Shown here: positions 1 to 64,000 of the stretch, piece after piece | Layout of the letters: the number at the start of each line of letters is the position of its first letter | How positions within the stretch are numbered: the stretch's first letter is position 1 | Source of the DNA: Candidatus Spongiisociaceae bacterium | Lineage (GTDB): Bacteria; Actinomycetota; Acidimicrobiia; Spongiisociales; Spongiisociaceae | Reading direction: 5' to 3' | Length of the DNA stretch: 64,000 bases | Assembly: GCA_965202665.1 (NCBI GenBank) | Contig: OZ241841.1 | Location: forward strand, 2,016,001-2,080,000 | Notes under the pieces: generated by a model | The model's input: only the letters and a program-made list of their open reading frames with translations | Database searches by the model: none | Told to the model about the DNA's origin: nothing | Program-made: the position numbers and the translations under genes

Positions 1-1446
1 GACATCAACTTGGAGGTGGAAAAGGGGGAAATTCACGCCATCTGCGGGGAGAACGGGGCGGGTAAGTCCACGCTGATGAAAATCCTCTACGGAATGCAAC
101 AACCGGACGAAGGCCGTATTGAGATTATGGGGGAGGAGCGGCGATTTTCCTCCCCCAAGGACGCCATCGGTTTGGGGATTGGGATGGTGCATCAGCATTT
201 TATGCTGGCCGACAACCTGACCGTGTTGGAAAACGTAATTCTGGGAGCGGAGCCGGTGATCGCCGAGGTGATTAATTTCGCCGACGCCCGGGCCCGGTTG
301 AGCGAGTTGGGGGAGGCGTACGGGCTGAAAGTGGGATTGGACGACCGGGTGGACACGTTGGAGGTGGGGGAGCGGCAACGAATAGAAATCATCAAAATCT
401 TGTACCGGGGGGCCCAGATTCTGATTCTGGATGAGCCGACCGCGGTGCTGGTCCCCCAAGAAGTGGAGGAGTTGTTCCGCAATATGCGGGAGTTGAAAGC
501 CCAGGGACACACCTTGATTTTCATCGACCACAAACTGGACGAGGTGTTGGAAATCGCCGACACCATCAGCGTGTTGCGGGGCGGCCGGTCGGTGGCGACC
601 GTCAAACCGGAGGAGGTGACCGCCGGGGACTTGGCGGAGCTGATGGTCGGTTCGGAACTGCCCAAGCCCGCCACCACTTCCACCACCGTAACCGACCGGG
701 CGGTAGTGGAAGCCTCCGATGTTTCGGCGGTGGACGAGGAGGGCGTGGAACGTTTGAAAGGGGTCAGTTTCACGGTGCACGCCGGGGAGATTGTGGGGGT
801 GGCCGGCGTGGAGGGCAACGGCCAGGCGGAACTGATAGAGGTCCTCCTGGGGATAACTCCGGCCGCCGCCGGCCGGATTTTCCTGCACGGCGAGGACGTA
901 ACCGAGCTGTCGGTGCGCAAGCGCCGGGAGGCGGGACTGGGGTACATAGCCGAGGACCGCCAACGGAGGGGGCTTCTGCTCACTTCCCCGGTGTGGGAGA
1001 ACGCCATTTTGGGTCATCAGACCCGTCCCGAGTTCGTGCGCTCCCGGGTGTGGATCAACGAACGGTCCGCCCGTCGCCATTCCGCCGGAATGGTGGACCG
1101 GTTCGATGTGCGCACCCCGGGGGTGGACACCCCCATTCACGCCCTGTCCGGCGGCAACCAGCAGAAACTGGTGGTGGGGCGGGAAATGTCGGTGGACTGC
1201 AATCCGTTGATAGCCGCCCATCCCACCCGGGGGATAGACGTGGGTTCGCAGGCCGCCATCTGGGAGGATTTGCGGGCCGCCCGGCGGGGCGGGCAAGCGG
1301 TTTTGCTGGTCTCCGCCGACCTGGAGGAGTTGATCGGATTGAGCGACTCCCTGCTGGTGATGCTTAGGGGGGAGATAGCGGCCCGCCTGGATCCTTCCCG
1401 GATCACCCCCCGCCAGTTGGGGGCCTATATGACGGGGGCGGCGTGA
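1..1446 (+). CDS. ABC transporter ATP-binding protein, two-NBD nucleoside/sugar (NupA/YufO-like) type; 5' end lies outside the window
   Basis: Walker A GENGAGKST, LDEPT Walker B, second NBD with LSGGNQQK; frame open from base 1. Confidence 0.93.
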   Translation, partial: DINLEVEKGEIHAICGENGAGKSTLMKILYGMQQPDEGRIEIMGEERRFSSPKDAIGLGIGMVHQHFMLADNLTVLENVILGAEPVIAEVINFADARARLSELGEAYGLKVGLDDRVDTLEVGERQRIEIIKILYRGAQILILDEPTAVLVPQEVEELFRNMRELKAQGHTLIFIDHKLDEVLEIADTISVLRGGRSVATVKPEEVTAGDLAELMVGSELPKPATTSTTVTDRAVVEASDVSAVDEEGVERLKGVSFTVHAGEIVGVAGVEGNGQAELIEVLLGITPAAAGRIFLHGEDVTELSVRKRREAGLGYIAEDRQRRGLLLTSPVWENAILGHQTRPEFVRSRVWINERSARRHSAGMVDRFDVRTPGVDTPIHALSGGNQQKLVVGREMSVDCNPLIAAHPTRGIDVGSQAAIWEDLRAARRGGQAVLLVSADLEELIGLSDSLLVMLRGEIAARLDPSRITPRQLGAYMTGAA

Positions 1447-2585
1447 GAGCGGCGGTCCGCATCGTGGGTCCGCCGGTGGCGGCCCTGCTGTTGGCGGCGG
1501 CGGTGGCCGGGTTGATACTCTTGATCTCCGGGGCCAATCCGCTGGTGGCCTTCGGCAACGTGTGGGAGTACGGTTCCCGGTTGGAAACCCTGCTGGAATC
1601 TTTGAACCGGGCCACTCCGCTCTACATTTCCGGGATCGCCTTCGCCATCGCCATGCGGATGAACCTGTTTCAAATCGGGGTGGAAGGGCAGTACATTCTG
1701 GCCGCCTTCATGGCCGCTTACGTGGGGGCGGCGGTGGGGCCCCTGTTCCCCCCCCTGCACATCGCCATTATCCTGCTCACCGCCATGGCGGTGGGGGCGG
1801 CCTGGGCGGGTTTGGCCGGGTTGATGAAAATCACCCGCAACGTGCACGAGGTCATCTCCACCATAATGCTCAACGCCATCGCCGTGGCGGGGGTGGTCTC
1901 CTTTCTGCTGGGCCGGTGGGCCATCCCGTTGGAGTCGCTGGACACCCGCTTGGCCGACATTCCCGAAACCGGATGGTTTCCCAGCCTCAACCCGGTGGTG
2001 GAATGGTTCACCCGCGACATCAGACGGGTGGATCTGACCTCTTTCATCTTGGTGGCGGCGGCGGTGGGGGTGGTTTACCACTTGCTGGTCAACCGCACCC
2101 GGCTGGGTTACGACCTGCGGGCCACCGGGGTCAATCCGTGGGCGGCGGAGGCCAGCGGGGTGCCTCCCAAGCGGACCATCATGCTGGCCATGTTGCTGAG
2201 CGGGGCGGTGGCGGGCTTGGTGGGGATGGCCGACCTGTTGGGCGACCAGTATTTCTACAGCCTGCGCTTCCCGCAAGGTTTGGGTTTCACCGGCATCGCG
2301 GTGGCGTTGGTGGGGCGCAACCACGCGGTGGGGGCGGCCTTTGCCGCCGTCGCCTTCGGCTGGCTGGAGCGGGCCTCCGGGGTGTTGGAAGTTCGGGGCG
2401 ACGCTCCGCGGGAGGTGGTCACCATTATGGTGGGGGTGGTGATCCTGTTCGCGGTGATCGCCTACGCCTTGGCCCAGCGCCGGCGCCGAATTGAAGCGGC
2501 GGCCGCGGCCGCCGACCAGATGAAGGAACGGGCCGTCGTCCGGGTCGGGGGATCGGGGGACGACGGGCGGGAGGCTGACATATGA
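1443..2585 (+). CDS. ABC transporter permease (nucleoside/sugar family)
   Basis: Multi-TM; LFQIGVEGQY, HEVISTIMLN and GFTGIAVALVGRN motifs; GTGA overlap with the ATPase gene. Confidence 0.9.
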   Translation: MRAAVRIVGPPVAALLLAAAVAGLILLISGANPLVAFGNVWEYGSRLETLLESLNRATPLYISGIAFAIAMRMNLFQIGVEGQYILAAFMAAYVGAAVGPLFPPLHIAIILLTAMAVGAAWAGLAGLMKITRNVHEVISTIMLNAIAVAGVVSFLLGRWAIPLESLDTRLADIPETGWFPSLNPVVEWFTRDIRRVDLTSFILVAAAVGVVYHLLVNRTRLGYDLRATGVNPWAAEASGVPPKRTIMLAMLLSGAVAGLVGMADLLGDQYFYSLRFPQGLGFTGIAVALVGRNHAVGAAFAAVAFGWLERASGVLEVRGDAPREVVTIMVGVVILFAVIAYALAQRRRRIEAAAAAADQMKERAVVRVGGSGDDGREADI

Positions 2586-3859
2586 GCATGACCGAAGAGC
2601 GGCCGCTCAGCCTTTCCCAGCCGGGGATGCTGCCCCGTTACCGGTGGATACTGTACGGGTTGAGCGGGATTATGTTGCTGGCGGTGACCCAGCAGTTCGC
2701 CGCCCTGCCCACTGAAGATCTGACCTCCAGCGGCACCTGGTCCATCGCTTTGGCTTGGTCGGTGCCCATTTTGCTGGCCGGCCTGGGCGGCATGTTCTCC
2801 GAACGGGCCGGGATCGTCAACATCGGACTGGAGGGGATGTTGATTCTCGGCACCTGGTTCGGGGCTTACGGAACGGTGGTGGCCGGGCCGTGGGCGGGGA
2901 TGCTGATGGCGGGTATCGCCGGGGCGGTGGGCGGACTGATCATGGCCGCGGCCGCGGTCGGATTCAACGTGGATCATATTATCGCCGGGGTGGCCATCAA
3001 CCTGATGGCCCCCGGTTTGACCCGCTTCCTGTCCGATGTGCATTTCTCCGACCGGGGCGGCTCCATTACCCAGTCGCCGGTCATCTCCGGGGTGAGCGAT
3101 TTCACCTTGCCCATCCTGGCGGGCGGAACCATCCTCGGATGGCGGAGCCCGGACCTGTTGGGGGCGATCGAGCGGTCGGGCTGGTTTTTCATCTCCGACT
3201 TTGCTGGCGTCCTGCGCGGGTTTGTTTTTCAGATGTCCTGGTTCACCCTGCTGGTCTACCTGTTCGTGCCCTTCTCCATTTTCCTGTTATGGCGCACCAA
3301 GTTCGGCCTGCGGTTGCGCAGTTGCGGCGAGCATCCGCAGGCGGCCGATTCCCTGGGGGTCAACGTTTACAAGTACAAGTACTACGGGGTGGTGATCAGC
3401 GGGGCCCTGGCCGGGGCGGGGGGCGGCTTTCTGGCCATTCAGCTGTCCGGCGTCTACAAGGAGGGGCAGACGCAGGGCAAAGGGTTCATCGGTTTGGCCA
3501 CCATGATTTTCGGCAACTGGAACCCGTTGGGCACTGCCCGGGGGGCCATCCTGTTCGGGTTCACGGAGACCCTGCGCTTGCGGGATCCCAACGCGGCCCA
3601 CGGGCTGTTGTTGCTGGTGGTGATCTCGGTGGGTCTTTTAATCCTGTGGCGCATCCTCCGCAAACGGGGCGTGGGAACCTGGCAGTTGGCGATTGTGGCC
3701 ATCGCCGTCGGATACTGGTATTTCAACTCCACCGGGGTGCCCAACCAGTTGCCGGCCATCACCCCCCACATCGTGGTGCTGGTGGTTCTCCTGTTCGCCA
3801 CCTCCCGATTGCGTCCGCCCGCCTCCGCCGGCCTGCCCTACCGCAAGGGCGAAGATTAG
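2582..3859 (+). CDS. ABC transporter permease (second subunit)
   Basis: SERAGIVNIGLEG, GLRLRSCGEHPQAADSLG and GKGFIGLATMIFGNW motifs; ATGA overlap. Confidence 0.9.
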   Translation: MSMTEERPLSLSQPGMLPRYRWILYGLSGIMLLAVTQQFAALPTEDLTSSGTWSIALAWSVPILLAGLGGMFSERAGIVNIGLEGMLILGTWFGAYGTVVAGPWAGMLMAGIAGAVGGLIMAAAAVGFNVDHIIAGVAINLMAPGLTRFLSDVHFSDRGGSITQSPVISGVSDFTLPILAGGTILGWRSPDLLGAIERSGWFFISDFAGVLRGFVFQMSWFTLLVYLFVPFSIFLLWRTKFGLRLRSCGEHPQAADSLGVNVYKYKYYGVVISGALAGAGGGFLAIQLSGVYKEGQTQGKGFIGLATMIFGNWNPLGTARGAILFGFTETLRLRDPNAAHGLLLLVVISVGLLILWRILRKRGVGTWQLAIVAIAVGYWYFNSTGVPNQLPAITPHIVVLVVLLFATSRLRPPASAGLPYRKGED

Positions 3860-3879
3860 CTGTTCCGCGAGGTCCCGGC

Positions 3880-4719
3880 ATGGTTGAGATCATCCCCCAC
3901 ATCGACGATATCGGGGTCACGTTGGGGTCGGTGCGGGCCATGGAGGAGCTGGCCGGCCGGGGGTTTGTCACTTCCGGTTCGGTTATGGCCCCCTGTCCCT
4001 GGTTGGCGGAGGCGGCCGCCCTGTCCGCCCGCCGCCCGGAGCTGGATCTGGGTCTGCATCTCACGCTCACCTCCGAGTCGGCGCGTATGCGCTGGCGGCC
4101 CCTTTCCACCCGCTCCCCCGCCTCCGGGTTGATCGACGGGGACGGGTTCATGTGGCCCACGGTTCCGCAGTTGCGGGCCAACGCCCATCCGGGGGCGGTG
4201 GAGGAGGAACTGGAAGCCCAGATTGAGGCGGCCCGCCGGGCGGGGATGGAGCCCACCCATCTGGATCATCATATGGGAGCGGCTTTCGCTCCCGAGTTCG
4301 CCGCTCTGACCGTGCGCATCGCCCGTCGCCGCCGGTTGCCGGTTTTGATACCGGCCGACCCGGCCGCCTACGCGGGGGTTCTGGAGTGGGGGGAGGCCGA
4401 TATGCGGGTTCTGGAGGAGGTGCGGGACCGGGAGCAAGCCGCCGGCGCGGTGTTGGCGGACCGGTTTTTGATGGGTCTGGCCTTCCAAGACGAGGAGCCC
4501 GACGCGGTTTATCGGCGTTTTTTGGCTGAAGCGGAGGGTTTGACTTTTCTGTCGTTGCACTGCGACTCCCCCGGCGAGGTTACGGCCGTCCACCCCAACG
4601 ACGCCGGCTGGCGCATCGCCGAATACGAGTGGGTCAAAGCGGGGGCCGCCCCTCTGCCCGACGGAGTCCGCCTGACGGACTTCCGGTCGCTGTCCGCCCG
4701 CTGGCGTTGGCCTGCCTAA
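3880..4719 (+). CDS. ChbG/YdjC-family carbohydrate deacetylase
   Basis: HIDDIG, TSGSVM, GLHLTL and PTHLDHHMG motifs; real start ATG 3880 inside the listed 2755..4719 ORF. Confidence 0.85.
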   Translation: MVEIIPHIDDIGVTLGSVRAMEELAGRGFVTSGSVMAPCPWLAEAAALSARRPELDLGLHLTLTSESARMRWRPLSTRSPASGLIDGDGFMWPTVPQLRANAHPGAVEEELEAQIEAARRAGMEPTHLDHHMGAAFAPEFAALTVRIARRRRLPVLIPADPAAYAGVLEWGEADMRVLEEVRDREQAAGAVLADRFLMGLAFQDEEPDAVYRRFLAEAEGLTFLSLHCDSPGEVTAVHPNDAGWRIAEYEWVKAGAAPLPDGVRLTDFRSLSARWRWPA

Positions 4720-4757
4720 AGGTTCCGAGAACAATGCAAACCCGCCCGAAATTTCGG

Positions 4758-4976
4758 AGTTTGACAGAGTTTATGCGTTTCGCATAAGGTTGATAAGGTG
4801 GGGTTAGGTTTGTATAACTCTCCATCAGCGAGGAAGTTTGACAGAGTTTATGCGTTTCGCATAAGGTTGATAAGGTGGGGTTAGGTTTGTATAACTCTCC
4901 ATCAGCGAGGAAGTTTGACAGAGTTTATGCGTTTCGCATAAGGTTGATAAAGTATAGTAAGGTCTGAATAACTATG
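4758..4976 (+). repeat. 77-bp tandem repeat: two identical units plus a third unit that diverges in its 3' half and runs into the ATPase ATG
   Basis: TTGACA recurs at 4761, 4838 and 4915 (period 77); each unit contains the palindrome TTATGCG-TTT-CGCATAA. Confidence 0.95.
4761..4970 (+). promoter_or_regulatory. Repeated sigma70/SigA-like promoters with an embedded operator-like palindrome
   Basis: Each unit has TTGACA-N18-TAAGGT with the palindrome spanning the spacer and overlapping the -10; units 1-2 also have TTGATA-N17-TATAAC. Confidence 0.6.
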
Positions 4977-6158
4977 GACGTAAACGAAAATCCGTATCGC
5001 CCCGGAGCCGGTACCAGGCCTCCGGTGCTGAGAGGACGCGATGATCTATTCGCCCGCTTCGAGGGCATAGTAGAACATGCACTCCGCGGGCGGCCCGGTA
5101 AAAGCTTGGTGTTGCTGGGCTTGCGCGGCGTCGGCAAGACCGTGTTGTTGAACCAGTTCGTCAGTCTCGCCGAGCAGAAGGGTTACAGCACGGGACATAT
5201 GGAGGCCGATGAATCCCAGGACCTGCGTTTGTTGATGGCCATGCGCCTGCGTCGGATTCTGCTGGCCTTGCAAAGACGACGCCCGTCGCAAAAAATTATG
5301 CGGGCGTTGCGGATACTGAAAGCCTTCAGCTACCAGTTGCCGGATGGTTCCCTTGTCACTTTGGATGTGGAGGCGTTGCGGGGTTACGCCGATTCCGGCG
5401 TTATCGGCGATGACCTAACGGATTTGCTGGTCGCCGTAGGGGAGGCGGCCGCAGGCCAGGAGCGAGGCGTGCTGTTGGCGGTAGATGAAATTCAGTATTT
5501 GGCGAAAGAGGAGTTGGGAGGGTTGATTGCCGCTATTCACCGTACCACCCAACTGGATCTTCCGGTGGTGCTGGTGGGAGCCGGCCTGCCCCAGTTGCCC
5601 AAATTGGCGGGTGAGGCTAAATCTTACTCGGAACGGTTGTTTGAATTTCCCTTTGTCAACTCTTTGTCGGAGGAAGACGCCGCGGCCGCCATCGCCCTGC
5701 CGGCGGCGCCGTTGGGAGTGGAGTTTGCGGACGCCGCCTTGGAAGCCATCTTCGCCAACTCAAAAGGCTATCCGTATTTTCTGCAGGGTTGGGGTTATTA
5801 CGTATGGAATGAGGCCGGCGTCTCTCCGGTTGGTCCGGAGGCGGTGCGGGCCGCGGCCGAGTTGGTCGTCAAGCATCTGGATCGCGATTTCTATGCGATG
5901 CGCTTTGATCGCTTGACTCTCAAAGAAAAAACATATTTACGGACTATGGCCGAATTCAAATCCAGCAAGATACGCTCCGGGGATATCGCCGCCCGCCTCG
6001 GGGTTCCGGTGGAGAACGCCGCTCCCCGGCGCAGCGCCTTGATCCGGAAGGGCATGATTTACAGTCCCGGGTACGGCGAGACGGCTTTCACCGTCCCCAT
6101 GTTTGACGATTTTTTGCGGCGGCAGATGCCGGATTTTCAGGCGGCGACGGGCGATTGA
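4974..6158 (+). CDS. AAA/STAND-like P-loop ATPase with probable C-terminal winged helix
   Basis: NPYRPGAG..GR N-terminus, Walker A GLRGVGKT, Walker B LLAVDEIQ, GYPYFLQ, and a wHTH-like SGDIAARLG...LIRKGMIY; codon usage more AT-rich than neighbours. Confidence 0.85.
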   Translation: MDVNENPYRPGAGTRPPVLRGRDDLFARFEGIVEHALRGRPGKSLVLLGLRGVGKTVLLNQFVSLAEQKGYSTGHMEADESQDLRLLMAMRLRRILLALQRRRPSQKIMRALRILKAFSYQLPDGSLVTLDVEALRGYADSGVIGDDLTDLLVAVGEAAAGQERGVLLAVDEIQYLAKEELGGLIAAIHRTTQLDLPVVLVGAGLPQLPKLAGEAKSYSERLFEFPFVNSLSEEDAAAAIALPAAPLGVEFADAALEAIFANSKGYPYFLQGWGYYVWNEAGVSPVGPEAVRAAAELVVKHLDRDFYAMRFDRLTLKEKTYLRTMAEFKSSKIRSGDIAARLGVPVENAAPRRSALIRKGMIYSPGYGETAFTVPMFDDFLRRQMPDFQAATGD

Positions 6159-6171
6159 CGGCTGGTTGGAT

Positions 6172-6200
6172 TTGGCGGCCGGCCGGGTATGGCGTATAAT
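6172..6200 (+). promoter_or_regulatory. Promoter of the rplJ-rplL operon
   Basis: TTGGCG-N17-TATAAT. Confidence 0.65.
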
Positions 6201-6233
6201 GCTTCCCTTGCGTCCGCTTGCGGGCGGGCGCGC

Positions 6234-6294
6234 GACCGTAGACAGCCGGCGCCGTAAAGCGTAAGCGGCCCGTTCGGGTCCGCCTGCCGAGGTC
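6234..6294 (+). ncRNA. L10 leader (ribosomal protein autoregulatory RNA)
   Basis: GACCGTAGACAG...CCTGCCGAGGTC pattern typical of L10 leaders, directly upstream of rplJ. Confidence 0.75.
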
Positions 6295-6348
6295 CTTCCC
6301 GGTCTCCGGGCGGCTGTCGCGGGTGGAGCAGAGCCAAGGAGAGACCAA

Positions 6349-7047
6349 ATGCCCCGACCGGACAAGGTCCAGGCAGTCGAAGATATCAAGCAACGGTTCC
6401 AGAATGCCTCAGCCGCTTTCCTGACTGAATATCGCGGGTTGCCGGTGGCCCGCCAGCAGGAACTGCGCGGGGCCCTGCACGACGCCGGGGCCGGATACAA
6501 GGTGCTGAAAATGTCCCTTACCCGCCGGGCGTTGGACGAGCTGGGGATGGAGGGGCTAGATGAATGGCTGACCGGCCCCACCGCCATCGCGTTCACCGGC
6601 GATGATCCCGTTCCGGCCGCCCGCGCCCTAGCCGACTTCGCCAAGGCGAACGACGCCTTTTTAATTAAGGGGGGATGGTTCAACGGGGAGGCCATCCCGT
6701 CGGAAGTGGTTTCCCGGCTGGCCAACATCGACTCCCGCGAGGCGCTGTTGGCCAAAACGGCGGGCGCTTTTAAAGGGCCCCTCAACAAGATGGCGGCGGT
6801 TATGGGTTCTTTCACCCGAGAGGCCGCCTCCCTGTTCTCCGCCCTGTTGGAACGCAAAGAGGAGATACCGTCGGAGGCCGCCCCCGTCGCCGGCGGCTCC
6901 GAAGAGCCGGCTCCGCCGGCCCAGGATGCCGCCCCGGCCCCCGATGTTGATTCCGAGTCCGTTCCTACCGCCGCGGCCGGAGAAGACGACGAAGCGGACG
7001 GGGCGGAGGGCGCCGACCCCGATCAGATCACCCAAGACAATCAATAA
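6349..7047 (+). CDS. rplJ: 50S ribosomal protein L10 with acidic C-terminal tail
   Basis: LTEYRGL, GPTAIAF and IKGG motifs; AAGGAG RBS. Confidence 0.96.
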
Positions 7048-7063
7048 CGCGAAAGGACAAGCA

Positions 7064-7450
7064 ATGGCCAAAATGACCACCGACGAACTGCTGGGCGTGT
7101 TCGAGGAGATGACCGTCCTGGAGTTGAAAGAGTTCCTAGACGCCTTCGAGGAGCGCTTCGATGTCACCGCGGCCGCCCCGGTGGCGATGGCCGCCATGCC
7201 CGCCGGCGACGGCGCGGGCGCGGCCGAAGAAGAGGAAAAAGACGAGTTCGACGTGGTGCTCCTCGGCCCCGGCGACCAAAAGATCCAGGTGATCAAAGAA
7301 GTTCGGGCCCTCACCGGCTTGGGATTGAAGGAGGCCAAAGCGGTGGTGGACGACGCTCCGGGCGCCGTCTTGGAAGGGGCCTCCAAGGAGGAAGCGGAGG
7401 CGGCCCGGGACAAGATCGCCGCCGTGGGCGGGCAGGTGGAAATCCGATAA
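7064..7450 (+). CDS. rplL: 50S ribosomal protein L7/L12
   Basis: [18 protein letters not shown] and [20 protein letters not shown]; AAAGGA RBS before ATG 7064. Confidence 0.97.
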
Positions 7451-7472
7451 CCGCCGCCGTCCGGCCCCCGAT

Positions 7473-7502
7473 TTGACAAGCCGCGCCGGCATCTGTTACG
7501 AT
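7473..7502 (+). promoter_or_regulatory. rpoBC promoter
   Basis: TTGACA-N18-TACGAT with extended -10 TG. Confidence 0.7.
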
Positions 7503-7758
7503 GGCGACACACAAGTAGATCCGGTTTCCCCGTCGCCCGCCCGCAGGCGCGCGGGTCCGGGTTGCAATAACAGCCCGCCCCAAGCCGGGCTCCCCGATCC
7601 GGTATCGGCGGCTTGCGGCGATGGAAACGGCAGGTACGGGTTGCGCCCGCCTGTCTTTGCTGTGCCAGATTAAGTCGGCCGACGTTCGATACCGGGCCCC
7701 GTCGGATGCCGGGCGGCTTGCCGGTTGCTATAGGGGGATAACCCCAAGGAGGATGCTC

Positions 7759-10700
7759 TTGGCCGCTATCCGCGTCGCCGACCGCCTGTCGTTTTCCCAA
7801 ATCCGGGAGGTGGTTCCCCTGCCGGATCTGCTTTCCGTGCAACACGACTCCTTCCGCCACTTCCTGGAAGAGGGGCTGGGGCGGATTTTCGAGCAGATCT
7901 CCCCGATAGAGGACTTTTCGGGGATGCTGGCCTTGGAAATCGGCGATCATCAGTTCGGCCCCGCCCCCCTCACCCCCGATGAGGCCAAGATGCAGGACGC
8001 CAACTACGCCCGCCCGTTGCGGTTCAAAGCCCGGTTCATCAACCGCAACACCGGGGAGATCAAGGAACAGGAGGTGTTCCTAGGCGATTTCCCGATGATG
8101 ACCGAAAAGGGCACGTTCATCATCAACGGCACCGAGCGGGTGGTGGTCAGCCAGTTGGTGCGCTCGCCCGGCATCTACTACGACCGGTCGGTGGACAAAT
8201 CCACGCTCAAAGATTTGTACAGCAACAAGGTGATTCCCGGCCGAGGGGCCTGGCTGGAAATGGACATCGACAAGAAGAACACGGTGGGGGTGCGGGTGGA
8301 CCGCAAACGCCGTCAGTACGTCACCGCCTTCCTGCGCGCCCTCGGTTTGGCGGAGAGCGATGAGCAGATACTGGCAATGTTCGATGGGGCGGGGTCCATC
8401 CGCAACACGTTGGAGCAGGACCCGATCACCGACCCGGAGGAGGCCCTGCTGGATCTCTACAAAAAACTCCGTCCCGGCGAGCCTTCCACGGTGGAGTCGG
8501 CCCGGGGGCTGGTCTCCCAGCTGTTCAAAAACGAAAAACGCTACGACCTGACTCCGGTGGGCCGTTACAAGGTGAATCAGAAGTTCCGCAATCCCGATGA
8601 CTTCGCCGCCGGGGACAACCTCCTCCAAGACGAGGACATTATCGACTCCATCAAATACCTGGTGTGCCTGCATGCCGGAGAAGCCTCCATGACTTCGCAG
8701 TTGGGGATGCAGGTGGGCGTGGGGGTGGACGACATCGACCATTTCGGCAATCGCCGGGTGCGCACCGTGGGGGAGCTGATCCAGAACCAGTTGCGCATGG
8801 GTCTGGCCCGCTTGGAGCGGCAGGCCCGGGAGCGGATGAGCACCCAGGAGAGCGATGCTATCACCCCCCAGTCCCTGGTCAACATCCGTCCGGTGGTGGG
8901 GGCCATCAAAGAGTTCTTCGGCTCCAGCCAGTTGAGCCAGCTGATGGATCAGCCCAACCCGCTGGCCGGACTCACCCATCGCCGCCGCCTGTCGGCCCTG
9001 GGACCGGGAGGTTTGACCCGGGAGCGGGCCGGGTTCGAGGTGCGGGACGTGCATCCTTCCCACTATGGCCGGATGTGCCCCATCGAGACCCCGGAGGGCC
9101 CCAACATCGGATTGATCGGTTCGTTGGCCACCTACGCCCGCATCAACCCGCACGGCTTCATCGAGACTCCCTACCACAAGGTGACCGACCGCAAGGTCAG
9201 CACCAAAGTGGAGTACCTGACCGCCTCCGAGGAGGAGCAGTACGTAATCGCCCAGGCCAACGCCCCTTTGGACACCGACCGGGTTTTTGTAAGAGATCGG
9301 GTGCTGGTGCGCCGCCGGGACGATGATGTTGCTTTTGTCAGCCCGGACGAGGTGGACTATATGGATGTGTCCCCCAAGCAGATCGTGTCGGTGGCCACCT
9401 CCCTCATCCCTTTCTTGGAGCACGATGACGCCAACCGGGCCCTGATGGGTTCCAACATGCAACGGCAGGCGGTTCCCTTGGTGCGCACCGAATCCCCCCT
9501 GGTCGGCACCGGGGTGGAGTATTGGGCGGCCCGGGACTCGGGGGAGATGTTGCTCTCCCCGGCGGCGGGGGAAGTGACGTTGGTGTCGGGGGATGAAGTT
9601 CACATCAAGGAGGAAGGCGCCAACCGCAAGCATCGGCTCCGGTTGCGCAAGTTCGAACGTTCCAACCAGGGGACTTCGGTTAATCAGAAGCCGGTCGTGA
9701 CGGTAGGTCAGAAGGTCAAAAAAGACGACATTCTGGCGGACGGACCCTCCACCGCCGCCGGAGAGCTGGCTTTGGGCAAGAACCTGTTGACCGCCTTTAT
9801 GCCCTGGAAGGGGCACAACTTCGAAGATGCCATAGTGGTCAGCGAACGGCTGGTGAAAGACGATGTTTTAACTTCGGTGCACATCGACGAGCATGAGATC
9901 GAGGCCCGCGACACCCGGGCTGGCGACGAGGAGATTACCCGCGATATTCCCAACGTGGCCGAGGAGTCGTTGCGCAACCTGGACGAAGACGGGATCATCC
10001 GGGTGGGGTCGGTGGTGGAGGCGGGCGACTACCTGGTGGGCAAGGTGGCCCCCAAGGGCGACTCGGAGATGACGCCCGAGGAGCGCCTGTTGCGTGCCAT
10101 CTTCGGGGAGAAAGCCCGCGAGGTACGGGATGTGTCGTTGCGGGTTCCGCACGGCGAGTCGGGCAAGGTGATCGGGGTGCAGGTGTTCAGCCGGGACCAA
10201 GGGGCTGAGAACCTGAACGCTGGGGTCAGCCAGAAGGTGCGGGTCTACGTAGCCAGCCAGCGCAAAATCTCCGAAGGGGACAAGCTGGCCGGGCGGCACG
10301 GCAACAAGGGGGTCATCGCCAAGGTTCTGCCCGAAGAGGACATGCCCTTTTTGGCCGACGGCACCCCGGTGGATATTGTCCTGTCCCCGCTGGGAGTTCC
10401 CTCCCGGATGAACTTGGGCCAGGTGCTGGAAACCCATCTGGGGTGGGCGGCCGCCCAGGGTTGGCGCCCGTTCGATCCCCAAACCGGGCGTCCGGTGGAA
10501 AGCAACGGCGGGCCTGGCAAAAAACCGGAGAAGCCCAGCGACGGTTCGCCCCGCTGGTCCCGGTTGGCCACCCCGGTGTTCGACGGGGCCAAAGAAGAGC
10601 AGATCACCAACGTGATCGCCAACTCCCTGCCCAACCGGGACGGGGAGCGGCTGGTGAACGAAGACGGGAAAGCGATACTGTACGACGGCCAGACCGGCAG

Positions 10701-11181
10701 GCCGTTCGACACCCCGGTCACGGTCGGCTACCTGTACCTGCTGAAACTGGCCCACCTGGTGGATCACAAGATTCACGCCCGCTCCACCGGCCCCTACTCC
10801 ATGATCACCCAGCAACCGATTGGGGGGAAGGCCCAGTTCGGCGGACAACGGTTCGGGGAAATGGAGGTGTGGGCCCTGGAAGCCTACGGGGCCGCCTACG
10901 CCTTGCAGGAGTTGCTCACCATCAAATCGGACGATGTGTTGGGACGGGTCAAGGTGTACGAGGCGATCGTGAAAGGCGACAACATCCCCGAACCGAGCAT
11001 TCCCGAATCTTTCAAAGTGCTCATCAAGGAAATGCAGAGCCTGTGCCTGAACGTGGAACTGTTGTCGGTGGGCGAAGAGGTGGACCTGCAGGAGCTGAGC
11101 GAAAAAAGCGACGAAGCGTACCGCACGGCTGAGGATCTGGGCATCGATATGTCCCGTCCTGAGAAGCGGGAGGAAAACTGA
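7759..11181 (+). CDS. rpoB: RNA polymerase beta subunit
   Basis: [43 protein letters not shown] and [13 protein letters not shown]; TTG start 6 nt after AGGAGG. Confidence 0.99.
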
Positions 11182-11256
11182 CCCCTTCCCATCGACTGGA
11201 ATGGGTCGGAACGGAAAGTCGAAATTTAGACGAAACACGGCGGCGAAAGGAGCAGT

Positions 11257-14200
11257 GTGCGCGAGCTGTTCGATGAACTGAAAATTGGTTTGGCGTCCTC
11301 CGATCAGGTGCGGTCCTGGTCGTTCGGGGAGGTGAAGAAGCCGGAGACCATCAACTACCGCAGCTTGAAGCCGGAGAAGGACGGGCTGTTCGACGAGCGC
11401 ATTTTCGGTCCGCAGAAGGACTGGGAATGCTACTGCGGCAAATACAAGCGTTTTCGCTACCGGGGCATCGTGTGCGAAAAATGCGGCGTGGAGGTGACCC
11501 GCAAGGATGTGCGCCGGGATCGGATGGGCCACATCGACCTGGCCGCCCCGGTCACCCATATCTGGTTTTTCAAAGGAGTCCCCTCCCGGTTGGGGTATCT
11601 GCTGGACATGTCCCCCAAAAACCTGGAGATGATCATCTACTTTGCGGCCTACGTGATCACGGAAGTGGACGAAGGCAAACGGATGGTGGATCTGCCCGAC
11701 CTGGAGGAGCAGATGCGGGCCGAGTTGGAAATTGTGGGGGAGGAGTTGGAGGAGTGGCGGTTGGAGCGGCTGTCCCGGTTGGAGAAGCAGGTGGAGCAGA
11801 TGGAGGAGGCGGGGGCCAAGCTGGCGGAGGTGGCCACCGTGCGCCGCGAGGCGGAGCGGGAAATCAAGGATCGGGAGGAGAAAGCGGAGAAGGAACGCGA
11901 GTTGATCAAGGAGAGTTTTGCGGAATTTCGCGAGTTGCGTCCCAAAGATCTGGTGGAGCGGGAGGATTTGTGGAGGGAGATGCACGAACGCTACTCGGCC
12001 TACTTCGATGGGGGAATGGGGGCGGAGGCGGTGAAGAAATTGCTGTCCAAGGTGGATTTGGACGCCGAGATGGAGGAGTTGCGGGAAGGTTTGCAATCAT
12101 CGTCGGCGCAACGGAAACTGCGCTCCGGGCAACGTGTGAAGGTGGTGAAGCCCTTCTGGGAGGGCAAGCATTCGCCGGAGAGCATGATTATAGAGGCGGT
12201 TCCGGTCATCCCGCCTGAGTTGCGACCCATGGTGCAGTTGGACGGGGGGCGCTTCGCCACCTCCGACCTGAATGACCTGTACCGGCGGGTGATTAACCGC
12301 AACAATCGCCTGAAGCGGCTGTTGGGGTTGAACGCCCCCGAGATCATCATCAACAACGAGAAGCGCATGTTGCAGGAGGCGGTGGACGCCCTGTTCGACA
12401 ACGGGCGGCGGGGGCGGGCGGTGCCCGGTACCGGCAATCGTCCCTTGAAGTCTTTGACCGACATGTTGAAGGGCAAAGCGGGGCGGTTCCGGCAGAACCT
12501 GCTGGGGAAGCGAGTGGATTATTCCGGCCGGTCGGTGATCGTGGTGGGCCCGCAGTTGAAGTTGCATCAGTGCGGTTTGCCCAAGGTGATGGCGTTGGAG
12601 TTGTTCAAGCCGTTCGTGATGAAGCGGCTGGTGGACCGGGATTTGGCGGCCGGCATCAAGGCGGCCAAGCGGATGGTGGAGCGGCAACGTCCGCAGGTGT
12701 GGGACGTGTTGCGGGAGGTGATACAGGATCATCCGGTGTTGCTCAACCGGGCCCCCACTTTGCACCGGCTGGGGATTCAAGCTTTCGAACCGTTGCTGGT
12801 GGAAGGCAAAGCCATACAGATTCATCCCCTGGTGTGCGAGGCTTTCAACGCCGACTTCGACGGGGATCAGATGGCGGTGCATCTCCCCTTGTCTCCGGAG
12901 GCGCAGGCCGAGGCGCGGGTGCTGATGCTGTCCACCAACAACGTACGTTCCCCGGCCAGCGGCCATCCCATCGTGTCCCCCTCCCAGGACATGGTCATCG
13001 GCCTCTACTACCTGTCGGCGAATATCAAAAAAGAAGGCGCCTTGGGGACAGGCCGGTACTTTGCCGATCTGCCGGAGGCGTTGATGGCCTATGACTTGGG
13101 TGAGTTGGAAGTGCACGCCCCGATCAAAATTCGGATGGGCGATATGGCGGGCGACCCGCAGGTGCACGCCGAGCTGAAGGATCTGATCGGGTATCTGATC
13201 ACCGACCAACCGGTGGATGGCCAGGTTCCGATGGACACCACTTTGGGCAAGGCCTTACTCAACCAAGCCCTGCCCGCCGATTTCCCGTTGATCGACGCTC
13301 CTTTGTTGAAGAGCGGCATCAAAGACCTGCTCGCTGAGATCATCGACCGCTACGACAAGGCGGTGGTGCAACGCACTCTGGACGGGCTCAAGGATTTGGG
13401 TTTCGCCTTTTCCACCCAGGCGGGGCTCACCGTGGGTTTGAACGATGTGACCACCCCGCTCGACAAGCCGAAGATACTTAACGAGGCGGAGGACAGGGCG
13501 CAGAAGAAGGAACGAGAGTACCAGCAGGGGAGCATTACCGCCCAGGAACGGGATCAGGAGTTAGTGGAGATTTGGAGCGAAGCCACCGAAGAGTTAACCC
13601 AGAAGGTGCGCACTTCCCTGTCCGATCAGGACTTCAACCCCATTGATATGATGATGAGCTCCGGCGCCCGGGGCAACATCATGCAGGTGCGCCAGATAGC
13701 CGGTATTCGCGGCTTGGTGGCTAACAACCGCGGACGCATCATCCCCCGGCCCATCAGGTCTAATTTCCGAGAGGGGATGACTGTGCTGGAGTATTTCATG
13801 TCCACGCACGGGGCCCGCAAAGGTCTGACCGACACCGCTCTGAAAACCGCCGACGCTGGTTATCTGACCCGCCGCCTGGTGGATGTGTCCCAAGAGATTA
13901 TCGTCTCCGAAGAGGAATCGGAGGATCGGGGCATCGACATCCGCGTACGGGATGCAAAAGGCGATACCCTCCCCGACTTGCGCAACCGCATCTACGGGCG
14001 GGTGTTGGCCGAAGATGTGAAAGTGGATTACAAGTTGCGTATCACCCGCCCCGGTGATTCCAACTTCGAAGCTGGCCAAACCGTGGAGTTCACGAAGTTT
14101 GCGTCCGTCAAACGGGAGTTGTTGGAGGCTGGCAAAAAACCGGCCGAAGGTCGGCCGACGGGAGGTAAAACGGCCCTTACCAAGGATGGCGTGGCTCTGG

Positions 14201-16113
14201 AGGCGGGGGCGGTGATTGACCGCAAGGTGATGGTGGAACTGCAGGCTATGCCGGAAGTCGACTCGGTGCGGGTGCGTTCCCCGCTCACCGACGAGATCCG
14301 GCACGGCATCAGCCGCGCTTCCTACGGGCTGAGCATGTCCACCAACCAACTGGCGGAACCGGGCGAGGCGGTGGGGGTGATGGCCGCCCAGTCCATCGGC
14401 GAGCCGGGCACGCAGCTGACCATGCGCACCTTTCATACCGGGGGGGTGGCCGATGAAACGGATATCACCCACGGCCTGCCCCGGGTGGTGGAGTTGTTCG
14501 AAGCCCGCTCCCCCAAGGGAAAGGCCATCTTGGCCGAGGCCAGCGGAAAAGTGCGCATTGACGATGGTGAAGAGGGGGTGCGCGCTTTGGTAATCGAATC
14601 CCCCCGGAGCGGGGAAGTCAAATACCGCTTGTCCCCCAACGCCCGGTTGCGGCCCGGGGTGCGAGAGGGGGGTGAAGTCGCCGCCGGAGATCAACTTACC
14701 GAAGGGCCGTTGGATCCCAAAGAGGTGTGCCTCATCAGAGGAGTGCGGGCCTGTCAGCAGTATCTGGTGGATCAGGTGCAGGATGTGTACCGCAACCAGG
14801 GGGTGGAGATTCACGACAAGCACATCGAGCTGATCGTGCGGCAGATGTTGCGCAAAGTGCGCATCATCGAGCCCAACGACACCGATTTTCTGCCCATGCA
14901 GATGGTGGATCAGGGAGAGTTCCGGGACACCAACCGGGAGTTGGCGGCCGCGGGCAAGCAACCGGCCGAGGGCCGTCCGGAGCTGATGGGGATCACCAAG
15001 GCCTCGCTGGCTACCGAGTCCTGGTTGTCGGCCGCATCCTTCCAGGAAACCAGCCGCGTGCTCACCGAGGCGGCCATCAACGGACGCTCCGACTACCTGC
15101 GGGGACTGAAGGAGAACGTGATCATCGGCAAGCTGATTCCGGCCGGCACCGGTTCCGATGAATACCAGAAACTCCAACCCGAGCTGTCCCAGGCGCAGAT
15201 AACACCCCCCTTGACCGGAGCCGACTGGTTGGCCGTGCGGGAGATGGAAGTATTCACCGAAGAGGTCGCCGGTGAGGCCGAGGATAAGGCCGCCCAAGCC
15301 GAGGAGGCCCGGGCCAGGGCGGAGGAGAAAAAGGCGGAGGTGAACGCCGCCACTGACGATGCCGAGAAATATACTTTGAGGAGGGAAAGAGACGAAGAAT
15401 ATGAACGGGCCGCCCGCTATGACCGGGAGGCGGCCGAGGAGGAGGAGCGGGCCGCGGCCCGCAAGTTGGCCCATGCCCAAGCGAAGGCGGAGGAGGCCGA
15501 GGAAGCCGAAGCGGCCGCCCAGGAGAAAGAGTTGGAACAGGCTCGCAAAGAGGCGGAAAAGGCCCGGCAAGCGGTGGAGAAGGCCCGGGAGAAGGAAGAC
15601 AAGGCCGCCAAAACGCGCCGGGAGAGGGCCGCCAAAGAGGCGCAAAAATGGAAGGATCGGGCACAGCGGGCATTGCGAGAGGCCGAAGGGAAGCAGAAGC
15701 AGGTGGCTGATAAAACGGAGCAGGCTAAAGCCGCGCTGGATATAAGCGCAAAGGTGGATTTGGCGCGGCAGGTCGTGTCTGAATCCGAGAAGGTGATCCA
15801 AGGCGTACGGGAAGCGAGGAAAGCGGCAACGGTAGCCCAGGAGGCTGAAGTTAAGGCTGAGCTGGAAGATACAGAAGCGCCGCAGGTAATAGAGGACGCC
15901 GAACAGGTGATCCTAGATGTGGAGCAAAAGGTTCAGGAGTTGCGGGCCTCGCTGGATGCTCCCCAACAGGATGCGGGAGCTATTGACAGATCCCTCGACG
16001 AGAACCGCGAGTCCTTGACGAGGATGGCCGTTACCTTGCAGAAGTTCACCGACTGGTTGAAAAAAATCGGCGAGCTCGTCGCCGATGCCCTAAAGAAACT
16101 GCTGGGAGGGTAA
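11257..16113 (+). CDS. rpoC: RNA polymerase beta' subunit with a long C-terminal extension (1618 aa)
   Basis: N-terminal Zn finger CYCGK..CEKC, catalytic [23 protein letters not shown], and [14 protein letters not shown] ending at aa 1299; AAAGGAG RBS with GTG start. Confidence 0.99.
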
Positions 16114-16115
16114 GA

Positions 16116-16472
16116 TTGTCGTACGGGGAATCTCTTAACCCGCTTCAGCTTTTTGGGGCGGCGCCCTTCGCTGGCCACGAGGGCAATCCGGCGGACTTCT
16201 CCCGTACGCTTAACGCTGTTCGGATTGGCGTTTCATGGAAGGGTCCTTTCAGTGATGCCATACAACTCATCGAGGCCGCTACTAAGTTGCCCGTGACGGC
16301 CGGCGGGGAGTTGGAGGGGCATATGGCGATCGCGGCGGGGAAAGCCATCGAGGCGGTAATGGGGCAAGTCTTTGAACTGCAGGCGGAGGCGCGCCGGTGC
16401 TTTTCTGCGGAGGCCATCGCCCATGCCGAGCGATGGCTGGCGGAAAACAGCCCCGCTGGAAACGGACGATGA
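16116..16472 (+). CDS. Hypothetical protein (118 aa) immediately after rpoC
   Basis: TTG start 2 nt after the rpoC stop with GGGAGG RBS inside the rpoC tail; globular composition; fills the gap before the rpsL promoter. Confidence 0.6.
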   Translation: MSYGESLNPLQLFGAAPFAGHEGNPADFSRTLNAVRIGVSWKGPFSDAIQLIEAATKLPVTAGGELEGHMAIAAGKAIEAVMGQVFELQAEARRCFSAEAIAHAERWLAENSPAGNGR

Positions 16473-16504
16473 GGCGCGTGGCGGTTGCGAAAGGGGTCCC
16501 TGTT

Positions 16505-16534
16505 TTGACATAGCGGCGGGCCGGTCTGTATAAT
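16505..16534 (+). promoter_or_regulatory. str operon promoter
   Basis: Consensus TTGACA-N18-TATAAT. Confidence 0.85.
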
Positions 16535-16559
16535 GCGGGCCGTGCTTGCGCACATATTT

Positions 16560-16631
16560 ACTCTCGTGCCCTGAGGGCCGGTGGTCCCGCCGCTGGCAAC
16601 CGCAAGGTGGCGGGAACCCACACAAGAGAGT
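16560..16631 (+). ncRNA. Structured rpsL 5' leader (candidate cis-regulatory RNA)
   Basis: Closing stem ACTCTCGTG/CAC-AA-GAGAGT, hairpin GCCC-TGA-GGGC, stem TCCCGCC/GGCGGGA and ACC-GCAA-GGT GNRA hairpin. Confidence 0.5.
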
Positions 16632-16723
16632 TGGCGCGTCGCATCGCCGGCGGGCCGATTACAGAAAACGAACGGGCAGGGTTGCCCGCGTCTTGCGCGC
16701 CTGCCCGCCCGCGAGGAGCAATT

Positions 16724-17095
16724 TTGCCAACCATACAACAGTTGGTGCGCCGGGGCCGCAAGCCCAAGGCGCGCAAGGAGAAGACGCCGGGTCTGGCCGG
16801 TTCCCCCCAGCGGCGGGGGGTGTGCACCCGCGTCTACATCATCACCCCCAAAAAGCCCAACTCCGCCCAGCGCAAAGCGTGCCGGGTGCGGCTCACCTCG
16901 GGAGTGGAGGTGACCGCCTACATCCCCGGCGAGGGGCACAACCTGCAGGAGCATTCCATCGTGCTCATCCGGGGCGGCCGGGTGCGCGACTTGCCCGGGG
17001 TGCGTTACAAGGTCATCCGGGGGGCTTTGGATGCGGCCGGCGTGGACGGCCGCCGTCAGGCCCGTTCCCGCTACGGAACGAAACGGGAGCGATAA
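16724..17095 (+). CDS. rpsL: 30S ribosomal protein S12
   Basis: [16 protein letters not shown] and [12 protein letters not shown]; TTG start after GAGGAG. Confidence 0.98.
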
Positions 17096-17096
17096 G

Positions 17097-17564
17097 ATGC
17101 GCCGCGCCCCCGCTCAACGCCGCCAGATCGAACCGGATCCGTTGTTCCGCAACATGCTGGTATCCCAGATAATCAACCAGGTTTTGCTGCGGGGCAAAAA
17201 GAACAAAGCCCGGCGCATCGTCTACGGGGCCTTGGAGTTGGTGGAAAGCCGCAGCGGCCAGGATTCCATACAGGTGTTGAAGCGGGCCATCGACAACCTC
17301 CGTCCGCAGGTGGAGGTGCGCACCCGCCGGGTGGGGGGCACCTCCTACCAGGTGCCGATGGACGTCCGCCCCCGCCGCGCCTCCACTTTGGCCATCCGCT
17401 GGCTGATCGGGTTCGCCCGCCGCCGCCGGGAGAAGTCCATGGCCCATCGGCTGGCCGCCGAAATTATGGATGCCGCCAACAACACCGGGGCGGCCGTCAA
17501 ACGCAAAGAAGACGTCCACAAGATGGCCGAATCCAACAAGGCCTTCGCCCACTACCGCTGGTAA
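17097..17564 (+). CDS. rpsG: 30S ribosomal protein S7
   Basis: [11 protein letters not shown] and [15 protein letters not shown]. Confidence 0.98.
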
Positions 17565-17568
17565 GACA

Positions 17569-19671
17569 ATGAGCTCCCCCCTTGCCCGACTCCGTCAGTT
17601 TCCGCTGAGCCGCACTCGCAACATCGGGATCATGGCCCATATCGACGCCGGCAAGACCACCCTCACCGAGCGGGTCCTCTACTACACCGGACGCACCTAC
17701 AAGTTGGGCGAGGTGCACGAGGGGGCGGCGGTGATGGACTGGATGGAGCAGGAGCAGGAGCGGGGCATCACCATCACCTCCGCCGCCACCACCTGCGAGT
17801 GGCATGAGCATTGGATCAACATCATCGACACCCCCGGCCATGTGGATTTCACCGTGGAGGTGGAACGTTCCTTGCGGGTGCTGGATGGGGCGGTGGCCGT
17901 CTTCGACGCGGTGGCCGGCGTGGAGCCGCAGTCGGAGACTGTTTGGCGGCAGGCCGACCGCTACGAGGTGCCCCGCATCTGTTTCATCAACAAGATGGAC
18001 CGGGTGGGGGCCGACTTCTACGCGGCCGTGGATTCCATCCGTGACCGGTTGGACGCCGTTCCGCTGGTGATGCAGATCCCGATCGGCTCCGAAGCCGGGT
18101 TCACCGGGGTGGTGGACCTGGTGGAGATGAGGGCGCACACCTGGCAGGGCGACGACGGCCGCACTTGGAACACCGGCCCCATCCCCGATGAATATCTGGC
18201 GACCGCCTCCGAATACCGGGGCCGGATGCTGGAGCAGGTGGCGGAAGTCGACGAGAAACTGCTGGAGAAGTACCTGGAGGACTTGGACATTTCCCCGGGC
18301 GAGATCACCATGGCGGTGCGGGCGGGCGTCCTGCAACATTTATTCAATCCGGTGCTGTGCGGGGCCGCTTTCAAAAACAAGGGAGTGCAACTGTTGCTGG
18401 ACGCGGTGGTGGATTACCTGCCCAGCCCGGTGGACCTGCCCGCCGTGTCCGGGTTCGTCCCCGGTCGCGAGGATCAGACTTTGCATCGCCCCCCCGCCGA
18501 CGACCAGCCCTTCTCCGCCTTGGCCTTCAAAGTGATCAGCGACCCGCATGTGGGCAAACTCACCTATTTCCGAGTTTATTCCGGCCAAGCCTCCAAGGGC
18601 GGAACCCTGCTCAACACCGCCAGCGGGCGCAAGGAACGGCTGGGACGCCTGTTGCGCATGCACGCCAACCATCGGGAGGACCGGGAGGATGTGTTCACCG
18701 GCGATATCGTGGCCGCGGTGGGACTGAAGCACACCACCACCGGCGACACCCTCAGCTCCGTGCGGGACCCGATCGCCTTGGAGTCGATGTCCTTTCCGGC
18801 TCCGGTGATTTCGGTGGCTATCGAACCCCGTTCCAAGGCCGACCAGGAAAAATTGTCCGAGTCACTCAGCCGGTTGGCCGAAGAGGACCCCACCTTTTTG
18901 GTGCGCTCCGACGAAGAAACCGGGCAGACCATCATCTCCGGGATGGGCGAGTTGCATTTGGACATCTTGGTGGACCGGCTGGTGCGGGAGTTTCGGGTGG
19001 ACGCCAATGTGGGCCGCCCGCAGGTGGCCTACCGGGAAACCATCCGCGGCCCGGTGGAGAAGATGGAGGTGCGCCATATCAAGCAGAGCGGCGGCCGGGG
19101 CCAGTATGCGGTGGTGGTCGTTTCTTTGGAGCCCACCGGTCCCGGGGGCGGCTTCGAGTTCGTGGACGAAATCAAAGGAGGCTCGGTTCCCCGCGAGTTC
19201 ATCCCCTCCGTCTCGGCCGGCATCCAAAACGCCCTGGACCAGGGGGTGCTGGCCGGCTATCCGCTGGTGGACGTACGGGCCCGCTTGGTGGACGGCTCCG
19301 CCCACGATGTTGATTCCTCGGAGATGGCTTTCCGCATCGCCGGGTCCCTGGCCCTGCGGGAAGCGGCCCGCCGGGCGGGCGTCAAAATGCTGGAGCCGGT
19401 GATGGCGGTGGAGGTGGTCACCCCCGAGGAATATATGGGGGAGGTCATCGGCGACCTATCCGCCCGGCGGGGTAGAATAGGGGAAACCAACCAGCGGGGT
19501 TCGGTGCGGGTGGTAACCGCCCGGGTTCCGTTGGCCGAAATGTTCGGATACGTGACCGACCTGCGGTCCAAGACCCAGGGCCGGGCCACTTCCACCATGC
19601 AATTTCATTCATACGACGACGTGCCCGAGCAGGTCGCCGGCGAGATAGTAGCCGCCGCCCGCGGCGAATAG
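17569..19671 (+). CDS. fusA: Elongation factor G
   Basis: [28 protein letters not shown] and GMGELHLDI. Confidence 0.98.
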
Positions 19672-19688
19672 AACAGGAGGTAAGGGAA

Positions 19689-20879
19689 ATGGGGAAGCCG
19701 AGGTTTGAGCGTTCGAAGCCGCATGTGAATGTGGGGACGATGGGTCATATTGATCATGGGAAGACGACGTTGACGGCGGCGGTGACGCGGGTGTTGGCGG
19801 AGCGGGTGGGGGGTGTGAATGTTTTTTCGGCGTTTGATGAGATTGATAAGGCTCCGGAGGAGCGGGAGCGGGGGATTACGATTTCGATTGCGCATGTGGA
19901 GTATGAGACGGAGAGTAGGCATTATGCGCATGTGGATATGCCGGGGCATGCGGATTATATTAAGAATATGATTACGGGGGCGGCGCAGGTGGATGGGGCG
20001 GTGTTGGTGGTGTCGGCGGCGGATGGTCCGATGCCGCAGACGAGGGAGCATGTGTTGTTGGCGAGGCAGGTGGGGGTGCCGTGTGTGGTGGTGGCGTTGA
20101 ATAAGGTGGATTTGGTGGATGATGGGGAGTTGTTGGATTTGGTGGAGTTGGAGGTGCGGGAGTTGTTGGGGGAGTATGGGTTTGATGGGGATGGGGCTCC
20201 GGTGGTGCGGGTGTCGGCGTTGGGGGCGTTGGAGGGTGATGTGGGGGCGGGGGATGGGGTGATGGAGTTGTTGGGGGCGGTGGATGAGTTTGTGCCGGTG
20301 CCGGAGCGGCCGGTGGATTTGCCGTTTTTGATGCCGATTGAGGATGTGTTTTCGATTACGGGGCGGGGGACGGTGGTGACGGGGAAGGTGGAGGCGGGGG
20401 TGTTGCGGGTGGGGGGGGATGTGGAGGTGGTGGGGATTAGGGAGACGAGGAGGTCGGTGGCGACGGGGGTGGAGATGTTTCGTAAGTTGTTGGATGAGGG
20501 GAGGGCGGGGGATAATGTGGGGGTGTTGTTGCGGGGGGTGGGGAAGGATGAGGTGGAGCGGGGGCAGGTGTTGGCGGCTCCGGGGTCGATTACGCCGCAT
20601 ACGGTGTTTGAGGCGCAGGTGTATGTGTTGACGAAGGAGGAGGGGGGGAGGCATAATCCGTTTTTCTCGGGTTATCAGCCGCAGTTTTATTTTAGGACGA
20701 CGGATGTGACGGGGAAGGTGGAGTTGCCTGGGGGGGTGGAGATGGTGATGCCGGGTGATAACACGACGATGACGGTCACGTTGGGGTCTCCTATTGCGAT
20801 GGACGAGGGTTTGCGGTTCGCCATCCGGGAGGGGGGCCGCACGGTGGGGGCGGGCACCGTCACCCAAATCCACAAGTAA
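19689..20879 (+). CDS. tuf: Elongation factor Tu (extreme G/T codon skew)
   Basis: [27 protein letters not shown] and [13 protein letters not shown]. Confidence 0.99.
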
Positions 20880-20907
20880 CCGACAAGAACCGAACGGGAA
20901 CGGGAAG

Positions 20908-21216
20908 ATGAAAAACTACAAGATCCGCATCAAACTGAAGGCGTACGATCACCAGGTGATCGACGAGTCGGCGCGCAAGATCGCCGAAACCGTTATCCGC
21001 ACCCAAGCCACCGTGCGCGGCCCCATCCCCCTTCCCACCAAGATCCAGCGCTACTGCGTCATACGTTCCCCGCACGTTTATAAAGACTCCCGCGAGCATT
21101 TTGAGATACGAACCCACAAGCGGCTGTTGGACATCCTCGATCCCACCCCCAACACGGTGGAGTCCCTGATGCGCTTGGACCTGCCCGCCGGGGTGGAAGC
21201 GGAGATCGAGACATGA
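20908..21216 (+). CDS. rpsJ: 30S ribosomal protein S10
   Basis: [24 protein letters not shown]. Confidence 0.98.
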
Positions 21217-21848
21217 GTTTGACCACCATTGTCGGCGAAAAGGTGGGGATGACGCAGATCTTCGATGAGGAGGCGCGGGCCCTCCCGGTAACGGTTATCA
21301 AAGCCGGCCCCTGCCGTATCGTCCAGATACGCACCCCCGAAACCGACGGCTATTCCGCCGTCCAGCTCGGTTACGGCCAAGCCCGCGGCGCCAATCGCCC
21401 CGTTTCCGGTCATTACGCCAAAGCCGGGGTGGAGCCCGCCCGGCGGTTGGTGGAAGTGCGGGTGGACGATGTTTCCGAGTTTGCGGTGGGGCAGGAGATC
21501 AAGGTGGAGGACATTTTCCAGCCGGGCGGCAAGGCGGATGTAACCGGCGTTTCCAAAGGCAAAGGTTTCCAGGGGGTGATGAAACGACACAACTTCCGGG
21601 GTCAGAAGGCCAGCCACGGCGCCCACAAAATCCATCGCGCTCCGGGGGCCATCGGGGCTTGCGCCACCCCCGCCCGGGTGTTCAAAGGAACCAAGTTGCC
21701 GGGCCGCATGGGGGCGGAGCGGGTCACCGTCCTCAACTTGGCGGTGGTGGGCGTGGACGCCGAACAGGGCCTGCTTTTACTGCAGGGGGCGGTGCCCGGC
21801 CCCAAAGGGGCGATGGTGTTCGTGCGGGAGGCGGTCAAGAATGCCTGA
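21213..21848 (+). CDS. rplC: 50S ribosomal protein L3
   Basis: [23 protein letters not shown]. Confidence 0.98.
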
Positions 21849-22674
21849 TCTGTCCGCCCCCCTCTACGATTCCGCCGGAACCGAAAAGGGAGAGGTGGAG
21901 TTGGACGCCGACCTGTTCGGGGTGGAACCCAACCGGGCGGTGATGCACCAGGCGACGGTGGCCTATTTGGCGGGACGGCGGTCGGGAACCGCCAAAGTCA
22001 AATCCCGCTCCGAAGTGCGGGGGGGAGGCCGCAAGCCTTGGCGGCAGAAAGGTTTGGGACGGTCCCGGCACGGGTCCATCCGCTCGCCCCTGTGGGTGGG
22101 GGGCGGCTCCGCTCACGGACCCCGGCCCCGCACCTACGCCCAGCGCACCCCCAAGAAGATGCGCGGCTTGGCCCTGCGCAGCGCCCTGTCCTGCCGGGCG
22201 GCGGAAGGGGCGGTGAAAGTGGTGGAAGATTTTGAATGGGACGTCCCCCGCACCCGGCGGGCGGCCGAGTTGCTAGCCGCCATCGGGGCGGACGGCAAGG
22301 CCTTGGTGGTGTTGGCCGGCGGGCAGGGGACGGCCGAAGCCTCTTTCCGCAACCTGCCGCAGGTGATTTTGGGCCGGGCGGGCCACCTTAACGCCTATGA
22401 CGTGCTCTGGTCGGACACGGTGGTGTTTTCCGGTTCGGCCCTGTCCTATCCGGATCCGTTCGTCGCTCCCGGACAGGAAGCAGTCCCCGCCGCCGATTCC
22501 GAAGAAGATGTTCCCCTCCCCGAATCTCCCCCAACCGGGGAAACCGATGAAGGCGAGGCCCCGGTTGCCGAAACTCCGCCCGCGGACTCCGATTCCGAAT
22601 CAGATTCCGAATCTGCGCCGGAGGGCGGGGAAGAGGACTCCGGGGAAGAAGAAGAGGAGGGGGCGAATGTCTGA
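21841..22674 (+). CDS. rplD: 50S ribosomal protein L4 with acidic C-terminal tail
   Basis: [22 protein letters not shown]. Confidence 0.97.
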
Positions 22675-22954
22675 TCCCCGCGACCTCATCCTGGAGCCGG
22701 TGGTGTCGGAGAAGTCCTACGATCTCATCGAGCAACACAACACCTACACCTTTTTGGTGGATCGGCGGGCCACCAAAGATCAGATCCGCCACGCTATGGA
22801 GCGGATCTTCGATGTGCGGGTGGTCAAGGTCAACACCCTCATTCGCCGCGGCAAACGCAAGCGCACCCGATGGGTGATGGGGCGCCGTTCCGACATCAAG
22901 CGGGCCATGGTCACCTTGGCCCCCGGCGATTCCGTCGACGTGTTCGGGGTGTGA
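22667..22954 (+). CDS. rplW: 50S ribosomal protein L23
   Basis: [17 protein letters not shown]; ATG after GAGGAGG. Confidence 0.96.
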
Positions 22955-22955
22955 G

Positions 22956-23789
22956 ATGCCGGTCCGAGGCCGCAAGCCCACTTCGCCCGGACGCCGCTTC
23001 CAGACGGTCTCCGATTTTGCCTCCGTCACCAAAGACAAGCCGGAGAAGTCGCTGCTGGCCAAGCAGAAGCGTTCTTCGGGCCGCAACACCCACGGCCGCA
23101 TCACCTCCCGGCATCGGGGCGGCGGCCACAAGCGCCGCTACCGGATCGTGGATTTCCGCCGGGAGAAGGACGCGGTTCCGGCCAAGGTGGCGGCGGTGGA
23201 ATACGACCCCAACCGCAACGCCCGCCTCGCCCTGCTCCACTACTTGGACGGCGAAAAACGCTACATCCTGCATCCGGCGGGGGTGCAGGTGGGGGACATC
23301 TTGCAGTCCGGTTCCGGGGCCGAAATCCGGCCCGGCAACGCCCTGCCTTTGCGCAACATTCCGGCCGGGGCCATCGTGCACGCGGTGGAGTTGCGGCCGG
23401 GCGGGGGGGCCAAGATGGTCCGGTCGGCCGGGGCCGGGGCGCAGCTGATGTCCAAAGAGGCTGGGCGGGCCCTGTTGCGCCTGCCGTCCGGCGAGGTGCG
23501 CAATGTTCCTTTGGACTGCCGGGCCACCATAGGACAGGTGGGCAACGCCGAGGCCGAATTAATCAAAATCGGCAAAGCGGGCCGCAACCGCTGGAAGGGG
23601 GTCCGCCCCCAGACGCGGGGAGTGGCCATGAACCCGGTGGATCACCCGCTGGGCGGCGGCGAGGGCAAGTCCTCGGGCGGACGGCATCCGGTGTCCCCCT
23701 GGGGCAAGCCGGAGGGCCGCACCCGGGACCGCAACAAGGCCAGCAACCGGGACATCGTACGCAGGCGGACCCGAAAGCGCCGGAGGTAG
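22956..23789 (+). CDS. rplB: 50S ribosomal protein L2
   Basis: [25 protein letters not shown]. Confidence 0.98.
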
Positions 23790-23792
23790 GAA

Positions 23793-24074
23793 ATGGCCCG
23801 CAGTCTCAAAAAAGGCCCCTTCGTGGACGGTCATTTGCTCCGCAAGGTGGAGGCCCTCAACCGCAGCGGCCAAAAGAACGTCATCCGCACTTGGAGCCGG
23901 CGCAGCACCATCATCCCCGATATGGTGGGTCACATCATCGCCGTGCACGACGGCCGCAAGCACGTGCCGGTTTACATTTCCGAGTCCATGGTGGGGCACA
24001 AATTGGGCGAGTTCGCCCCCACCCGCACATTTCGCGGCCACGCCGGGAGCAAAGAGAAGGCGGCCGGAAGATGA
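23793..24074 (+). CDS. rpsS: 30S ribosomal protein S19
   Basis: [20 protein letters not shown]. Confidence 0.98.
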
Positions 24075-24436
24075 GGGCCGTCGCCCACGCCCGCTATATT
24101 CGCCAGTCGCCCTACAAGGTGCGTTTGGTGCTGGATCAGGTGCGGGGGCGCCCGGCGTCCGAGGCGCGGACGGCCCTGCGCTTCTCCAACCGCCGCGCCG
24201 CCGGCCCTATCTTGAAATGCCTGGATTCGGCCATCGCCAACCTCAACTCCAAGTTTGATCTGGGGCAGGACGTGGATTCTCTGGCCGGCGAAGTGAGGGT
24301 GGAGGAGGCTTACGCCGGCGAGGGGCCGACCCTGAAAAGGTTCCGTCCCCGGGCCCGGGGGCGGGCCGCCCGCATCCGCAAGCGCACCAGCCATATCACG
24401 ATTGTGGTTTCCGATGAACGGGAGGAGAGGGAATAG
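24071..24436 (+). CDS. rplV: 50S ribosomal protein L22
   Basis: [28 protein letters not shown]. Confidence 0.97.
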
Positions 24437-25467
24437 TGGGGCAGAAAACCCACCCGTACGGGTTCCGTTTGGGCATCGTCACTGACTGGAAGTCGCGTTG
24501 GTTCTCCAACAAGGAATACCAGGACCTGGCCAATCAGGATTATCAGATCCGCGACTACCTGTGGCGGGAGTTGGCGCGGGGGGCGGTGTCCCGCATCGAT
24601 GTGGAACGCACCCGCGACAAGCTGGTGGTGGAGGTGCACACCGCCCGTCCCGGGGTGGTGATCGGACGCAAAGGGGCGGAGGCGGACCGCATCCGCAACG
24701 GTTTGGAGAAGATGGCGGGCCAACCGGTGAAGTTGAACGTGGTGGAGGTGAAAGAGCCCGACTCCGACGCCCTGTTGCTGGCCCGGGGAGTGGCCGACCA
24801 GTTGGAGAACCGGGTGGCTTTCCGCCGGGCTATGAAACGGGCGGTGCAGACGGCGCTGACCGCCGGGGCGGAAGGGGTGCGCGTGGAATGCTCGGGCCGC
24901 CTGGGCGGGGCCGATATGGGACGCCGGGAATGGTACCGGGAGGGACGGGTGCCTTTGCATACCCTGCGGGCCGACATTGACTACGGCCGGGCCACGGCCC
25001 GCACCACGGTGGGGGCCATCGGCGTCAAAGTGTGGGTCTACAAGGGGGATCTGGTTTCTTCTTTGAAGACCACCCGCGAGAAAATCGCCGCTGAGGCGGC
25101 CCTGGCCGCGGGCGGTCCCGCCGGACGGGTGATTTCGGCCAAGAGCCGGGCCGAGCAACGCACCGGCGAACGCAAGACCCCCCGCGTCATCGAAGCGGGG
25201 GGCGGCAAGCGCCTGATCGAAGCGGGCGGCGGCCGCAAGGTGACCGCGGCCGAGGCCCGTTCCGAATACCGGGAGGCGGTGGAGGATCAAGAGGAGAAAC
25301 TGGACATCCTGTCCGACTCCGGGGCCGATGAGGCGGGCGACTCTGATGCCGGGGAGCATACCCCGGAGGAGAGGGTCGGGGCGCCGGGTGATGGGACGGC
25401 GCCCGCCGACGGGACGGCCGAGGATTCGGATCCCCCCTCCTCCGAGGCGGGCGGGGAGGAAGAATAA
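24436..25467 (+). CDS. rpsC: 30S ribosomal protein S3 with long C-terminal extension
   Basis: [35 protein letters not shown]; GTG start. Confidence 0.97.
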
Positions 25468-25880
25468 TGTTGATGCCCAAACGCACCAAGTACCGCAAGG
25501 TGCACCGGGGCCGCATGCGGGGCTACGCCAAGGGCGGGTCCGCCGTTTCCTTCGGCGACTACGGGATCCAGGCCTTGGAGCCGGGGCACATCACCGCCCG
25601 CCAGATCGAGTCGGCCCGGGTGGCCATCACCCGCACCGTGCGACGGGGCGGCAAGGTGTGGATAAATATTTTCCCGGACAAGCCGATGACGGCCAAACCG
25701 GCTGAGACCCGCATGGGATCCGGCAAAGGCAACCCCGAGTTCTGGGTGGCGGTGGTCAAACCGGGGCGGGTGATGATGGAGTTGTCCGGGGTGGGCGAGG
25801 ATTTGGCCCGGGAGGCGATCCGCAAGGCGGGCCACAAGTTGCCCATCAAAACCAAGTTCGTGGTGAGGGAGACCGGATGA
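25467..25880 (+). CDS. rplP: 50S ribosomal protein L16
   Basis: [17 protein letters not shown]. Confidence 0.98.
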
Positions 25881-26314
25881 AGACTTACGAAGCGCGCGAG
25901 ATGACCTATGCGGAGCTGGTCGAAAAGTTGGAGGAGGCCAAGGATGACCTGTTCAACCTGCGCTTCCAGCTGGCGGTCAGCCAATCCGACAACACCGCCC
26001 GCTTGGGCGAGTTGCGCCGGGACATCGCCCGCATGAGAACCGTGCTCAACGAATGGGAGCGGGACGGCCGCCCCCTCGGCTACGAAGAGGGGGAATATGA
26101 ATGGGAGTCCCCGCCAGTCGACGAAACCGACGCCGAATTCCCAGAGGAGGAAGAAGCGGCGGCGGAGGAGGAGGATGCAGGGCCGATTCTGGAGGAGGAG
26201 ACGGCGGCCGCTCCGTCCGATGAGCAAGAAGAGCAGGATGATGATTCCGTCGAGGAGCAAGCGGAGGAGGATGCCAAGCCCCGCCGCCGCTGGGGCAGGC
26301 GGAGTAAGAAATGA
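25877..26314 (+). CDS. rpmC: 50S ribosomal protein L29 with ~80-aa acidic then basic tail
   Basis: LFNLRFQ and RRDIARMRT; position between rplP and rpsQ. Confidence 0.95.
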
Positions 26315-26574
26315 ACCAGGCTTCGCGTCCCCGCCGCAAGACCCGCACCGGGATAGTCATTTCCAACGCCCGGGACAAAACGGTCACCGTGCAGGTGAGG
26401 CGCGCCACCCGCCACCCCCGTTACGGCAAGATCGTGCCCGCTTTTAAAAACTTCCACGCCCATGACGAGGACAACGAATCCCGGGTGGGGGACCGGGTGC
26501 GCATCGTGGAAACCCGTCCCCTGTCCAAGACCAAGCGCTGGCGGGTGGCGGAGATTGTGGAGCGAGCCCGATGA
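26311..26574 (+). CDS. rpsQ: 30S ribosomal protein S17
   Basis: [23 protein letters not shown]. Confidence 0.97.
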
Positions 26575-26939
26575 TCGGACAGGAGTCCCGTCTCAAAGTG
26601 GCCGACAACAGCGGCGCCCGGGAGGTGCTATGCATCCGCGTGCTGGGCGGTTCCCGCCGTCGCTACGCCCGGGTGGGGGATATGATCGTGGCCACCGTCA
26701 AAGAGGCCTCCCCCGGTTCCAACGTGCGCAAAGGGGAGGTGGTGAGGGCGGTGGTGGTGCGCACCGCCAAAGAACAACGGCGCCGGGACGGAACCTACAT
26801 CCGGTTCGACGACAACGCCTGCGTGTTGCTCAACGACCAGCGCCTGCCGCGCGGCACCCGCATTTTCGGCCCGGTGGCCCGCGAGTTGCGCGACCGGCGG
26901 TTCATGCGCATCGTTTCGCTGGCCCCGGAGGTGCTGTGA
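26571..26939 (+). CDS. rplN: 50S ribosomal protein L14
   Basis: [26 protein letters not shown]. Confidence 0.98.
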
Positions 26940-27244
26940 TGGCCGTTCGGGAAGGAGACCGGGTGATGGTGATCACCGGCAAGGACAAGGGACGGGAGTC
27001 CCGCGTGTCTAGGGTCATCCCCGATCGGGGGCAGGTAATCGTGGAAGGGGTGAACGTGGTGAAGCGCCACCAACGTTCCACCGGCCGCACCCTGCAGGCG
27101 GGGATCATCGAAAAGAACATGCCCATTGACATTTCCAACGTGATGCTGATGTGCCCGGAGTGCGGCCCGGTGCGCACCGGGGCCGGTTTCGACGAAGCGG
27201 GAAACAAGTTCCGCCGGTGCGTGAAATGCGATCAGGAGATCTGA
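26939..27244 (+). CDS. rplX: 50S ribosomal protein L24
   Basis: KOW motif GDRVMVITGKDKG, PIDISNV and a C-terminal CxxC..CxxC. Confidence 0.96.
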   Translation: MAVREGDRVMVITGKDKGRESRVSRVIPDRGQVIVEGVNVVKRHQRSTGRTLQAGIIEKNMPIDISNVMLMCPECGPVRTGAGFDEAGNKFRRCVKCDQEI

Positions 27245-27831
27245 TGGCGGACTCCGCAAACGGCCAAACTCCCCCGCCCCGTTTCAAAGTCCGTTACCGG
27301 GAGTTCGTGCACGCCCACCTGCAGGGGAAGCTGGGTTTGGACAACCCGATGCTGGTGCCCGACTTGGACAAGATAGTGGTCAACATGGGGGTGGGGGAGG
27401 CGGTGGCCGACGGCAAGCAGATCACCTCGGCCATGGAGGAGCTGGCGGTGATCACCGGTCAGAAGCCCCGCCTCAACCGGGCCAAACGTTCCATCGCCAA
27501 CTTCAAAGTGCGGGCCGGCAATCCGGTGGGGGCGTCGGTCACCATGCGCGGCGACCGGGCTTGGGAGTTTCTGGATCGCCTGATTACCATTTCCATACCC
27601 CGCATCCGCGATTTCCGGGGACTCAACCCGCGGGCTTTCGACGGACGGGGCAACTATTCTTTCGGGGTGAGCGAACAGCTCATTTTCCCGGAGGTTGATT
27701 ACGACAAGGTGACGGCCGTGCGCGGCATGGACATCACCATATGCACCACCTCCGCCGACGACGAGGGGGCGGCCGCCTTTTTGGAAGCTTTCGGCTTTCC
27801 GTTCCGCGGTACCACCCCCACCGCGGTGTAG
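27244..27831 (+). CDS. rplE: 50S ribosomal protein L5
   Basis: [30 protein letters not shown]. Confidence 0.98.
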
Positions 27832-27837
27832 GCGGAC

Positions 27838-28180
27838 CGGGCAAGGAGAGCGCAAGATGGCAAAAAAATCAATGATCGCCAAAAACAAGCGGCGCCAAGA
27901 GTTGGTTGCCCGCTACCGGGAGCGACGGTCCGAAGCGCTGGCCGTGATCAAGAACCCGGAAGCCTCTTTGGAGGACAAGCGGGAAGCCTATGACCTGATC
28001 GCCAAGATGCCCCGCGACGCCAGTCCCACCCGCAGCCGCAATCGGTGCCGGGTGAGCGGCCGGCCGCGCGGTTACCTGCGCCGCTTCGGCATGTCCCGGA
28101 TTGCGGTGCGGGAGTTGGCCCATCGCGGCGAATTGCCGGGCGTGGTCAAGTCCTCCTGGTAAGGCGACGGGCAAGGAGAG
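27838..28180 (+). repeat. 13-bp direct repeat CGGGCAAGGAGAG flanking rpsN (27838-27850 and 28168-28180)
   Basis: Exact match read in the sequence; similarity extends 5' as AGGCG(G)AC(C). Confidence 0.8.
27857..28162 (+). CDS. rpsN: 30S ribosomal protein S14, long Zn-independent type (101 aa)
   Basis: [28 protein letters not shown] and [11 protein letters not shown]; only one Cys. Confidence 0.97.
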
Positions 28181-28187
28181 AAGCGAC

Positions 28188-28589
28188 ATGATGACCGACC
28201 CCATCGCCGACATGCTCACCCGCATCCGCAACGGCAACCAGGCTTTGCACAAGGTGGTGACCATGCCCTCCTCTAAAATGAAGGAGGAGATCGCCAAATT
28301 GCTGGCCTTCGAGGGCTATGTGGACGGATACGACGTTTCCCCCGCCCCCCAGGGCAAGGAGCTCAGCATCCGCCTCAAATACACCGGCCGCTCCGACCGG
28401 GACCCCATCTTGCGCGGCTTGCGCCGGATTTCCAGCCCCGGCCGTCGCATCTACCAGGGGGCGGGCGAACTGCCCCGTTCCCAGGGCGGCCTGGGCACCA
28501 TCGTGGTGTCCACCTCCGAGGGACTGATGTCCGACCGGGAGGCCCGCCGCCGCCGGCTGGGCGGCGAGATAGTTTGCGAAGTTTGGTGA
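28188..28589 (+). CDS. rpsH: 30S ribosomal protein S8
   Basis: MTDPIADMLTRIRN, GGEIVCEVW. Confidence 0.98.
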   Translation: MMTDPIADMLTRIRNGNQALHKVVTMPSSKMKEEIAKLLAFEGYVDGYDVSPAPQGKELSIRLKYTGRSDRDPILRGLRRISSPGRRIYQGAGELPRSQGGLGTIVVSTSEGLMSDREARRRRLGGEIVCEVW

Positions 28590-28614
28590 GCGGGGCGAGG
28601 GCGAGGAGCAACGG

Positions 28615-29166
28615 ATGAGCAGGATCGGACGGCTTCCCATTCCCATTCCCGACGGGGTGGAAGTGGAGGTCCGGGAGGGCGCCCGCCCCCGAGTGACCGT
28701 CACCGGTCCGAGGGGGGCGTTGGAACGCACCTTCGGCGAGCGGGTGGCGGTGACCGTGCGGGACGGACAGTGCCTGGTGACCCGCATGAACGACGAAGCC
28801 CCCTCCCGCGCCCATCACGGCCTGACCAGGGCCCTGCTCAACAACATGATCATCGGGGTTTCCCAAGGCTACAGCAAGACTTTGAAGATCGTGGGGGTGG
28901 GCTACCGGGCGTCCGCCAAAGACGGAGGATTGGATATTCAGATCGGTTTCAGCCACAATGTGGAGGTTTCCGGCGTGGAGGGAGTGGAATTCGACGTTCC
29001 CGATCCCACCACCATCATCGTGAAAGGCCGCGACAAGGAGTTGGTGGGCCAAGTGGCGGCCGACATTCGCAAAATCCGCCCCCCCGAGCCCTACAAGGGC
29101 AAGGGCATCCGCTACGAGAACGAATACGTGCGACGCAAGGGCGGCAAGACGGGAGTGACCACCTAA
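28615..29166 (+). CDS. rplF: 50S ribosomal protein L6
   Basis: [26 protein letters not shown]. Confidence 0.98.
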
Positions 29167-29534
29167 TGAGCGACATCCAAATTTCCCGCCGGCGCCGCCT
29201 GGGACGACTGCGCCGCCACCGGCGGGTGCGCAAGGGCCTGTCGGGCGCCGCCGACCGCCCCAGGTTGGCCGTGTTCCGCAGCAACCGTTACATTTACGCC
29301 CAAGTGATCGATGACTCCTCCGGGCGTACTTTGGCCGCCGCTTCCTCCCAGGAATCGGATTTGCGGGAACGCACCCTCACCGTGCAGACCGCTTCCGCGG
29401 TCGGGACGTTGCTGGCCGAGCGGGCGGCCGCGGCCGGCGTGGAGCGGGTGGTGTTCGATCGGGGCGGTTACGCCTATCACGGCCGGGTGAAAGCCTTGGC
29501 CCAAGCAGCCCGGGAGGCCGGCCTTGACTTCTAG
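29166..29534 (+). CDS. rplR: 50S ribosomal protein L18
   Basis: [23 protein letters not shown]. Confidence 0.97.
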
Positions 29535-30078
29535 AAGAGATTCCCAGCCCGGCGCCCCCTACGACGAGCGGGTGGTGCAGATCAACCGGGTGGCCAAGGT
29601 GGTGAAAGGCGGGCGCCGGTTTTCATTCACCGCCCTGGTGGTGGTGGGGGACGGTGAAGGACGGGTGGGGGTCGGCTACGGCAAAGCCAAGGAGGTGCCG
29701 TCCGCCATTCAGAAGGGGATCGAGGCGGCCCGCCGGGCCATGTTCACCGTTCCCATGGCGGGCACCACCATCATCCACGAGGTGATGGGACGGCAGGGGG
29801 CGTCGCGGGTGTTGCTCAAGCCCGCCTCCCCCGGCACCGGGGTGATCGCCGGTGCGGCGGTGCGCCAGATTCTGGAAGCGGCCGGGGTGCGGGACGTCTT
29901 GGGCAAGTCGCTGGGTTCGCCCACCCACTTGAACGTGGCCAAAGCCACGGTCAACGCCTTGCGCTCCCAGTTGCGCCCGGAGGAGGTGGCGGCCGCCCGG
30001 GGCAAAACGCCGGAGGAGGTGACCCCTCCCGCCCTGCTGGCCGCCTACCGCTCAGCTGAGATGGCCCGGGCCGACTGA
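29524..30078 (+). CDS. rpsE: 30S ribosomal protein S5
   Basis: [27 protein letters not shown]. Confidence 0.97.
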
Positions 30079-30101
30079 CGGCGGGAGAAAGAGGTTTCCC
30101 G

Positions 30102-30311
30102 ATGGCCGAAAAGTCACCCGCCCCATCCGGCAGGTTGCGCATAACTTTGCGGCGCAGCCTGATCGGGGAAAAGCCCAAAACCCGGGCCACGGTGCGCGGT
30201 TTGGGCCTGCGCCGCATTGATTCCGTCGTGGAGCACGCCGACACCCCCGACGTCCGGGGCATGGTGCGGCGGGTCATCCACCTAGTGGAAGTGGAAGAGG
30301 TTTCCCGGTGA
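30102..30311 (+). CDS. rpmD: 50S ribosomal protein L30
   Basis: [27 protein letters not shown]. Confidence 0.96.
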
Positions 30312-30838
30312 ACGCCGAAGAGAACGCCGTGCCGGATTCCGCCGCCCCGCCGGAGGGGGAAGTAGCCGAAGAGGGGATCGCCGGGGGGAGGGGCGGCCAG
30401 TTGAAACTCCATCATCTGCGCCCGGCCCCCGGCTCCAAGCGCCGCAAGATACGGGTGGGCCGGGGGGAGTCGGGACGGCGCGGCAAAACCGCCGGGCGGG
30501 GCATGAAGGGCCGCCTGGCCCGGGGCAAGATGCGCCCCGGCTTTGAAGGGGGCCAGACCCCGCTCCAGTCCCGCATTCCCCACTTGCGCGGTTTCAAGCC
30601 GGTCAACCGGCGGGAGTTTACGGTGGTCAATGTGGACGACCTCCGCGTTTTTCAAAAGGATTCGGCGGTGTCGGTGGACGACCTGCGCGACCAGGGCTTG
30701 GCCCGCAAACGGGGCCGGGTGAAGGTGCTGGGCCGGGGGGAGTTGGACAAACCGCTGGTGGTGCAGGCGCACGCCTTCAGCGCCTCGGCCCGGGCCAAGA
30801 TCGAAGCGGCCGGCGGCCAATGCGAAGTCGTGGAATGA
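30308..30838 (+). CDS. rplO: 50S ribosomal protein L15 (possible ~30-aa acidic N-terminal extension; alternative TTG start at 30401)
   Basis: [30 protein letters not shown]. Confidence 0.95.
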
Positions 30839-30872
30839 CCGGTCGGCCGATGTTTCATCCGGAGGCGGCGGG

Positions 30873-32195
30873 ATGCTGAGCGTTTACCGTTACATGTTCC
30901 AGATCCCCGATTTGCGGGGAAAGATTTTCTTCACGCTGGCCATCTTCGCCATTTACCGGTTCGGGGCGGCGGTTCCGGTGCCGGGGGTGGAGCTGGATCG
31001 CCTGGAACTGCTGGCCGGTCAAACGCAGGGGGGCGCGTTGGGCCTGCTCAACCTGTTTTCCGGCAACGCGTTGGAGAACCTGTCGGTGTTCAGCCTGGGG
31101 GTTATTCCCTACATAACCGCCTCCATCATCATGCAGTTGCTGACGGTGGTCATCCCCAAACTGCAGAAATTGCAGGAGGAGGGGCAGTCGGGGCGGGAGG
31201 TGATCACCAAATGGACCCGGATCGTGACCGTGGTGCTGGCCCTGCTCCAGTCCACCGGCCTCACTTTCCTGTTCAGCCGGGAGACCAGTTTCACCGGCGG
31301 GGTGGTGGTCATCCCCGACTACACCCCCACCCGGGTGATGATCATGGTTATCACGATGACCGCCGGCACCGCCTTTGTGATGTGGCTGGGCGAGCTGATT
31401 ACGCAACGGGGGGTGGGCAACGGGATGTCGCTTTTGATTTTCATCAGCATCGTGGCCGCCCTCCCCAGCCAGTTTTCCCTTATCTGGCAGTACACGGTTC
31501 CCAACGGCCAGACGATTATTTTCGCGCTCATCCTGGTCCTGTTTTTGGCCATGACGGTGGGCATAATTTTCGTGGAGCAAGGGCAACGGCGAATACCCAT
31601 CCAGTTCGCCAAACGCATCCGGGGGCGGCGGGTGATGGGCGGCCAAAGCACCTACATTCCGCTCAAAATCAACATGGCGGGGGTGATCCCGGTGATCTTC
31701 GCCACCTCCATTCTGTTTTTCCCGGTCATCCTGTCCACCTCCCTGCCCGCCGCGGGCGGTTTCTTCGCCGGCATGCGCGATTTCGTAAACCGGCACCTGT
31801 CCCCGTCCGGCTTTGAAACCGGCGCCACCAGCTGGGCGTACATCGGGGTGCTCTTTTTCCTGATCGTGTTCTTCACCTACTTCTACACTTCCATCCAGTT
31901 TGATCCGGTGCGGCAGTCGGAGATGATCCAGCGCCAAGGCGGGTTCATTCCCGGCCAGCGCCCCGGCCAGCAGACCTCCCGCTACCTGTCCCGCATCCTG
32001 TACCGCATCACCCTGCCCGGCTCCATTTTCCTGGGGCTGATTTCGGTGTTGCCCGCCATCGCCTCCGCCATCTGGGAGATCCCGGTCGGGTTCTCCGGTG
32101 TGTCCATCCTGATCGTGGTGGGGGTGGCTTTGGAGACGATGAAGCAGATCGAAAGCCAGATCACGATGCGCAACTACGAGGGGTTCCTGACTTGA
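30873..32195 (+). CDS. secY: Preprotein translocase SecY
   Basis: PYITASIIMQLL, GNGMSLLIF, AGVIPVIFA, GGFIPGQRPG. Confidence 0.98.
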   Translation: MLSVYRYMFQIPDLRGKIFFTLAIFAIYRFGAAVPVPGVELDRLELLAGQTQGGALGLLNLFSGNALENLSVFSLGVIPYITASIIMQLLTVVIPKLQKLQEEGQSGREVITKWTRIVTVVLALLQSTGLTFLFSRETSFTGGVVVIPDYTPTRVMIMVITMTAGTAFVMWLGELITQRGVGNGMSLLIFISIVAALPSQFSLIWQYTVPNGQTIIFALILVLFLAMTVGIIFVEQGQRRIPIQFAKRIRGRRVMGGQSTYIPLKINMAGVIPVIFATSILFFPVILSTSLPAAGGFFAGMRDFVNRHLSPSGFETGATSWAYIGVLFFLIVFFTYFYTSIQFDPVRQSEMIQRQGGFIPGQRPGQQTSRYLSRILYRITLPGSIFLGLISVLPAIASAIWEIPVGFSGVSILIVVGVALETMKQIESQITMRNYEGFLT

Positions 32196-32206
32196 ACGTT
32201 CCCGGC

Positions 32207-32752
32207 ATGAGGTTGATCTTCCTGGGGGCCCCTGGGGCCGGCAAGGGCACCCAGGCGGAGCGCACCGCGGCCTCTTTGGGCGTCCCGCACATTTCCACCG
32301 GCGATATTTTCCGCCGGAACATGGCCGACGGCACACCGCTGGGCCGGCGGGTGCGGGAAATCGTGGAAGGGGGGGGCCTGGTCCCCGATGAGATCACCAC
32401 GCAACTGGTCGTCGACCGGCTCGCCCAGCCGGACGCCCTCTCCGGTTTCATCCTGGACGGATTCCCCCGCACCCTGGGCCAGGCCCGCGCTTTGGAGGAG
32501 GCGCTGGGCGATGAGGAGTTGCGGGCGGTGGTGGCTTTGGAGGTACCCTCCGATGAGTTGGTGCGGCGCATGCTGGCCCGGGGCCGGGCCGACGACTCCG
32601 AGGAGTCCATCCGCCGCCGCTTGCGGGTGTACGCCGAGGAGACGGAGCCGTTGATCGGCTTTTACCGGGACCGCGGTCTTTTGGTCGGAGTGTCGGGGAT
32701 GGGCGGGCTTGAGGAGATCGCCGACCGCATTTTGGCGGGCCTCGGCGTCTGA
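32207..32752 (+). CDS. adk: Adenylate kinase (short LID-less type)
   Basis: GAPGAGKGTQA, HISTGDIFR, LDGFPRT, RGRADD; start could be TTG 32192. Confidence 0.96.
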   Translation: MRLIFLGAPGAGKGTQAERTAASLGVPHISTGDIFRRNMADGTPLGRRVREIVEGGGLVPDEITTQLVVDRLAQPDALSGFILDGFPRTLGQARALEEALGDEELRAVVALEVPSDELVRRMLARGRADDSEESIRRRLRVYAEETEPLIGFYRDRGLLVGVSGMGGLEEIADRILAGLGV

Positions 32753-32782
32753 ATACGGGGCCGTCCGCAGGTCGTAAGTCCG

Positions 32783-33556
32783 ATGATCACCATCAAAAAC
32801 CGCTCCGAGTTCGCCAAGATGGCGGAGGCCGGGGCGTGCGTGGCGGCGGTGCATGAGGCGGTGGCGGAGGCGGCCGGGGCGGGAGTGTCCCTGGAATTCC
32901 TGGATCAGGTGGCGGCCAAAGTGATCCGCTCCCGCGGTTGCCGGCCTTCTTTTTTGGGCTACCGGGGTTTCCCCGCCAATATTTGCGCTTCTCCCAACCA
33001 GGTGGTGGTGCACGGCATCCCCAACGGTTATCGTTTGGCGGAGGGCGACGTGCTGTCCATCGACGCCGGGGCCGTCTACGAGGGCTATCACGGGGACGCG
33101 GCCATCACCATCGGCATCGGGGAGATCTCCCCGGAGGCGGAGCGACTGTTGGAATACACCCGGCGGGCCCTGTGGGCGGGGATCGATCAGACGGTGGCCG
33201 GGGCCCGCACCGGCGACATCGGGCATGCGGTGGAGATGGTGGGCGACGCCCAAGGTTACGGGGTGGTGCGCAACTACGTGGGGCACGGCATCGGGCGGGC
33301 CATGCACGAAAGCCCCCAGGTTCCCAACTACGGCCCCCCCGGCAAAGGAGTGCGCCTGAGAACCGGGATGGCCATCTGCATCGAACCGATGTTCAATCTG
33401 GGAACCGCGGAGACGGTTCTGCAGGAGGACGGCTGGACGGTGGTCACCGCCGACTCCCATATTTCCGCCCATTTTGAGCATACGGTGGCCTTGACCGAGG
33501 ACGGCCCGCAGGTGTTCACCGTCAGCGATTTGCTTTCCGCCCGCCCGAATGGCTAG
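32783..33556 (+). CDS. map: Methionine aminopeptidase type I
   Basis: VVHGIP, GYHGDAA, GHGIGRAMHE, IEPM, SAHFEHT. Confidence 0.97.
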   Translation: MITIKNRSEFAKMAEAGACVAAVHEAVAEAAGAGVSLEFLDQVAAKVIRSRGCRPSFLGYRGFPANICASPNQVVVHGIPNGYRLAEGDVLSIDAGAVYEGYHGDAAITIGIGEISPEAERLLEYTRRALWAGIDQTVAGARTGDIGHAVEMVGDAQGYGVVRNYVGHGIGRAMHESPQVPNYGPPGKGVRLRTGMAICIEPMFNLGTAETVLQEDGWTVVTADSHISAHFEHTVALTEDGPQVFTVSDLLSARPNG

Positions 33557-33703
33557 AATAATGATTCGGTCGCGGCGCCGGTCCCGGCGGGCCCGTTCGC
33601 GTCCGTTATGTTCGCGCAACCACAAGTTCCGCCTGGGCGGGAGCTTGTCCCGCCGCGGACAAAGTTAGCCGAAGACCAGCCGAACAACCCGGGAGACGGG
33701 GAA

Positions 33704-33817
33704 ATGAAAGTAAAGCCGTCCACCAAAAAAATGTGCGACAACTGCCGGATAATCCGCCGCCGGGGGCGGGTGTGGGTGGTGTGCTCCAATCCCCGTCACA
33801 AGCAACGACAAGGCTGA
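33704..33817 (+). CDS. rpmJ: 50S ribosomal protein L36 (Zn-binding type)
   Basis: [14 protein letters not shown]...[12 protein letters not shown]. Confidence 0.97.
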
Positions 33818-33867
33818 GCGCCGGGTTGCGCTAAGCGAATCTAGAAACAAAGGGCCCGAGAAACAAC

Positions 33868-34248
33868 ATGGCACGCATCGCAGGAGTCGACCTTCCCCGC
33901 GCCAAGCGGCTGGAGATCGGCCTGACCTACATTTACGGGATCGGAATTTCCACTTCCCGCCGCGTCTGTTCCGAGTTGCGCATCAACCCCGACACCAAAG
34001 TGCAGGAGCTGTCGGATGAGGAGGTGGCGGCCATCCGCTCCTACATCCAGGGCAACCTGCGGGTGGAAGGGGATCTGCGCCGCAACGTCAACCAGAACAT
34101 CAAGCGCAAAATGGAGATCGGCTGTTATCAGGGACTGCGCCACCGACGGGGTTTGCCGGTGCGCGGCCAGCGCACCCACACCAACGCCCGCACCCGCAAA
34201 GGACGGAGCATCGCCATCGCCGGCAAGAAGAAGGTGGTTAAGAAGTAA
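33868..34248 (+). CDS. rpsM: 30S ribosomal protein S13
   Basis: [28 protein letters not shown]. Confidence 0.98.
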
Positions 34249-34637
34249 TGGCCGCCGCCCGCAAACGGACCCGTCGTCGGGAGCGCCGCAACCTCACGCG
34301 CGGTGCCGCCCACATCAAAGCCAGTTTCAACAACACCATCATCACCATCACCGACGTGAGCGGCAACACGGTGGCGTGGACTTCGGGCGGTTCGGTGGGT
34401 TTCAAAGGTTCCCGCAAGTCCACGCCCTACGCGGCCCAGGTGGCGGCCGAGGAAGCCACCCGCCGGGCCAACGAACACGGCATCCGCAAACTGGAGGTGA
34501 TCGTGAGCGGCACCGGGACCGGCAAGGACACCGCGGTGCGAACCATGCAGAACCTGGGGATGGAAGTGACGCAGGTGCGGGACGTGACGCCCGTTCCCCA
34601 CAACGGTTGCCGCCCCAAAAAGCGGCGCCGGGGCTAG
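34248..34637 (+). CDS. rpsK: 30S ribosomal protein S11
   Basis: [28 protein letters not shown]. Confidence 0.98.
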
Positions 34638-34647
34638 GAGGCGGCAG

Positions 34648-35256
34648 ATGGCCCGTTACACCGGACCCCGCACCCGCCGCAGCCGGCGCGTCGGCCAGTT
34701 GCTCGATGACAACAAGGCCAAGTACTACGACCGCCGCCCCTACCCGCCGGGGGAGCACGGCCGGCGCCGCATTCGGGAAACCGACTATCTGATCCAGATG
34801 CGGGAGAAGCAAAAGATGCGCCAGATCTACGGGGTGCTGGAGAAGCAGTTTCGCCGCTACTACCGGGAGGCGGCCCGCAGCAAGGGCATCACCGGCGACA
34901 CCCTGCTTCAGTTTTTGGAATGCCGGCTGGACAACGTGGTCTACCGGGCCGGGTTCGCCCGCACCCGCCCCCAGGCCCGGCAGATGGTCAACCACGGCCA
35001 TTTCCGGGTGAACGACCGCAAAGTGGACATCCCCTCCTACCGGGTGCGGGCGGGGGATGTGGTGACGGTCAAAGACCGTTCCCGCGACTCCATCGTCATC
35101 CGACAGGCTTTGGACACGTTGGGCGAACGTATCACTCCGGGTTGGCTGGAGGTCCAACCCGATGACCGCCAAATCACGGTGTCGCAGATACCCAACCGTT
35201 CTCAGATCGACACCGAAGTCCAGGAGCAACTGGTGGTGGAGTTGTACTCCAAGTAG
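34648..35256 (+). CDS. rpsD: 30S ribosomal protein S4
   Basis: MARYTGP, LECRLDNVVYR, LVVELYSK. Confidence 0.98.
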   Translation: MARYTGPRTRRSRRVGQLLDDNKAKYYDRRPYPPGEHGRRRIRETDYLIQMREKQKMRQIYGVLEKQFRRYYREAARSKGITGDTLLQFLECRLDNVVYRAGFARTRPQARQMVNHGHFRVNDRKVDIPSYRVRAGDVVTVKDRSRDSIVIRQALDTLGERITPGWLEVQPDDRQITVSQIPNRSQIDTEVQEQLVVELYSK

Positions 35257-35336
35257 CGCCGGCGCACGGGCGGGTCCCAAGCCGCCGGGCGGGGGAAGTT
35301 TGACAAATAAGCCAAGCAGGAGAGGCTGTAACACAA

Positions 35337-36299
35337 GTGCAAGCTTTGATAGTTCAACGTCCTGAAATTCAGTTCCGGTCGGTAACCCCGACGCGGGCGC
35401 AGTTCGTAGTGGAGCCGTTGGAGCCCGGGTTCGGGCACACTTTGGGCAACACGATGCGGCGCACTTTGCTGTCCCGTATTCCGGGGGCGGCGGTTTCCAG
35501 CGTCCGCATCGAGAAGGCCCCTCACGAGTTCACCACCGTTCCCGGGGTGGAGGAGGACGTGGTGGACATCGTGCTCAACATCAAAGGATTGATAGTGCGC
35601 ATGCTGGACCCGGAGCCGCAGGTGCTTACCTTGTCGGTGAAGGGCCCGGGCCGGGCCACCGCCGCCGACTTGAAAATTCCCAGCGGGGTGGAGGTGGTCA
35701 ACCCCGACCTGCACATAGCCGCTTTGTCGGAGGGGGGCGTGTTGCAGATGGAACTGACCGTGGAGCAGGGGGTGGGATACCGGAGCGCCGAGAAAAACAA
35801 GCATTCCGATGTGATAGGGGTCATACCGGTGGATTCCATTTTTTCCCCGGTGCGGCATGTGGCTTTCCGGGTGGAACCCACCCAGGTGGGGCAGATGACC
35901 AACTTCGACCAGTTGGTGGTGGATGTGGAAACTGATGGTTCCATCGCCCCCCAGGAGGCGGTTTCCTCGGCGGGGAAGACCTTGCGGGAGTTGCTGGGCC
36001 TGTTCGCCGACGCCGGGGAGGGGATCGGTTTGGAGTTGGGCGACGTCCCGATAGCCGATGCGGTCGCCTCCGACTTGGATTTGGAAATCGACGTGCTGGA
36101 CCTGTCGGAGCGCCCCCGCAACTGCCTGCGCCGGGCCCACATCAACACGGTGGGCGATTTGGTGCGCTCCACCGAGAAGGATCTGCTGGCCATCACCAAC
36201 TTCGGTCATAAGAGCCTGGAGGAGGTGATAGCCAAGTTGGACAGCCTCGGTTTGAGCATCGCCGCCCCCGAAGATGAGGAGGAGGAGGTTTCGGACTGA
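35337..36299 (+). CDS. rpoA: RNA polymerase alpha subunit
   Basis: [30 protein letters not shown] and NFGHKSL; GTG start. Confidence 0.97.
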
Positions 36300-36649
36300 T
36301 GCCCCGTCCCCGCAAAGGCCGCCGCCTGGGGGGAGGCCCCGCCCATCAGAAGGCCATCCTGTCCAATTTGGCCCAGTCGCTGATTTGGGACGGGCGGATC
36401 ACCACCACCCTCACCAAGGCCAAAGTGTTGCGCCCCTACGTGGAGAAGGTGATCACCAAAGCCCGCAAAGGCGGTTTGCATAACAGGCGCTTGGTGCTGG
36501 CCGACCTGCCCGACTTGGAGGTGGTCACCAAACTGTTCGACGAGGTGGGCCCACGCTACCGGGGGAGGCCGGGCGGTTACACCCGCATCGTCAAAATCGG
36601 CCCCCGCCGGGGCGACAACGCCGAGATGGCCGTAATAGAACTAGTCTGA
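36299..36649 (+). CDS. rplQ: 50S ribosomal protein L17
   Basis: [23 protein letters not shown]. Confidence 0.97.
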
Positions 36650-36738
36650 CCCCCGGCGCCGTCCTTCGCATTCTATTAACGCAACAGGATGATACGATAG
36701 GCGGCAACGGACGACGCATAATGACAGAGGCGGGGTAA

Positions 36739-37233
36739 GTGTTTAGCCAGTTGGTTCGGGCGGGCCGTCTGGACCGGAGCTTTTTCACATCGCTGGTGTT
36801 CGAGGAGCGGGCGGTGGGCAACGCAGTGGCCATTATGGCCGGGCTGGGAATAATTATGTTCGCCCGCCTTTCGGTGTTTTCCATCGTTTACGCCGCCTTG
36901 TACGGGATGTTGCGGGGCCTCATTTCGGCTGGTTTTTTATGGGTGGCGGCCGCTCTGGTTTTCAGACGGTCGGGCCGGTTTCTGACCACCTTCCGTCTGG
37001 CCGGGTTCGCCCACGTCGGGTTCGCCCCGGCGGTGGTGGTTTCGTTCGTACCGGGGTCCGTTCCGGGGGCGGTGTGGCTGTCCCTGGCGGCCCTGCTGGT
37101 TTCTTTGGCCTGGTACGGGGCGGCGATGAGCGTGGCCGCCGAGGCCCAGTTCGACCTGATCGGCGGTCGGGCCTGGCTGTGCGGGGCGGCGGCCGCAGTC
37201 GGATGGCTGATAGCCCGGCAGCTCGGCATATAA
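36739..37233 (+). CDS. Hypothetical multi-pass membrane protein (possibly Yip1-like)
   Basis: About 5 hydrophobic segments; fills the rplQ-truA gap; family assignment is a guess. Confidence 0.7.
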   Translation: MFSQLVRAGRLDRSFFTSLVFEERAVGNAVAIMAGLGIIMFARLSVFSIVYAALYGMLRGLISAGFLWVAAALVFRRSGRFLTTFRLAGFAHVGFAPAVVVSFVPGSVPGAVWLSLAALLVSLAWYGAAMSVAAEAQFDLIGGRAWLCGAAAAVGWLIARQLGI

Positions 37234-37240
37234 GTTTCTC

Positions 37241-38002
37241 ATGGCCGATCCGCCCATTGTTTTCCGACTGGATTTGTCGTACGACGGGGAGGGTTTTCAC
37301 GGTTACGCCCGCCAGCCGGACCTGCGCACCGTGCAGGGCGAGTTGGAGCAGGCCTTAGCCCGCGTTCTGGGCGGAATAGGTTTCGAGACCGAGGCGGCGG
37401 GGCGCACCGATGCCGGGGTGCACGCCCGTCAGCAGGTGGTGGGAGTGGTGTTGGAGGCGGGTGCTGGGGATCCGCCCGCCGCGGGCCGCCTGGCCGGGTC
37501 GCTGAGCAAGATACTGGCTCCGGAGATTGCCGTGTTCCGGGCGGTGCGGGCCCCCGCCGGATTTTCGGCCCGCTTCGACGCGGTGCGCCGCACCTACCGC
37601 TACCGCATCCTGAACCGGGAGTTCCCCGACCCGCTCCGCCGCCGTATCGCGTGGCATGTCAAACACCCGTTGGATGTGGAGGGAATGAACCGGGCGGTGG
37701 GGCATCTGCGGGGCGAGCACGACTTCGCCTCCTTCTGCCGCCGGGCGGAGGGCCGTTCCACCGTGCGCACGGTGGAGAGGGCGGTGTGGAGTTCCCGCCC
37801 CGACGACATGCTCCGTTTCGAGATTTCCGCCTCCGCTTTCTGCCATCAGATGGTGCGTTCCATCACCGCCTGGTCGGTGGAGGTAGGCCGCGGCCGCCGC
37901 TCCCCGGAGGAAACCCCGTCCGTCCTAGCGGCCCAAGACCGGGCCGCCGCCGCCGGAGCCGCCCCGCCCCACGGCCTAACCCTCTGGCAAGTGGACTACT
38001 GA
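37241..38002 (+). CDS. truA: tRNA pseudouridine(38-40) synthase
   Basis: YDGEGFHG, AGRTDAGVHA, FCHQMVR, APPHGLTL. Confidence 0.96.
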   Translation: MADPPIVFRLDLSYDGEGFHGYARQPDLRTVQGELEQALARVLGGIGFETEAAGRTDAGVHARQQVVGVVLEAGAGDPPAAGRLAGSLSKILAPEIAVFRAVRAPAGFSARFDAVRRTYRYRILNREFPDPLRRRIAWHVKHPLDVEGMNRAVGHLRGEHDFASFCRRAEGRSTVRTVERAVWSSRPDDMLRFEISASAFCHQMVRSITAWSVEVGRGRRSPEETPSVLAAQDRAAAAGAAPPHGLTLWQVDY

Positions 38003-38041
38003 GTTCATATACGCACTGTATTCGGCTAAGCGTTGGCTTAA

Positions 38042-40024
38042 TCAAGGGTTGAGGACTGCTAGGAGTTGGTTGGCTTCTACTTGGTCGCCGGGGGTTATGT
38101 TGACCGAGGCCACCACCCCGGAGCGGGGGGCGGAGATGGTGTGTTCCATTTTCATCGCCTCCAGCACCACCAGCGGTTCTCCGGCTTCCACCTGTTGGCC
38201 GGCCGTCGCTTCCACCCGCAGGATTTTGCCGGGCATCGGAGAATGCAACGACCCGGTTTCGGCCTCCGCTTCCGCCACCGGCAGGCGGGGAAGCAGGGTC
38301 AAAGTCGCATCCGCTACGGCGGTATCCACGAACCGGCGGTCGCCCGCCCGGGCTACCTGAAAAATGCGGTCCACTCCCCGCCAACGCAGGCGCACCCGGT
38401 CGGGGGCGGCCTCCAACAGCTCCGCTTGCGGACGGGCCTCCCCGTCTATTTCCACCGTCGCCCCGTCCTCCCTCATCCGGTAGCCCACTTTTATTTCCCG
38501 CTCCCCGAACCGGTACCGGTCGTAGATCAACTGGGAGGGGTTGTTGCGGTAGCCGGAGGGGACGGCGGCCAGTACCTTGGCCTGCGCCCTCCGCTCCGCT
38601 TGGCCCGCTAAAGAAGCCGCCGCGGCCATCGCCTCCAAATCCTCCCCTTCGGCCAGCGGCGCCCCCAGCCGGGCCGCGTCCTGGCGGTCCAGCCAGCCGG
38701 TGTCCGCCCGTCCCGCCGCAAAATCCTCGTGTTCCAAGATGCGCGCCAACAGTTCCCGGTTGGTGATCAGGCCGTGGATGCGGGCCGCCCGCAAGCCCGA
38801 TGCCAACTTGCGGGCCGCCCCCGCCCGATCCTCCGCCCAAGAAATCGCTTTGGCCACCAGCGGATCGTAGAAAACGGAGATCTGCGAACCCGACTCCGGT
38901 CCGGCGTCCACCCGCAGGCCCTCCGGAAACTCCAGACGATGCAGGGTTCCGGTCTGGGGCAGGAAACCCCGGGCCGGGTCCTCGGCGTACAACCGGGCTT
39001 CGATGGCGTGCCCCCGCATCCCCCGCCGCCGCGCCGACTCCAACACCGGGGACAGGTCGGCCCCCTCCGCCGACCGGATCTGCAGCTCAACCAAGTCCAG
39101 GCCGGTCACCGCCTCGGTCACCGGATGCTCCACCTGCAGGCGGGCGTTCATTTCCAAAAACCAGAACGACCCGTCCTCTTCAACCAGGAACTCCGCCGTT
39201 CCCGCCCCCTCGTAGGACGCCGCCCGGGCCAGCGCAACCGCCGCCGCCCCCAGCCGTTCCCGCAGGTCGTCGTTCACCGCCGGGGAAGGGGCTTCTTCTA
39301 TCACCTTCTGATAACGCCGTTGCACCGAACATTCCCGTTCAAACAGGAAACCGACGTTCCCGCGCCGGTCGGCCATCACCTGCACCTCGATGTGGCGGGG
39401 CCGCTCCAGGAACCGCTCCAGCAGAAGCGCCCCGTCCCCGAAAGCCGAAACCGCTTCCCGGCCCGCCGCCCGCGTCGCCTCCTCCAGTTCCCCCGCCTCC
39501 CGCACGATGCGCATGCCTTTCCCGCCGCCCCCCGCCGAAGCTTTCACCAGCAACGGAAACCCGACCTCCTCCGCCGCCTCCCGCAGGCCGGTCCCGTCCG
39601 CCGCCGCCCTCGCCGCCAGAACCGGAACCCCCGCCCCGGCCGCGATGGCCTTCGCCTCCGCCTTGGAACCCATCGCCCGCATCGCTTCCGTCGGGGGTCC
39701 GATGAAAATCAGCCCCGCTTCCCGGCAGGCGGCGGCGAAGTCGGCGTTTTCCGCCAGGAACCCGTATCCGGGATGGACGGCGTCCGCCCCCGCCGCCCGC
39801 GCCGCCGCCACCGTCTTGCTGATGTCCAAGTAGGAGGCGGAAGGTTCCGAACCCCCCAGATGAACCGCCGCCGACGCCTCCCGCGCGAACGGCTCATCCG
39901 CGTCCGCATCCGAATAGACGGCCGCCGCGTCTATTCCCAGGCGGCGGCAGGTGCGGAACACCCGGCGGGCGATCTCCCCCCGGTTGGCGACCAGTATTCG
40001 GCGTATCGTTGCCTTCCCGTTCAT
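38042..40024 (-). CDS. Acyl-CoA carboxylase alpha subunit (biotin carboxylase plus biotin carrier; MCC/geranyl-CoA carboxylase-like)
   Basis: ILVANRGEIA, HPGYGFLAEN, GGGGKGMR, EMNARLQVEHPVTE and biotin motif EAMKME; ATG at 40024. Confidence 0.93.
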   Translation of the reverse strand: MNGKATIRRILVANRGEIARRVFRTCRRLGIDAAAVYSDADADEPFAREASAAVHLGGSEPSASYLDISKTVAAARAAGADAVHPGYGFLAENADFAAACREAGLIFIGPPTEAMRAMGSKAEAKAIAAGAGVPVLAARAAADGTGLREAAEEVGFPLLVKASAGGGGKGMRIVREAGELEEATRAAGREAVSAFGDGALLLERFLERPRHIEVQVMADRRGNVGFLFERECSVQRRYQKVIEEAPSPAVNDDLRERLGAAAVALARAASYEGAGTAEFLVEEDGSFWFLEMNARLQVEHPVTEAVTGLDLVELQIRSAEGADLSPVLESARRRGMRGHAIEARLYAEDPARGFLPQTGTLHRLEFPEGLRVDAGPESGSQISVFYDPLVAKAISWAEDRAGAARKLASGLRAARIHGLITNRELLARILEHEDFAAGRADTGWLDRQDAARLGAPLAEGEDLEAMAAAASLAGQAERRAQAKVLAAVPSGYRNNPSQLIYDRYRFGEREIKVGYRMREDGATVEIDGEARPQAELLEAAPDRVRLRWRGVDRIFQVARAGDRRFVDTAVADATLTLLPRLPVAEAEAETGSLHSPMPGKILRVEATAGQQVEAGEPLVVLEAMKMEHTISAPRSGVVASVNITPGDQVEANQLLAVLNP

Positions 40025-40034
40025 GCCGCTCCCC

Positions 40035-41654
40035 TCACATCCGGAACACGCCGAAATGGCCGGTTCCCGCCACCTCGCCGGAGTGGACGGCCGACAGGGC
40101 GATGCCCAGCACGGTGCGGGTGTGGCGGGGGTCGATGAGGCCGTCGTCCCGCACCCGGGCCGTGGAGTAATAGGGACTTGACTCTTCTTCAATCTGCTGT
40201 TCGATGGCTTCCCGCCGGGTCGCCGCCTGCTCCTCGTCGTATTCCGCGCCTTTGGCCTCCGCCGCGTTGCGGGCCACGATGTCCAGCACCCCCGCCAACT
40301 GCTCCGGCCCCATCACCGCTATTTTGTGGCTGGGCCAGGAGAACACGAACCGGGGGTCGTAGGCGCGCCCGGCCATCCCGTAGTTGCCCGCCCCGTAGGA
40401 GGCCCCCGCCATGAGGGTTATGTGGGGCACGGCGGAGTTGGTGACCGCGTTGATCATCTTCGCCCCGTCTTTGATGATCCCCCGCCGTTCGTATTCCCTC
40501 CCCACCATGTAGCCGGTGGTGTTTTGGATGAACAGGATGGGGATGTCGTGCATGTTGCACAGGGAGATGAACTCGGTGGCTTTCTGCGCCTCCTCGGAGA
40601 ACAGGACCCCTTGCTGGTTGGCGATTATTCCCAGAGGGAAGCCGTGCAGCGACCCCCAGCCGGTGACCAGCGACCGCCCGTACAGCTGCTTGTATTCGCC
40701 GAAGCGGGAGCCGTCCGCCAGCCGGGCGATCACCGCCCGCATGTCGAACGGGATGCGCAGGTCGGCGGAGGCTATCCCCAGCAGGTCCTCCGCCGGATGC
40801 AACGGGTCGTCCGCCTCCCAGACGGGCCCGTAGCCCAGCTTTTTCCACTTCAAATGGGCCATGATCATCCGCCCGATGCGCAGGCAGTCGTATTCGTCGG
40901 CCGCCAGGTAGTCGGACAGGCCGGACACCGCGGAATGCATTTCCGCCCCGCCCAGTTCCTCGTCGGTGCTGTCCTCCCCGGTGGCCATTTTCACCAGCGG
41001 CGGGCCTCCCAGAAACACTTTGGCCCGTTCTTTGATCATCACCGAATAGTCGGCCATCCCCGGCACGTAGGCCCCGCCCGCGGTGGAGGAGCCGAACACC
41101 AGGGCGATGTTGGGAATGCCCGCCCGGGACATCCGGGTCTGGTTGCGGAACCATTTTCCGCCTTCCACGAACACTTCCGCCTGGGTGGGCAGGTCCGCCC
41201 CGCCCGACTCCACCAGGCTGATGAGGGGCAGGCGGTTCTGAAAGGCGATTTCCTGGGCGCGCAAGGTTTTGCGGGTGGTGAAAGGGTTCATGGACCCTCC
41301 CCGGGAGGTGGGGTCGTGGCCCAGCAAAACGCATTCCACTCCCGACACCGCCCCAATTCCGGTAACCGCGTTGCCCCCGGTGGGAAAGCCGGTTCCCGCC
41401 GCCGCCAGCGGGGACAGTTCCAGAAAAGGGGAGTCTTGGTCGAGGAGCAGTTCGATCCGTTCCCGCACCAGCAGTTTGCCCCGTCGCCGGTGCCGCTCGA
41501 TGTAGCGGGGGCCGCCTCCGGCCCGGGAGTCCGCCAGGCGGGATTCCAGCTCCGCCAAACGTTCCAGCATCGCCTCCCGGTTGCGTTGGAAAAGCGGCTG
41601 GCCGGGGTCCGCCCCGGAGGGGAGAACCGGCAATTCGGCGGAGGAGGGGATCAC
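40035..41654 (-). CDS. Acyl-CoA carboxylase carboxyltransferase (beta) subunit
   Basis: SPFLELSPLA, ESGGADL, GSSTAGGAY, GASYGAGNYGM and DDGLIDPR; probable GTG start 41654. Confidence 0.93.
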   Translation of the reverse strand: MIPSSAELPVLPSGADPGQPLFQRNREAMLERLAELESRLADSRAGGGPRYIERHRRRGKLLVRERIELLLDQDSPFLELSPLAAAGTGFPTGGNAVTGIGAVSGVECVLLGHDPTSRGGSMNPFTTRKTLRAQEIAFQNRLPLISLVESGGADLPTQAEVFVEGGKWFRNQTRMSRAGIPNIALVFGSSTAGGAYVPGMADYSVMIKERAKVFLGGPPLVKMATGEDSTDEELGGAEMHSAVSGLSDYLAADEYDCLRIGRMIMAHLKWKKLGYGPVWEADDPLHPAEDLLGIASADLRIPFDMRAVIARLADGSRFGEYKQLYGRSLVTGWGSLHGFPLGIIANQQGVLFSEEAQKATEFISLCNMHDIPILFIQNTTGYMVGREYERRGIIKDGAKMINAVTNSAVPHITLMAGASYGAGNYGMAGRAYDPRFVFSWPSHKIAVMGPEQLAGVLDIVARNAAEAKGAEYDEEQAATRREAIEQQIEEESSPYYSTARVRDDGLIDPRHTRTVLGIALSAVHSGEVAGTGHFGVFRM

Positions 41655-41741
41655 AAACCCGGATAATAGTTGCCCGCCGCGGCGGGCGGGCGGGGGCGCG
41701 GTTCCGCTATTGTGTGGCCAGTCGGACAGGCAGGAGAAGGT

Positions 41742-42977
41742 TTGGACTTCCAATATTCATCCCGGGTGGAGCGGTTGCGGGAAGAGTTGCTGAATTTTAT
41801 GGAGGAGCGGGTGTATCCCGCCGAGCCGGCGTACGAGGAACAGATGGCGGCGGCGGGGGACCCCGGTTTTCATCCTCCGATCATGGAGGATTTGAAAGCG
41901 GAGGCCCGGCGGCGGGGGTTGTGGAACCTGTTCCTTCCCGACCCGGAGCTGGGGGCCGGGTTGTCGGTGCTGGAATACGCCCCTTTGGCGGAGATCACCG
42001 GGCGCAGCATTGAAATCGCCCCGGAGTCGGTCAACTGCTCCGCTCCCGACACCGGCAATATGGAAATCCTGCACATGTTCGGAACCCCGGAACAGAAGCG
42101 CCGTTGGCTGCATCCGTTGCTGGACGGGGAGATTCGTTCCTGTTTTTCCATGACCGAACCGGATGTGGCCTCCTCGGACGCCATGAACATCCGCACCCGC
42201 GTGGAAAAAGAGGGGGACGAGTACGTGATCCGGGGGCGGAAATGGTTTTCCACCGGGGCCATCAGCCCCCGTTGCCGGGTGTCCATCGTCATGGGGGTTA
42301 CCGATCCGCAAGCCGAACCGTACCGCCGGCAGAGCATGGCGCTGGTTCCGATGGATGCGCCGGGGGTGGAGGTGGAGGCCGATTCCAGCGTGTTCGGCTA
42401 CCACGACCGGGGAGGGCACGGGACCATCCATTTCGACGGGGTGCGGGTTCCGGCCGGAAACCTGCTGGGGGAGGAGGGGGGCGGGTTCGCCATCGCCCAG
42501 GCCCGCTTGGGGCCGGGCCGGATTCATCATTGCATGCGGGCCATCGGGATGGCGGAGCGGGCCTTTGACATGATGTGTTCGCGGGCGCTGGCCCGGGAAA
42601 CCTTCGGGTCGGCGGTGGCCGGGCACGGGGTGGTGCAGGAATGGATAGCCGACACCCGGCTGGCCATAGAACAGGCCCGCCTGTTGGTGCTGAAAACCGC
42701 CTGGTTGATCGACGTGGCCGGAACCCGTTCCGCCCGGGTGGAAATTTCGGCCATCAAAGTGGCGGTGCCCCGCATGGTCAAACTGGCGCTGGACCGGGCC
42801 ATCCAAGTGTTCGGGGCGGCGGGGGTGACGGAAAACTTTCCGCTGGCCCGGATGTACGCCCATGCCCGCACCCTGCAGATAGTGGACGGCCCCGACGAGG
42901 TGCACCAAAGATCCCTGGCCCGCCGGGAACTGCGCCGTTACCAACCCGGCCACGTCCCCGACCCCTACCCCGCCTGA
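41742..42977 (+). CDS. Acyl-CoA dehydrogenase (ACAD10/11-like)
   Basis: GLWNLF, NCSAPDTGNME, MTEPDVASSDA, RLGPGRIHHCMR and DGPDEVH; TTG after AGGAG. Confidence 0.94.
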   Translation: MDFQYSSRVERLREELLNFMEERVYPAEPAYEEQMAAAGDPGFHPPIMEDLKAEARRRGLWNLFLPDPELGAGLSVLEYAPLAEITGRSIEIAPESVNCSAPDTGNMEILHMFGTPEQKRRWLHPLLDGEIRSCFSMTEPDVASSDAMNIRTRVEKEGDEYVIRGRKWFSTGAISPRCRVSIVMGVTDPQAEPYRRQSMALVPMDAPGVEVEADSSVFGYHDRGGHGTIHFDGVRVPAGNLLGEEGGGFAIAQARLGPGRIHHCMRAIGMAERAFDMMCSRALARETFGSAVAGHGVVQEWIADTRLAIEQARLLVLKTAWLIDVAGTRSARVEISAIKVAVPRMVKLALDRAIQVFGAAGVTENFPLARMYAHARTLQIVDGPDEVHQRSLARRELRRYQPGHVPDPYPA

Positions 42978-43065
42978 CCGCCCGCCCCGGGTTCCGCAGG
43001 CAACAATAGGGCCCACTTGCGCTTGCGACGAGCCGGCACGCGGCAGCGAATTGCCAATCGGTAGG

Positions 43066-43097
43066 CCCTCTCGGCGGTGATAGGGCCGCCGGGAGGG
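43066..43097. terminator. GC-rich hairpin between convergent genes
   Basis: CCCTCTCGGCGG/CCGCCGGGAGGG stem with one G-U pair. Confidence 0.45.
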
Positions 43098-43112
43098 TAG
43101 CGTCTTGTCATT

Positions 43113-43469
43113 TTACGATAAAAGTCGTTGGCAAAGAAAAATGACGCCCGCGGCGACTATGAAAAATGCGCCGGCAAGGGTGACCGCTACCGCTACCGGC
43201 GGCGTCCCGTTGGCGATGAACCAACTGAGCCCCCCGAACATGACCCACGCCGACCCAAGGAGGGCGGTGTTCTTGGCCGATATTCTCCTCCTGGGCAACA
43301 GGCGGCCGGTTGGGGAAGAGCCGGGCTCGTTACGCGAGGAGCGTCCGCGAGGCGGGGCGTCGTCCTGCGAGGGGCGGGTTGCGTTTCGGTCAGCATCGGC
43401 TGTTTGCCGGACATGCGCGGAGAAAGCGGCCTGGGATTCGGTGCGGTCTTCAGGCTTGGAATGCGGCAC
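43113..43469 (-). CDS. Hypothetical small membrane protein (disordered N-terminus plus 2 TM)
   Basis: Two C-terminal hydrophobic helices; probable leaderless GTG 43469 after TACATT. Confidence 0.55.
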   Translation of the reverse strand: MPHSKPEDRTESQAAFSAHVRQTADADRNATRPSQDDAPPRGRSSRNEPGSSPTGRLLPRRRISAKNTALLGSAWVMFGGLSWFIANGTPPVAVAVTLAGAFFIVAAGVIFLCQRLLS

Positions 43470-43656
43470 GATAGAGAATGTAGCGTATTTGAGGAAGTAG
43501 CGGTACCGCCGGGTATGCGCCACGTAGCGGAAGCCGGCCGGGTTTTTGTCACACCCTCCTGTTTATCTTGCATGAGGCGGGCGGGCACATGGGACCGCCT
43601 CGGAAAATATCGGGAATGTTGGGAATAAAAATCGGACAAGGAGGGTTATACGGGTT

Positions 43657-43953
43657 ATGGATACGCGATTGACGCTCGTACCGGACGACGCCCCCGCTTG
43701 GTCGGAGGACGACACTTGGCGGGACTTGGCGGCTTGCCTGGGGTTTGACAGCGATGTCTTCTTCCCCGACGACATGGACGCCGAGGCGGTGGCGCGCGCC
43801 AAGGAGGTGTGCGAATCCTGCCCGGTCGCCGGCAACTGTCTGGAATGGGCTTTGGAAACCAACCAGACGGAAGGAATTTGGGGCGGTTTTACCCGTTTCG
43901 AGCGGCGGGCCGTCAAGCGGCGCCGGCAACGGCGGATGCGGGAAGCCGGATAA
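43657..43953 (+). CDS. whiB: WhiB-family Fe-S transcriptional regulator
   Basis: W...AAC, FFP, C-x2-C-x5-C, GIWGG and basic tail; subfamily not assigned. Confidence 0.93.
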   Translation: MDTRLTLVPDDAPAWSEDDTWRDLAACLGFDSDVFFPDDMDAEAVARAKEVCESCPVAGNCLEWALETNQTEGIWGGFTRFERRAVKRRRQRRMREAG

Positions 43954-44049
43954 ACGGTCCGCGGTCCGGCCCCCGTCGGCCTTTTCCACCGCAGGCCTTT
44001 GCGGCATTGACCGCGTAAAACCGCCGGCGGCGGGTAGCCTGCGACCCGG

Positions 44050-45003
44050 ATGCGCTCTTTCCTCGATTTCCTACTTGATCAGTTGGGCAATCTGGGGCTC
44101 AGCCTGCTCCTCTTGGTGGTGGTGTTGACGGCGCGGGCCCTGGTTCTGCGCGCCCTCATTCCCCGTCTGGACGGCTCCGAATCGGTGTTCCGCGCCCGCA
44201 AGGTCACCCTGTACGTCTCGGTGGCGGTGATCCTGCTCGGTTTGGGCTGGGTTTGGACGCACACTTTGGGGGGCGTCGGTTCGTTTATCGGAATCCTGTC
44301 GGCGGGCGTGGCCATCGCCCTGTCCGATGTGTTGAAAAACCTGGCCGGGTGGGCTTACATCTTGGTGCGCCGCCCTTTCAAAGCCGGCGACCGCATTGAG
44401 ATCGGCCCGCACGCCGGGGATGTGATCGACATCCGGGTGTTCCGGTTCAGCCTGCTGGAAATTCGCAACTGGGTGCAGGCCGACCAGTCCACCGGCCGCA
44501 TACTGCACATCCCCAACGGCCTGCTGTTCACTGATCCGATGGCCAACTTCACCGAAGGTTTCCCGTTCATCTGGCACGAGATTCCGGTGGTGGTCACTTT
44601 TGAAAGCGACTGGGAGCGGGCCAAGCGGATCGTGCAGGAGGTGATCGACCGTCACGCCCCCGACCCGGAGGAGGCGGGGGCGGCGGAGGGCATCGAGCGG
44701 GCCGCCACCCAATATTTCATCCGTTACCGCTACCTCACCCCCACCGTCTACGTGCGGGCCATAGACTTCGGAGTGGAGCTCACCGGGCGATTGCTGGTGG
44801 ACGCCCGCTCCCGCCGTCATTTCGACACTGAGATCTGGAGCGACGTGTTGCGGGCTTTCACCGCCGACCCCCGCATTGAACTGGCCTATCCCACCACCCG
44901 CTTCTACCAGGGGGACAAGGAGGGGGGAGTGGGGGCCGCTCCGGGCTGGCCGTTCATGCCGGGGCCGGCGACGGGGGAGCCGCCAACCGATTCGGTAACA
45001 TAG
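44050..45003 (+). CDS. Small-conductance mechanosensitive channel (MscS family)
   Basis: 3 TM, PFKAGDRIEIG..GDV.DI, IPNG. Confidence 0.9.
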   Translation: MRSFLDFLLDQLGNLGLSLLLLVVVLTARALVLRALIPRLDGSESVFRARKVTLYVSVAVILLGLGWVWTHTLGGVGSFIGILSAGVAIALSDVLKNLAGWAYILVRRPFKAGDRIEIGPHAGDVIDIRVFRFSLLEIRNWVQADQSTGRILHIPNGLLFTDPMANFTEGFPFIWHEIPVVVTFESDWERAKRIVQEVIDRHAPDPEEAGAAEGIERAATQYFIRYRYLTPTVYVRAIDFGVELTGRLLVDARSRRHFDTEIWSDVLRAFTADPRIELAYPTTRFYQGDKEGGVGAAPGWPFMPGPATGEPPTDSVT

Positions 45004-45009
45004 GCGGTC

Positions 45010-45738
45010 ATGACCGAACGCATCTACTCCACCGACTCCTACGCGGCTCGGATGGAGGCCCGGGTGGTAGCGGTCGACGAGGACGACCGACGGGTGTTGC
45101 TGGACCGCACCGTTTTTTATCCGGGCGGCGGCGGCCAGCCCATCGACGAGGGGGCGCTGTGGGCGGGCGAAGACCGGTTGCCGGTGACGCGGGTCACCGG
45201 GGACGCGGACGGGGTTTGGCATTGGCTGGAGGGGAAGCCGCCCCCGGCGGGGACGGCGGTCACCGGGGTCATCGACTGGGAGCGCCGCTACCGGCTGATG
45301 CGCACCCACACTTCCATGCACGCCCTGTGCGGGGTGGTGTGGGAAAAATACCAAAGTCCGGTGACCGGCGGCAATATGGAACCGGGCTACGGACGATTGG
45401 ACTTCGAACTGCCCGGCTGGGACCCCGAAGACCGGGATCCCCTGGAGCGGGCCCTCAACGAGGCCGTCGCCCGCCATCTGCCCATAGAGGTGTCGTTCCT
45501 GCCCCGGGAGGAAGCCGATTTGGACCCCAGCCTGATCCGCACCAAAGTGAACTTGATTCCCCCCGCGGTGCGGGAAATCCGGGTGATCGACATTGTGGGG
45601 CTGGACCGCCAAGCGGACGGAGGAACCCATGTGGCTTCCACCGCCGAAGTGGGCCGGGTGAAAATAACCAAAGTGGAGTCCAAAGGGCGCGGTTTCCGCC
45701 GCATCCGCCTCGCCTTGGACGAATCCGGGTCGGACTGA
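45010..45738 (+). CDS. Alanyl-tRNA editing protein AlaX
   Basis: LDRTVFYPGGGGQP, HTSMH and ADGGTHV. Confidence 0.9.
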   Translation: MTERIYSTDSYAARMEARVVAVDEDDRRVLLDRTVFYPGGGGQPIDEGALWAGEDRLPVTRVTGDADGVWHWLEGKPPPAGTAVTGVIDWERRYRLMRTHTSMHALCGVVWEKYQSPVTGGNMEPGYGRLDFELPGWDPEDRDPLERALNEAVARHLPIEVSFLPREEADLDPSLIRTKVNLIPPAVREIRVIDIVGLDRQADGGTHVASTAEVGRVKITKVESKGRGFRRIRLALDESGSD

Positions 45739-45749
45739 AAGGAGGGTTT

Positions 45750-46190
45750 ATGGGCGCGTTGCGGGAGATCGAAGGGAAGGTGGGGGAGGTGATCGGGACG
45801 GGGGAGTGGCTTACCGTCACCCAGGAGGCCATCAACCTGTTCGCCGAAGCTACCGGCGACCGCCAGTGGATTCATGTGGACGAAGAACGGGCCGAGGCCG
45901 GGCCGTTCGGAACCACCATCGCCCACGGGTACATGACCTTGGCCCTGATCGCGGGCATCGCCCCCCGGTTGGATGTTCCGGGGGTGAAAATGGGGATCAA
46001 CTATGGGTTGGACCGGGTGCGTTTCATCACCCCGGTGCCCAGCGGGGGCCGGGTGCGGGCCGTCTCCCGCCTAGACGCGGTGGACGAAATCCCGGGCGGG
46101 GCGCAGTTGAAACAGACGGTCACTATCGAACTTGAAGGAAGCGAGAAACCGGCCTGCGTAGCCGAAACCCTGGTGCGGTTGATTCTCTGA
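45750..46190 (+). CDS. MaoC-family dehydratase
   Basis: FAEATGDRQWIHVD, TIAHG, NYGLDRVRF; AGGAGG RBS. Confidence 0.92.
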   Translation: MGALREIEGKVGEVIGTGEWLTVTQEAINLFAEATGDRQWIHVDEERAEAGPFGTTIAHGYMTLALIAGIAPRLDVPGVKMGINYGLDRVRFITPVPSGGRVRAVSRLDAVDEIPGGAQLKQTVTIELEGSEKPACVAETLVRLIL

Positions 46191-46199
46191 ATCGAGGGG

Positions 46200-47483
46200 T
46201 CAGAGGGGGAGGTTGCGGTGGGTGAAGGCCCGTTGCCCCGGGCCGTAGTCGCCCGCCGCGTGCCCGGCGCCGCGCAACAGCCATTTGCCGGTTAGCAGTC
46301 CTTCCATCCCCACCGGGCCGCGGGCGTGCACCCGTCCGGTGGCGATCCCCACTTCCGCCCCCAGCCCGTAGCGGAACCCGTCCGCGAAGCGGGTGCTGGC
46401 GTTCCAGAACACCGAAGCGGCGTCCACCGCTTGCAGAAACCGTTCCCCCGCTTCTCGGTCTTCGGCGACGATGGTTTCGGTGTGGGCCGAACCGTAACGG
46501 TGGATGTGGGCCACGGCCTCGTCCAAATCGTCCACCACCGCGGCGGCGATGGTCAGGTCGCCGAACTCGCAACCGAAGTCGGCGGGGGAGGCGGCCGCCG
46601 TCCCATCCGTCATTTCCCGCACCGCCGCATCGCCCCGCACCTCCACTCCCGCCTCCAGCAGGGCCCGGATCAAATCCGCTCCGGCCGGGTAGTCCCGATG
46701 GATAAGCAGGGTTTCGGCCGCGTTGCACACCGCCGGGTAGTCGGTTTTGGCGTCCAAAGTCACTTTGACCGCCCGTTGCGGGTCGGCGGAGGCGTCGACG
46801 TACACGTGGCAGACGCCGTCGGCGTGCCCCAGCACCGGAATCCGGGAGGCTGTTTGAATGGAACGCACCAGTTCCGCCGAGCCGCGCGGGATGACCAGGT
46901 CGATGTGGCGGTCCATTTCCAGCAGGTCGGCCACCGCCCGCCGCCCTTCGATGTTCTGGATCACGTTCGGGTCGCCCCCCGCTTCGCCCACCGCTTCCCG
47001 CAACAGGTCGGTGAGGGCCCGGTTGGAATGAGCGGCTTCCGAGCCTCCTTTCATCAGGGCGGCGTTGCCGGTGCGCGCCGCCAGCGATCCGATCTGTATC
47101 ACCGCATCCGGCCGGCTTTCAAAAATGATGAGCAACACCCCCAGCGGGGCCCGCACCTGCTCCAAGACCAGCCCTTCGTCCAGTTCCCTCCTGAGCAGGG
47201 GACTCCCCACCGGGTCGGGGCCGGCCAGCAAGGTCCTGACTCCTTCCCGCAGGGTTTCCAGTTTGGAGGGGGACAGGGCCAGCCTCTGGAGCAACGGCCC
47301 GGGCAGGTCGGCGTTGCCGGATGCCTCCAAATCCAACTTGTTGGCGGCCAGCAACTCCGCTTCCCGCTCTCTGAGGAGCCGTTCCAGATTGGCCAAAGCC
47401 CCGTTGCGCACCTGCGCCCCGGCGGCGGCGTACAGCCGCTGCGCTTCCCGCGCCGCCTGCGCCGCATTTGTCATATCAGTCAA
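46200..47483 (-). CDS. proA: Gamma-glutamyl phosphate reductase
   Basis: PLGVLLIIFESRP, KGGSEA, PAVCNAAET, NASTRFADG and HARGPVG. Confidence 0.96.
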   Translation of the reverse strand: MTDMTNAAQAAREAQRLYAAAGAQVRNGALANLERLLREREAELLAANKLDLEASGNADLPGPLLQRLALSPSKLETLREGVRTLLAGPDPVGSPLLRRELDEGLVLEQVRAPLGVLLIIFESRPDAVIQIGSLAARTGNAALMKGGSEAAHSNRALTDLLREAVGEAGGDPNVIQNIEGRRAVADLLEMDRHIDLVIPRGSAELVRSIQTASRIPVLGHADGVCHVYVDASADPQRAVKVTLDAKTDYPAVCNAAETLLIHRDYPAGADLIRALLEAGVEVRGDAAVREMTDGTAAASPADFGCEFGDLTIAAAVVDDLDEAVAHIHRYGSAHTETIVAEDREAGERFLQAVDAASVFWNASTRFADGFRYGLGAEVGIATGRVHARGPVGMEGLLTGKWLLRGAGHAAGDYGPGQRAFTHRNLPL

Positions 47484-47581
47484 AATATCCTCCTTGTCGT
47501 CTCATTTAACAAGCGACGGCGCCTTCAATATAGGACGGCTTCCCTTGATTGCTTATACCTCTTTTAGCATAATGGTAAAGC

Positions 47582-48700
47582 TTAAAGTTCGGGAATGGGC
47601 GGCAACGGTTTGAATCGTTCCGGATTCGGCAGTCCCTCCCGGAACATGCCCCGAGCGGCCTGATGTTGCTGTTCGACTTCCCGCAAAACCTCTTCCCACA
47701 GATGTTCGGCGACTTCGAACTCTGTAGTAGGGGTGCCCGCATATCTCCGCTGGGCGAAGTCGAGGCGACGCAGAACGTAGTCGAATGTTTTGTGGGACCA
47801 TCCGATCAGGTTCGCAACATTCTGCGGTTCCTCAACCAGCCTACCGGTTTGGCCGGTTTCTTCCGCGAACAGCCTTTCCCCCAAAATGTGTTCTTTCAGA
47901 AACCCGAAAGATTGGAGACGCTCCCACACTTCAGTTAACGTTTCCCTGTCGTCAGCCCACAGGTTCTCATCGTTGAAAGTTCGGTAGGTGGTGGGTGGCA
48001 AGTTCCGGCATTCCACCGCATAAAACGATGTCACAGCAGACAGGTGGGGGGCGGTGAGGGTGATGTCGAACGCTTTCCAATCCACATATCGGGAGCAGGT
48101 GACCGATATTTCAAACCGGTCACCAACCTGCTGTAACGGAATGTTGCTGTAATAGGTTCGGTGATCCCCGGCGTTGTTTTTCAAAACCCAACTGCCCTCC
48201 ACGGTCAGCCCAGCCCATTCGGATGGGGGAACAATTTGGACAGTTATCGTGTCGCCCTGGAACCGTTCGGTGAAGACGGGTTCCGGTTGGGGGATGGTGG
48301 TGGGGGCGGTCGGTAGAGGCGGCAGTTCGAATTCTCCTTCCCCGCCTGCTGTGGTAGCCGGTTCCGCCGGGACAGCGGTGGTGGTGGTTGTTGTTGTTGG
48401 GTGGAGGTGATGATATCCGTGGAACAGCAACGCGGCGATTTCTGCCCGTGTCCACACCTGACCGGCAGTCAACCGTTCTATTACTTTCACCAGTTGGTTT
48501 GCTGTCAGTGGCTGTTCGGGGCGGAACAGGCCGTCCTCAAATCCCTTGAACAGTGCCTCCGGTTGGAACTGGGCTGCCCATATGATTTCATCCGCATATT
48601 CGTGATCTGTGGGCACATCTTGGAACAGGTTGGCGGTGGCGGCCACCGGGATGGCCAACGTGGCGGCCAACAGGCAAGTGATAGTTGTTCGGAGTTTCAT
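47582..48700 (-). CDS. Secreted S-layer-homology (SLH) domain protein with Thr/Pro linker
   Basis: Signal peptide MKLRTT..AATA, SLH-like FQDVP..Y...I...GFEDGLFRPEQPLT, PTTTTTTT linker; AAAGGA RBS; lower GC than flanks. Confidence 0.8.
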   Translation of the reverse strand: MKLRTTITCLLAATLAIPVAATANLFQDVPTDHEYADEIIWAAQFQPEALFKGFEDGLFRPEQPLTANQLVKVIERLTAGQVWTRAEIAALLFHGYHHLHPTTTTTTTAVPAEPATTAGGEGEFELPPLPTAPTTIPQPEPVFTERFQGDTITVQIVPPSEWAGLTVEGSWVLKNNAGDHRTYYSNIPLQQVGDRFEISVTCSRYVDWKAFDITLTAPHLSAVTSFYAVECRNLPPTTYRTFNDENLWADDRETLTEVWERLQSFGFLKEHILGERLFAEETGQTGRLVEEPQNVANLIGWSHKTFDYVLRRLDFAQRRYAGTPTTEFEVAEHLWEEVLREVEQQHQAARGMFREGLPNPERFKPLPPIPEL

Positions 48701-49010
48701 ATCGTTTCCTTTCTTACAGGCCCCTAATGCGGTCCAGGCTGGCCACACCAGGCGTTGTGAGCTTCGTTCGGTGTTTCCTTATATGTAGGGCTAATTAACT
48801 GCGTTGCCGACCCCGATCAAGCGGAACCCTGCAGGGGGATTGTTGCTGGTTCGGATTTGGTCGTCTATCTGTCGAGCGTAGTAGAACCCGAACCGGTGAC
48901 CGTTCTTCGATTACCGCTTTTCTCCACACCCCGTCGGGCTGGTTGGTTAAGATAGCCACTCCGGGTTGCGGTAAAGGTTCAGCAACGAACATTTGTGCCA
49001 TCTGTTTGGA

Positions 49011-49991
49011 ATGCGGCGCGACGTCGACCAACGCAGAACGCCCGGGCGTTTCATTCTGACCGGTTCCGCGCGCTCGTCCCTTTCCATGGACCTGCATGCG
49101 GGAGCGGGACGCATCCTGCCGGTGCGAATGTATCCGCTGACGCTGTCCGAAGGGAACCGGAAAGCTCCTTTGGCGTCGCTCCGCAAACTGGCCGAACACG
49201 GGGTGGACGCCGTCGGCGGTTTGCGTTCCCCGTTCAGCCCCGAACGGCAGAAGGAACTTGTGTTCCGCTCCGGTTTGCCCGGATACCTGGGCATGGATTT
49301 GGCCGCCGAACAGGAAGCCCTGCGTACATATTTGGATCTGGCGGCCTCCAGCGACTTGGCATCCATCGATCCGGCGCAAAGGAACGCCGCCAAGTTGCGG
49401 GATTACCTGCGGGCGTACGGGGCGGTGGCGGGAACCTGCGCCGACCATCGGACCATCTTCGGGGCGGCCGGGCTTACCAAACCCACCGCCGACGTGTATC
49501 ACGATCTGCTCACCCGCCTCGGACTGATCGCCGACTTGCCCGGGTGGGCCGGCAGCAGGTTGAAGCGGTTGACCAAAGCCCCCAAACGGCATCTGATAGT
49601 CCCCGCTTTCGCCGCCGCCGACCATTATGAAAATCCGGACCGGGAGGACCGCCGTTTTGCCTCCCGGTTCGGCGAACTGTTTGAGAACGCGGTCCTCTCC
49701 CAACTGCGGGCGGTGACGGAAGCGGAGGGATTGGGGTGGAGGTTCTCCCATTTGCGCACCGCCGGAGGGGAGTTGGAGGCGGACATTATGGTAGACCTGC
49801 CGGAGGGCGGCGTGTTGGCCGTCGAAGTCAAGGCTTCGGAGAACGTGGACATCTCCGACGCCGCCCATTTGCTGAAACTGAGGGACAAGTTGGGGGAGGA
49901 GTTTCGGGCCGGTTTGATAATCCACCCCGGAGTGGTGAGTTACCGTTTGGACGACCGGATCGGGGTGGCCCCGTTGGGGATACTCGTCTGA
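49011..49991 (+). pseudogene. 5'-truncated AAA ATPase / DUF4143-type protein
   Basis: Begins at RRDVD..PGRFILTGS and has KRLTKAPK and the PD-(D/E)xK-like EAD..AVEVK; no Walker A or Walker B found upstream. Confidence 0.7.
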
Positions 49992-50031
49992 TGGCGGCGG
50001 TTAAAGTCCCGGTTTGTGCCAAGATAGGGGC

Positions 50032-50619
50032 ATGACGGACAAGGAAGCCCGGGGAACCCCGACGGAGAAAGGGAAGTTCCGGTCGGCCGCCGGGCGGCTG
50101 TTGGTGGCGGCCCCGGGGATGGCAGATCCCAACTTCGCCCGCACCGTGGTGCTGATCATGGAGCACACCCCGGAGGGGGCGGCCGGTCTGGTGCTCAACC
50201 GCCCCACCAGGGCTGATTTGCTGGATCATCTGCCCGGCTGGTGGTCGGCGGCCGCCGATCCGCGGGTGGTGTTCATGGGCGGTCCGGTGGGCGGCGGGGG
50301 CGGGGTGGGACTGGCCCGCGGGCCGGAGCTGACCCCTTTGGCGGGCTGGCCGGAGGTGCTGGGGGTGAGAGCGGTTGATTTGACCGCCGAACCGAACAAC
50401 GATTTCCATGTGGAAGCGCGTATTTTCGCCGGCTACAGCGGTTGGGCGGGCGGCCAGTTGGAAACCGAACTGTCCACCGGCTCCTGGTTCGTGCTGTCCG
50501 CCGAGCCGGAGGATGTGTTCACTTCCTCCCCGGGACGGCTGTGGGAGCGGGTGTTGCGCCGGGCGGGGGGCAAGCACGCCTGGTTCGCCACCTATCCCCC
50601 CGACCCCCGTTTGAACTGA
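50032..50619 (+). CDS. YqgE/AlgH family protein
   Basis: LLVA.P.M.DPNFARTV, GLVLNRP, GGPV and GYSGWAGGQL..E. Confidence 0.92.
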   Translation: MTDKEARGTPTEKGKFRSAAGRLLVAAPGMADPNFARTVVLIMEHTPEGAAGLVLNRPTRADLLDHLPGWWSAAADPRVVFMGGPVGGGGGVGLARGPELTPLAGWPEVLGVRAVDLTAEPNNDFHVEARIFAGYSGWAGGQLETELSTGSWFVLSAEPEDVFTSSPGRLWERVLRRAGGKHAWFATYPPDPRLN

Positions 50620-50654
50620 ACAGCCCCGCCGACCAGGCGGGAAGGAGAGAACCC

Positions 50655-51722
50655 ATGAACCATCGAACCCCCGACCCCGATCTGCTCAAGAGGTACGCCC
50701 TTGATGTTTGGAAGTACAAGCAGGGCGAGATGGTCAGCTTGATGATCCATCTGGGGGACCGCTTGGGCCTGTACCGGACGATGGCGGGCGGGGAAATTTG
50801 GACGCCGGAGAGGTTGGCGGCCAATGCCGGTTTGGACGAGCGGATGGTTCGGGAGTGGCTTTTGGGACAGGCCGCCGCCGGGCTGATAACCCGTTCCCCG
50901 TCGGGGGAGTACCGGTTGGAGCCGGAAGGCGAGGCGGTGCTGGTAGATGAGCGGGCCCTGTCCTTCGCGGCCGGGGCTTTCATCGGCGGGTTCCCTCCCG
51001 TCCGGATCGAAGCCATGGCGGACGCCTTTCGCACCGGTCGGGGTTTTTCCTTCAGCGAACAGGGGGAGGAGACGGCCCGCCAGATCGACCGGATGAACGC
51101 CCCCTGGCTGTCCGGTTTCCTGCTGGACGAGGTCCTGCCCGGTTTGGACGGGGTGGCGGAGAAACTGGAGGCGGGGGCCCATGCAGCCGACGTCGGATGC
51201 GGCGGGGGCATCGCCTTGCAGTCCTTGGCCCGGCGCTTTCCGGCCAGCCATTTCGTCGGTTACGAACCCTCCGGCCCCGGGTCGGAACGGGCCCGGTCCC
51301 GCACCGCCGATTTGCCCAACGCCCGCATCGTCCAAGCCCCGGGGGAGGAGTTGCCCGCCCATCCGCCGCTGGATTTGGCGATGACCTTGGACTGCCTGCA
51401 CGACATGCCTTTCCCCGACCGGGCGGCGGCCGCCATCCGCCGGGCCCTGAAACCGGACGGAACCTGGCTGATCAAAGACATGCGTTGTTCGGAGGTTTTC
51501 GAAAAGAACCTGAAAAACCCGGTGCTGGCCATGCAGTACGGATACAGCATCAGCTCCTGCCTGGCCTCCGCCACTTCCCAGCCGGGCGGGGCGGCCCTGG
51601 GGACGCTGGGATTGCCCCCGTCGGAGGTGGAGCGGCTGGCCGGCGCGGCCGGTTTCTCCTCGGTGCGGGTCATCAGCTTGGAGGACGACCCCGTTCATCT
51701 CTACTACGAGGTGCGGACGTGA
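50655..51722 (+). CDS. Class I SAM-dependent methyltransferase with N-terminal wHTH (Rv2258c-like)
   Basis: LGDRLGLY, VREWL, DVGCGGG, DCLHDM, LKPDG; AAGGAG RBS. Confidence 0.88.
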   Translation: MNHRTPDPDLLKRYALDVWKYKQGEMVSLMIHLGDRLGLYRTMAGGEIWTPERLAANAGLDERMVREWLLGQAAAGLITRSPSGEYRLEPEGEAVLVDERALSFAAGAFIGGFPPVRIEAMADAFRTGRGFSFSEQGEETARQIDRMNAPWLSGFLLDEVLPGLDGVAEKLEAGAHAADVGCGGGIALQSLARRFPASHFVGYEPSGPGSERARSRTADLPNARIVQAPGEELPAHPPLDLAMTLDCLHDMPFPDRAAAAIRRALKPDGTWLIKDMRCSEVFEKNLKNPVLAMQYGYSISSCLASATSQPGGAALGTLGLPPSEVERLAGAAGFSSVRVISLEDDPVHLYYEVRT

Positions 51723-51759
51723 GAAGTTTGGCGCGGGGCGGCTACTAGGCTGGCCGGCA

Positions 51760-52338
51760 ATGCGCATAGATCTGGCCGGTTTCATCACCGAATTGAAGTC
51801 CCACGCCGTTGAGCACGGTTTCCACGTCCACGACGAGCGGCATTTCATCGAGTCCTACTCTTTGTTTCAGCATTGGGAGGTGGACGTTCATCCCGTGGAG
51901 GCGTGCTTGGGGCCGATGGAGATGCAGATCGTGCTGGAAGCCGACCCCCGTCCGTTGCTGGCCTTCGAGGACTTGGCCGGACAGGAGGACTGGGATCAGG
52001 ATGACATGGATTCCGACCCTTTTCATCTGCCGCTCTACTTCAAGTGGTCCCTGCCACCCCTTACCCATCCCCCCGACTTGCTCATCTTGTCCACCGACAT
52101 CGTGGACATTTCCGGCACCGTCATTCCCATTACGGTGCTGGCCACCGACACCATGTCGGCCACCGACCCGGCCACCCGCAGCCTGTCCCTGGTGGGGGAA
52201 ATCGACCTTTCAGTACGGGACTTGTACAAGCGGGAGACGGAACTGTGCGATGTGCTGGACTGCGCCCACCGGGTCAGCGCCTGGATTTTGGAACAGGCTG
52301 AGGAATGGCTGGGGGGCCCGAGCCGGATCTCCGACTAG
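51760..52338 (+). CDS. Hypothetical acidic cytoplasmic protein
   Basis: Host-like codon usage, globular composition, leaderless-type TAGGCT upstream. Confidence 0.75.
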   Translation: MRIDLAGFITELKSHAVEHGFHVHDERHFIESYSLFQHWEVDVHPVEACLGPMEMQIVLEADPRPLLAFEDLAGQEDWDQDDMDSDPFHLPLYFKWSLPPLTHPPDLLILSTDIVDISGTVIPITVLATDTMSATDPATRSLSLVGEIDLSVRDLYKRETELCDVLDCAHRVSAWILEQAEEWLGGPSRISD

Positions 52339-55006
52339 CCGCGCGGGCGGACCGCCGGTCGTGTAAGCGGGCCCATAGGCGCAACATGGAGGGCAGCACC
52401 AGTATGGCGGACAGCATGGCCAAGGCGATGGTGTAGGCGGTCACGAACCCGAATTGCCGGAAGGGGATGGTGGTGGAGGTGACCAGGATTCCGAACCCGG
52501 CCATGGTGGTCAGCGCCGACCCGAACAGGGCCCCGCCGGTGTGGGTGAGCGTGGAGCGGATGGCCTCCTCGTCGGTGTCGAAACGGGCCCGATCCTCCAA
52601 GAAGCGGTGGGTGATGTGGATCATATAGGGTATTCCGAATCCGATGGCCATGGCGGCGATGGTGGCGGTGACCGGTCCGAAGGGGATGCCGAAGGCGGCC
52701 ATCAGCCCGAACGACCACAGCACCACCAAGATGACCGGCAGGGTGGTCACCACCCCCAGCAACGGCCGCCGGGCGTCGAACCAGAAGTTGATGACCAGCA
52801 GGGCCAGGGCGGCCGCCAAGGTGAATACCAGCGACCACAATTGGGAGTTCTGCAGGGTGGTGACCACCACGTCGTTGATGATCTCGTTGGAGGTGGCCAC
52901 CGCCGACAGGCCCGCCGCGGCCGCCGGGGCGAAATCAGCGGCCAAGTCCGCCCGGAATCGCCCGGCTTGCGTCTCCCCGGCCTGGGAGGTGAAGGTGAAC
53001 AGGGCGGCGTCGTATTCGCCTCCGGTGCGGTGCAGCACCGCCGACATGTCATCGGGGGAGGCCGCCCAGGCCGCGTCGTACACTGCCCGCACGTCCGCCC
53101 CCTCCGGGAAAGCGGAAGTTTGGAAGTCGAATCCCTGCTCCGCCAGGGCCCCGCGCACCGCCTCGTTCCCGGACGGTCCGTCCCCGCCCATTTGCGTGAT
53201 GGCGTTGAAAGGGGAGGTTCCCGACACGCCTCCGCCGAAGGCCACCACGTTGTCGGTGTCGGCCAAGTTGCGGTTGGCGGCGGCCATTGCGTTCCAAGCC
53301 CCCGCCCCGGCCACCTCTCCTTCCACCAGCACCTGGGTCTGTTCGCCGAATCCCCCTCCGAAGTCCGCCAGCAGGGATTCGAAGGTGGGGCGCAACGGGG
53401 AGGTGACCGGTATGAAATCCAGGAAACTGAATTTGGCTTCCAGGTTGGACCACCCCCACGCCCCCAGCCCGCCCAGCGCCAGCGCCACCAGGGCGGCGAA
53501 GGCGGCCGCCCGGTTGGCGATGACCGAGGCGGTCCCGGCCAGGCGTCCCAGCAACCGGGCCTCCCCCGTCCCCAAGTTTTGCGGCTGCAGGGTTTGACGG
53601 CGTTGTCCCCGCCGGTCCAGCAATTCCCGCATGGCGGGTATGAAAGTGAGCATGAGCACGAAGGAGGAGGCGATCCCGATGGCGGCTAAAGCCCCGAATT
53701 CGCGCAGGGCGGGGATGCTGTTGAACACGTTGGTGAGGAAACCGACCGCGGTGGTGACGGTGGCCAGCACCAGCGCCACCCCCACCGTGCGGATGGCGAC
53801 GCCAACCGATTGGTCCACCGTCGCCCCGGAGGACAGCTCCTCCCGGTAGCGGGAGGTGACGTGTATGGAGTAGTCCACTCCCAACCCGATGAGCAGGATG
53901 GGGAGAATTTGCGTCATGGGGCTGGCCCCGCCGAACAGCAGGTATCCGATTCCGTTCATCCAGGCGATGGCGAAGAAAATGGTGATCAGCGTGAGCAGCG
54001 TGTCGGCTGTGGAGCGGCGCAAGCCCCGGTCGGTGAAAGTCCACGCTACGAACCCGGCGGCGAGGATCAGCCCGGCTATGGAAAAGAACAGGTTGCTGTT
54101 CAGGTTTTTGACCGCATCCGGGAAAATGCTGTCCAAGACTATTCCCAAAGTGGGCAGGATCACCAGCGCCAAAGCGGCCGCCACCGCCGCGATGGTGCCG
54201 ATCATCAGCCGCCGGGGGCCGGTGCGGGACGGTTTAATCAGGAACACCAAGGTGAGGACCAGCACGATGATCATGGCCGCCGTCCCGAACAGACGGCCCA
54301 GTTCCGCCTGGAATTCGCCGGTGTCCCCGAACAGCAGTTCAAAAGAGAAGGGTTCGGCGGTCACGCCGGCGGGCAGGTCCGCTTCCCGGATTTGGTCGGC
54401 GGCCGCCGACAGCTGATCCACGAAGCCGTCGAACCGGTCGCTGTCCGCCTCTTCCCCCTCCAGTCTGACCAGCATAAGGCCTTTGCCGGCGAAAGGCATT
54501 TCCGGGTCGGCCGCCTCCGGCAACATTCCCAACACGAAATCTTTCAGCGGACCGCGCGTTTCCTCCAAGCCCCGCCGGTACAGGGCCCCCACTTCCGCAT
54601 CCGAGGCGGGGCGGTCCGACCCCTGTTCCAGTTTCATCAACACCGGCCGCATGAAGCTGATGGGACCCTCCTCCGGCGGCAACCGGTCGGCGACCGCTCC
54701 GTTGGAAACGGTTTCGGTGATGGTTTCCACCGCCCGCAGTCCGTCCCGGCTGAACAAGTTGCCGTCCGCGGATGAAAAAATGATCTGGACGACGCTCAGA
54801 GAGACGTCGGATGCGAACAATTCGGAGATGCGCTCGTTGGCCGCCAGTTCGGGGGCGTTGGGGGCGAAGGAGTCGTTGTTGTCCTCCTCCGGCTGGAAGT
54901 TAGCCGACAGGGGTCCCAGCGCCAAGGTGATGGCGATGATCACCCCCAGCACCACCCAGGGCAACCGCCGGACCGCTTCGGCCAAAAAGTTTATAGCGGC
55001 TTTCAC
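52274..55006 (-). CDS. MMPL/RND-family transporter
   Basis: Two membrane repeats with GLGVDYSIH and GFGIPYMIH motifs plus large extracytoplasmic loops; 3' end overlaps the convergent gene by 65 bp. Confidence 0.9.
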   Translation of the reverse strand: MKAAINFLAEAVRRLPWVVLGVIIAITLALGPLSANFQPEEDNNDSFAPNAPELAANERISELFASDVSLSVVQIIFSSADGNLFSRDGLRAVETITETVSNGAVADRLPPEEGPISFMRPVLMKLEQGSDRPASDAEVGALYRRGLEETRGPLKDFVLGMLPEAADPEMPFAGKGLMLVRLEGEEADSDRFDGFVDQLSAAADQIREADLPAGVTAEPFSFELLFGDTGEFQAELGRLFGTAAMIIVLVLTLVFLIKPSRTGPRRLMIGTIAAVAAALALVILPTLGIVLDSIFPDAVKNLNSNLFFSIAGLILAAGFVAWTFTDRGLRRSTADTLLTLITIFFAIAWMNGIGYLLFGGASPMTQILPILLIGLGVDYSIHVTSRYREELSSGATVDQSVGVAIRTVGVALVLATVTTAVGFLTNVFNSIPALREFGALAAIGIASSFVLMLTFIPAMRELLDRRGQRRQTLQPQNLGTGEARLLGRLAGTASVIANRAAAFAALVALALGGLGAWGWSNLEAKFSFLDFIPVTSPLRPTFESLLADFGGGFGEQTQVLVEGEVAGAGAWNAMAAANRNLADTDNVVAFGGGVSGTSPFNAITQMGGDGPSGNEAVRGALAEQGFDFQTSAFPEGADVRAVYDAAWAASPDDMSAVLHRTGGEYDAALFTFTSQAGETQAGRFRADLAADFAPAAAAGLSAVATSNEIINDVVVTTLQNSQLWSLVFTLAAALALLVINFWFDARRPLLGVVTTLPVILVVLWSFGLMAAFGIPFGPVTATIAAMAIGFGIPYMIHITHRFLEDRARFDTDEEAIRSTLTHTGGALFGSALTTMAGFGILVTSTTIPFRQFGFVTAYTIALAMLSAILVLPSMLRLWARLHDRRSARAASRRSGSGPPAIPQPVPKSRR

Positions 55007-55108
55007 GCCTTCTCCTCGCCTTGGGCGGCCTATCTCACCGGAAACGGAAGTTTGATGACGGCAATAAAGCTAGGCGGTTTTTGAAGTTAGCGGTAATTGG
55101 CGGGGCGG

Positions 55109-56188
55109 TCACTTGTCCAGAACCTGGTCCAGGGCCTCCAAGAACCGGCGGTTTTCGCTTTCGGAGCCGATGGAAACGCGGGTCCATTCTTCGGCCAGGG
55201 CCCGCACCGCCACCCCCTGTTTTTCCAGGTCGCCGATCAGCCGGGGGGTGTCCGGACCGAGGCGGATCCACAGGAAGTTGGCCTGGGTGGGAACGAACTC
55301 GATTTTCCGCTCCCGCAATCCGGAGGAAATGCATTCCACACCCCGGCGGTTGAGCTCCCGCCGTTCCTCCACCCGCTCCGGGCAGCCCAGGGCGGCGACG
55401 GCCGCCTCCGCCGCCAGCCGGTTGACGGAAAAGGGGATCTGGGCTTTGCGCAGGGACGCCAGGGCGTCGGGATGGCCGATCATGTAACCGGCCCGCAGTC
55501 CGGCCAAGCCGTAAATTTTGGAGAAGGTGCGGGCCACCGCCACGTTGGGCCGTTGCACGGCGAGGGGGATGGCCGAGCCGAAATCGTCGGCGGTTGCGAA
55601 TTCGGCGTAGGCCTCGTCCACTACCGCCAAGACGTTGTCGGGCACCCGGTCCAGAAATTCCCGCAGGTCGGCGGCGGAGCGGTAGGTCCCGGTCGGGTTG
55701 TTGGGGTTGCACACCACCACCATGGTGGTGTCCTCCCGGACGGCCGCCGACATGGCCTGCAAGTCGTTGCGGCGGCGGTCGTCCAAGGGAACTTCGATGG
55801 GTTCCGCCGCTCCCAGCAGGCTGTTGACCCGGTACATGACAAAGGACGGCCACGGGTAGACGAAGCTGGTTCCGGGGCCGCCCAGGGCGCGGGCGGCGGC
55901 GGTGAGCAACTCCGAGGAGCCCGCCCCGCACCACAGGGATTCGGCGGGGACGCCGATGGCTTGCGAGAGGGCGGTGGTCAGCCGTCCCGCCCCCTGCTCC
56001 GGATAACGGTTGAGGCCGGGCGCGGCGCGGGCGATGGCTTCCTCCACTTCCGGGAAGGGAGGGTAGGGGTTTTCGTTGGAGGCCAGTTTCACCACCTCCG
56101 ACAGGCCGTGCCGGCGGGCGATTTCCTCTATTCCCGCCCCGGCCCGGTAGGGCGTTATCCGCTCTATTTCCCGGCGTATGCGCAACAT
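55109..56188 (-). CDS. hisC: Histidinol-phosphate aminotransferase (or close aromatic aminotransferase)
   Basis: KLASNENP, NRYP, NPNNPTG, DEAY and RTFSKIYGLAGLR; ATG 56188. Confidence 0.9.
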   Translation of the reverse strand: MLRIRREIERITPYRAGAGIEEIARRHGLSEVVKLASNENPYPPFPEVEEAIARAAPGLNRYPEQGAGRLTTALSQAIGVPAESLWCGAGSSELLTAAARALGGPGTSFVYPWPSFVMYRVNSLLGAAEPIEVPLDDRRRNDLQAMSAAVREDTTMVVVCNPNNPTGTYRSAADLREFLDRVPDNVLAVVDEAYAEFATADDFGSAIPLAVQRPNVAVARTFSKIYGLAGLRAGYMIGHPDALASLRKAQIPFSVNRLAAEAAVAALGCPERVEERRELNRRGVECISSGLRERKIEFVPTQANFLWIRLGPDTPRLIGDLEKQGVAVRALAEEWTRVSIGSESENRRFLEALDQVLDK

Positions 56189-56279
56189 CGGCCTAACGAT
56201 AACCGCCCCGGCCGGCAAATCGGAAAAGACCGGCGGGGGCAAAACGGGTTTGGACCGGCGGCGGGGTAGAATGGGGGCG

Positions 56280-58349
56280 ATGTTGCAAATTATCGATCCG
56301 TCCGGCCGGGTGGTGGGCGACCTTCCCGACTTGACCGATGAGGACTTTTTGGAGTTGTACCGGTTGATGGCGGGGGCCCGGCGTTTCGACCGCCGGGCGA
56401 TGCTTATGCAACGCAAAGGCAAGTTGGGAACCTATCCGCCTTTGGAAGGCCAGGAGGCCTCCCAGATCGGTTCGGCCTACGCGGCCGGCCCCGGCGACTG
56501 GTTTTACCCCGGCTACCGGGAGCACGGGACGCAGCTGGCCCGGGGCCTGCCCGCGGAGACCATCCTCTCCTTCTGGAGCGGGCGCCCCAACCGGCGGTGG
56601 GACGTCAACCGCCACCGGATGCACATCAACACCATTCCCATCGCCACCCAGATTCCGCATGCGGTGGGCCACGCCTACGCGGCCCGGCTGGCCGGAGAGG
56701 ACCTGGCCACCATCGTTTTCTTCGGAGACGGAGCAACCTCGGAGGGGGATTTCCACGCCGGGATGAACTTCGCCGGGGTGTGGAACACTCCCACCGTTTT
56801 CATCTGCTGCAACAACCGCTGGGCGATTTCGGTTCCTTTGCGCTCGCAGACCGCCGCCCCCACGTTGGCCGCCAAAGCGGAAGGTTACGGGATGCCGGGG
56901 GTGCGGGTGGACGGCATGGACGCGCTGGCCGTTTACGCCGCCGTCCGCCGGGCGTTGGAGCGGGCCCGGGAGGGAGGCGGCCCCACTTTCATCGAGGCCT
57001 TGACTTATCGCTACGGCCCGCACGCCACCGCCGACGATCCCAGCTTGTACCGGACGGAGGAAGAGGTGCGCTCCTGGCGGGAGAAGGACCCGCTGGACCG
57101 CTTCCGCCTTTTCCTGCAATCCCGCGATCTGTGGTCGGACCAGCTGGACGAGGGCCCGACGTCGGAGATGGACCGGCTGGTGGATGAGGCGGCCGAGGCG
57201 CTGGAGGAGCAGGTTCATTCCCGGGACGGCGCCATCCGGCATGTTTATTCCCGGCTTCCCTCTTCGCTGGTCGGGCAGTTGCGGGGGGCCCAGCGCCGGG
57301 AGGGGGAGGAGCCGGCGGAGTTCGAGACGGGGGAGATGTGGACGGTGGGCCGCGACCCGGCGCCCGCCGGGGACACCGCCCGGTGGACGATGGCCGAAGC
57401 CATCAACGACACTTTGCATCAGGCGATGGAGCGGTGGCCGGACGCCATCGTGCTGGGGGAGGACGTGGGCTTGGCGGGCGGCGTGTTCCGCATCACCGAA
57501 GGTTTGCAACGCAAATTCGGGGCGGAGCGGGTGATTGACACCCCCCTGTGCGAGTCGGGGATCGTGGGTACGGCGGTGGGCATGGCCATCGCCGGGGCCC
57601 GCCCCATCGCCGAAATCCAGTTCGACGGGTTCGTGTATCCGGCTTTCGATCAGATCGTCGGCCATCTGGCCCGGATGCGGTTCCGCACCCGCGGGCATGT
57701 GGAGATGCCGGTGGTGGTGCGTTGGCCGAACGGGGCGGGAATCGGGGCCCACGAGTTCCACTGCGACAGCCCCGAATCCTTTTTCGTGCACGCCCCGGGG
57801 CTGGTGGTGATAGTCCCCTCCACCCCGTCCGACGCCAAAGGCCTGTTGGCGGCGGCCATTGAAAGCCCGGATCCGGTGCTGTTTTTGGAGCCGAAGGTGT
57901 TGTACCGGTCAGGCCGGGAGGAGGTGCCGGTGGATCATTTCACCCTGCCCATCGGCCGCGCCCGGGTGCGGCGGGCGGGGGACGACGCCACGGTGGTCAC
58001 CTACGGCGGTTCGGTTCCCGCCGCGCTGGAGGCTGCAAGTATGTTGGCGGAGGAGGGGGTGGAGTGCGAGGTGATCGACCTGCGGACTTTGAAACCGTGG
58101 GACAGGGAGACGGTTTTGGAGTCGGTGGAGCGCACTTCCCGCCTGGTGCTGGTGCAGGAACCGCCCCGCTCGGCGGGCGTGGCAGCTGAAATAGCGGCCA
58201 CCGTGGCCGAGGAGGGCTTGTTCTATCTGGACGCCCCCATAATCCGGGTGACCGGCTTCGACGCCCCCTGGCCCCAGTTCGCCACCGAAAGCCACGCCTG
58301 GATAACCCCAGCCCGCATAACCGCCGCCGTAAAAGAAACCCTAACCTAG
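56280..58349 (+). CDS. Fused 2-oxoacid dehydrogenase E1 alpha+beta (pyruvate/branched-chain type)
   Basis: GDGATSEGDFH...NN TPP motif, YRYGPHATADD, then GEDVG..GGVFR, DTPLCE and EVIDLRTL. Confidence 0.93.
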   Translation: MLQIIDPSGRVVGDLPDLTDEDFLELYRLMAGARRFDRRAMLMQRKGKLGTYPPLEGQEASQIGSAYAAGPGDWFYPGYREHGTQLARGLPAETILSFWSGRPNRRWDVNRHRMHINTIPIATQIPHAVGHAYAARLAGEDLATIVFFGDGATSEGDFHAGMNFAGVWNTPTVFICCNNRWAISVPLRSQTAAPTLAAKAEGYGMPGVRVDGMDALAVYAAVRRALERAREGGGPTFIEALTYRYGPHATADDPSLYRTEEEVRSWREKDPLDRFRLFLQSRDLWSDQLDEGPTSEMDRLVDEAAEALEEQVHSRDGAIRHVYSRLPSSLVGQLRGAQRREGEEPAEFETGEMWTVGRDPAPAGDTARWTMAEAINDTLHQAMERWPDAIVLGEDVGLAGGVFRITEGLQRKFGAERVIDTPLCESGIVGTAVGMAIAGARPIAEIQFDGFVYPAFDQIVGHLARMRFRTRGHVEMPVVVRWPNGAGIGAHEFHCDSPESFFVHAPGLVVIVPSTPSDAKGLLAAAIESPDPVLFLEPKVLYRSGREEVPVDHFTLPIGRARVRRAGDDATVVTYGGSVPAALEAASMLAEEGVECEVIDLRTLKPWDRETVLESVERTSRLVLVQEPPRSAGVAAEIAATVAEEGLFYLDAPIIRVTGFDAPWPQFATESHAWITPARITAAVKETLT

Positions 58350-58395
58350 CCGCTGACGCGGGAGATGCGCCCGGCGGTGTTATTCTGAAAGGGCG

Positions 58396-59556
58396 ATGCC
58401 CGTTGCCCATCTGAATCCGGTCCTGTTGCGTTGGGCCTTGGCCAGGGCGGGTAAGGAACCGTCTGAGTTGGCCGCCGCTCTCAAGCAACCTCCGGAGAAA
58501 GTGGAAGGTTGGCTGGCCGGAGACTCCCGACCGACTTTCAAGCAGGCCCAGAACATCGCCCGACGCTTATGGGTTCCGTTCGGATATCTGTTCCTGTCCG
58601 CCCCTCCGGCGGAGCCGTTGCCGTTGAAAGATTTCCGCCGCTTGCCCGGCGGGCCAGGAACGGGGGTATCCGTTGATCTGCGGGCGGTTGTTTACGACGT
58701 GTTGCGCAAACAGGACTGGTACCGGGATTACCGGTTGGACGATGATGGTTCTCCGGTTCCGGCGGTGGGGGCCTATGCGGCTGATGCCCCGGTTTCTGAG
58801 GTGGCGGCCGGTATCGCGGGTCATCTAAGTTTGGGAACCGGGGCTGATTACCCGGACGCCAATCGGTTTCTGCGGGAGTTTGTTCGCAAGGCGGAGGCGG
58901 CGGGTGTGCTGGTGATGCGCAATGGGGTGGTCGGCCATAATCCCCGCCGTCCGTTGAACGTGGAGGAGTTTCGCGGCTTTTCCATTTCCGACCCGTTGGC
59001 CCCGGTGGTTTTTATCAACGCCGCGGACAGCGTACGGGCGCAACTGTTTACGCTGGCCCATGAGTTGGCTCATATCTGGGTGGGGGCGGGGGGCATATCG
59101 GATGCGGATTTGACGATTGGCGTTGATCACCAGACGAGCATGGAAGAGTTCTGCAACGCGGTGGCCGGGCAGGTTCTTCTGCCCTGGGATTTGGTGCGTG
59201 ATTGGTGGGCGGACGGAAAAACGCCTTGGCCGGAGTGGATTCACAAGGTAGCCAGCCGGTTTCGGCTGTCCACGGTGATGGTGGCTCGCCGCCTGTGGGA
59301 GGAGAAAGCGATCGAGCGTGATCAGTTCTTCGCTTTCTACGAAGCCGAACGAAGCATTTGGTCTAAGAAGAGCCCGTCCACGGGAGGGGATTTTTACCGG
59401 ACGGCTCTAACCAGAAACAGCCGGTTGTTTACCGAGGCGGTTCTGGCCGACCTGGGTTCCGTCAACACTTCCATACGGGAGGCATCCCGGCTGTTGGGGA
59501 TAAAACCGGCCAAATTGCCAACCCTCAAGGAAAAGATGGTCGGACGGTTCGTTTGA
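58396..59556 (+). CDS. XRE-HTH plus ImmA/IrrE-family metallopeptidase
   Basis: N-terminal HTH (WALARAG...W..G...PT..Q), EFRGF, IN..D...AQLFTLAHELAH (HExxH); T-rich codon usage. Confidence 0.9.
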   Translation: MPVAHLNPVLLRWALARAGKEPSELAAALKQPPEKVEGWLAGDSRPTFKQAQNIARRLWVPFGYLFLSAPPAEPLPLKDFRRLPGGPGTGVSVDLRAVVYDVLRKQDWYRDYRLDDDGSPVPAVGAYAADAPVSEVAAGIAGHLSLGTGADYPDANRFLREFVRKAEAAGVLVMRNGVVGHNPRRPLNVEEFRGFSISDPLAPVVFINAADSVRAQLFTLAHELAHIWVGAGGISDADLTIGVDHQTSMEEFCNAVAGQVLLPWDLVRDWWADGKTPWPEWIHKVASRFRLSTVMVARRLWEEKAIERDQFFAFYEAERSIWSKKSPSTGGDFYRTALTRNSRLFTEAVLADLGSVNTSIREASRLLGIKPAKLPTLKEKMVGRFV

Positions 59557-59590
59557 CCTAAAGCTTCCTGATGGATTTCGGGGGCGGGGG

Positions 59591-61270
59591 TTACAGGCCT
59601 TCGGCGGTTAGGGCTTGTTCGTAGTCGGCTAGGGCGTTTTGGGCGCGGGACGGGGGCCAGTTCAGTTCTTGGGCTAGGACTTCTGCGATGGCTGGGGCGT
59701 CGGAGCGGCCCCGGTCGGGGGAAATCCGGGCCAGATGGGTGCGGCGCAGGGCGAAATCAGCCACCGACCCCGCCGATTCGCACCGGGCGGCGTAGGCGAC
59801 TTCGGCCCGGATTATTCCGCTGGGGCCGACGGGGGCCAGTCCGTTGGGGATTTGCCCCGCTAGGCGCAGCACCGCCTCGCTTTCCCGGCCGTAGCGGGCG
59901 ATCAGGTTGCGTCCATAGCCGGCCGGCAACCCCAGGGCCTCCGCCCGGCGGAGCAACCCGGCGGCAAAGCCCCCCCCGGTACCCGCCCCCACCAGCGTCT
60001 CCCCGGCGGTGCGGGACGGCTTGTCCACTCCCAGAAAAGCGCACGCCCGGTCCACCGCCTCGGCGGCGATAGCGCGGAAAGCGGTCAGTTTGCCCCCCGC
60101 GATGCGCAGGCAACCGGGGACTGGTTCCAGAATCTTGTGCCCCCGGGAGGCGGCGGCGGTGGAACCGCTCCGGTCGGCCAGCGCCCGCAACCCGGCGAAG
60201 GCCGACACCGGTTCCGCCCCGTCCGCATCCAGAAAACGCGCCAGCCGTTCCCGCAGGTATTCCACATCCTCCGGTTCCGGCCGGACCCCGGCGGGATGGC
60301 CCTCATAGGGAGTGTCCGTGGTCCCCGCCAGGGCCATCCCCAGCCAGGGAACCACGAACATAATGCGGCCGTCCCCGGTGTCGGGCAGCACCAACGCCCG
60401 ATCCCGCATCCCCAGATCCTCAGCCCGGTACAGCAAATGCGCCCCTTTGGAAAGGCGCATCCCCGGCCCGGGCGGTTCGCCTTCCAGCGGAGGCGGAGGG
60501 TGGGCCCACGTCGCCGAAATAACGCTGCGGGCCAGAATCTGGAAACTTCCCTCTTCGTCCCGCAGGGTCGCCCGGAAGCCTTCCCGGTCGGGGGCGATGC
60601 TTTCCACGGCCGCCCCGGAGAGCGCAGTCGCCCCGTGCCGGAGAACCGCCGTTTTCAGCACGCAAACGGTCAAGCGGACGTCGTCGGTGGAGGCGTCCCC
60701 GTAGATGAACCCTCCCCGCAGGCCCTCCGTGCGCAAGGCGGGAAACATCTCCGCCACCTCCCCGGCCGCCGCCCGGCGGCTGCGGGCCCCGCCCCGGCGG
60801 CCTCCCAGCAGGTCGTACATCCCCAGCCCCGTCCGCAACAGCGGCGACAGGGCCGGCCCGAAGGAGGCCCAGCGGGGAAGATCGGCCAAACCCGTTCCCC
60901 GGAACAGGGGAATGGTGAAATCCAGATCCGAATACAGGAAGTCGGCGGTGCGGCGCAGGATGTTCCGCTCCCGCAACCCCTCCCGGATCAGGCCGAACCG
61001 GAAATGGGGCAGGTAGCGGATCCCCCCGTGCAGCAGTTTGGTCGACTTTCCGGAGGCCCCCGAGGCGAAATCCGCCCGCTCCGCCAAGGCGGTGCGCAAC
61101 CCCCGCCCGGCCGCGTCCAAGGCCAGGGCGGAGCCGATTACGCCGCCGCCCGCCACCAGCAGGTCCCAGCGGGCGCCGTCGGCCAACTCCCGCCGGGCCC
61201 GCTCCCGCGTCCACCGCGCCCCTGCGGCGGGGCCGCCGGGGCGGGAAACAGGTTGGGAGGGCATGGCCAT
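59591..61270 (-). CDS. glpD: FAD-dependent glycerol-3-phosphate dehydrogenase/oxidase
   Basis: GGGVIG, ASGKSTKLLHGGIRYL, GTTD and GGKLT. Confidence 0.9.
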   Translation of the reverse strand: MAMPSQPVSRPGGPAAGARWTRERARRELADGARWDLLVAGGGVIGSALALDAAGRGLRTALAERADFASGASGKSTKLLHGGIRYLPHFRFGLIREGLRERNILRRTADFLYSDLDFTIPLFRGTGLADLPRWASFGPALSPLLRTGLGMYDLLGGRRGGARSRRAAAGEVAEMFPALRTEGLRGGFIYGDASTDDVRLTVCVLKTAVLRHGATALSGAAVESIAPDREGFRATLRDEEGSFQILARSVISATWAHPPPPLEGEPPGPGMRLSKGAHLLYRAEDLGMRDRALVLPDTGDGRIMFVVPWLGMALAGTTDTPYEGHPAGVRPEPEDVEYLRERLARFLDADGAEPVSAFAGLRALADRSGSTAAASRGHKILEPVPGCLRIAGGKLTAFRAIAAEAVDRACAFLGVDKPSRTAGETLVGAGTGGGFAAGLLRRAEALGLPAGYGRNLIARYGRESEAVLRLAGQIPNGLAPVGPSGIIRAEVAYAARCESAGSVADFALRRTHLARISPDRGRSDAPAIAEVLAQELNWPPSRAQNALADYEQALTAEGL

Positions 61271-61349
61271 AGGTTAACGGGGGCCGAACTTAACATCCGC
61301 CGGGCGTGTAACCTTAGGGCGGGCGGGTAGGAACCGGGCGGAAGGAATC

Positions 61350-61916
61350 ATCATCACCGTACCTGATCGTTTGGCGTTGTTGCGGGTCGTGCTGGTCCCG
61401 GTCATTATCGCCTTGGTGCTGGCCACCGAGAACACCGGCTTGGACAACCTGTTCGGGGTGGCGACCATCCTGGTGGCGGTGGCCGCCCTGTCCGACTTCT
61501 TCGACGGTTTTTTGGCCCGCCGCTGGGGGATAACGAGCGTGGTGGGGGCGTTTTTGGACACCACCGCCGACAAAATACTGGTCAGCGGGGTTCTGATCGC
61601 TTTGGCGTCGGTGGGCCGGGCGTCTGTTTGGGTGACCTGCATCATCATGACCCGCGAGTTTGCGGTAATGGCGGTACGCAGCGCGGCGGCCGTGGACGGA
61701 CGAATGGTCCCCTCCTCTTTCGCCGGCAAAACCAAAGCCCTTTTCCAGTTCATCGCCCTCGGGTTGGCGATGATGCGCCTCCCCGAACCTTGGGGTCCCT
61801 TCTATTTGGACCAGTACTGGATGTGGCTGACCGCGGTCATCACCATCGTCTCCGGATGGGATTACTTCGTCCGCTTCCGGGAGTCGGTGCGGTCCGCCGG
61901 GAGCGGGCGCCCGTGA
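61350..61916 (+). CDS. pgsA: CDP-alcohol phosphatidyltransferase (PgsA-like); start uncertain (ATC 61350/61353 or TTG 61371)
   Basis: DFFDGFLARR...GAFLDTTADK motif, REF, GKTKA..Q. Confidence 0.88.
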   Translation: MITVPDRLALLRVVLVPVIIALVLATENTGLDNLFGVATILVAVAALSDFFDGFLARRWGITSVVGAFLDTTADKILVSGVLIALASVGRASVWVTCIIMTREFAVMAVRSAAAVDGRMVPSSFAGKTKALFQFIALGLAMMRLPEPWGPFYLDQYWMWLTAVITIVSGWDYFVRFRESVRSAGSGRP

Positions 61917-62890
61917 CCGGCCCGGTTCTGGTCACCGGCGGCACCGGGTTGGTGGGTTCCTCCCTAATGGCCCGGTTGCTGGAGGAAGGACGGGAAGTGC
62001 GGGCCCTGGCTCGCTCCGCGGACGCGGCTGAAACCCTGTCCCGCGCCGGCGCCGTCCCGGTCAGGGGCGACATCACCGACGGCGATTCCCTGGCCGAGGG
62101 GTTCGACGGGTGCGAAATGGTCTATCACGTAGCGGGCCGGGTGGAGTTTTGTCCCCGCGACCCGCATCTGCTGTACGAGGCGAACGTGGGGGGGACCCGC
62201 AACGTGATGCGGGCCGCCCGCCGGGCCGGGGTGCGGAGGGTGGTGTACACCTCGTCGGTGGTGGCGTTGGGCGAGCAGCCCGGGGCGGTGGGGTCGGAGG
62301 CCTCCGTTCACCGGGGGTGGTTCATGACCCACTACGAACGTTCCAAATACGAGGGGGAGGCGGCGGCATTCGCCGAAGCGGGGGATATGGAGGTGGTGGC
62401 GGTCCTGCCCGCCTCCGTGCAGGGCGCGGGCCGCTCCCGGGGCAGCGGCCTTTTGCTCCTCAACCTGATCAACGAACGTTACCGGGTGATGACCGACTCC
62501 TATTTTTCCATCGTCGACATGGACGACTGCGCCCGCGGCCATGTGCTGGCCGGGGAGCGGGGGACGCCCGGAAGCCGCTACGTGTTGAGCGGTTTCACCT
62601 GCACGGTGCGGGAGTTGACGGCGATGCTGGACGACATGATCGGCCGCCGCTCCCGAATACGCTATCTGCCGAAATGGTCGTTGCTCCCCCTCAGCCCGGT
62701 TGCCGGCCTGCTGGGGAGGTACGTCAAATCGGCCCCGGTGTGCGCGGAGACGGTGCGTTTGGCCAGGGCCGGGGCCCGCTACGACGGTTCGCGGGCCGCC
62801 CGGGAGTTGGGGTTGGCCTACCGAACCGCCCGCCAAACCCTGGCCCAAACCCTGGACTGGTTCCGGGCGGAAGGTTTGACTTCGGTCTGA
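61913..62890 (+). CDS. NAD-dependent epimerase/dehydratase (dihydroflavonol reductase/HpnA-like SDR)
   Basis: VTGGTGLVG, GDITD, HVAG, YTSS and YERSK; GTGA overlap. Confidence 0.9.
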   Translation: MTGPVLVTGGTGLVGSSLMARLLEEGREVRALARSADAAETLSRAGAVPVRGDITDGDSLAEGFDGCEMVYHVAGRVEFCPRDPHLLYEANVGGTRNVMRAARRAGVRRVVYTSSVVALGEQPGAVGSEASVHRGWFMTHYERSKYEGEAAAFAEAGDMEVVAVLPASVQGAGRSRGSGLLLLNLINERYRVMTDSYFSIVDMDDCARGHVLAGERGTPGSRYVLSGFTCTVRELTAMLDDMIGRRSRIRYLPKWSLLPLSPVAGLLGRYVKSAPVCAETVRLARAGARYDGSRAARELGLAYRTARQTLAQTLDWFRAEGLTSV

Positions 62891-62909
62891 GAAACCCCGG
62901 ACTTTGAGG

Positions 62910-64000
62910 ATGGACGAACCCTCCGCCGCTCCTTTGGCGCGCCTGCTGGACCTGTGGCCCCCGCAACTTTTCCCGGCCTCGCCGGGACGGGCGACGGTGC
63001 CGGCCGCCGCCCGCCCGTATGTGGTCGCCGGTTTGGCCGCCGGGCGGGGAAGCGGGGCGGGGGGGCCGTTGCTGGCGGTGGCGCCCACCGAACGGGAAGC
63101 CGAGGAGTTGGCGGCCGACGCGCGTCTCTACCGGGAGGGGACGTTGCTGTTGCCCGCCTGGGAGACACTGCCCTTCGAGCATGTCTCGCCCAACGCGTCC
63201 ACCATGGCCCGCCGGGCCGAGGCCCGTTGCGTTTTGGCCGACGGAACGGCCGGGCGGGCGGTGGTGGCCTCGGTGCGGGCGGTGATGCAGCGGGTCAGCC
63301 CCTCCGACCCCCGCCCGCTGACGGTGGTTCCCGGAATGGAAACCGACTTCGAGAACCTGGTGCGGCGGTTGGACGAACTCGGTTACGCCCGCACCGACCG
63401 GGTGGAAACCCGGGGGGAGTTCGCGGTGCGGGGCGGAGTTTTGGATGTTTTCCCGGCCGGGGCGGAGCAACCGGTGCGAGCCGACTTTTGGGGGGAGCGG
63501 GTGGAGGAGTTGCGGGTGTTTTCGGCCGCCTCCCAACGCTCGGTGGGGACGGCGGACCGGTTGGAGATCTTCCCGGCCCGCGAGTTCCGCCCCGACGGGC
63601 CGGTGCGGGAAGCCGCCCGCCGGTTGGCGGCCGGCCAGCCGTGGGCGTCCGACGCCTGGGACCGTTTGGCGTCCGGAATGAGGTTTCCGGGCATGGAATC
63701 CTGGTTGCCGTGGCTGGCCCCGGAGCGCAACGTCCTCCATGATTTTTCACCGCAGGGGACTTTGCTTCTGTTCGACCCGGCCGGATGCCGTCGGCGGGCC
63801 CGGGAACTGATGGACGAGGAACGGGATCTGGCCCGGGATTTGGCCGGCGCATGGGGGGCGGACCGCCCCGGCCGCAACCCGTCCCTCTTCCTGGATTTGC
63901 ATCCCCCCGACCGCTTGCAACGGGTGTGGGAATGCCCCGCGCTGCCCACCGGCCCCGGCCAACCGGGGATCGAAACCGGGGGGTTCGACGCCCGGGCCGG
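62910..64000 (+). CDS. mfd: Transcription-repair coupling factor, N-terminal part (runs off the window)
   Basis: Own translation from ATG 62910: PAWETLPFEHVSP, GYARTDRVETRGEFAVRGGVLDVFP, GMESWLP. Confidence 0.9.
   Translation, partial: MDEPSAAPLARLLDLWPPQLFPASPGRATVPAAARPYVVAGLAAGRGSGAGGPLLAVAPTEREAEELAADARLYREGTLLLPAWETLPFEHVSPNASTMARRAEARCVLADGTAGRAVVASVRAVMQRVSPSDPRPLTVVPGMETDFENLVRRLDELGYARTDRVETRGEFAVRGGVLDVFPAGAEQPVRADFWGERVEELRVFSAASQRSVGTADRLEIFPAREFRPDGPVREAARRLAAGQPWASDAWDRLASGMRFPGMESWLPWLAPERNVLHDFSPQGTLLLFDPAGCRRRARELMDEERDLARDLAGAWGADRPGRNPSLFLDLHPPDRLQRVWECPALPTGPGQPGIETGGFDARA

What the first reader, a model, noticed from the sequence alone, without database searches (positions are those of the whole stretch)
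14032..14157. Internal 42-aa duplication: a downstream beta' module is copied into the region after the bridge helix
Seen: aa 926-967 [42 protein letters not shown] aligns without gaps to aa 1200-1241 (nt 14854-14979) [42 protein letters not shown], with 21/42 identities by hand count. The second copy is the canonical segment after [12 protein letters not shown]; the first interrupts the GRVLAEDV loop. Inference: an old, retained duplication giving RNAP an extra surface module, a lineage-specific insertion I do not recognise.
Basis: partly seen in the sequence, partly recalled or inferred. Interest (0 to 1): 0.7.

Follow-up and report, generated by a model that had tools for sequence, protein, structure and literature searches.

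The report
RNA polymerase copied its own mini-domain
In one genus of sponge-associated Acidimicrobiia, the largest RNA polymerase subunit carries a second copy of one of its own 42-residue mini-domains in a different surface loop, gained once in that genus's ancestor and predicted to fold like the original, which shows that this enzyme still gains such inserts late in evolution, although the copy is likely a tolerated appendage rather than a proven new function.

Summary
Confirmed. RpoC aa 926-967 (14032-14157) matches aa 1200-1241 (14854-14979) at 21/42 without gaps, far above chance; a profile built without inserts finds it at E=2.7e-9. The module is β'-bD7, the 'small left claw' (sLC) of PMC11515920, inserted (net 45 aa) into a hairpin of β'-bD5. 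It is not ancient: carriers form one clade (100/100) nested among non-carriers of the same family, which a sister genome's title names Ca. Spongiisociaceae. All 42 covering cluster members keep it at the same length, contigs from four studies span it, and AlphaFold gives it the original's fold. Extra sLC copies are a known kind; I found others in bD4, nested in bD7 and in RpoB, and this scan earlier reported sLC arrays in Poribacteria on other DNA. This site and lineage are not in what I could read, and the event cuts against that paper's 'cessation of insertions'. The exact donor is unresolved and function is untested; best guess is a folded, tolerated surface appendage.

The parts
11257..16113 (+). 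rpoC, RNA polymerase β' subunit, 1618 aa, intact
   Evidence: TIGR02386 1635.8 bits, cut-off 963.5
14032..14157 (+). inserted extra sLC (β'-bD7-type) module, aa 926-967
14158..14166 (+). about 3-residue linker that makes the net insertion 45 aa; the exact edges are uncertain by a few residues
   Evidence: alignment
13897..14277 (+). host domain β'-bD5 (BEAN), about aa 881-1007 including the insert; the insert sits in the hairpin after GRVLAEDV
   Evidence: domain limits transferred approximately from Table 2 of PMC11515920
14854..14979 (+). canonical β'-bD7 (sLC), aa 1200-1241, the likely source, 822 bp downstream of the copy
   Evidence: E. coli β' 1266-1298, Vibrio 1262-1299, B. subtilis 1077-1118; M. 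tuberculosis chain 1161-1210

Best explanation
The 42 residues are an in-frame second copy of the β'-bD7 'small left claw' mini-domain, likely copied from this lineage's own rpoC into a surface hairpin of β'-bD5 in one event on the stem of this genus, where it is predicted to fold as a separate small domain and likely persists as a tolerated appendage. Shown: homology to bD7, the site, fixed length in all carriers, restriction to one clade nested in the family, only two copies in the genome. Predicted: same strand-strand-helix-strand fold. Inferred: (1) copying by an illegitimate recombination or template switch between two rpoC copies, with no mobile element; (2) the module suits loop tips because bD7 is itself an insertional domain; (3) the Leu-Pro pair that is invariant in canonical bD7 of this class turned polar because it no longer packs on the enzyme body, while a new invariant Phe945 and Tyr925 likely seat the copy on bD5; (4) selection acts mainly on keeping it folded inside an essential protein.
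For: Homology. One gain: 6 carriers form a clade (100/100) whose sister is 16 non-carrier family members (100/98), 1 change on a 38-row tree built without the insert columns; 2 of 30 loci carry it; 21 of 233 distinct bD5 segments have the long form, all from the four carrier clusters or G000/G001. Retention: 42 of 43 listed cluster members cover the site and all 42 have the same 83-residue spacing; dN/dS 0.25 for the insert between G000 and G001 against 0.18-0.20 for neighbouring surface regions. Fold: in the 450-residue model, with only 2 of 57 rows covering the insert, it has elements E77-82, E93-95, H96-108, E115-119 at block pLDDT 88-96, matching E351-356, E367-369, H370-382, E389-393 of the canonical copy; folded alone, its best structural matches are bD7 of solved β' chains (Z 5.3 and 5.2, rmsd 2.8-2.9, 50 aligned). 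Own-lineage donor: inserts are most identical to their own genus's bD7 (mean 19.5-21.0 of 42 against 12.1-13.3 for nested copies), share Gln16 with 21 of 21 family sequences and the E-G-R end with the class, and fall inside the class in the 151-row tree (SH-aLRT 97). Docking face: position 13 is Leu in 91 of 91 canonical sequences of the class but never Leu in 5 inserts, 3 bD4 copies or 21 nested copies. Faster drift: 16 distinct inserts among 40 read against 7 distinct canonical copies among 43. The hairpin tolerates inserts: an unrelated ~40-residue insert lies there in L049.
Against: The donor is not resolved: AU tests rejected none of five groupings (p 0.28-0.48), including inserts with nested or bD4 copies; two inserts score best against other orders of the class, and Gly8/Gly15 are class-like, not family-like; profile scores from different groups lie within a few bits. 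No loss or length change in any carrier and 13 invariant positions, among them the new Phe, fit an acquired function equally well. dN/dS rests on one genome pair and 42 codons, and the canonical copy gives a noisy 0.49. The stand-alone model is weak (pLDDT 62, no Foldseek match at E<=0.001). No junction signature supports any copying route.
Confidence: 0.6

Rival explanations
1. [quoted passage not shown]
For: [quoted passage not shown]
Against: The insert drifts faster than the original and slightly faster than its flanks; no conserved basic patch (net charge -1 to +4); similar copies turn up at unrelated sites in unrelated lineages, which fits tolerance better than one function.
Confidence: 0.25
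2. The module came from another bacterium's rpoC (most likely another acidimicrobian in the same sponge), or from an already mobile sLC copy, rather than from this gene.
For: Gly8 and Gly15 match other orders of the class (46 of 46) and not the family; the best single match of the window's insert is a class-level sequence (24/42, L137); AU tests do not reject grouping with other extra copies.
Against: Gln16 and Arg6 are family features, mean identity is highest to the own genus; the same glycines are seen in most extra copies and may be returns to the fold's preferred turn; no closer donor was found among 1140 candidates; a rough bD2-type profile scores the inserts at 0.9 bits or less.
Confidence: 0.15
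3. An old insertion inherited from deep ancestors and lost in most relatives (the first reader's 'old' reading, and the timing that PMC11515920 favours for such inserts).
For: The two copies are only 50% identical with near-saturated synonymous sites; the inserts sit on a long stem (0.7-0.9).
Against: It would need precise loss in every surrounding lineage; no other genome with this insert among 401 of the order and 401 of the class (overlapping draws); the insert carries class- and family-specific residues.
Confidence: 0.03
4. Assembly artefact or recent accidental duplication.
For: Some two-copy proteins in the representative search look like repeated rpoC stretches from bad assembly (P0038, P0039, P0132).
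Against: Copies differ at 52 of 126 bases; single contigs from four runs of four studies cross the insert with no gaps; four protein clusters down to 78% identity carry it.
Confidence: 0.005

Closest known systems
β'-bD7 / sLC ('small left claw'), CATH 3.30.60.280 (Alvarez-Carreño et al. 2024, PMC11515920; whole main text and Table S4 read, figures and supplementary PDF not seen)
   Same: Same sequence family, length and predicted fold; that paper already reports sLC domains among the rare inserts in β'-bD2, bD4, bD5 and bD7, and lists the second half of bD5 as an insertion site.
   Different: Its 16 listed rare variants are all DST-group, Bacillota or Mycoplasmatota; none is an actinobacterium. 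It places the insertions in deep time, speaks of cessation in late-diverging groups and leaves the mechanism open. Here the event is genus-level and the module still carries its lineage's residues.
Nested sLC-in-sLC insert in β'-bD7 (site vii of PMC11515920; 21 examples taken; that these are Planctomycetota is recalled, no call named them)
   Same: A second bD7-like copy in the same subunit, with the same loss of Leu13.
   Different: Lies inside the source domain, as a tandem-like duplication would; this one is 274 residues upstream in another domain.
sLC-like copies at the start of β'-bD4: three genomes of genus g215 (relatives named Ca. Solincola/Geothermincolales) and Oscillospiraceae/Ruminococcaceae proteins
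   Same: Non-tandem extra copy of the same module in a surface loop of β'; the g215 case is also recent (3 of 10 genomes of one genus).
   Different: Other site, other lineages, no E-G-R end; they do not group with this insert in either best tree, though that grouping is not rejected.
sLC arrays in Poribacteria RpoB/RpoC
   Same: Self-derived sLC module copied into surface loops of RNA polymerase in a sponge symbiont.
   Different: Reported as bD2 (clamp toe)-derived and multi-copy; this is one bD7-type copy.
Lineage-specific β' inserts of Lane and Darst (β'i1-i7), e.g. E. coli β'i6/SI3 (seen only through passages of PMC2939025 and PMC11077087)
   Same: A folded domain inserted in a variable surface region of β'.
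   Different: Those are phylum-scale and mostly SBHM/HABAS or BBM/BEAN folds; I could not read the catalogue itself.

Membership tests
sLC, β'-bD7 type | Sequence homology to bD7 by a profile that holds no inserted copy | tested here: met
   37.1 bits, E=2.7e-9 in the genome; 38-47 bits for five inserts alone
sLC, β'-bD7 type | About 44 residues, colinear with bD7 | tested here: met
   42 residues, no gaps; bD7 is 44 residues in Table 2 of PMC11515920
sLC, β'-bD7 type | Same fold as solved bD7 | tested here: met
   Predicted only: same elements at offset 274; top three VIA matches are β'/β'' bD7 regions, Z 5.3, 5.2, 4.5, rmsd 2.8-2.9, 46-50 aligned; all listed Foldseek rows are β' chains but none reaches E<=0.001
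sLC, β'-bD7 type | Leu13-Pro14 and Asp19 as in canonical bD7 of this class | tested here: not met
   Glu/Gln at 13 in 16 of 16 distinct inserts, Glu/Gly at 19; Leu-Pro in 91 of 91 canonical. It is a derived copy, not a second canonical domain
sLC, β'-bD2 (clamp toe) type, as reported for Poribacteria | Closer to bD2 than to bD7 | tested here: not met
   0.9 bits or less on a rough fixed-window profile of 36 mostly Bacillota bD2 sequences against 38-47 bits on bD7; Poribacteria copies were not in hand
Catalogued rare β' variants (PMC11515920 Table S4, site iv) | Insertion in the second half of β'-bD5 | tested here: inconclusive
   Site is about residue 45 of about 82 of bD5 by approximate transfer of limits; the exact place of site iv is in figures I could not see
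Catalogued rare β' variants (PMC11515920 Table S4, site iv) | Lineage listed | tested here: not met
   16 proteins listed, none from Actinomycetota
Catalogued rare β' variants (PMC11515920 Table S4, site iv) | The domain inserted at site iv is an sLC | not testable with these tools
   Figure 7a and the supplementary PDF are not readable
Lane and Darst β'i1-i7 | Site and taxa match a numbered insert | not testable with these tools
   PMC2813377 and PMC2813324 not held
BEAN or HABAS insertional domains | BEAN bracket fold or HABAS four-stranded sheet with GD-box-like motif | not tested
   No profile of either was run; the insert maps by sequence and fold to bD7
Dispersed coding-region repeat elements (Rickettsia palindromic element type; recalled) | Many copies across the genome | tested here: not met
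   Only the two rpoC copies score in G000

The most novel reading that the evidence does not exclude
The sLC mini-domain is a still-active, self-supplied building block of bacterial RNA polymerase: it is copied from its home in β' into other surface loops again and again at genus level or below (here into bD5, in genus g215 into bD4), and in this sponge-symbiont genus the copy has been recruited as a new functional surface on the swivel module. This would overturn the view that domain insertion into RNA polymerase stopped early and would give a datable case with a traceable donor.
Probability: 0.25. Interest if true: 0.7.

Novelty: new variant of a known kind. Interest (0 to 1): 0.45.

Why it matters
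How RNA polymerase gained its lineage-specific inserts is stated as unclear in the most recent survey I could read (PMC11515920), which infers one early burst and then cessation. A genus-level insert whose source domain is still recognisable 822 bp away in the same gene, plus a second recent event at another site, points to local copying as an ongoing route and gives natural with/without pairs (carrier genus against sister genera; 3 against 7 genomes in genus g215) for testing what a new insert does. It also gives a clean marker for the genus. It does not, on present evidence, show a new function.

Tried and rejected
Self-blastp of RpoC reported only the full diagonal, so significance was taken from shuffles, tblastn and profiles. 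AU tests on 54 rows x 42 columns could not separate donor hypotheses; the 151-row careful tree did not finish and the quick tree was used. A complex prediction of the bD5+insert region with the C-terminal tail gave no answer and is not used either way. Metagenome scan returned only 12 canonical bD7 loci. The genome-contig scan with junction patterns found 1 relative, G001; its patterns are strict. No RNA holder was listed. Atlas search: no usable hit for the tail, none run for the insert. Multi-match genomes G026, G368, G396, G399, G437, G468, G189, G226, G237, G253, G831, G854, G876, G941, G1012, G1041, G1050 were set aside: their second matches lie on other contigs or loci or are weak. The A1 screen undercounts: it scored carrier G717 as single-copy. 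Link to loss of the second zinc site rejected as cause: the cysteines are also missing in non-carrier families. Strict coupling to the full C-terminal tail rejected: 5 of 43 members keep the insert with a shortened tail. No repeat or microhomology was evident by eye at the junctions; not tested formally. Paper searches that found no description of this insert.

Full report
Observation. The window holds an intact rpoB-rpoC-rpsL-rpsG-fusA-tuf region; rpoC is 11257-16113 (+), 1618 aa. The score of 101 was not reached in 2000 shuffles (mean 31.6, maximum 50), and tblastn finds the partner at E=1.9e-8 with nothing else under 0.9 in the 2.77-Mb genome. A profile of 158 canonical sequences that holds no inserted copy finds the insert at E=2.7e-9 among 22,503 open frames. 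Against solved β' chains the alignment breaks exactly here.

It is real and fixed. Against 28 relatives the segment is a net 45-residue insertion, present in 2 of 30 loci, G000 and G001 of the same genus. Four protein clusters at 90% identity carry it; they hold 48 members, 43 were listed, 42 cover the site and all 42 have the same spacing. Single contigs from four runs of four studies cross it without gaps, with 2 to 39 other letters over 610 bases. Of 23 runs listed, those with habitat labels among the good holders read sponge or marine metagenome. G001's record title names Ca. Spongiisociaceae; other relatives are named Acidimicrobiia.

Age. On a 38-row tree of 401 columns without the insert, the 6 carriers are one clade (100/100), sister to 16 non-carrier family members (100/98), with three more family lineages outside; one change explains the pattern. 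The inserts' own branching mirrors that of the canonical copies, as vertical descent from one event would give. Screens with sLC profiles: 352 of 401 genomes of the order matched, 6 had two matches, and only G000 and G001 had both in one gene; 377 of 401 of the class matched, and none of the 11 other multi-match genomes had two in one rpoC. The draws overlap, kin are not independent, and the first profile missed at least one known extra copy (G717), so these are 'not found in those searched'. These tallies include eight genomes marked unpublished; no other claim rests on them. The event is thus younger than the family's first splits but older than the genus's deepest split (78% RpoC identity); synonymous sites between the copies are far diverged (pS 0.62 in G000, 0.43 in G001).

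Identity of the module. PMC11515920 (whole main text read; Table S4; figures and supplementary PDF not seen) calls this 44-residue insertional domain β'-bD7 or sLC, homologous to β'-bD2, and calls the host β'-bD5 a BEAN domain. The insert profile maps to E. coli β' 1266-1298, Vibrio 1262-1299 and B. subtilis 1077-1118 (only the Vibrio match is under E=0.001). AlphaFold on aa 850-1299 gives the insert the same four elements as the canonical copy at offset 274, block pLDDT 88-96, with only 2 of 57 rows covering it. Folded alone from 5 rows the model is weaker (pLDDT 62); its best matches are bD7 regions of β' chains (Z 5.3 and 5.2, rmsd 2.8-2.9, 50 aligned; Foldseek best E=0.048). These Z values are modest for so small a domain.

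Donor. The five inserts are on average most identical to their own genus's bD7 (19.5-21.0 of 42), then family, order and class, and least to nested copies (12.1-13.3); they share Gln16 with 21 of 21 family sequences and the E-G-R end with the class. Against this, Gly8 and Gly15 are class-like, the window's insert scores best against another order's sequence, and group profiles differ by only a few bits. The 151-row tree puts the inserts inside the class (97) without a closer partner, and AU tests rejected none of five groupings. No closer sequence turned up among 1140 candidates. A bD2 origin scores far worse on a rough profile. Own-gene origin is the simplest reading, not a shown one.

How it likely works. 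Position 13 is Leu in 91 of 91 canonical sequences of the class and hydrophobic in 61 of 61 others, but never Leu in 5 inserts, 3 bD4 copies or 21 nested copies. I infer that this face packs on the enzyme only at the home site and is exposed in copies; I had no coordinates to test it. The inserts keep the fold residues (Phe12, Phe23, Leu30, Gly34) and gained an invariant Phe20. dN/dS between G000 and G001 is 0.25 for the insert, 0.18-0.20 for nearby surface regions, 0.16 for the core and a noisy 0.49 for the canonical copy (one pair). The insert varies more than the original (16 distinct of 40 against 7 of 43). Both sites lie within the range that PMC7749165 calls the β' shelf and jaw in B. 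subtilis (passages), and the shelf belongs to the swivel module (passages of PMC8940904, PMC11077087, PMC6336406). So an effect on pausing or factor binding is possible but nothing here shows it. I favour a folded, tolerated appendage (0.6) over a recruited surface (0.25).

Recurrence. The same module appears as an extra copy elsewhere: at the start of bD4 in 3 of 10 genomes of genus g215 and in none of the other genomes of that family that matched (23 of 24 matched), and in 5 protein clusters whose nearest non-carriers are named Ca. Solincola or Geothermincolales; at the same region in 14 of 150 scanned proteins, two of them named Oscillospiraceae and Ruminococcaceae, at weak scores of 6.5-29.7 bits; nested inside bD7 in at least 21 of the best 150 of 1845 representative hits; and inside a chimeric-looking RpoB (L168). 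Earlier notes of this scan report bD2-derived arrays in Poribacteria (not checked by me).

Novelty. Inserted sLC copies and insertion in bD5 are both described in PMC11515920, but its 16 rare variants are DST-group, Bacillota or Mycoplasmatota, and it infers cessation of insertion in late-diverging groups with the mechanism unclear; the preprint says the same (passages). Searches found no description of this insert; Lane and Darst 2010 could not be read and the unseen figures may show an sLC at site iv. PMC2939025 and PMC12008989 were seen as passages only. Verdict: a real, genus-level new variant of a known kind, useful as a dated counter-example with a nearly traceable donor; function unproven. 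Interest 0.45.

Noticed in passing
G761:C100:5548-5673 (-) = L086:1591-1716; also L087 (G797), L088 (G717); proteins P0188-P0192: Independent recent sLC-like copy (net 38 aa) at the start of β'-bD4 in 3 of 10 genomes of genus g215; several of these RpoC proteins also carry a PF03118 (alpha-CTD-like) match.
   Followed up: partly
window 15214-16110 (RpoC aa 1320-1618): About 300-residue Ala/Glu/Lys-rich C-terminal extension found in the same carriers; no other copy in the genome; shortened in 5 of 43 members. Already reported by earlier notes of this scan.
   Followed up: partly
window about 13915-14325 (RpoC bD5 region): The cysteines of the second β' zinc site are absent here and in all aligned members of families f1 and f2, while other families of the order keep them; 71 of 233 distinct segments have no cysteine.
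   Followed up: partly
window 16116-16472: 118-aa open frame between rpoC and the rpsL promoter, no Pfam or NCBIfam match; absent from G001, where the promoter follows rpoC directly.
   Followed up: partly
L168 (G1012:C133:1-2265, - strand): RpoB frame that looks chimeric (actinobacterial start, other-phylum end) and holds an sLC-like copy in the external-1 region.
   Followed up: partly
P0225-P0231, P0237, P0238, P0219, P0246, P0253, P0289, P0294, P0297: Two different kinds of sLC-like insert at β'-bD4 in Oscillospiraceae/Ruminococcaceae-like RpoC; may be the paper's Oscillibacter variant.
   Followed up: no
L049 (G740:C18:8953-12078): An unrelated ~40-residue insert in the same bD5 hairpin in another order of the class.
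   Followed up: no
P0179: 155-residue fragment with three sLC-like copies in a row, context unknown.
   Followed up: no
L003 (G004) and L018 (G013): 23-33-residue inserts next to the trigger loop in two family members.
   Followed up: no
P0106 / L064 (G634): 2004-residue actinobacterial RpoC with about 700 extra residues of repeated jaw-like sequence.
   Followed up: no

Follow-up and report, generated by a model that had tools for sequence, protein, structure and literature searches.

The β' subunit (RpoC) of RNA polymerase encoded in the window, i.e., the whole analyzed stretch of 64,000 nucleotides, ends in a long C-terminal tail, which is a genus-specific, selected arm on the core enzyme and for which no relative was found in our searches. 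As the best reading, which we hold tentatively and at slightly less than an even chance, the tail tethers RNA polymerase reversibly to the membrane. Whether and in what way transcription is physically coupled to the bacterial membrane (transertion, nucleoid expansion) has long been debated, mostly on the basis of nascent membrane proteins. If the tether reading is true, this link could be tested directly, and in transplantable form, with a polymerase that carries its own lipid-binding arm. If the tail docks a protein instead, a highly conserved enzyme would still have gained a new folded appendage.

The tailed β' subunit and its distribution

The gene lies in the order rplJ-rplL-rpoB-rpoC-ORF-rpsL-rpsG-fusA-tuf (names from translations). 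Its product carries the features of RpoC, namely Rpb1 domains 1-5, the catalytic NADFDGD motif and the place in rplJL-rpoBC, and scores 1636 bits against the TIGR02386 cut-off of 963.5. The 319 residues that the preliminary description had counted past the conserved GKLIPAGTG motif proved exact, the motif ending at position 15153 (Table 1). Within the linker at the start of the tail, positions 3-29 give a weak profile match in relatives.

Table 1. Features in and around rpoC, in window coordinates.
Feature	Position	Strand	Basis or remark
rpoC, β' subunit, 1618 residues with tail	11257..16113	+	Pfam Rpb1_1-5; TIGR02386 above cut-off
Second zinc site region, no cysteines	13897..14328	+	shared across the family, separate from the gain of the tail
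Genus-specific insertion of ~45 residues (residues ~925-969)	14029..14163	+	approximate boundaries
Final conserved motif of the core, GKLIPAGTG (residues 1291-1299)	15127..15153	+	solved β' chains align up to here
Ancestral linker (tail 1-35), family-wide GADWLA-type motif	15154..15258	+	low model confidence
Charged Ala/Glu/Lys/Arg rod (tail 36-169)	15259..15660	+	predicted single long helix
Distal domain (tail 170-319)	15661..16110	+	predicted four-helix bundle, without sequence family
Putative terminal class A amphipathic helix (tail 297-317)	16042..16104	+	moment and charge pattern
Stop codon TAA of rpoC	16111..16113	+	TGA in run X3
Orphan ORF of 118 residues, 2 nt past the rpoC stop	16116..16472	+	no family members found outside this genus
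Perfect TTGACA-18-TATAAT promoter-like site upstream of rpsL	16505..16534	+	sequence

Other studies yielded contigs that run across the junction between core and tail with the frame intact. A single X4 contig spans positions 14500-17200 unbroken, the X12 and X3 contigs begin at 15125 and 15075, respectively, and run through the tail, and the X16 contig covers 15075-16786 with 82 substitutions and 0 gaps. The X18 and X20 contigs reach from 15000 to past the stop with 149 and 163 substitutions, respectively, again with 0 gaps. The sequencing runs that best match the locus include sponge and marine metagenomes (at least half of its words in 15 runs; 8 studies overall). The second genome of the genus (G001; the present genome is G000) encodes a homologous 353-residue tail with a 24-residue insertion in the rod, and database proteins include two clusters of complete tailed β' subunits, with 20 and 8 members. 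Even though the support at the junction consists of assembled contigs as opposed to raw reads, an assembly error, or a tail made as a separate protein, is extremely improbable: single contigs cross the junction, the independent genome G001 and the second protein cluster show the same fusion, the single Met close to the junction is not a conserved residue, and a stand-alone form was not found in our searches. A fusion artefact is thus largely refuted.

Outside the genus, β' tails measure 50-85 residues in all 27 parsed loci (the survey comprised 30 loci, of which L025 was unparsed). Among loci picked for their long frames, nine at the class level have acidic tails of 74-176 residues, and six of 14 at the phylum level have tails of ~153-230 residues. 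The initial statement that only tens of residues are usual in actinobacteria therefore holds within the order, but some Actinomycetota reach 150-230 residues. The long frames in G335 (1671) and G028 (2374) were rejected as further cases, because they result from an upstream open frame and end in tails of 102 and 70 residues. An independent β' tail of 172-176 residues, rich in Glu, Ala, Val, and Ile, occurs in L034 and L035 (family f14). The β' frames of genus g7 (L002, L004-L007, L014, L023), 1458-1485 residues long and ~100 residues above most relatives, have ordinary tails, and their length reflects either an insertion or an upstream open frame.

Two further species of the genus carry the tail, with 83% and 43-48% identity, and locus L049 is among those with a homologous tail. 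In a tree of 35 core fragments, the genus is nested inside its family (100/93, 100/99) on a long stem of 0.32, so that the tail was gained once, on the genus stem. It thus appears restricted to one genus of sponge-associated bacteria. We place the lineage in the order UBA5794 of the Acidimicrobiia. The available part of PMC12008989, on sponge-associated UBA5794, has no mention of "RNA polymerase" or "rpoC".

Predicted architecture of the tail

We modeled the tail with AlphaFold2 from three sequences (pLDDT 82.5, pTM 0.50). The model shows a disordered linker (tail residues 1-21) followed by helices at 23-193, 197-234, 242-267, and 274-318. Tail residues 36-170 contain 29% Ala, 50% E/K/R, and no Pro, in agreement with the E/A/K/R-rich, almost Pro-free stretch noticed at first, and the rod is the top 100-residue window for E/A/K/R/Q/D among 1,055 long ORFs (0.91; runner-up 0.75). 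The coiled coil proposed in the preliminary description did not survive heptad analysis of this proximal part. Large hydrophobic residues make up 7-9% of the rod, and their a/d occupancy in the best 28-residue window is at most 0.25 in G000 and at most 0.38 in G001, so that, lacking a hydrophobic heptad, the rod is not a canonical coiled coil. An SMC-like coiled-coil protein was likewise rejected (TIGR02168, 14.4 bits vs. a cut-off of 567). The rod is instead predicted to be a single charged helix extending ~22 nm before the bundle. Its composition is that of a single α-helix (SAH), long and Pro-free with E/K/R contents of 50% and 42%, and the i+3/i+4 ion pairs (20 + 20) are equal to those in shuffles (p about 0.5).

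The distal 151 residues, modeled alone, form four helices (pTM 0.77). Structural matches of this model include the vinculin tail (Z 14.7, rmsd 2.4, 128 aligned), TIP47 (perilipin; Z 11.9, rmsd 4.6, 126 aligned), p130Cas, talin, and FAT. The Z-scores fall smoothly from 14.7 to 10.5 at rank 50, with designed bundles intermixed, and Foldseek found no match at E ≤ 0.001 against the PDB and viral structures. The modeled likeness probably reflects a common architecture, with no evidence for homology or for mimicry of sponge proteins. Several of these matches are protein-binding bundles, as would be expected if the rod held the bundle away from the enzyme to bind a partner or a second copy of itself; candidate partners are, for example, the 118-residue protein encoded downstream, the enlarged CarD, a ribosome or a division protein. 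We consider such docking unlikely. The fold matches are generic, with 6-18% identity, designed bundles scoring alike and no gap to unrelated entries.

The amphipathic helix reported at the C-terminal end turned out to be exceptional. Its hydrophobic moment of 0.70 ranks first among 1,055 C-termini in the genome, in an ORF set obtained with a crude filter (≥200 residues, non-overlapping) and for a helix chosen after being noticed. Over the 488,494 windows of the set, only three, in two other proteins, score at least 0.70, the best window of the tail being just below. The last 18 residues have moments of 0.70-0.77 in four homologues, whereas other windows of the distal domain reach just 0.10-0.47. 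The hydrophobic face begins as a narrow stripe at residues 1576-1594 and widens to ~180 degrees at 1597-1616. Lys/Arg residues lie 102-158 degrees and Asp/Glu residues 143-178 degrees from the hydrophobic center, the Lys angles being somewhat toward the polar side. Permutation of the charge pattern gave p = 0.018, 0.018, 0.035, and 0.066 for four related, hence non-independent, sequences. Opposed faces, a high moment, basic flanks, and acidic residues in the middle of the polar face match the apolipoprotein-type class A pattern as given in the accessible part of PMC8146922.

A Trp residue shifts by seven positions between species yet stays at the edge of the hydrophobic face. The pLDDT drops over the last 30 residues (78, 74, 49). 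The terminal helix is continuous with helix 4 of the bundle, and since the structural matches run to residues 140-151 of 151, the last helix may be buried in the bundle. With a net charge of +1 to +2, its lipid-binding discriminant is 1.0-1.3, below the firm threshold of 1.34.

Origin, selection, and genomic surroundings

Searching with the tail alone retrieved no stand-alone homologue among database proteins of 175-559 residues (7,995 candidates scored), and a single-sequence search found nothing in 400 other genomes of the class. The tail profile matched three of 301 genomes of the order, namely G000, G001, and a borderline case (E 9.6e-4) with a stop inside, which we took as chance. Against 1.84 billion representatives, a profile of the distal 150 residues gave three matches; P0028, a 47-residue fragment, matches the terminal-helix region and is a further variant of the tip, and the other two, of 3000 residues and of 190 repetitive residues, are weak and partial. 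No paralogue of the tail was detected in G000, G001 or the fetched loci, none was confirmed in a metagenome scan of 455 stretches, an Atlas search with the distal domain gave no usable match, and Pfam, NCBIfam, and PHROGs returned nothing significant. Titles and abstract openings of the open-access literature contained nothing on the tail or on a membrane-binding β' extension.

Tandem repeats were rejected as the source of the tail, being short and degenerate. Another lineage-specific addition, the actinobacterial β' i1, was rejected as an internal source as well, because the similarity within the same protein is driven by composition (25% identity, composition filter off). Replacement of a lost factor was rejected as a role of the tail: omega, CarD, and Mfd are present in all five genomes; RbpA was not found in any of the five, with or without the tail. 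Lipid droplets were dismissed as a target, because PhaC was not found in the five genomes; a WS/DGAT search gave no match in any genome, with the controls among the non-matching.

In-frame capture of a foreign gene had been suggested as a possible origin. The codons of the proximal tail are indeed host-like, with a GC3 of 0.74 against 0.80 in the core (not significant), and the distal tail has more A/T-ending codons (GC3 0.66; amino-acid-corrected z = -4.2 vs. the core). As 26% of 1,055 ORFs in the genome have a GC3 of 0.66 or less, the distal value does not stand out as clearly foreign; in G001, the two halves are lowered to the same extent (0.77 and 0.78 vs. 0.86 in the core). Given the lower GC3 and the higher dS of the tail, foreign capture is a possible origin, but no donor was found in our searches.

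The internal duplication of β' is real and occurred on the same genus-stem branch as the tail. The genus-specific insertion copies residues ~1200-1243 (window ~14854-14985) in diverged form, with an alignment score of 105 against 46 for the best of 1000 shuffles; the segment bearing it spans 156 residues vs. 110-114 in other genera, and its nucleotide trace is a 49-nt repeat (78%, spacing 822). The cysteines of the second zinc site are absent, as initially noted, but the loss is not tied to the tail. None is present in the 15 family loci listed or in L097 of another family, whereas L030, L100, L033, and L034 have four to five. The loss in every family genus read and in one other family therefore predates the tail.

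The orphan ORF downstream of rpoC is a real gene. Its profile matches 16 database proteins, 13 of which align with invariant columns; the ORF was also matched in two of the 29 family genomes, which both belong to this genus; in an Atlas search all scores were under 0.8. It adjoins rpoC here and in variants X18 and X20, whereas in G001 the domain occurs three times at 2.947 Mb, downstream of a sugar ABC operon and ~2.1 Mb from rpoC, in the form of tandem two-domain and single-domain proteins of a ~110-residue family (L046:9579-10685). There, the rpsL promoter follows rpoC directly, ~10 nt past the stop. The ORF is thus not an obligate neighbor of rpoC. Its restriction to the genus, shared with the tail, and its start 2 nt past the rpoC stop would suit a docking partner of the bundle, but its lack of linkage in G001 speaks against this. 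The preliminary description had combined the tail, the duplication, the zinc-site loss, and the ORF into one system, for which we found no supporting evidence, since the zinc-site loss predates the tail and the ORF is unlinked in G001.

Elsewhere in the window, the stretch ahead of rplJ (1-6350) contains an ABC operon and an AAA ATPase. The C-termini of L10, L4, and S3 (6349-7047, 21841-22674, and 24436-25467) are drawn out into long, acidic tails of low complexity, in G001 as well, and tuf (19689-20879) shows an extreme G/T skew, with a GC skew of up to 0.71. Among the relatives' loci (L082-L105), gene order differs in genera g2, g4, and g7, where rpsL does not come after rpoC and tuf is located ahead of the rplJ block; in g7 (L002-L006, L014, L023), the sequence just past the rpoC stop contains short, degenerate tandem repeats of 7 bases. 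In all five family genomes examined, CarD has an Ala/Lys/Pro N-terminal extension resembling histone H1. In G000 (C1:1602992-1604917, L059), this extension has 289 residues, 84 of them Lys/Arg and a single one acidic, and two copies of the CarD domain lie in tandem (113/156 identical, 72%). The extension exceeds 1,100 residues in G001 (C1 around 409436, L060) vs. 130-260 in three relatives. The table in PMC2919716 gives 137-301 residues for actinobacterial CarD-like proteins.

The tail is under purifying selection and conserved in three species. Between G000 and G001, dN/dS is 0.16 for the core (85% identity) and 0.32 for the tail (48% identity), the latter value being rough because the tail dS is near saturation (1.4 vs. 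0.56 in the core). Among the strain variants listed, the X12 tail has at least 11 synonymous and at least eight non-synonymous changes (pN/pS 0.22, leaving out one compensating indel pair), and the X16 tail at least 26 and at least 14 (pN/pS 0.16). The tail is exactly 319 residues long in all 23 database proteins listed (15 of 20 and eight of eight cluster members, one of them from this genome itself). Its identity of 0.43-0.46 at a core identity of 0.85, vs. 0.14-0.50 for ordinary acidic tails at core identities of 0.80-0.88, suggests that it is conserved only moderately better than such tails at a similar core distance.

The rpoC-rpsL gap contains variable accessory genes across the order and is a plausible source of the fusion. 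Read-through or fusion at this insertion-prone gap could have left a mere passenger, fixed by drift in a host-associated lineage, an origin that we judge quite unlikely; we give the same low credence to selection now merely keeping such a passenger soluble and folded. The differing gap contents agree with this account, as do the lower GC3 and higher dS of the tail and the long genus stem, which also gained the duplication. The genus accretes sequence on other proteins, with CarD duplicated or hugely extended and several ribosomal proteins bearing long acidic tails, which favors drift. Against it, none of the 23 proteins nor G001 has a truncated tail despite 85% core identity between species, the stop position and the last 45 residues (51% identity) are kept, and an extreme class A helix would be unlikely to persist without use.

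A possible membrane tether and its known counterparts

The top hydrophobic moment, the class A pattern, the extreme C-terminal place, the drop in model confidence over the last residues, and purifying selection together argue for the membrane tether, in which the terminal helix would likely attach to the inner side of the cell membrane. A lipid surface would accommodate the shift of the Trp with the property kept more readily than a fixed interface, which also weighs against a docked protein partner. The case is weakened by the possible burial of the helix, its weakly basic character, and the accretion of sequence elsewhere in the genus. That amphipathic helices bind proteins too counts against a tether, as does the much faster evolution of the tail than of the core. 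For docking, the strongly basic CarD extension of G000 would face a net acidic tail, and other Actinomycetota place a known contact domain, the α-CTD, at the same position of β'.

In the tether reading, the last helix would rest loosely on the bundle and flip onto lipid. Attachment through a single helix per enzyme would be weak, and loci crowded with polymerases would therefore be held most firmly; such avidity on heavily transcribed loci is suggested by analogy with the MinD helix, a weak, valency-dependent membrane binder according to the accessible part of PMC6803595. Core enzymes might then be natively membrane-anchored through a >20-nm rod and a lipid-binding tip, with busy loci pulled by avidity, a possible but rather doubtful extension of the tether. 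Active transcription would be kept ~25-30 nm from the membrane. Such tethering could expand or anchor the nucleoid and favor coupled membrane-protein synthesis.

FtsA and RNase E are examples of proteins with C-terminal membrane-targeting helices. The targeting helix of E. coli MinD (residues 256-270) likewise sits at the extreme C-terminus, as described in the same part of PMC6803595. Like MinD-type and apolipoprotein helices, the terminal helix has a broad hydrophobic face, Lys residues at the interface, and acidic residues in the middle of the polar face. In contrast, it is longer than that of MinD, weakly basic, continuous with a bundle helix, and mounted on RNA polymerase; the likeness is one of pattern alone, and we claim no sequence homology. 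The up-down four-helix topology of the distal model is common to the FAT/vinculin/talin and perilipin bundles, which differ in sequence (6-12% identity to the distal domain). The rod resembles SAH (ER/K) spacers, for which the accessible part of PMC5347031 gives a compositional definition, in being E/K/R/A-rich, Pro-free, poor in large hydrophobic residues, and modeled as one helix. An SAH calls for no seam, whereas the rod has 28-29% Ala, which could form one.

Lineage-specific additions to RNA polymerase are established (E. coli β i4, i9, i11, and β' i6 in the nomenclature of Lane et al.; accessible part of PMC2939025). As in the tail, an extra helical domain is added to an intact core in one lineage. 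The tail differs from these known insertions in its C-terminal position, its length of 319-353 residues, its confinement to one genus, and its predicted combination of rod, bundle, and amphipathic tip. Closer in position are the Pfam-confirmed α-CTD-like domains (PF03118) at the β' C-terminus in L070 (388-1071) and L075 (1260-1808, minus strand). One or two α-CTD-like domains at the β' C-terminus were also observed in L071, L072, L074, and L078. These tails place a folded domain at the same place, past GKLIPAGTG, but the tail of the genus has no PF03118 match and differs from them in length, composition, and predicted fold. Together, the two kinds of tail show that Actinomycetota have repeatedly gained domains at the β' C-terminus.

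Follow-up and report, generated by a model that had tools for sequence, protein, structure and literature searches.

The tuf gene of the str operon in the genome studied here (G000; a single contig, C1, of 2.77 Mb, 94% complete) has an identical second copy, and by the published thresholds the pair is a genuine GRINS (genetic repeat of intense nucleotide skews) situated in a core gene. From the comparison between genomes we infer that NucS is the causal agent of this skew: with a probability that we put at about 70%, NucS filters the ectopic gene conversion between the tuf copies and this filtering leads to the accumulation of G and T on the leading strand. The notion that tuf conversion is itself mutagenic, which was put forward in a preliminary description of this DNA, is probably wrong, and the NucS filter is the reading that we prefer. 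GRINS as a class and the concerted evolution of tuf genes are already known; what sets this case apart is the location in a core gene together with the proposed filter mechanism, for which no earlier paper was found in the mostly open-access literature searched.

The window, by which we mean the whole 64,000-nucleotide stretch that was analysed, contains the rpoC-str-S10 region, and the closest relatives of its rplB product carry the label Acidimicrobiia (75–81% identity). The tuf gene (EF-Tu, 396 aa; TIGR00485 above cut-off) occupies positions 19689..20879 of the + strand, its entire coding sequence being the repeat unit. The origin-facing 90% of this repeat (19689..20759, + strand, here the leading strand) is saturated with codons ending in G or T, the fraction of which we denote K3. 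Codons 1–357 end in G (271), T (85) or C (1) and never in A, and, as described initially, the sole C-ending codon is TTC at 20664; Leu is encoded by TTG in 27 cases out of 27 and Arg by AGG (10 of 23), CGG (11) or CGT (2), while the antisense frame is stop-free and has C or A as the first letter in 356 of its 357 codons. Given the same protein and the codon usage of the unique leading-strand genes of G000, 165 A/C-ending codons out of 356 would be expected, and the log10 probability of seeing no more than one is −105. The adjoining single-copy genes serve as controls. Upstream, fusA (17569..19671, + strand) is unskewed with a K3 of about 0.48 and has 311 C-ending codons out of 700, and downstream rpsJ (20908..21216, + strand) has 50 out of 102; the C-ending fraction spans 42–49% over fusA, rpsJ, rplC and rplB. 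The return of C was correctly located near 20762, since it first appears at codon 358 (20760–20762), but it is graded rather than abrupt: 3 of the 19 codons 358–376 end in C, and 13 of the 20 codons 377–396 end in A or C. Position 20760 is not the boundary of the repeat either, as the copies remain 100% identical over this relaxed, origin-distal 3' tail (20760..20879, + strand; 15 of 39 sense codons ending in A or C) through the stop codon at 20879. The 3' fall-off of the skew is also found in most relatives.

The predicted second tuf gene is present 1 Mb away on the minus strand (C1:1042375-1041185) and matches the first at 1191 of 1191 nt. The identity extends exactly from the start codon to the stop codon and the flanks are unrelated. 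The two copies occupy the ancestral contexts fusA-tuf-rpsJ and tRNA-tuf-rpmG-secE, the latter locus reading tRNA-tuf-rpmG-secE-nusG with three tRNAs upstream of the gene, and their complete identity, against 96% for the protein of the nearest relative, conforms to concerted evolution. The dnaA gene (C1:1346663) lies at the cumulative GC-skew minimum, hence both copies are leading-strand genes. In run X4, which comes from another study, the loose contig ends at 19689 and 20879 match the flanks of copy 2, and the contig depth is about twofold higher at the start of tuf (371.6) than at fusA (170.3).

GRINS were described in 2021 (PMC8256042) as duplicated stretches of more than 500 bp with more than 80% DNA identity elsewhere in the genome and with GC and TA skews above 0.15. 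The tuf repeat measures 1191 nt, is 100% identical to its partner and has skews of 0.60 and 0.23, the mean absolute values for fusA being 0.11 and 0.12, so that its initial characterization as GRINS-like was justified. A typical though not obligatory trait of GRINS is that GC and TA skews correlate and peak at third codon positions; in tuf the correlation is r = 0.51 (35 overlapping windows) and 356 of 357 third positions carry G or T. Published GRINS and the repeats of G000 are also alike in that amino-acid content is affected and that both signs of skew occur inside one repeat (PMC8256042), but the published examples sit in polyketide synthase genes, whereas here a core translation gene is concerned. 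The GRINS paper does not settle the cause and views the skew as promoting conversion (PMC8256042); we propose, conversely, that conversion combined with a repair filter would generate the skew. The words tuf, NucS and 'mismatch' are absent from the main text of that paper, and tuf is absent from its one supplement. In a search that covered mostly open-access literature, we found no paper tying GRINS or tuf skew to NucS and no report of a long-term strand-specific compositional drive exerted by NucS on repeats.

The dependence of the skew on a partner copy and on NucS was evaluated in 91 Actinomycetota genomes, comprising all 29 tuf-matching genomes among 41 relatives and, out of 181 genomes with a match in a sample of the phylum, 62 more, namely the other 36 with two copies whose positions were both listed and 26 hand-picked ones with a single match. 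NucS was scored as present on strong matches alone (E <= 1e-21), and five genomes with weak partial NucS_C hits (G157, G247, G043, G042 and G182, two of them above the Pfam cut-off) were scored as being without it. In the 35 genomes with two tuf copies and NucS, K3 is 0.58–0.98, and 0.68–0.98 in the 33 whose copies are at least 98% identical; the two lowest-K3 pairs are also the least identical ones (96.6% and 92.7%). In the 21 two-copy genomes in which NucS was not found K3 is only 0.36–0.56, and in 19 of them the copies are at least 98.8% identical, so that duplication alone is insufficient. A single tuf match without NucS found goes with a K3 of 0.39–0.51 (n = 15). Of 20 genomes with NucS and one match, 13 lie at 0.39–0.49, and the seven raised ones (0.62–0.97) all hint at a missed second copy: a contig edge, chimeric flanks, the tRNA-locus copy alone or a second partial match. 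In G034 and G035 one tuf copy has verifiably been lost and NucS is present, and K3 is 0.42 and 0.46, so the verified single-copy relatives are unskewed; the copy status of G005 (88% complete) is ambiguous. Particularly close contrasts come from two members of the same order in which NucS was not found, G031 and G028, only 85% and 93% complete, respectively: the former has copies 99.4% identical with a K3 of 0.56, and the latter, counted as one match but representing a collapsed duplicate, has a K3 of 0.44. One further entry of the single-match group, G039, has the same appearance as G028.

In G000 itself NucS looks intact (NF002876, 333.7 bits against a cut-off of 252) and no MutS match was found in this 94% complete genome, which is the combination that a NucS filter presupposes. 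Of 66 genomes, two gave a MutS match, and each of these has two unskewed tuf copies (K3 0.47 and 0.55). On a quick EF-Tu tree the skewed genomes form three clades that also contain unskewed single-copy genomes, and the unskewed two-copy genomes represent about seven lineages. It counts against the filter that the presence of NucS tracks phylogeny, so another co-inherited gene could account for the skew, and that the absences of NucS come partly from incomplete genomes. Among the same-class genomes G031, G028, G032, G188 and G232, NucS was not found, nor was MutS where searched. The tuf gene of G031 retains a weak remnant of the skew (11 TTG, 10 CTG), as might follow a recent loss. In G138 (L051-L052), with copies 96.6% identical, the skew is confined to the 3' part of tuf (0.71–0.73 against 0.39–0.57), the inverse of the usual profile.

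The identity of the bases gained was assessed at fourfold sites as log-ratio shifts between the 5' half of tuf and fusA. In the high-GC clade the shifts are +1.92 for G/C, +1.86 for T/C, +0.03 for A/C and +0.06 for G/T, and in the order of G000 they are +3.81, +4.22, −0.13 and −0.40, respectively. G and T thus gain almost equally over C and A, a pattern closer to the specificity of NucS than to a process of transitions only. For the high-GC clade, a keto bonus with a single parameter yields G/T/C/A fractions of 0.673/0.124/0.196/0.007, where 0.679/0.118/0.196/0.007 is observed; it fits this clade within 0.01 and the f13-15 clade within 0.03, and the transitions-only models fail in both (predicted G of 0.33–0.52 against 0.68 in the high-GC clade). 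The pooled composition of the own order (G 0.68, T 0.29) is intermediate, the keto model predicting 0.76/0.22 and one transitions-only model 0.595/0.38. Taken one by one, 33 of the 34 genomes have a G/C shift above 1 and 33 show a higher purine share; the mean G/T shift over the 34 is −0.28. The bias therefore separates G and T from A and C for transitions and transversions alike, near-exactly in two clades and to an intermediate degree in the pooled own order. Sorting the differences between tuf copies by class did not discriminate between the models. Two features of G000 speak against the NucS filter in that the published second-order specificity of the enzyme does not predict them, namely an extra gain of G over T (+0.94) and an excess of AGG (10:13 against 2325:24081 genome-wide). 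AGG was rejected as a general signature, its count being 0–5 in other skewed family members and 7–14 in some unskewed genomes.

The override of codon optimisation noted earlier is real, and it reaches the choice of amino acids. Relative to five unskewed relatives, EF-Tu of G000 has 26 keto-gaining replacements (such as I>V, E>G, K>R and T>S) and 6 keto-losing ones; the corresponding counts are 20–29 against 4–11 in four other skewed genomes and range from 4:6 to 14:9 in unskewed controls.

The screening of other repeats in G000 revealed the same skew, arranged by replication strand, and so bore out the strand asymmetry assumed in the preliminary description. Sequence repeated at 80% identity or more occupies 9.9% of the genome, yet of the 74 most skewed stretches 55 are mostly repeat; another 12 show self-matches that are shorter or older, and 7 show no self-match. 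On the + strand the left end is more keto-rich than the right in 68 of 91 repeat blocks, same-family blocks being non-independent in this count, as against 948 of 2000 random unique segments. Followed along the leading strand from the origin-facing end, G/T-richness is 0.24, 0.20, 0.20, 0.17 and 0.075 in co-oriented families (35 blocks) and 0.27, 0.13, 0.10, −0.09 and −0.21 in mixed-orientation families (17 blocks, 3 intermediate blocks being excluded from the profiles), with a baseline of 0.035 in unique DNA. Within co-oriented repeats K3 is 0.355 for head-on genes (n = 14) and 0.646 for co-directional ones (n = 35), which places the control of the sign with the replication strand and not with the sense strand; the values for unique genes are 0.473 and 0.522, all of these genes having been called by a rough in-house caller that missed some. 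The transcription strand is excluded as the determinant of skew by the C/A-rich head-on repeated genes. The occurrence of both skew signs on one strand, a point that the GRINS paper leaves unexplained (PMC8256042), is accounted for by where a sequence lies within its repeat and how the copies are oriented to the fork.

Some loci depart from this order. Two single-copy genes at C1:637571-640440 (L152:1572-4441) have K3 values of 0.83 and 0.96–0.98 with G/T on the lagging-sense strand, and the locus ends in a run of 33 G; the genes gave no NCBIfam match and have no partner copy in the assembly, a same-genus homolog (37% identical) has a K3 of 0.79 and other homologs about 0.5. A single-copy locus skewed like tuf on the opposite replication strand is evidence against the NucS filter. 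The orientation of tuf in relatives is likewise only partly in line with the polarity rule. One copy in G014 is head-on and its 3' end reverses to a K3 of 0.16, but in G002 both copies are leading, the skew map agreeing with the dnaA position, and the 3' end nevertheless has a K3 of 0.18, so mixed orientation was rejected as the sole source of C/A-rich 3' ends and leading-strand events must matter in some species. With both copies leading, G020 and G001 fall to 0.42–0.48 at the 3' end; G135 was scored as lagging but lies near the assumed terminus. The head-on segment of G014 (L016, C1:2253236-2257414), judged from the dnaA position, comprises tuf and its tRNAs.

The mechanism that we propose would operate as follows. 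The two identical tuf copies would exchange sequence by ectopic gene conversion, a strand from one copy pairing with the template of the other, and any keto/amino difference between them would yield a keto–keto or an amino–amino mispair. The G-T, G-G and T-T mispairs would be cut and removed by NucS, and the A-C, C-C and A-A mispairs, unseen by the enzyme, would become fixed in half of the daughters. If the incoming strand mainly replaces the nascent lagging strand, a geometry that we infer, only changes toward G or T on the leading strand would pass and this strand would ratchet to G/T. Conversion tracts would run toward the origin-facing boundary, with coverage greatest at the front of the gene and smallest over the last ~120 nt, where the tracts may start. 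The enzyme indeed cuts G/T, G/G and T/T and spares C/C, A/C and A/A (PMC4838380), and in vivo in M. smegmatis, among the mispairs formed by lagging-strand oligos, short-patch repair rejects G-T and G-G, and C-C, A-A, A-C and G-A survive (PMC11551744). The scheme thus shares with known NucS/EndoMS repair the keto–keto specificity, the rejection of incoming lagging-strand alleles and a role against homeologous recombination (PMC4838380, PMC8228993, PMC11551767, PMC11551744). Against the filter counts an M. tuberculosis preprint, in which NucS repair is suggested to be reduced during recombination (PMC13061034). A toy simulation reproduced the expected sign and shape, but it presupposed the NucS model and used arbitrary rates, and is hence not evidence.

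The preliminary description was right about duplication and conversion. It was with the supposedly mutagenic nature of the conversion that it went astray. On that account repair synthesis or long-lived single-stranded DNA during the exchange would cause one strand to undergo C>T and A>G changes, through deamination or tautomer errors, a proposal of the GRINS paper (PMC8256042); this would explain a keto gain restricted to repeats, and the intermediate pooled composition of the own order and the negative mean G/T shift over the 34 genomes lean the same way. We hold it to be unlikely, because the 19 near-identical pairs in genomes where NucS was not found lack the skew, because G rises like T, which transitions-only models do not predict for the high-GC clade, and because DnaE2 does not follow the skew and was rejected as the cause: it is above cut-off in only 20 of the 35 skewed genomes, gave no above-cut-off match in seven of the most skewed ones, G000 included, and is present in the unskewed G031 and G028. 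A rather unlikely explanation, too, is that another recombination or repair factor co-inherited with NucS (AdnAB- or RuvA-related, for example) makes the keto bias and NucS is a mere marker. The independent contrasts on the quick tree are few, the alternatives to NucS examined were MutS and DnaE2 only, and ruvA variants are associated with GRINS number (PMC8256042); the keto-versus-amino split, on the other side, exactly matches NucS biochemistry, and G031 and G028 of the same order behave as the NucS filter predicts.

Selection on translation, for an unstructured G/U-rich message or a special tRNA pool, would favour these codons in tuf, which is very highly expressed and has the most extreme skew among the repeated genes of G000 (K3 0.96). 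This explanation is largely refuted and we regard it as very improbable, given that the adjoining translation genes are C-rich, that the single-copy tuf of relatives is normal and that other repeats are skewed by replication strand, with their head-on genes C/A-rich. Scarcely credible are two further readings, namely that the gene was acquired horizontally from a donor with G/T skew or that it is an artefact of the assembly. The branches leading to the family and the genus on the EF-Tu tree are long (0.18 and 0.11), but keto-gaining replacements explain such length, tuf of G000 falls among its own genus and family and is found at both ancestral loci, and the tree shows no sign of the simple transfer that was considered at the outset. 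As for an artefact, contigs from four other studies cover tuf, and the flanks of both copies appear in run X4, which refutes it.

The system combines features of several known ones. As in the concerted evolution of tufA and tufB, two copies in the str and tRNA-rpmG-secE loci are kept identical by conversion bounded by the gene ends, but the published account, in the parts concerned with conversion, contains no compositional drive (PMC5485169, PMC6053082). The likeness to GC-biased gene conversion is a more general one. There, a bias in heteroduplex repair acts as a non-adaptive fixation bias and can push amino-acid changes, and the filter proposed for tuf would be a fixation bias of the same kind; the axis differs, being G+C versus A+T in that process and G+T versus A+C on one strand here, and the keto bias of tuf, unlike GC-biased conversion, needs an intragenomic partner.

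On the whole we find it probable that bacteria with NucS have a general strand-specific, keto-biased gene conversion that enriches recombining repeats in G/T where each strand's homology tract has its 5' end, mostly on the leading strand, that it rewrites EF-Tu and that it is what causes GRINS in actinobacteria, among them those of the Streptomyces polyketide synthases. It cannot explain all GRINS, since these occur in 53–90% of genomes from five phyla, four of which are not Actinobacteria (PMC8256042). The proposal offers a specific cause in the form of one deletable gene, with a predicted sign, gradient and orientation dependence that can be tested in laboratory actinobacteria. If true, it would constitute a second, non-adaptive kind of biased gene conversion, one whose drive overrides codon optimisation and shifts the amino acids of an essential protein; distortion would be expected in tuf phylogenies, in codon-adaptation references and in selection tests for these lineages, and repeats that actively recombine could be recognised by their skew profiles.

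Several other features of the genome deserve mention. Multi-copy blocks of 6–13 kb, 77–94% identical and each with a near-linear gradient from G/T to C/A, lie on C1 at 1-7550, 479.5-514.4 kb, 766.7-780.7 kb, 1014-1036 kb, 2217-2231 kb, 2454-2468 kb and 2591-2626 kb. A dispersed repeat of 1.09 kb (C1:788649-789742 and six further copies, 90–98% identical), possibly an insertion sequence, has an antisymmetric skew running from about +0.4 to −0.3. Homopolymer runs of at least 12 number 52, of which 51 consist of G or C, and several are placed at repeat ends. Within the window, the product of rpoC (11257-16113) has a C-terminal extension of about 300 residues rich in Ala, Glu and Lys, the DNA being purine-rich at 15150-15900, and long acidic C-terminal tails are encoded by rplD (21841-22674), rpsC (24436-25467) and rpmC (25877-26314).
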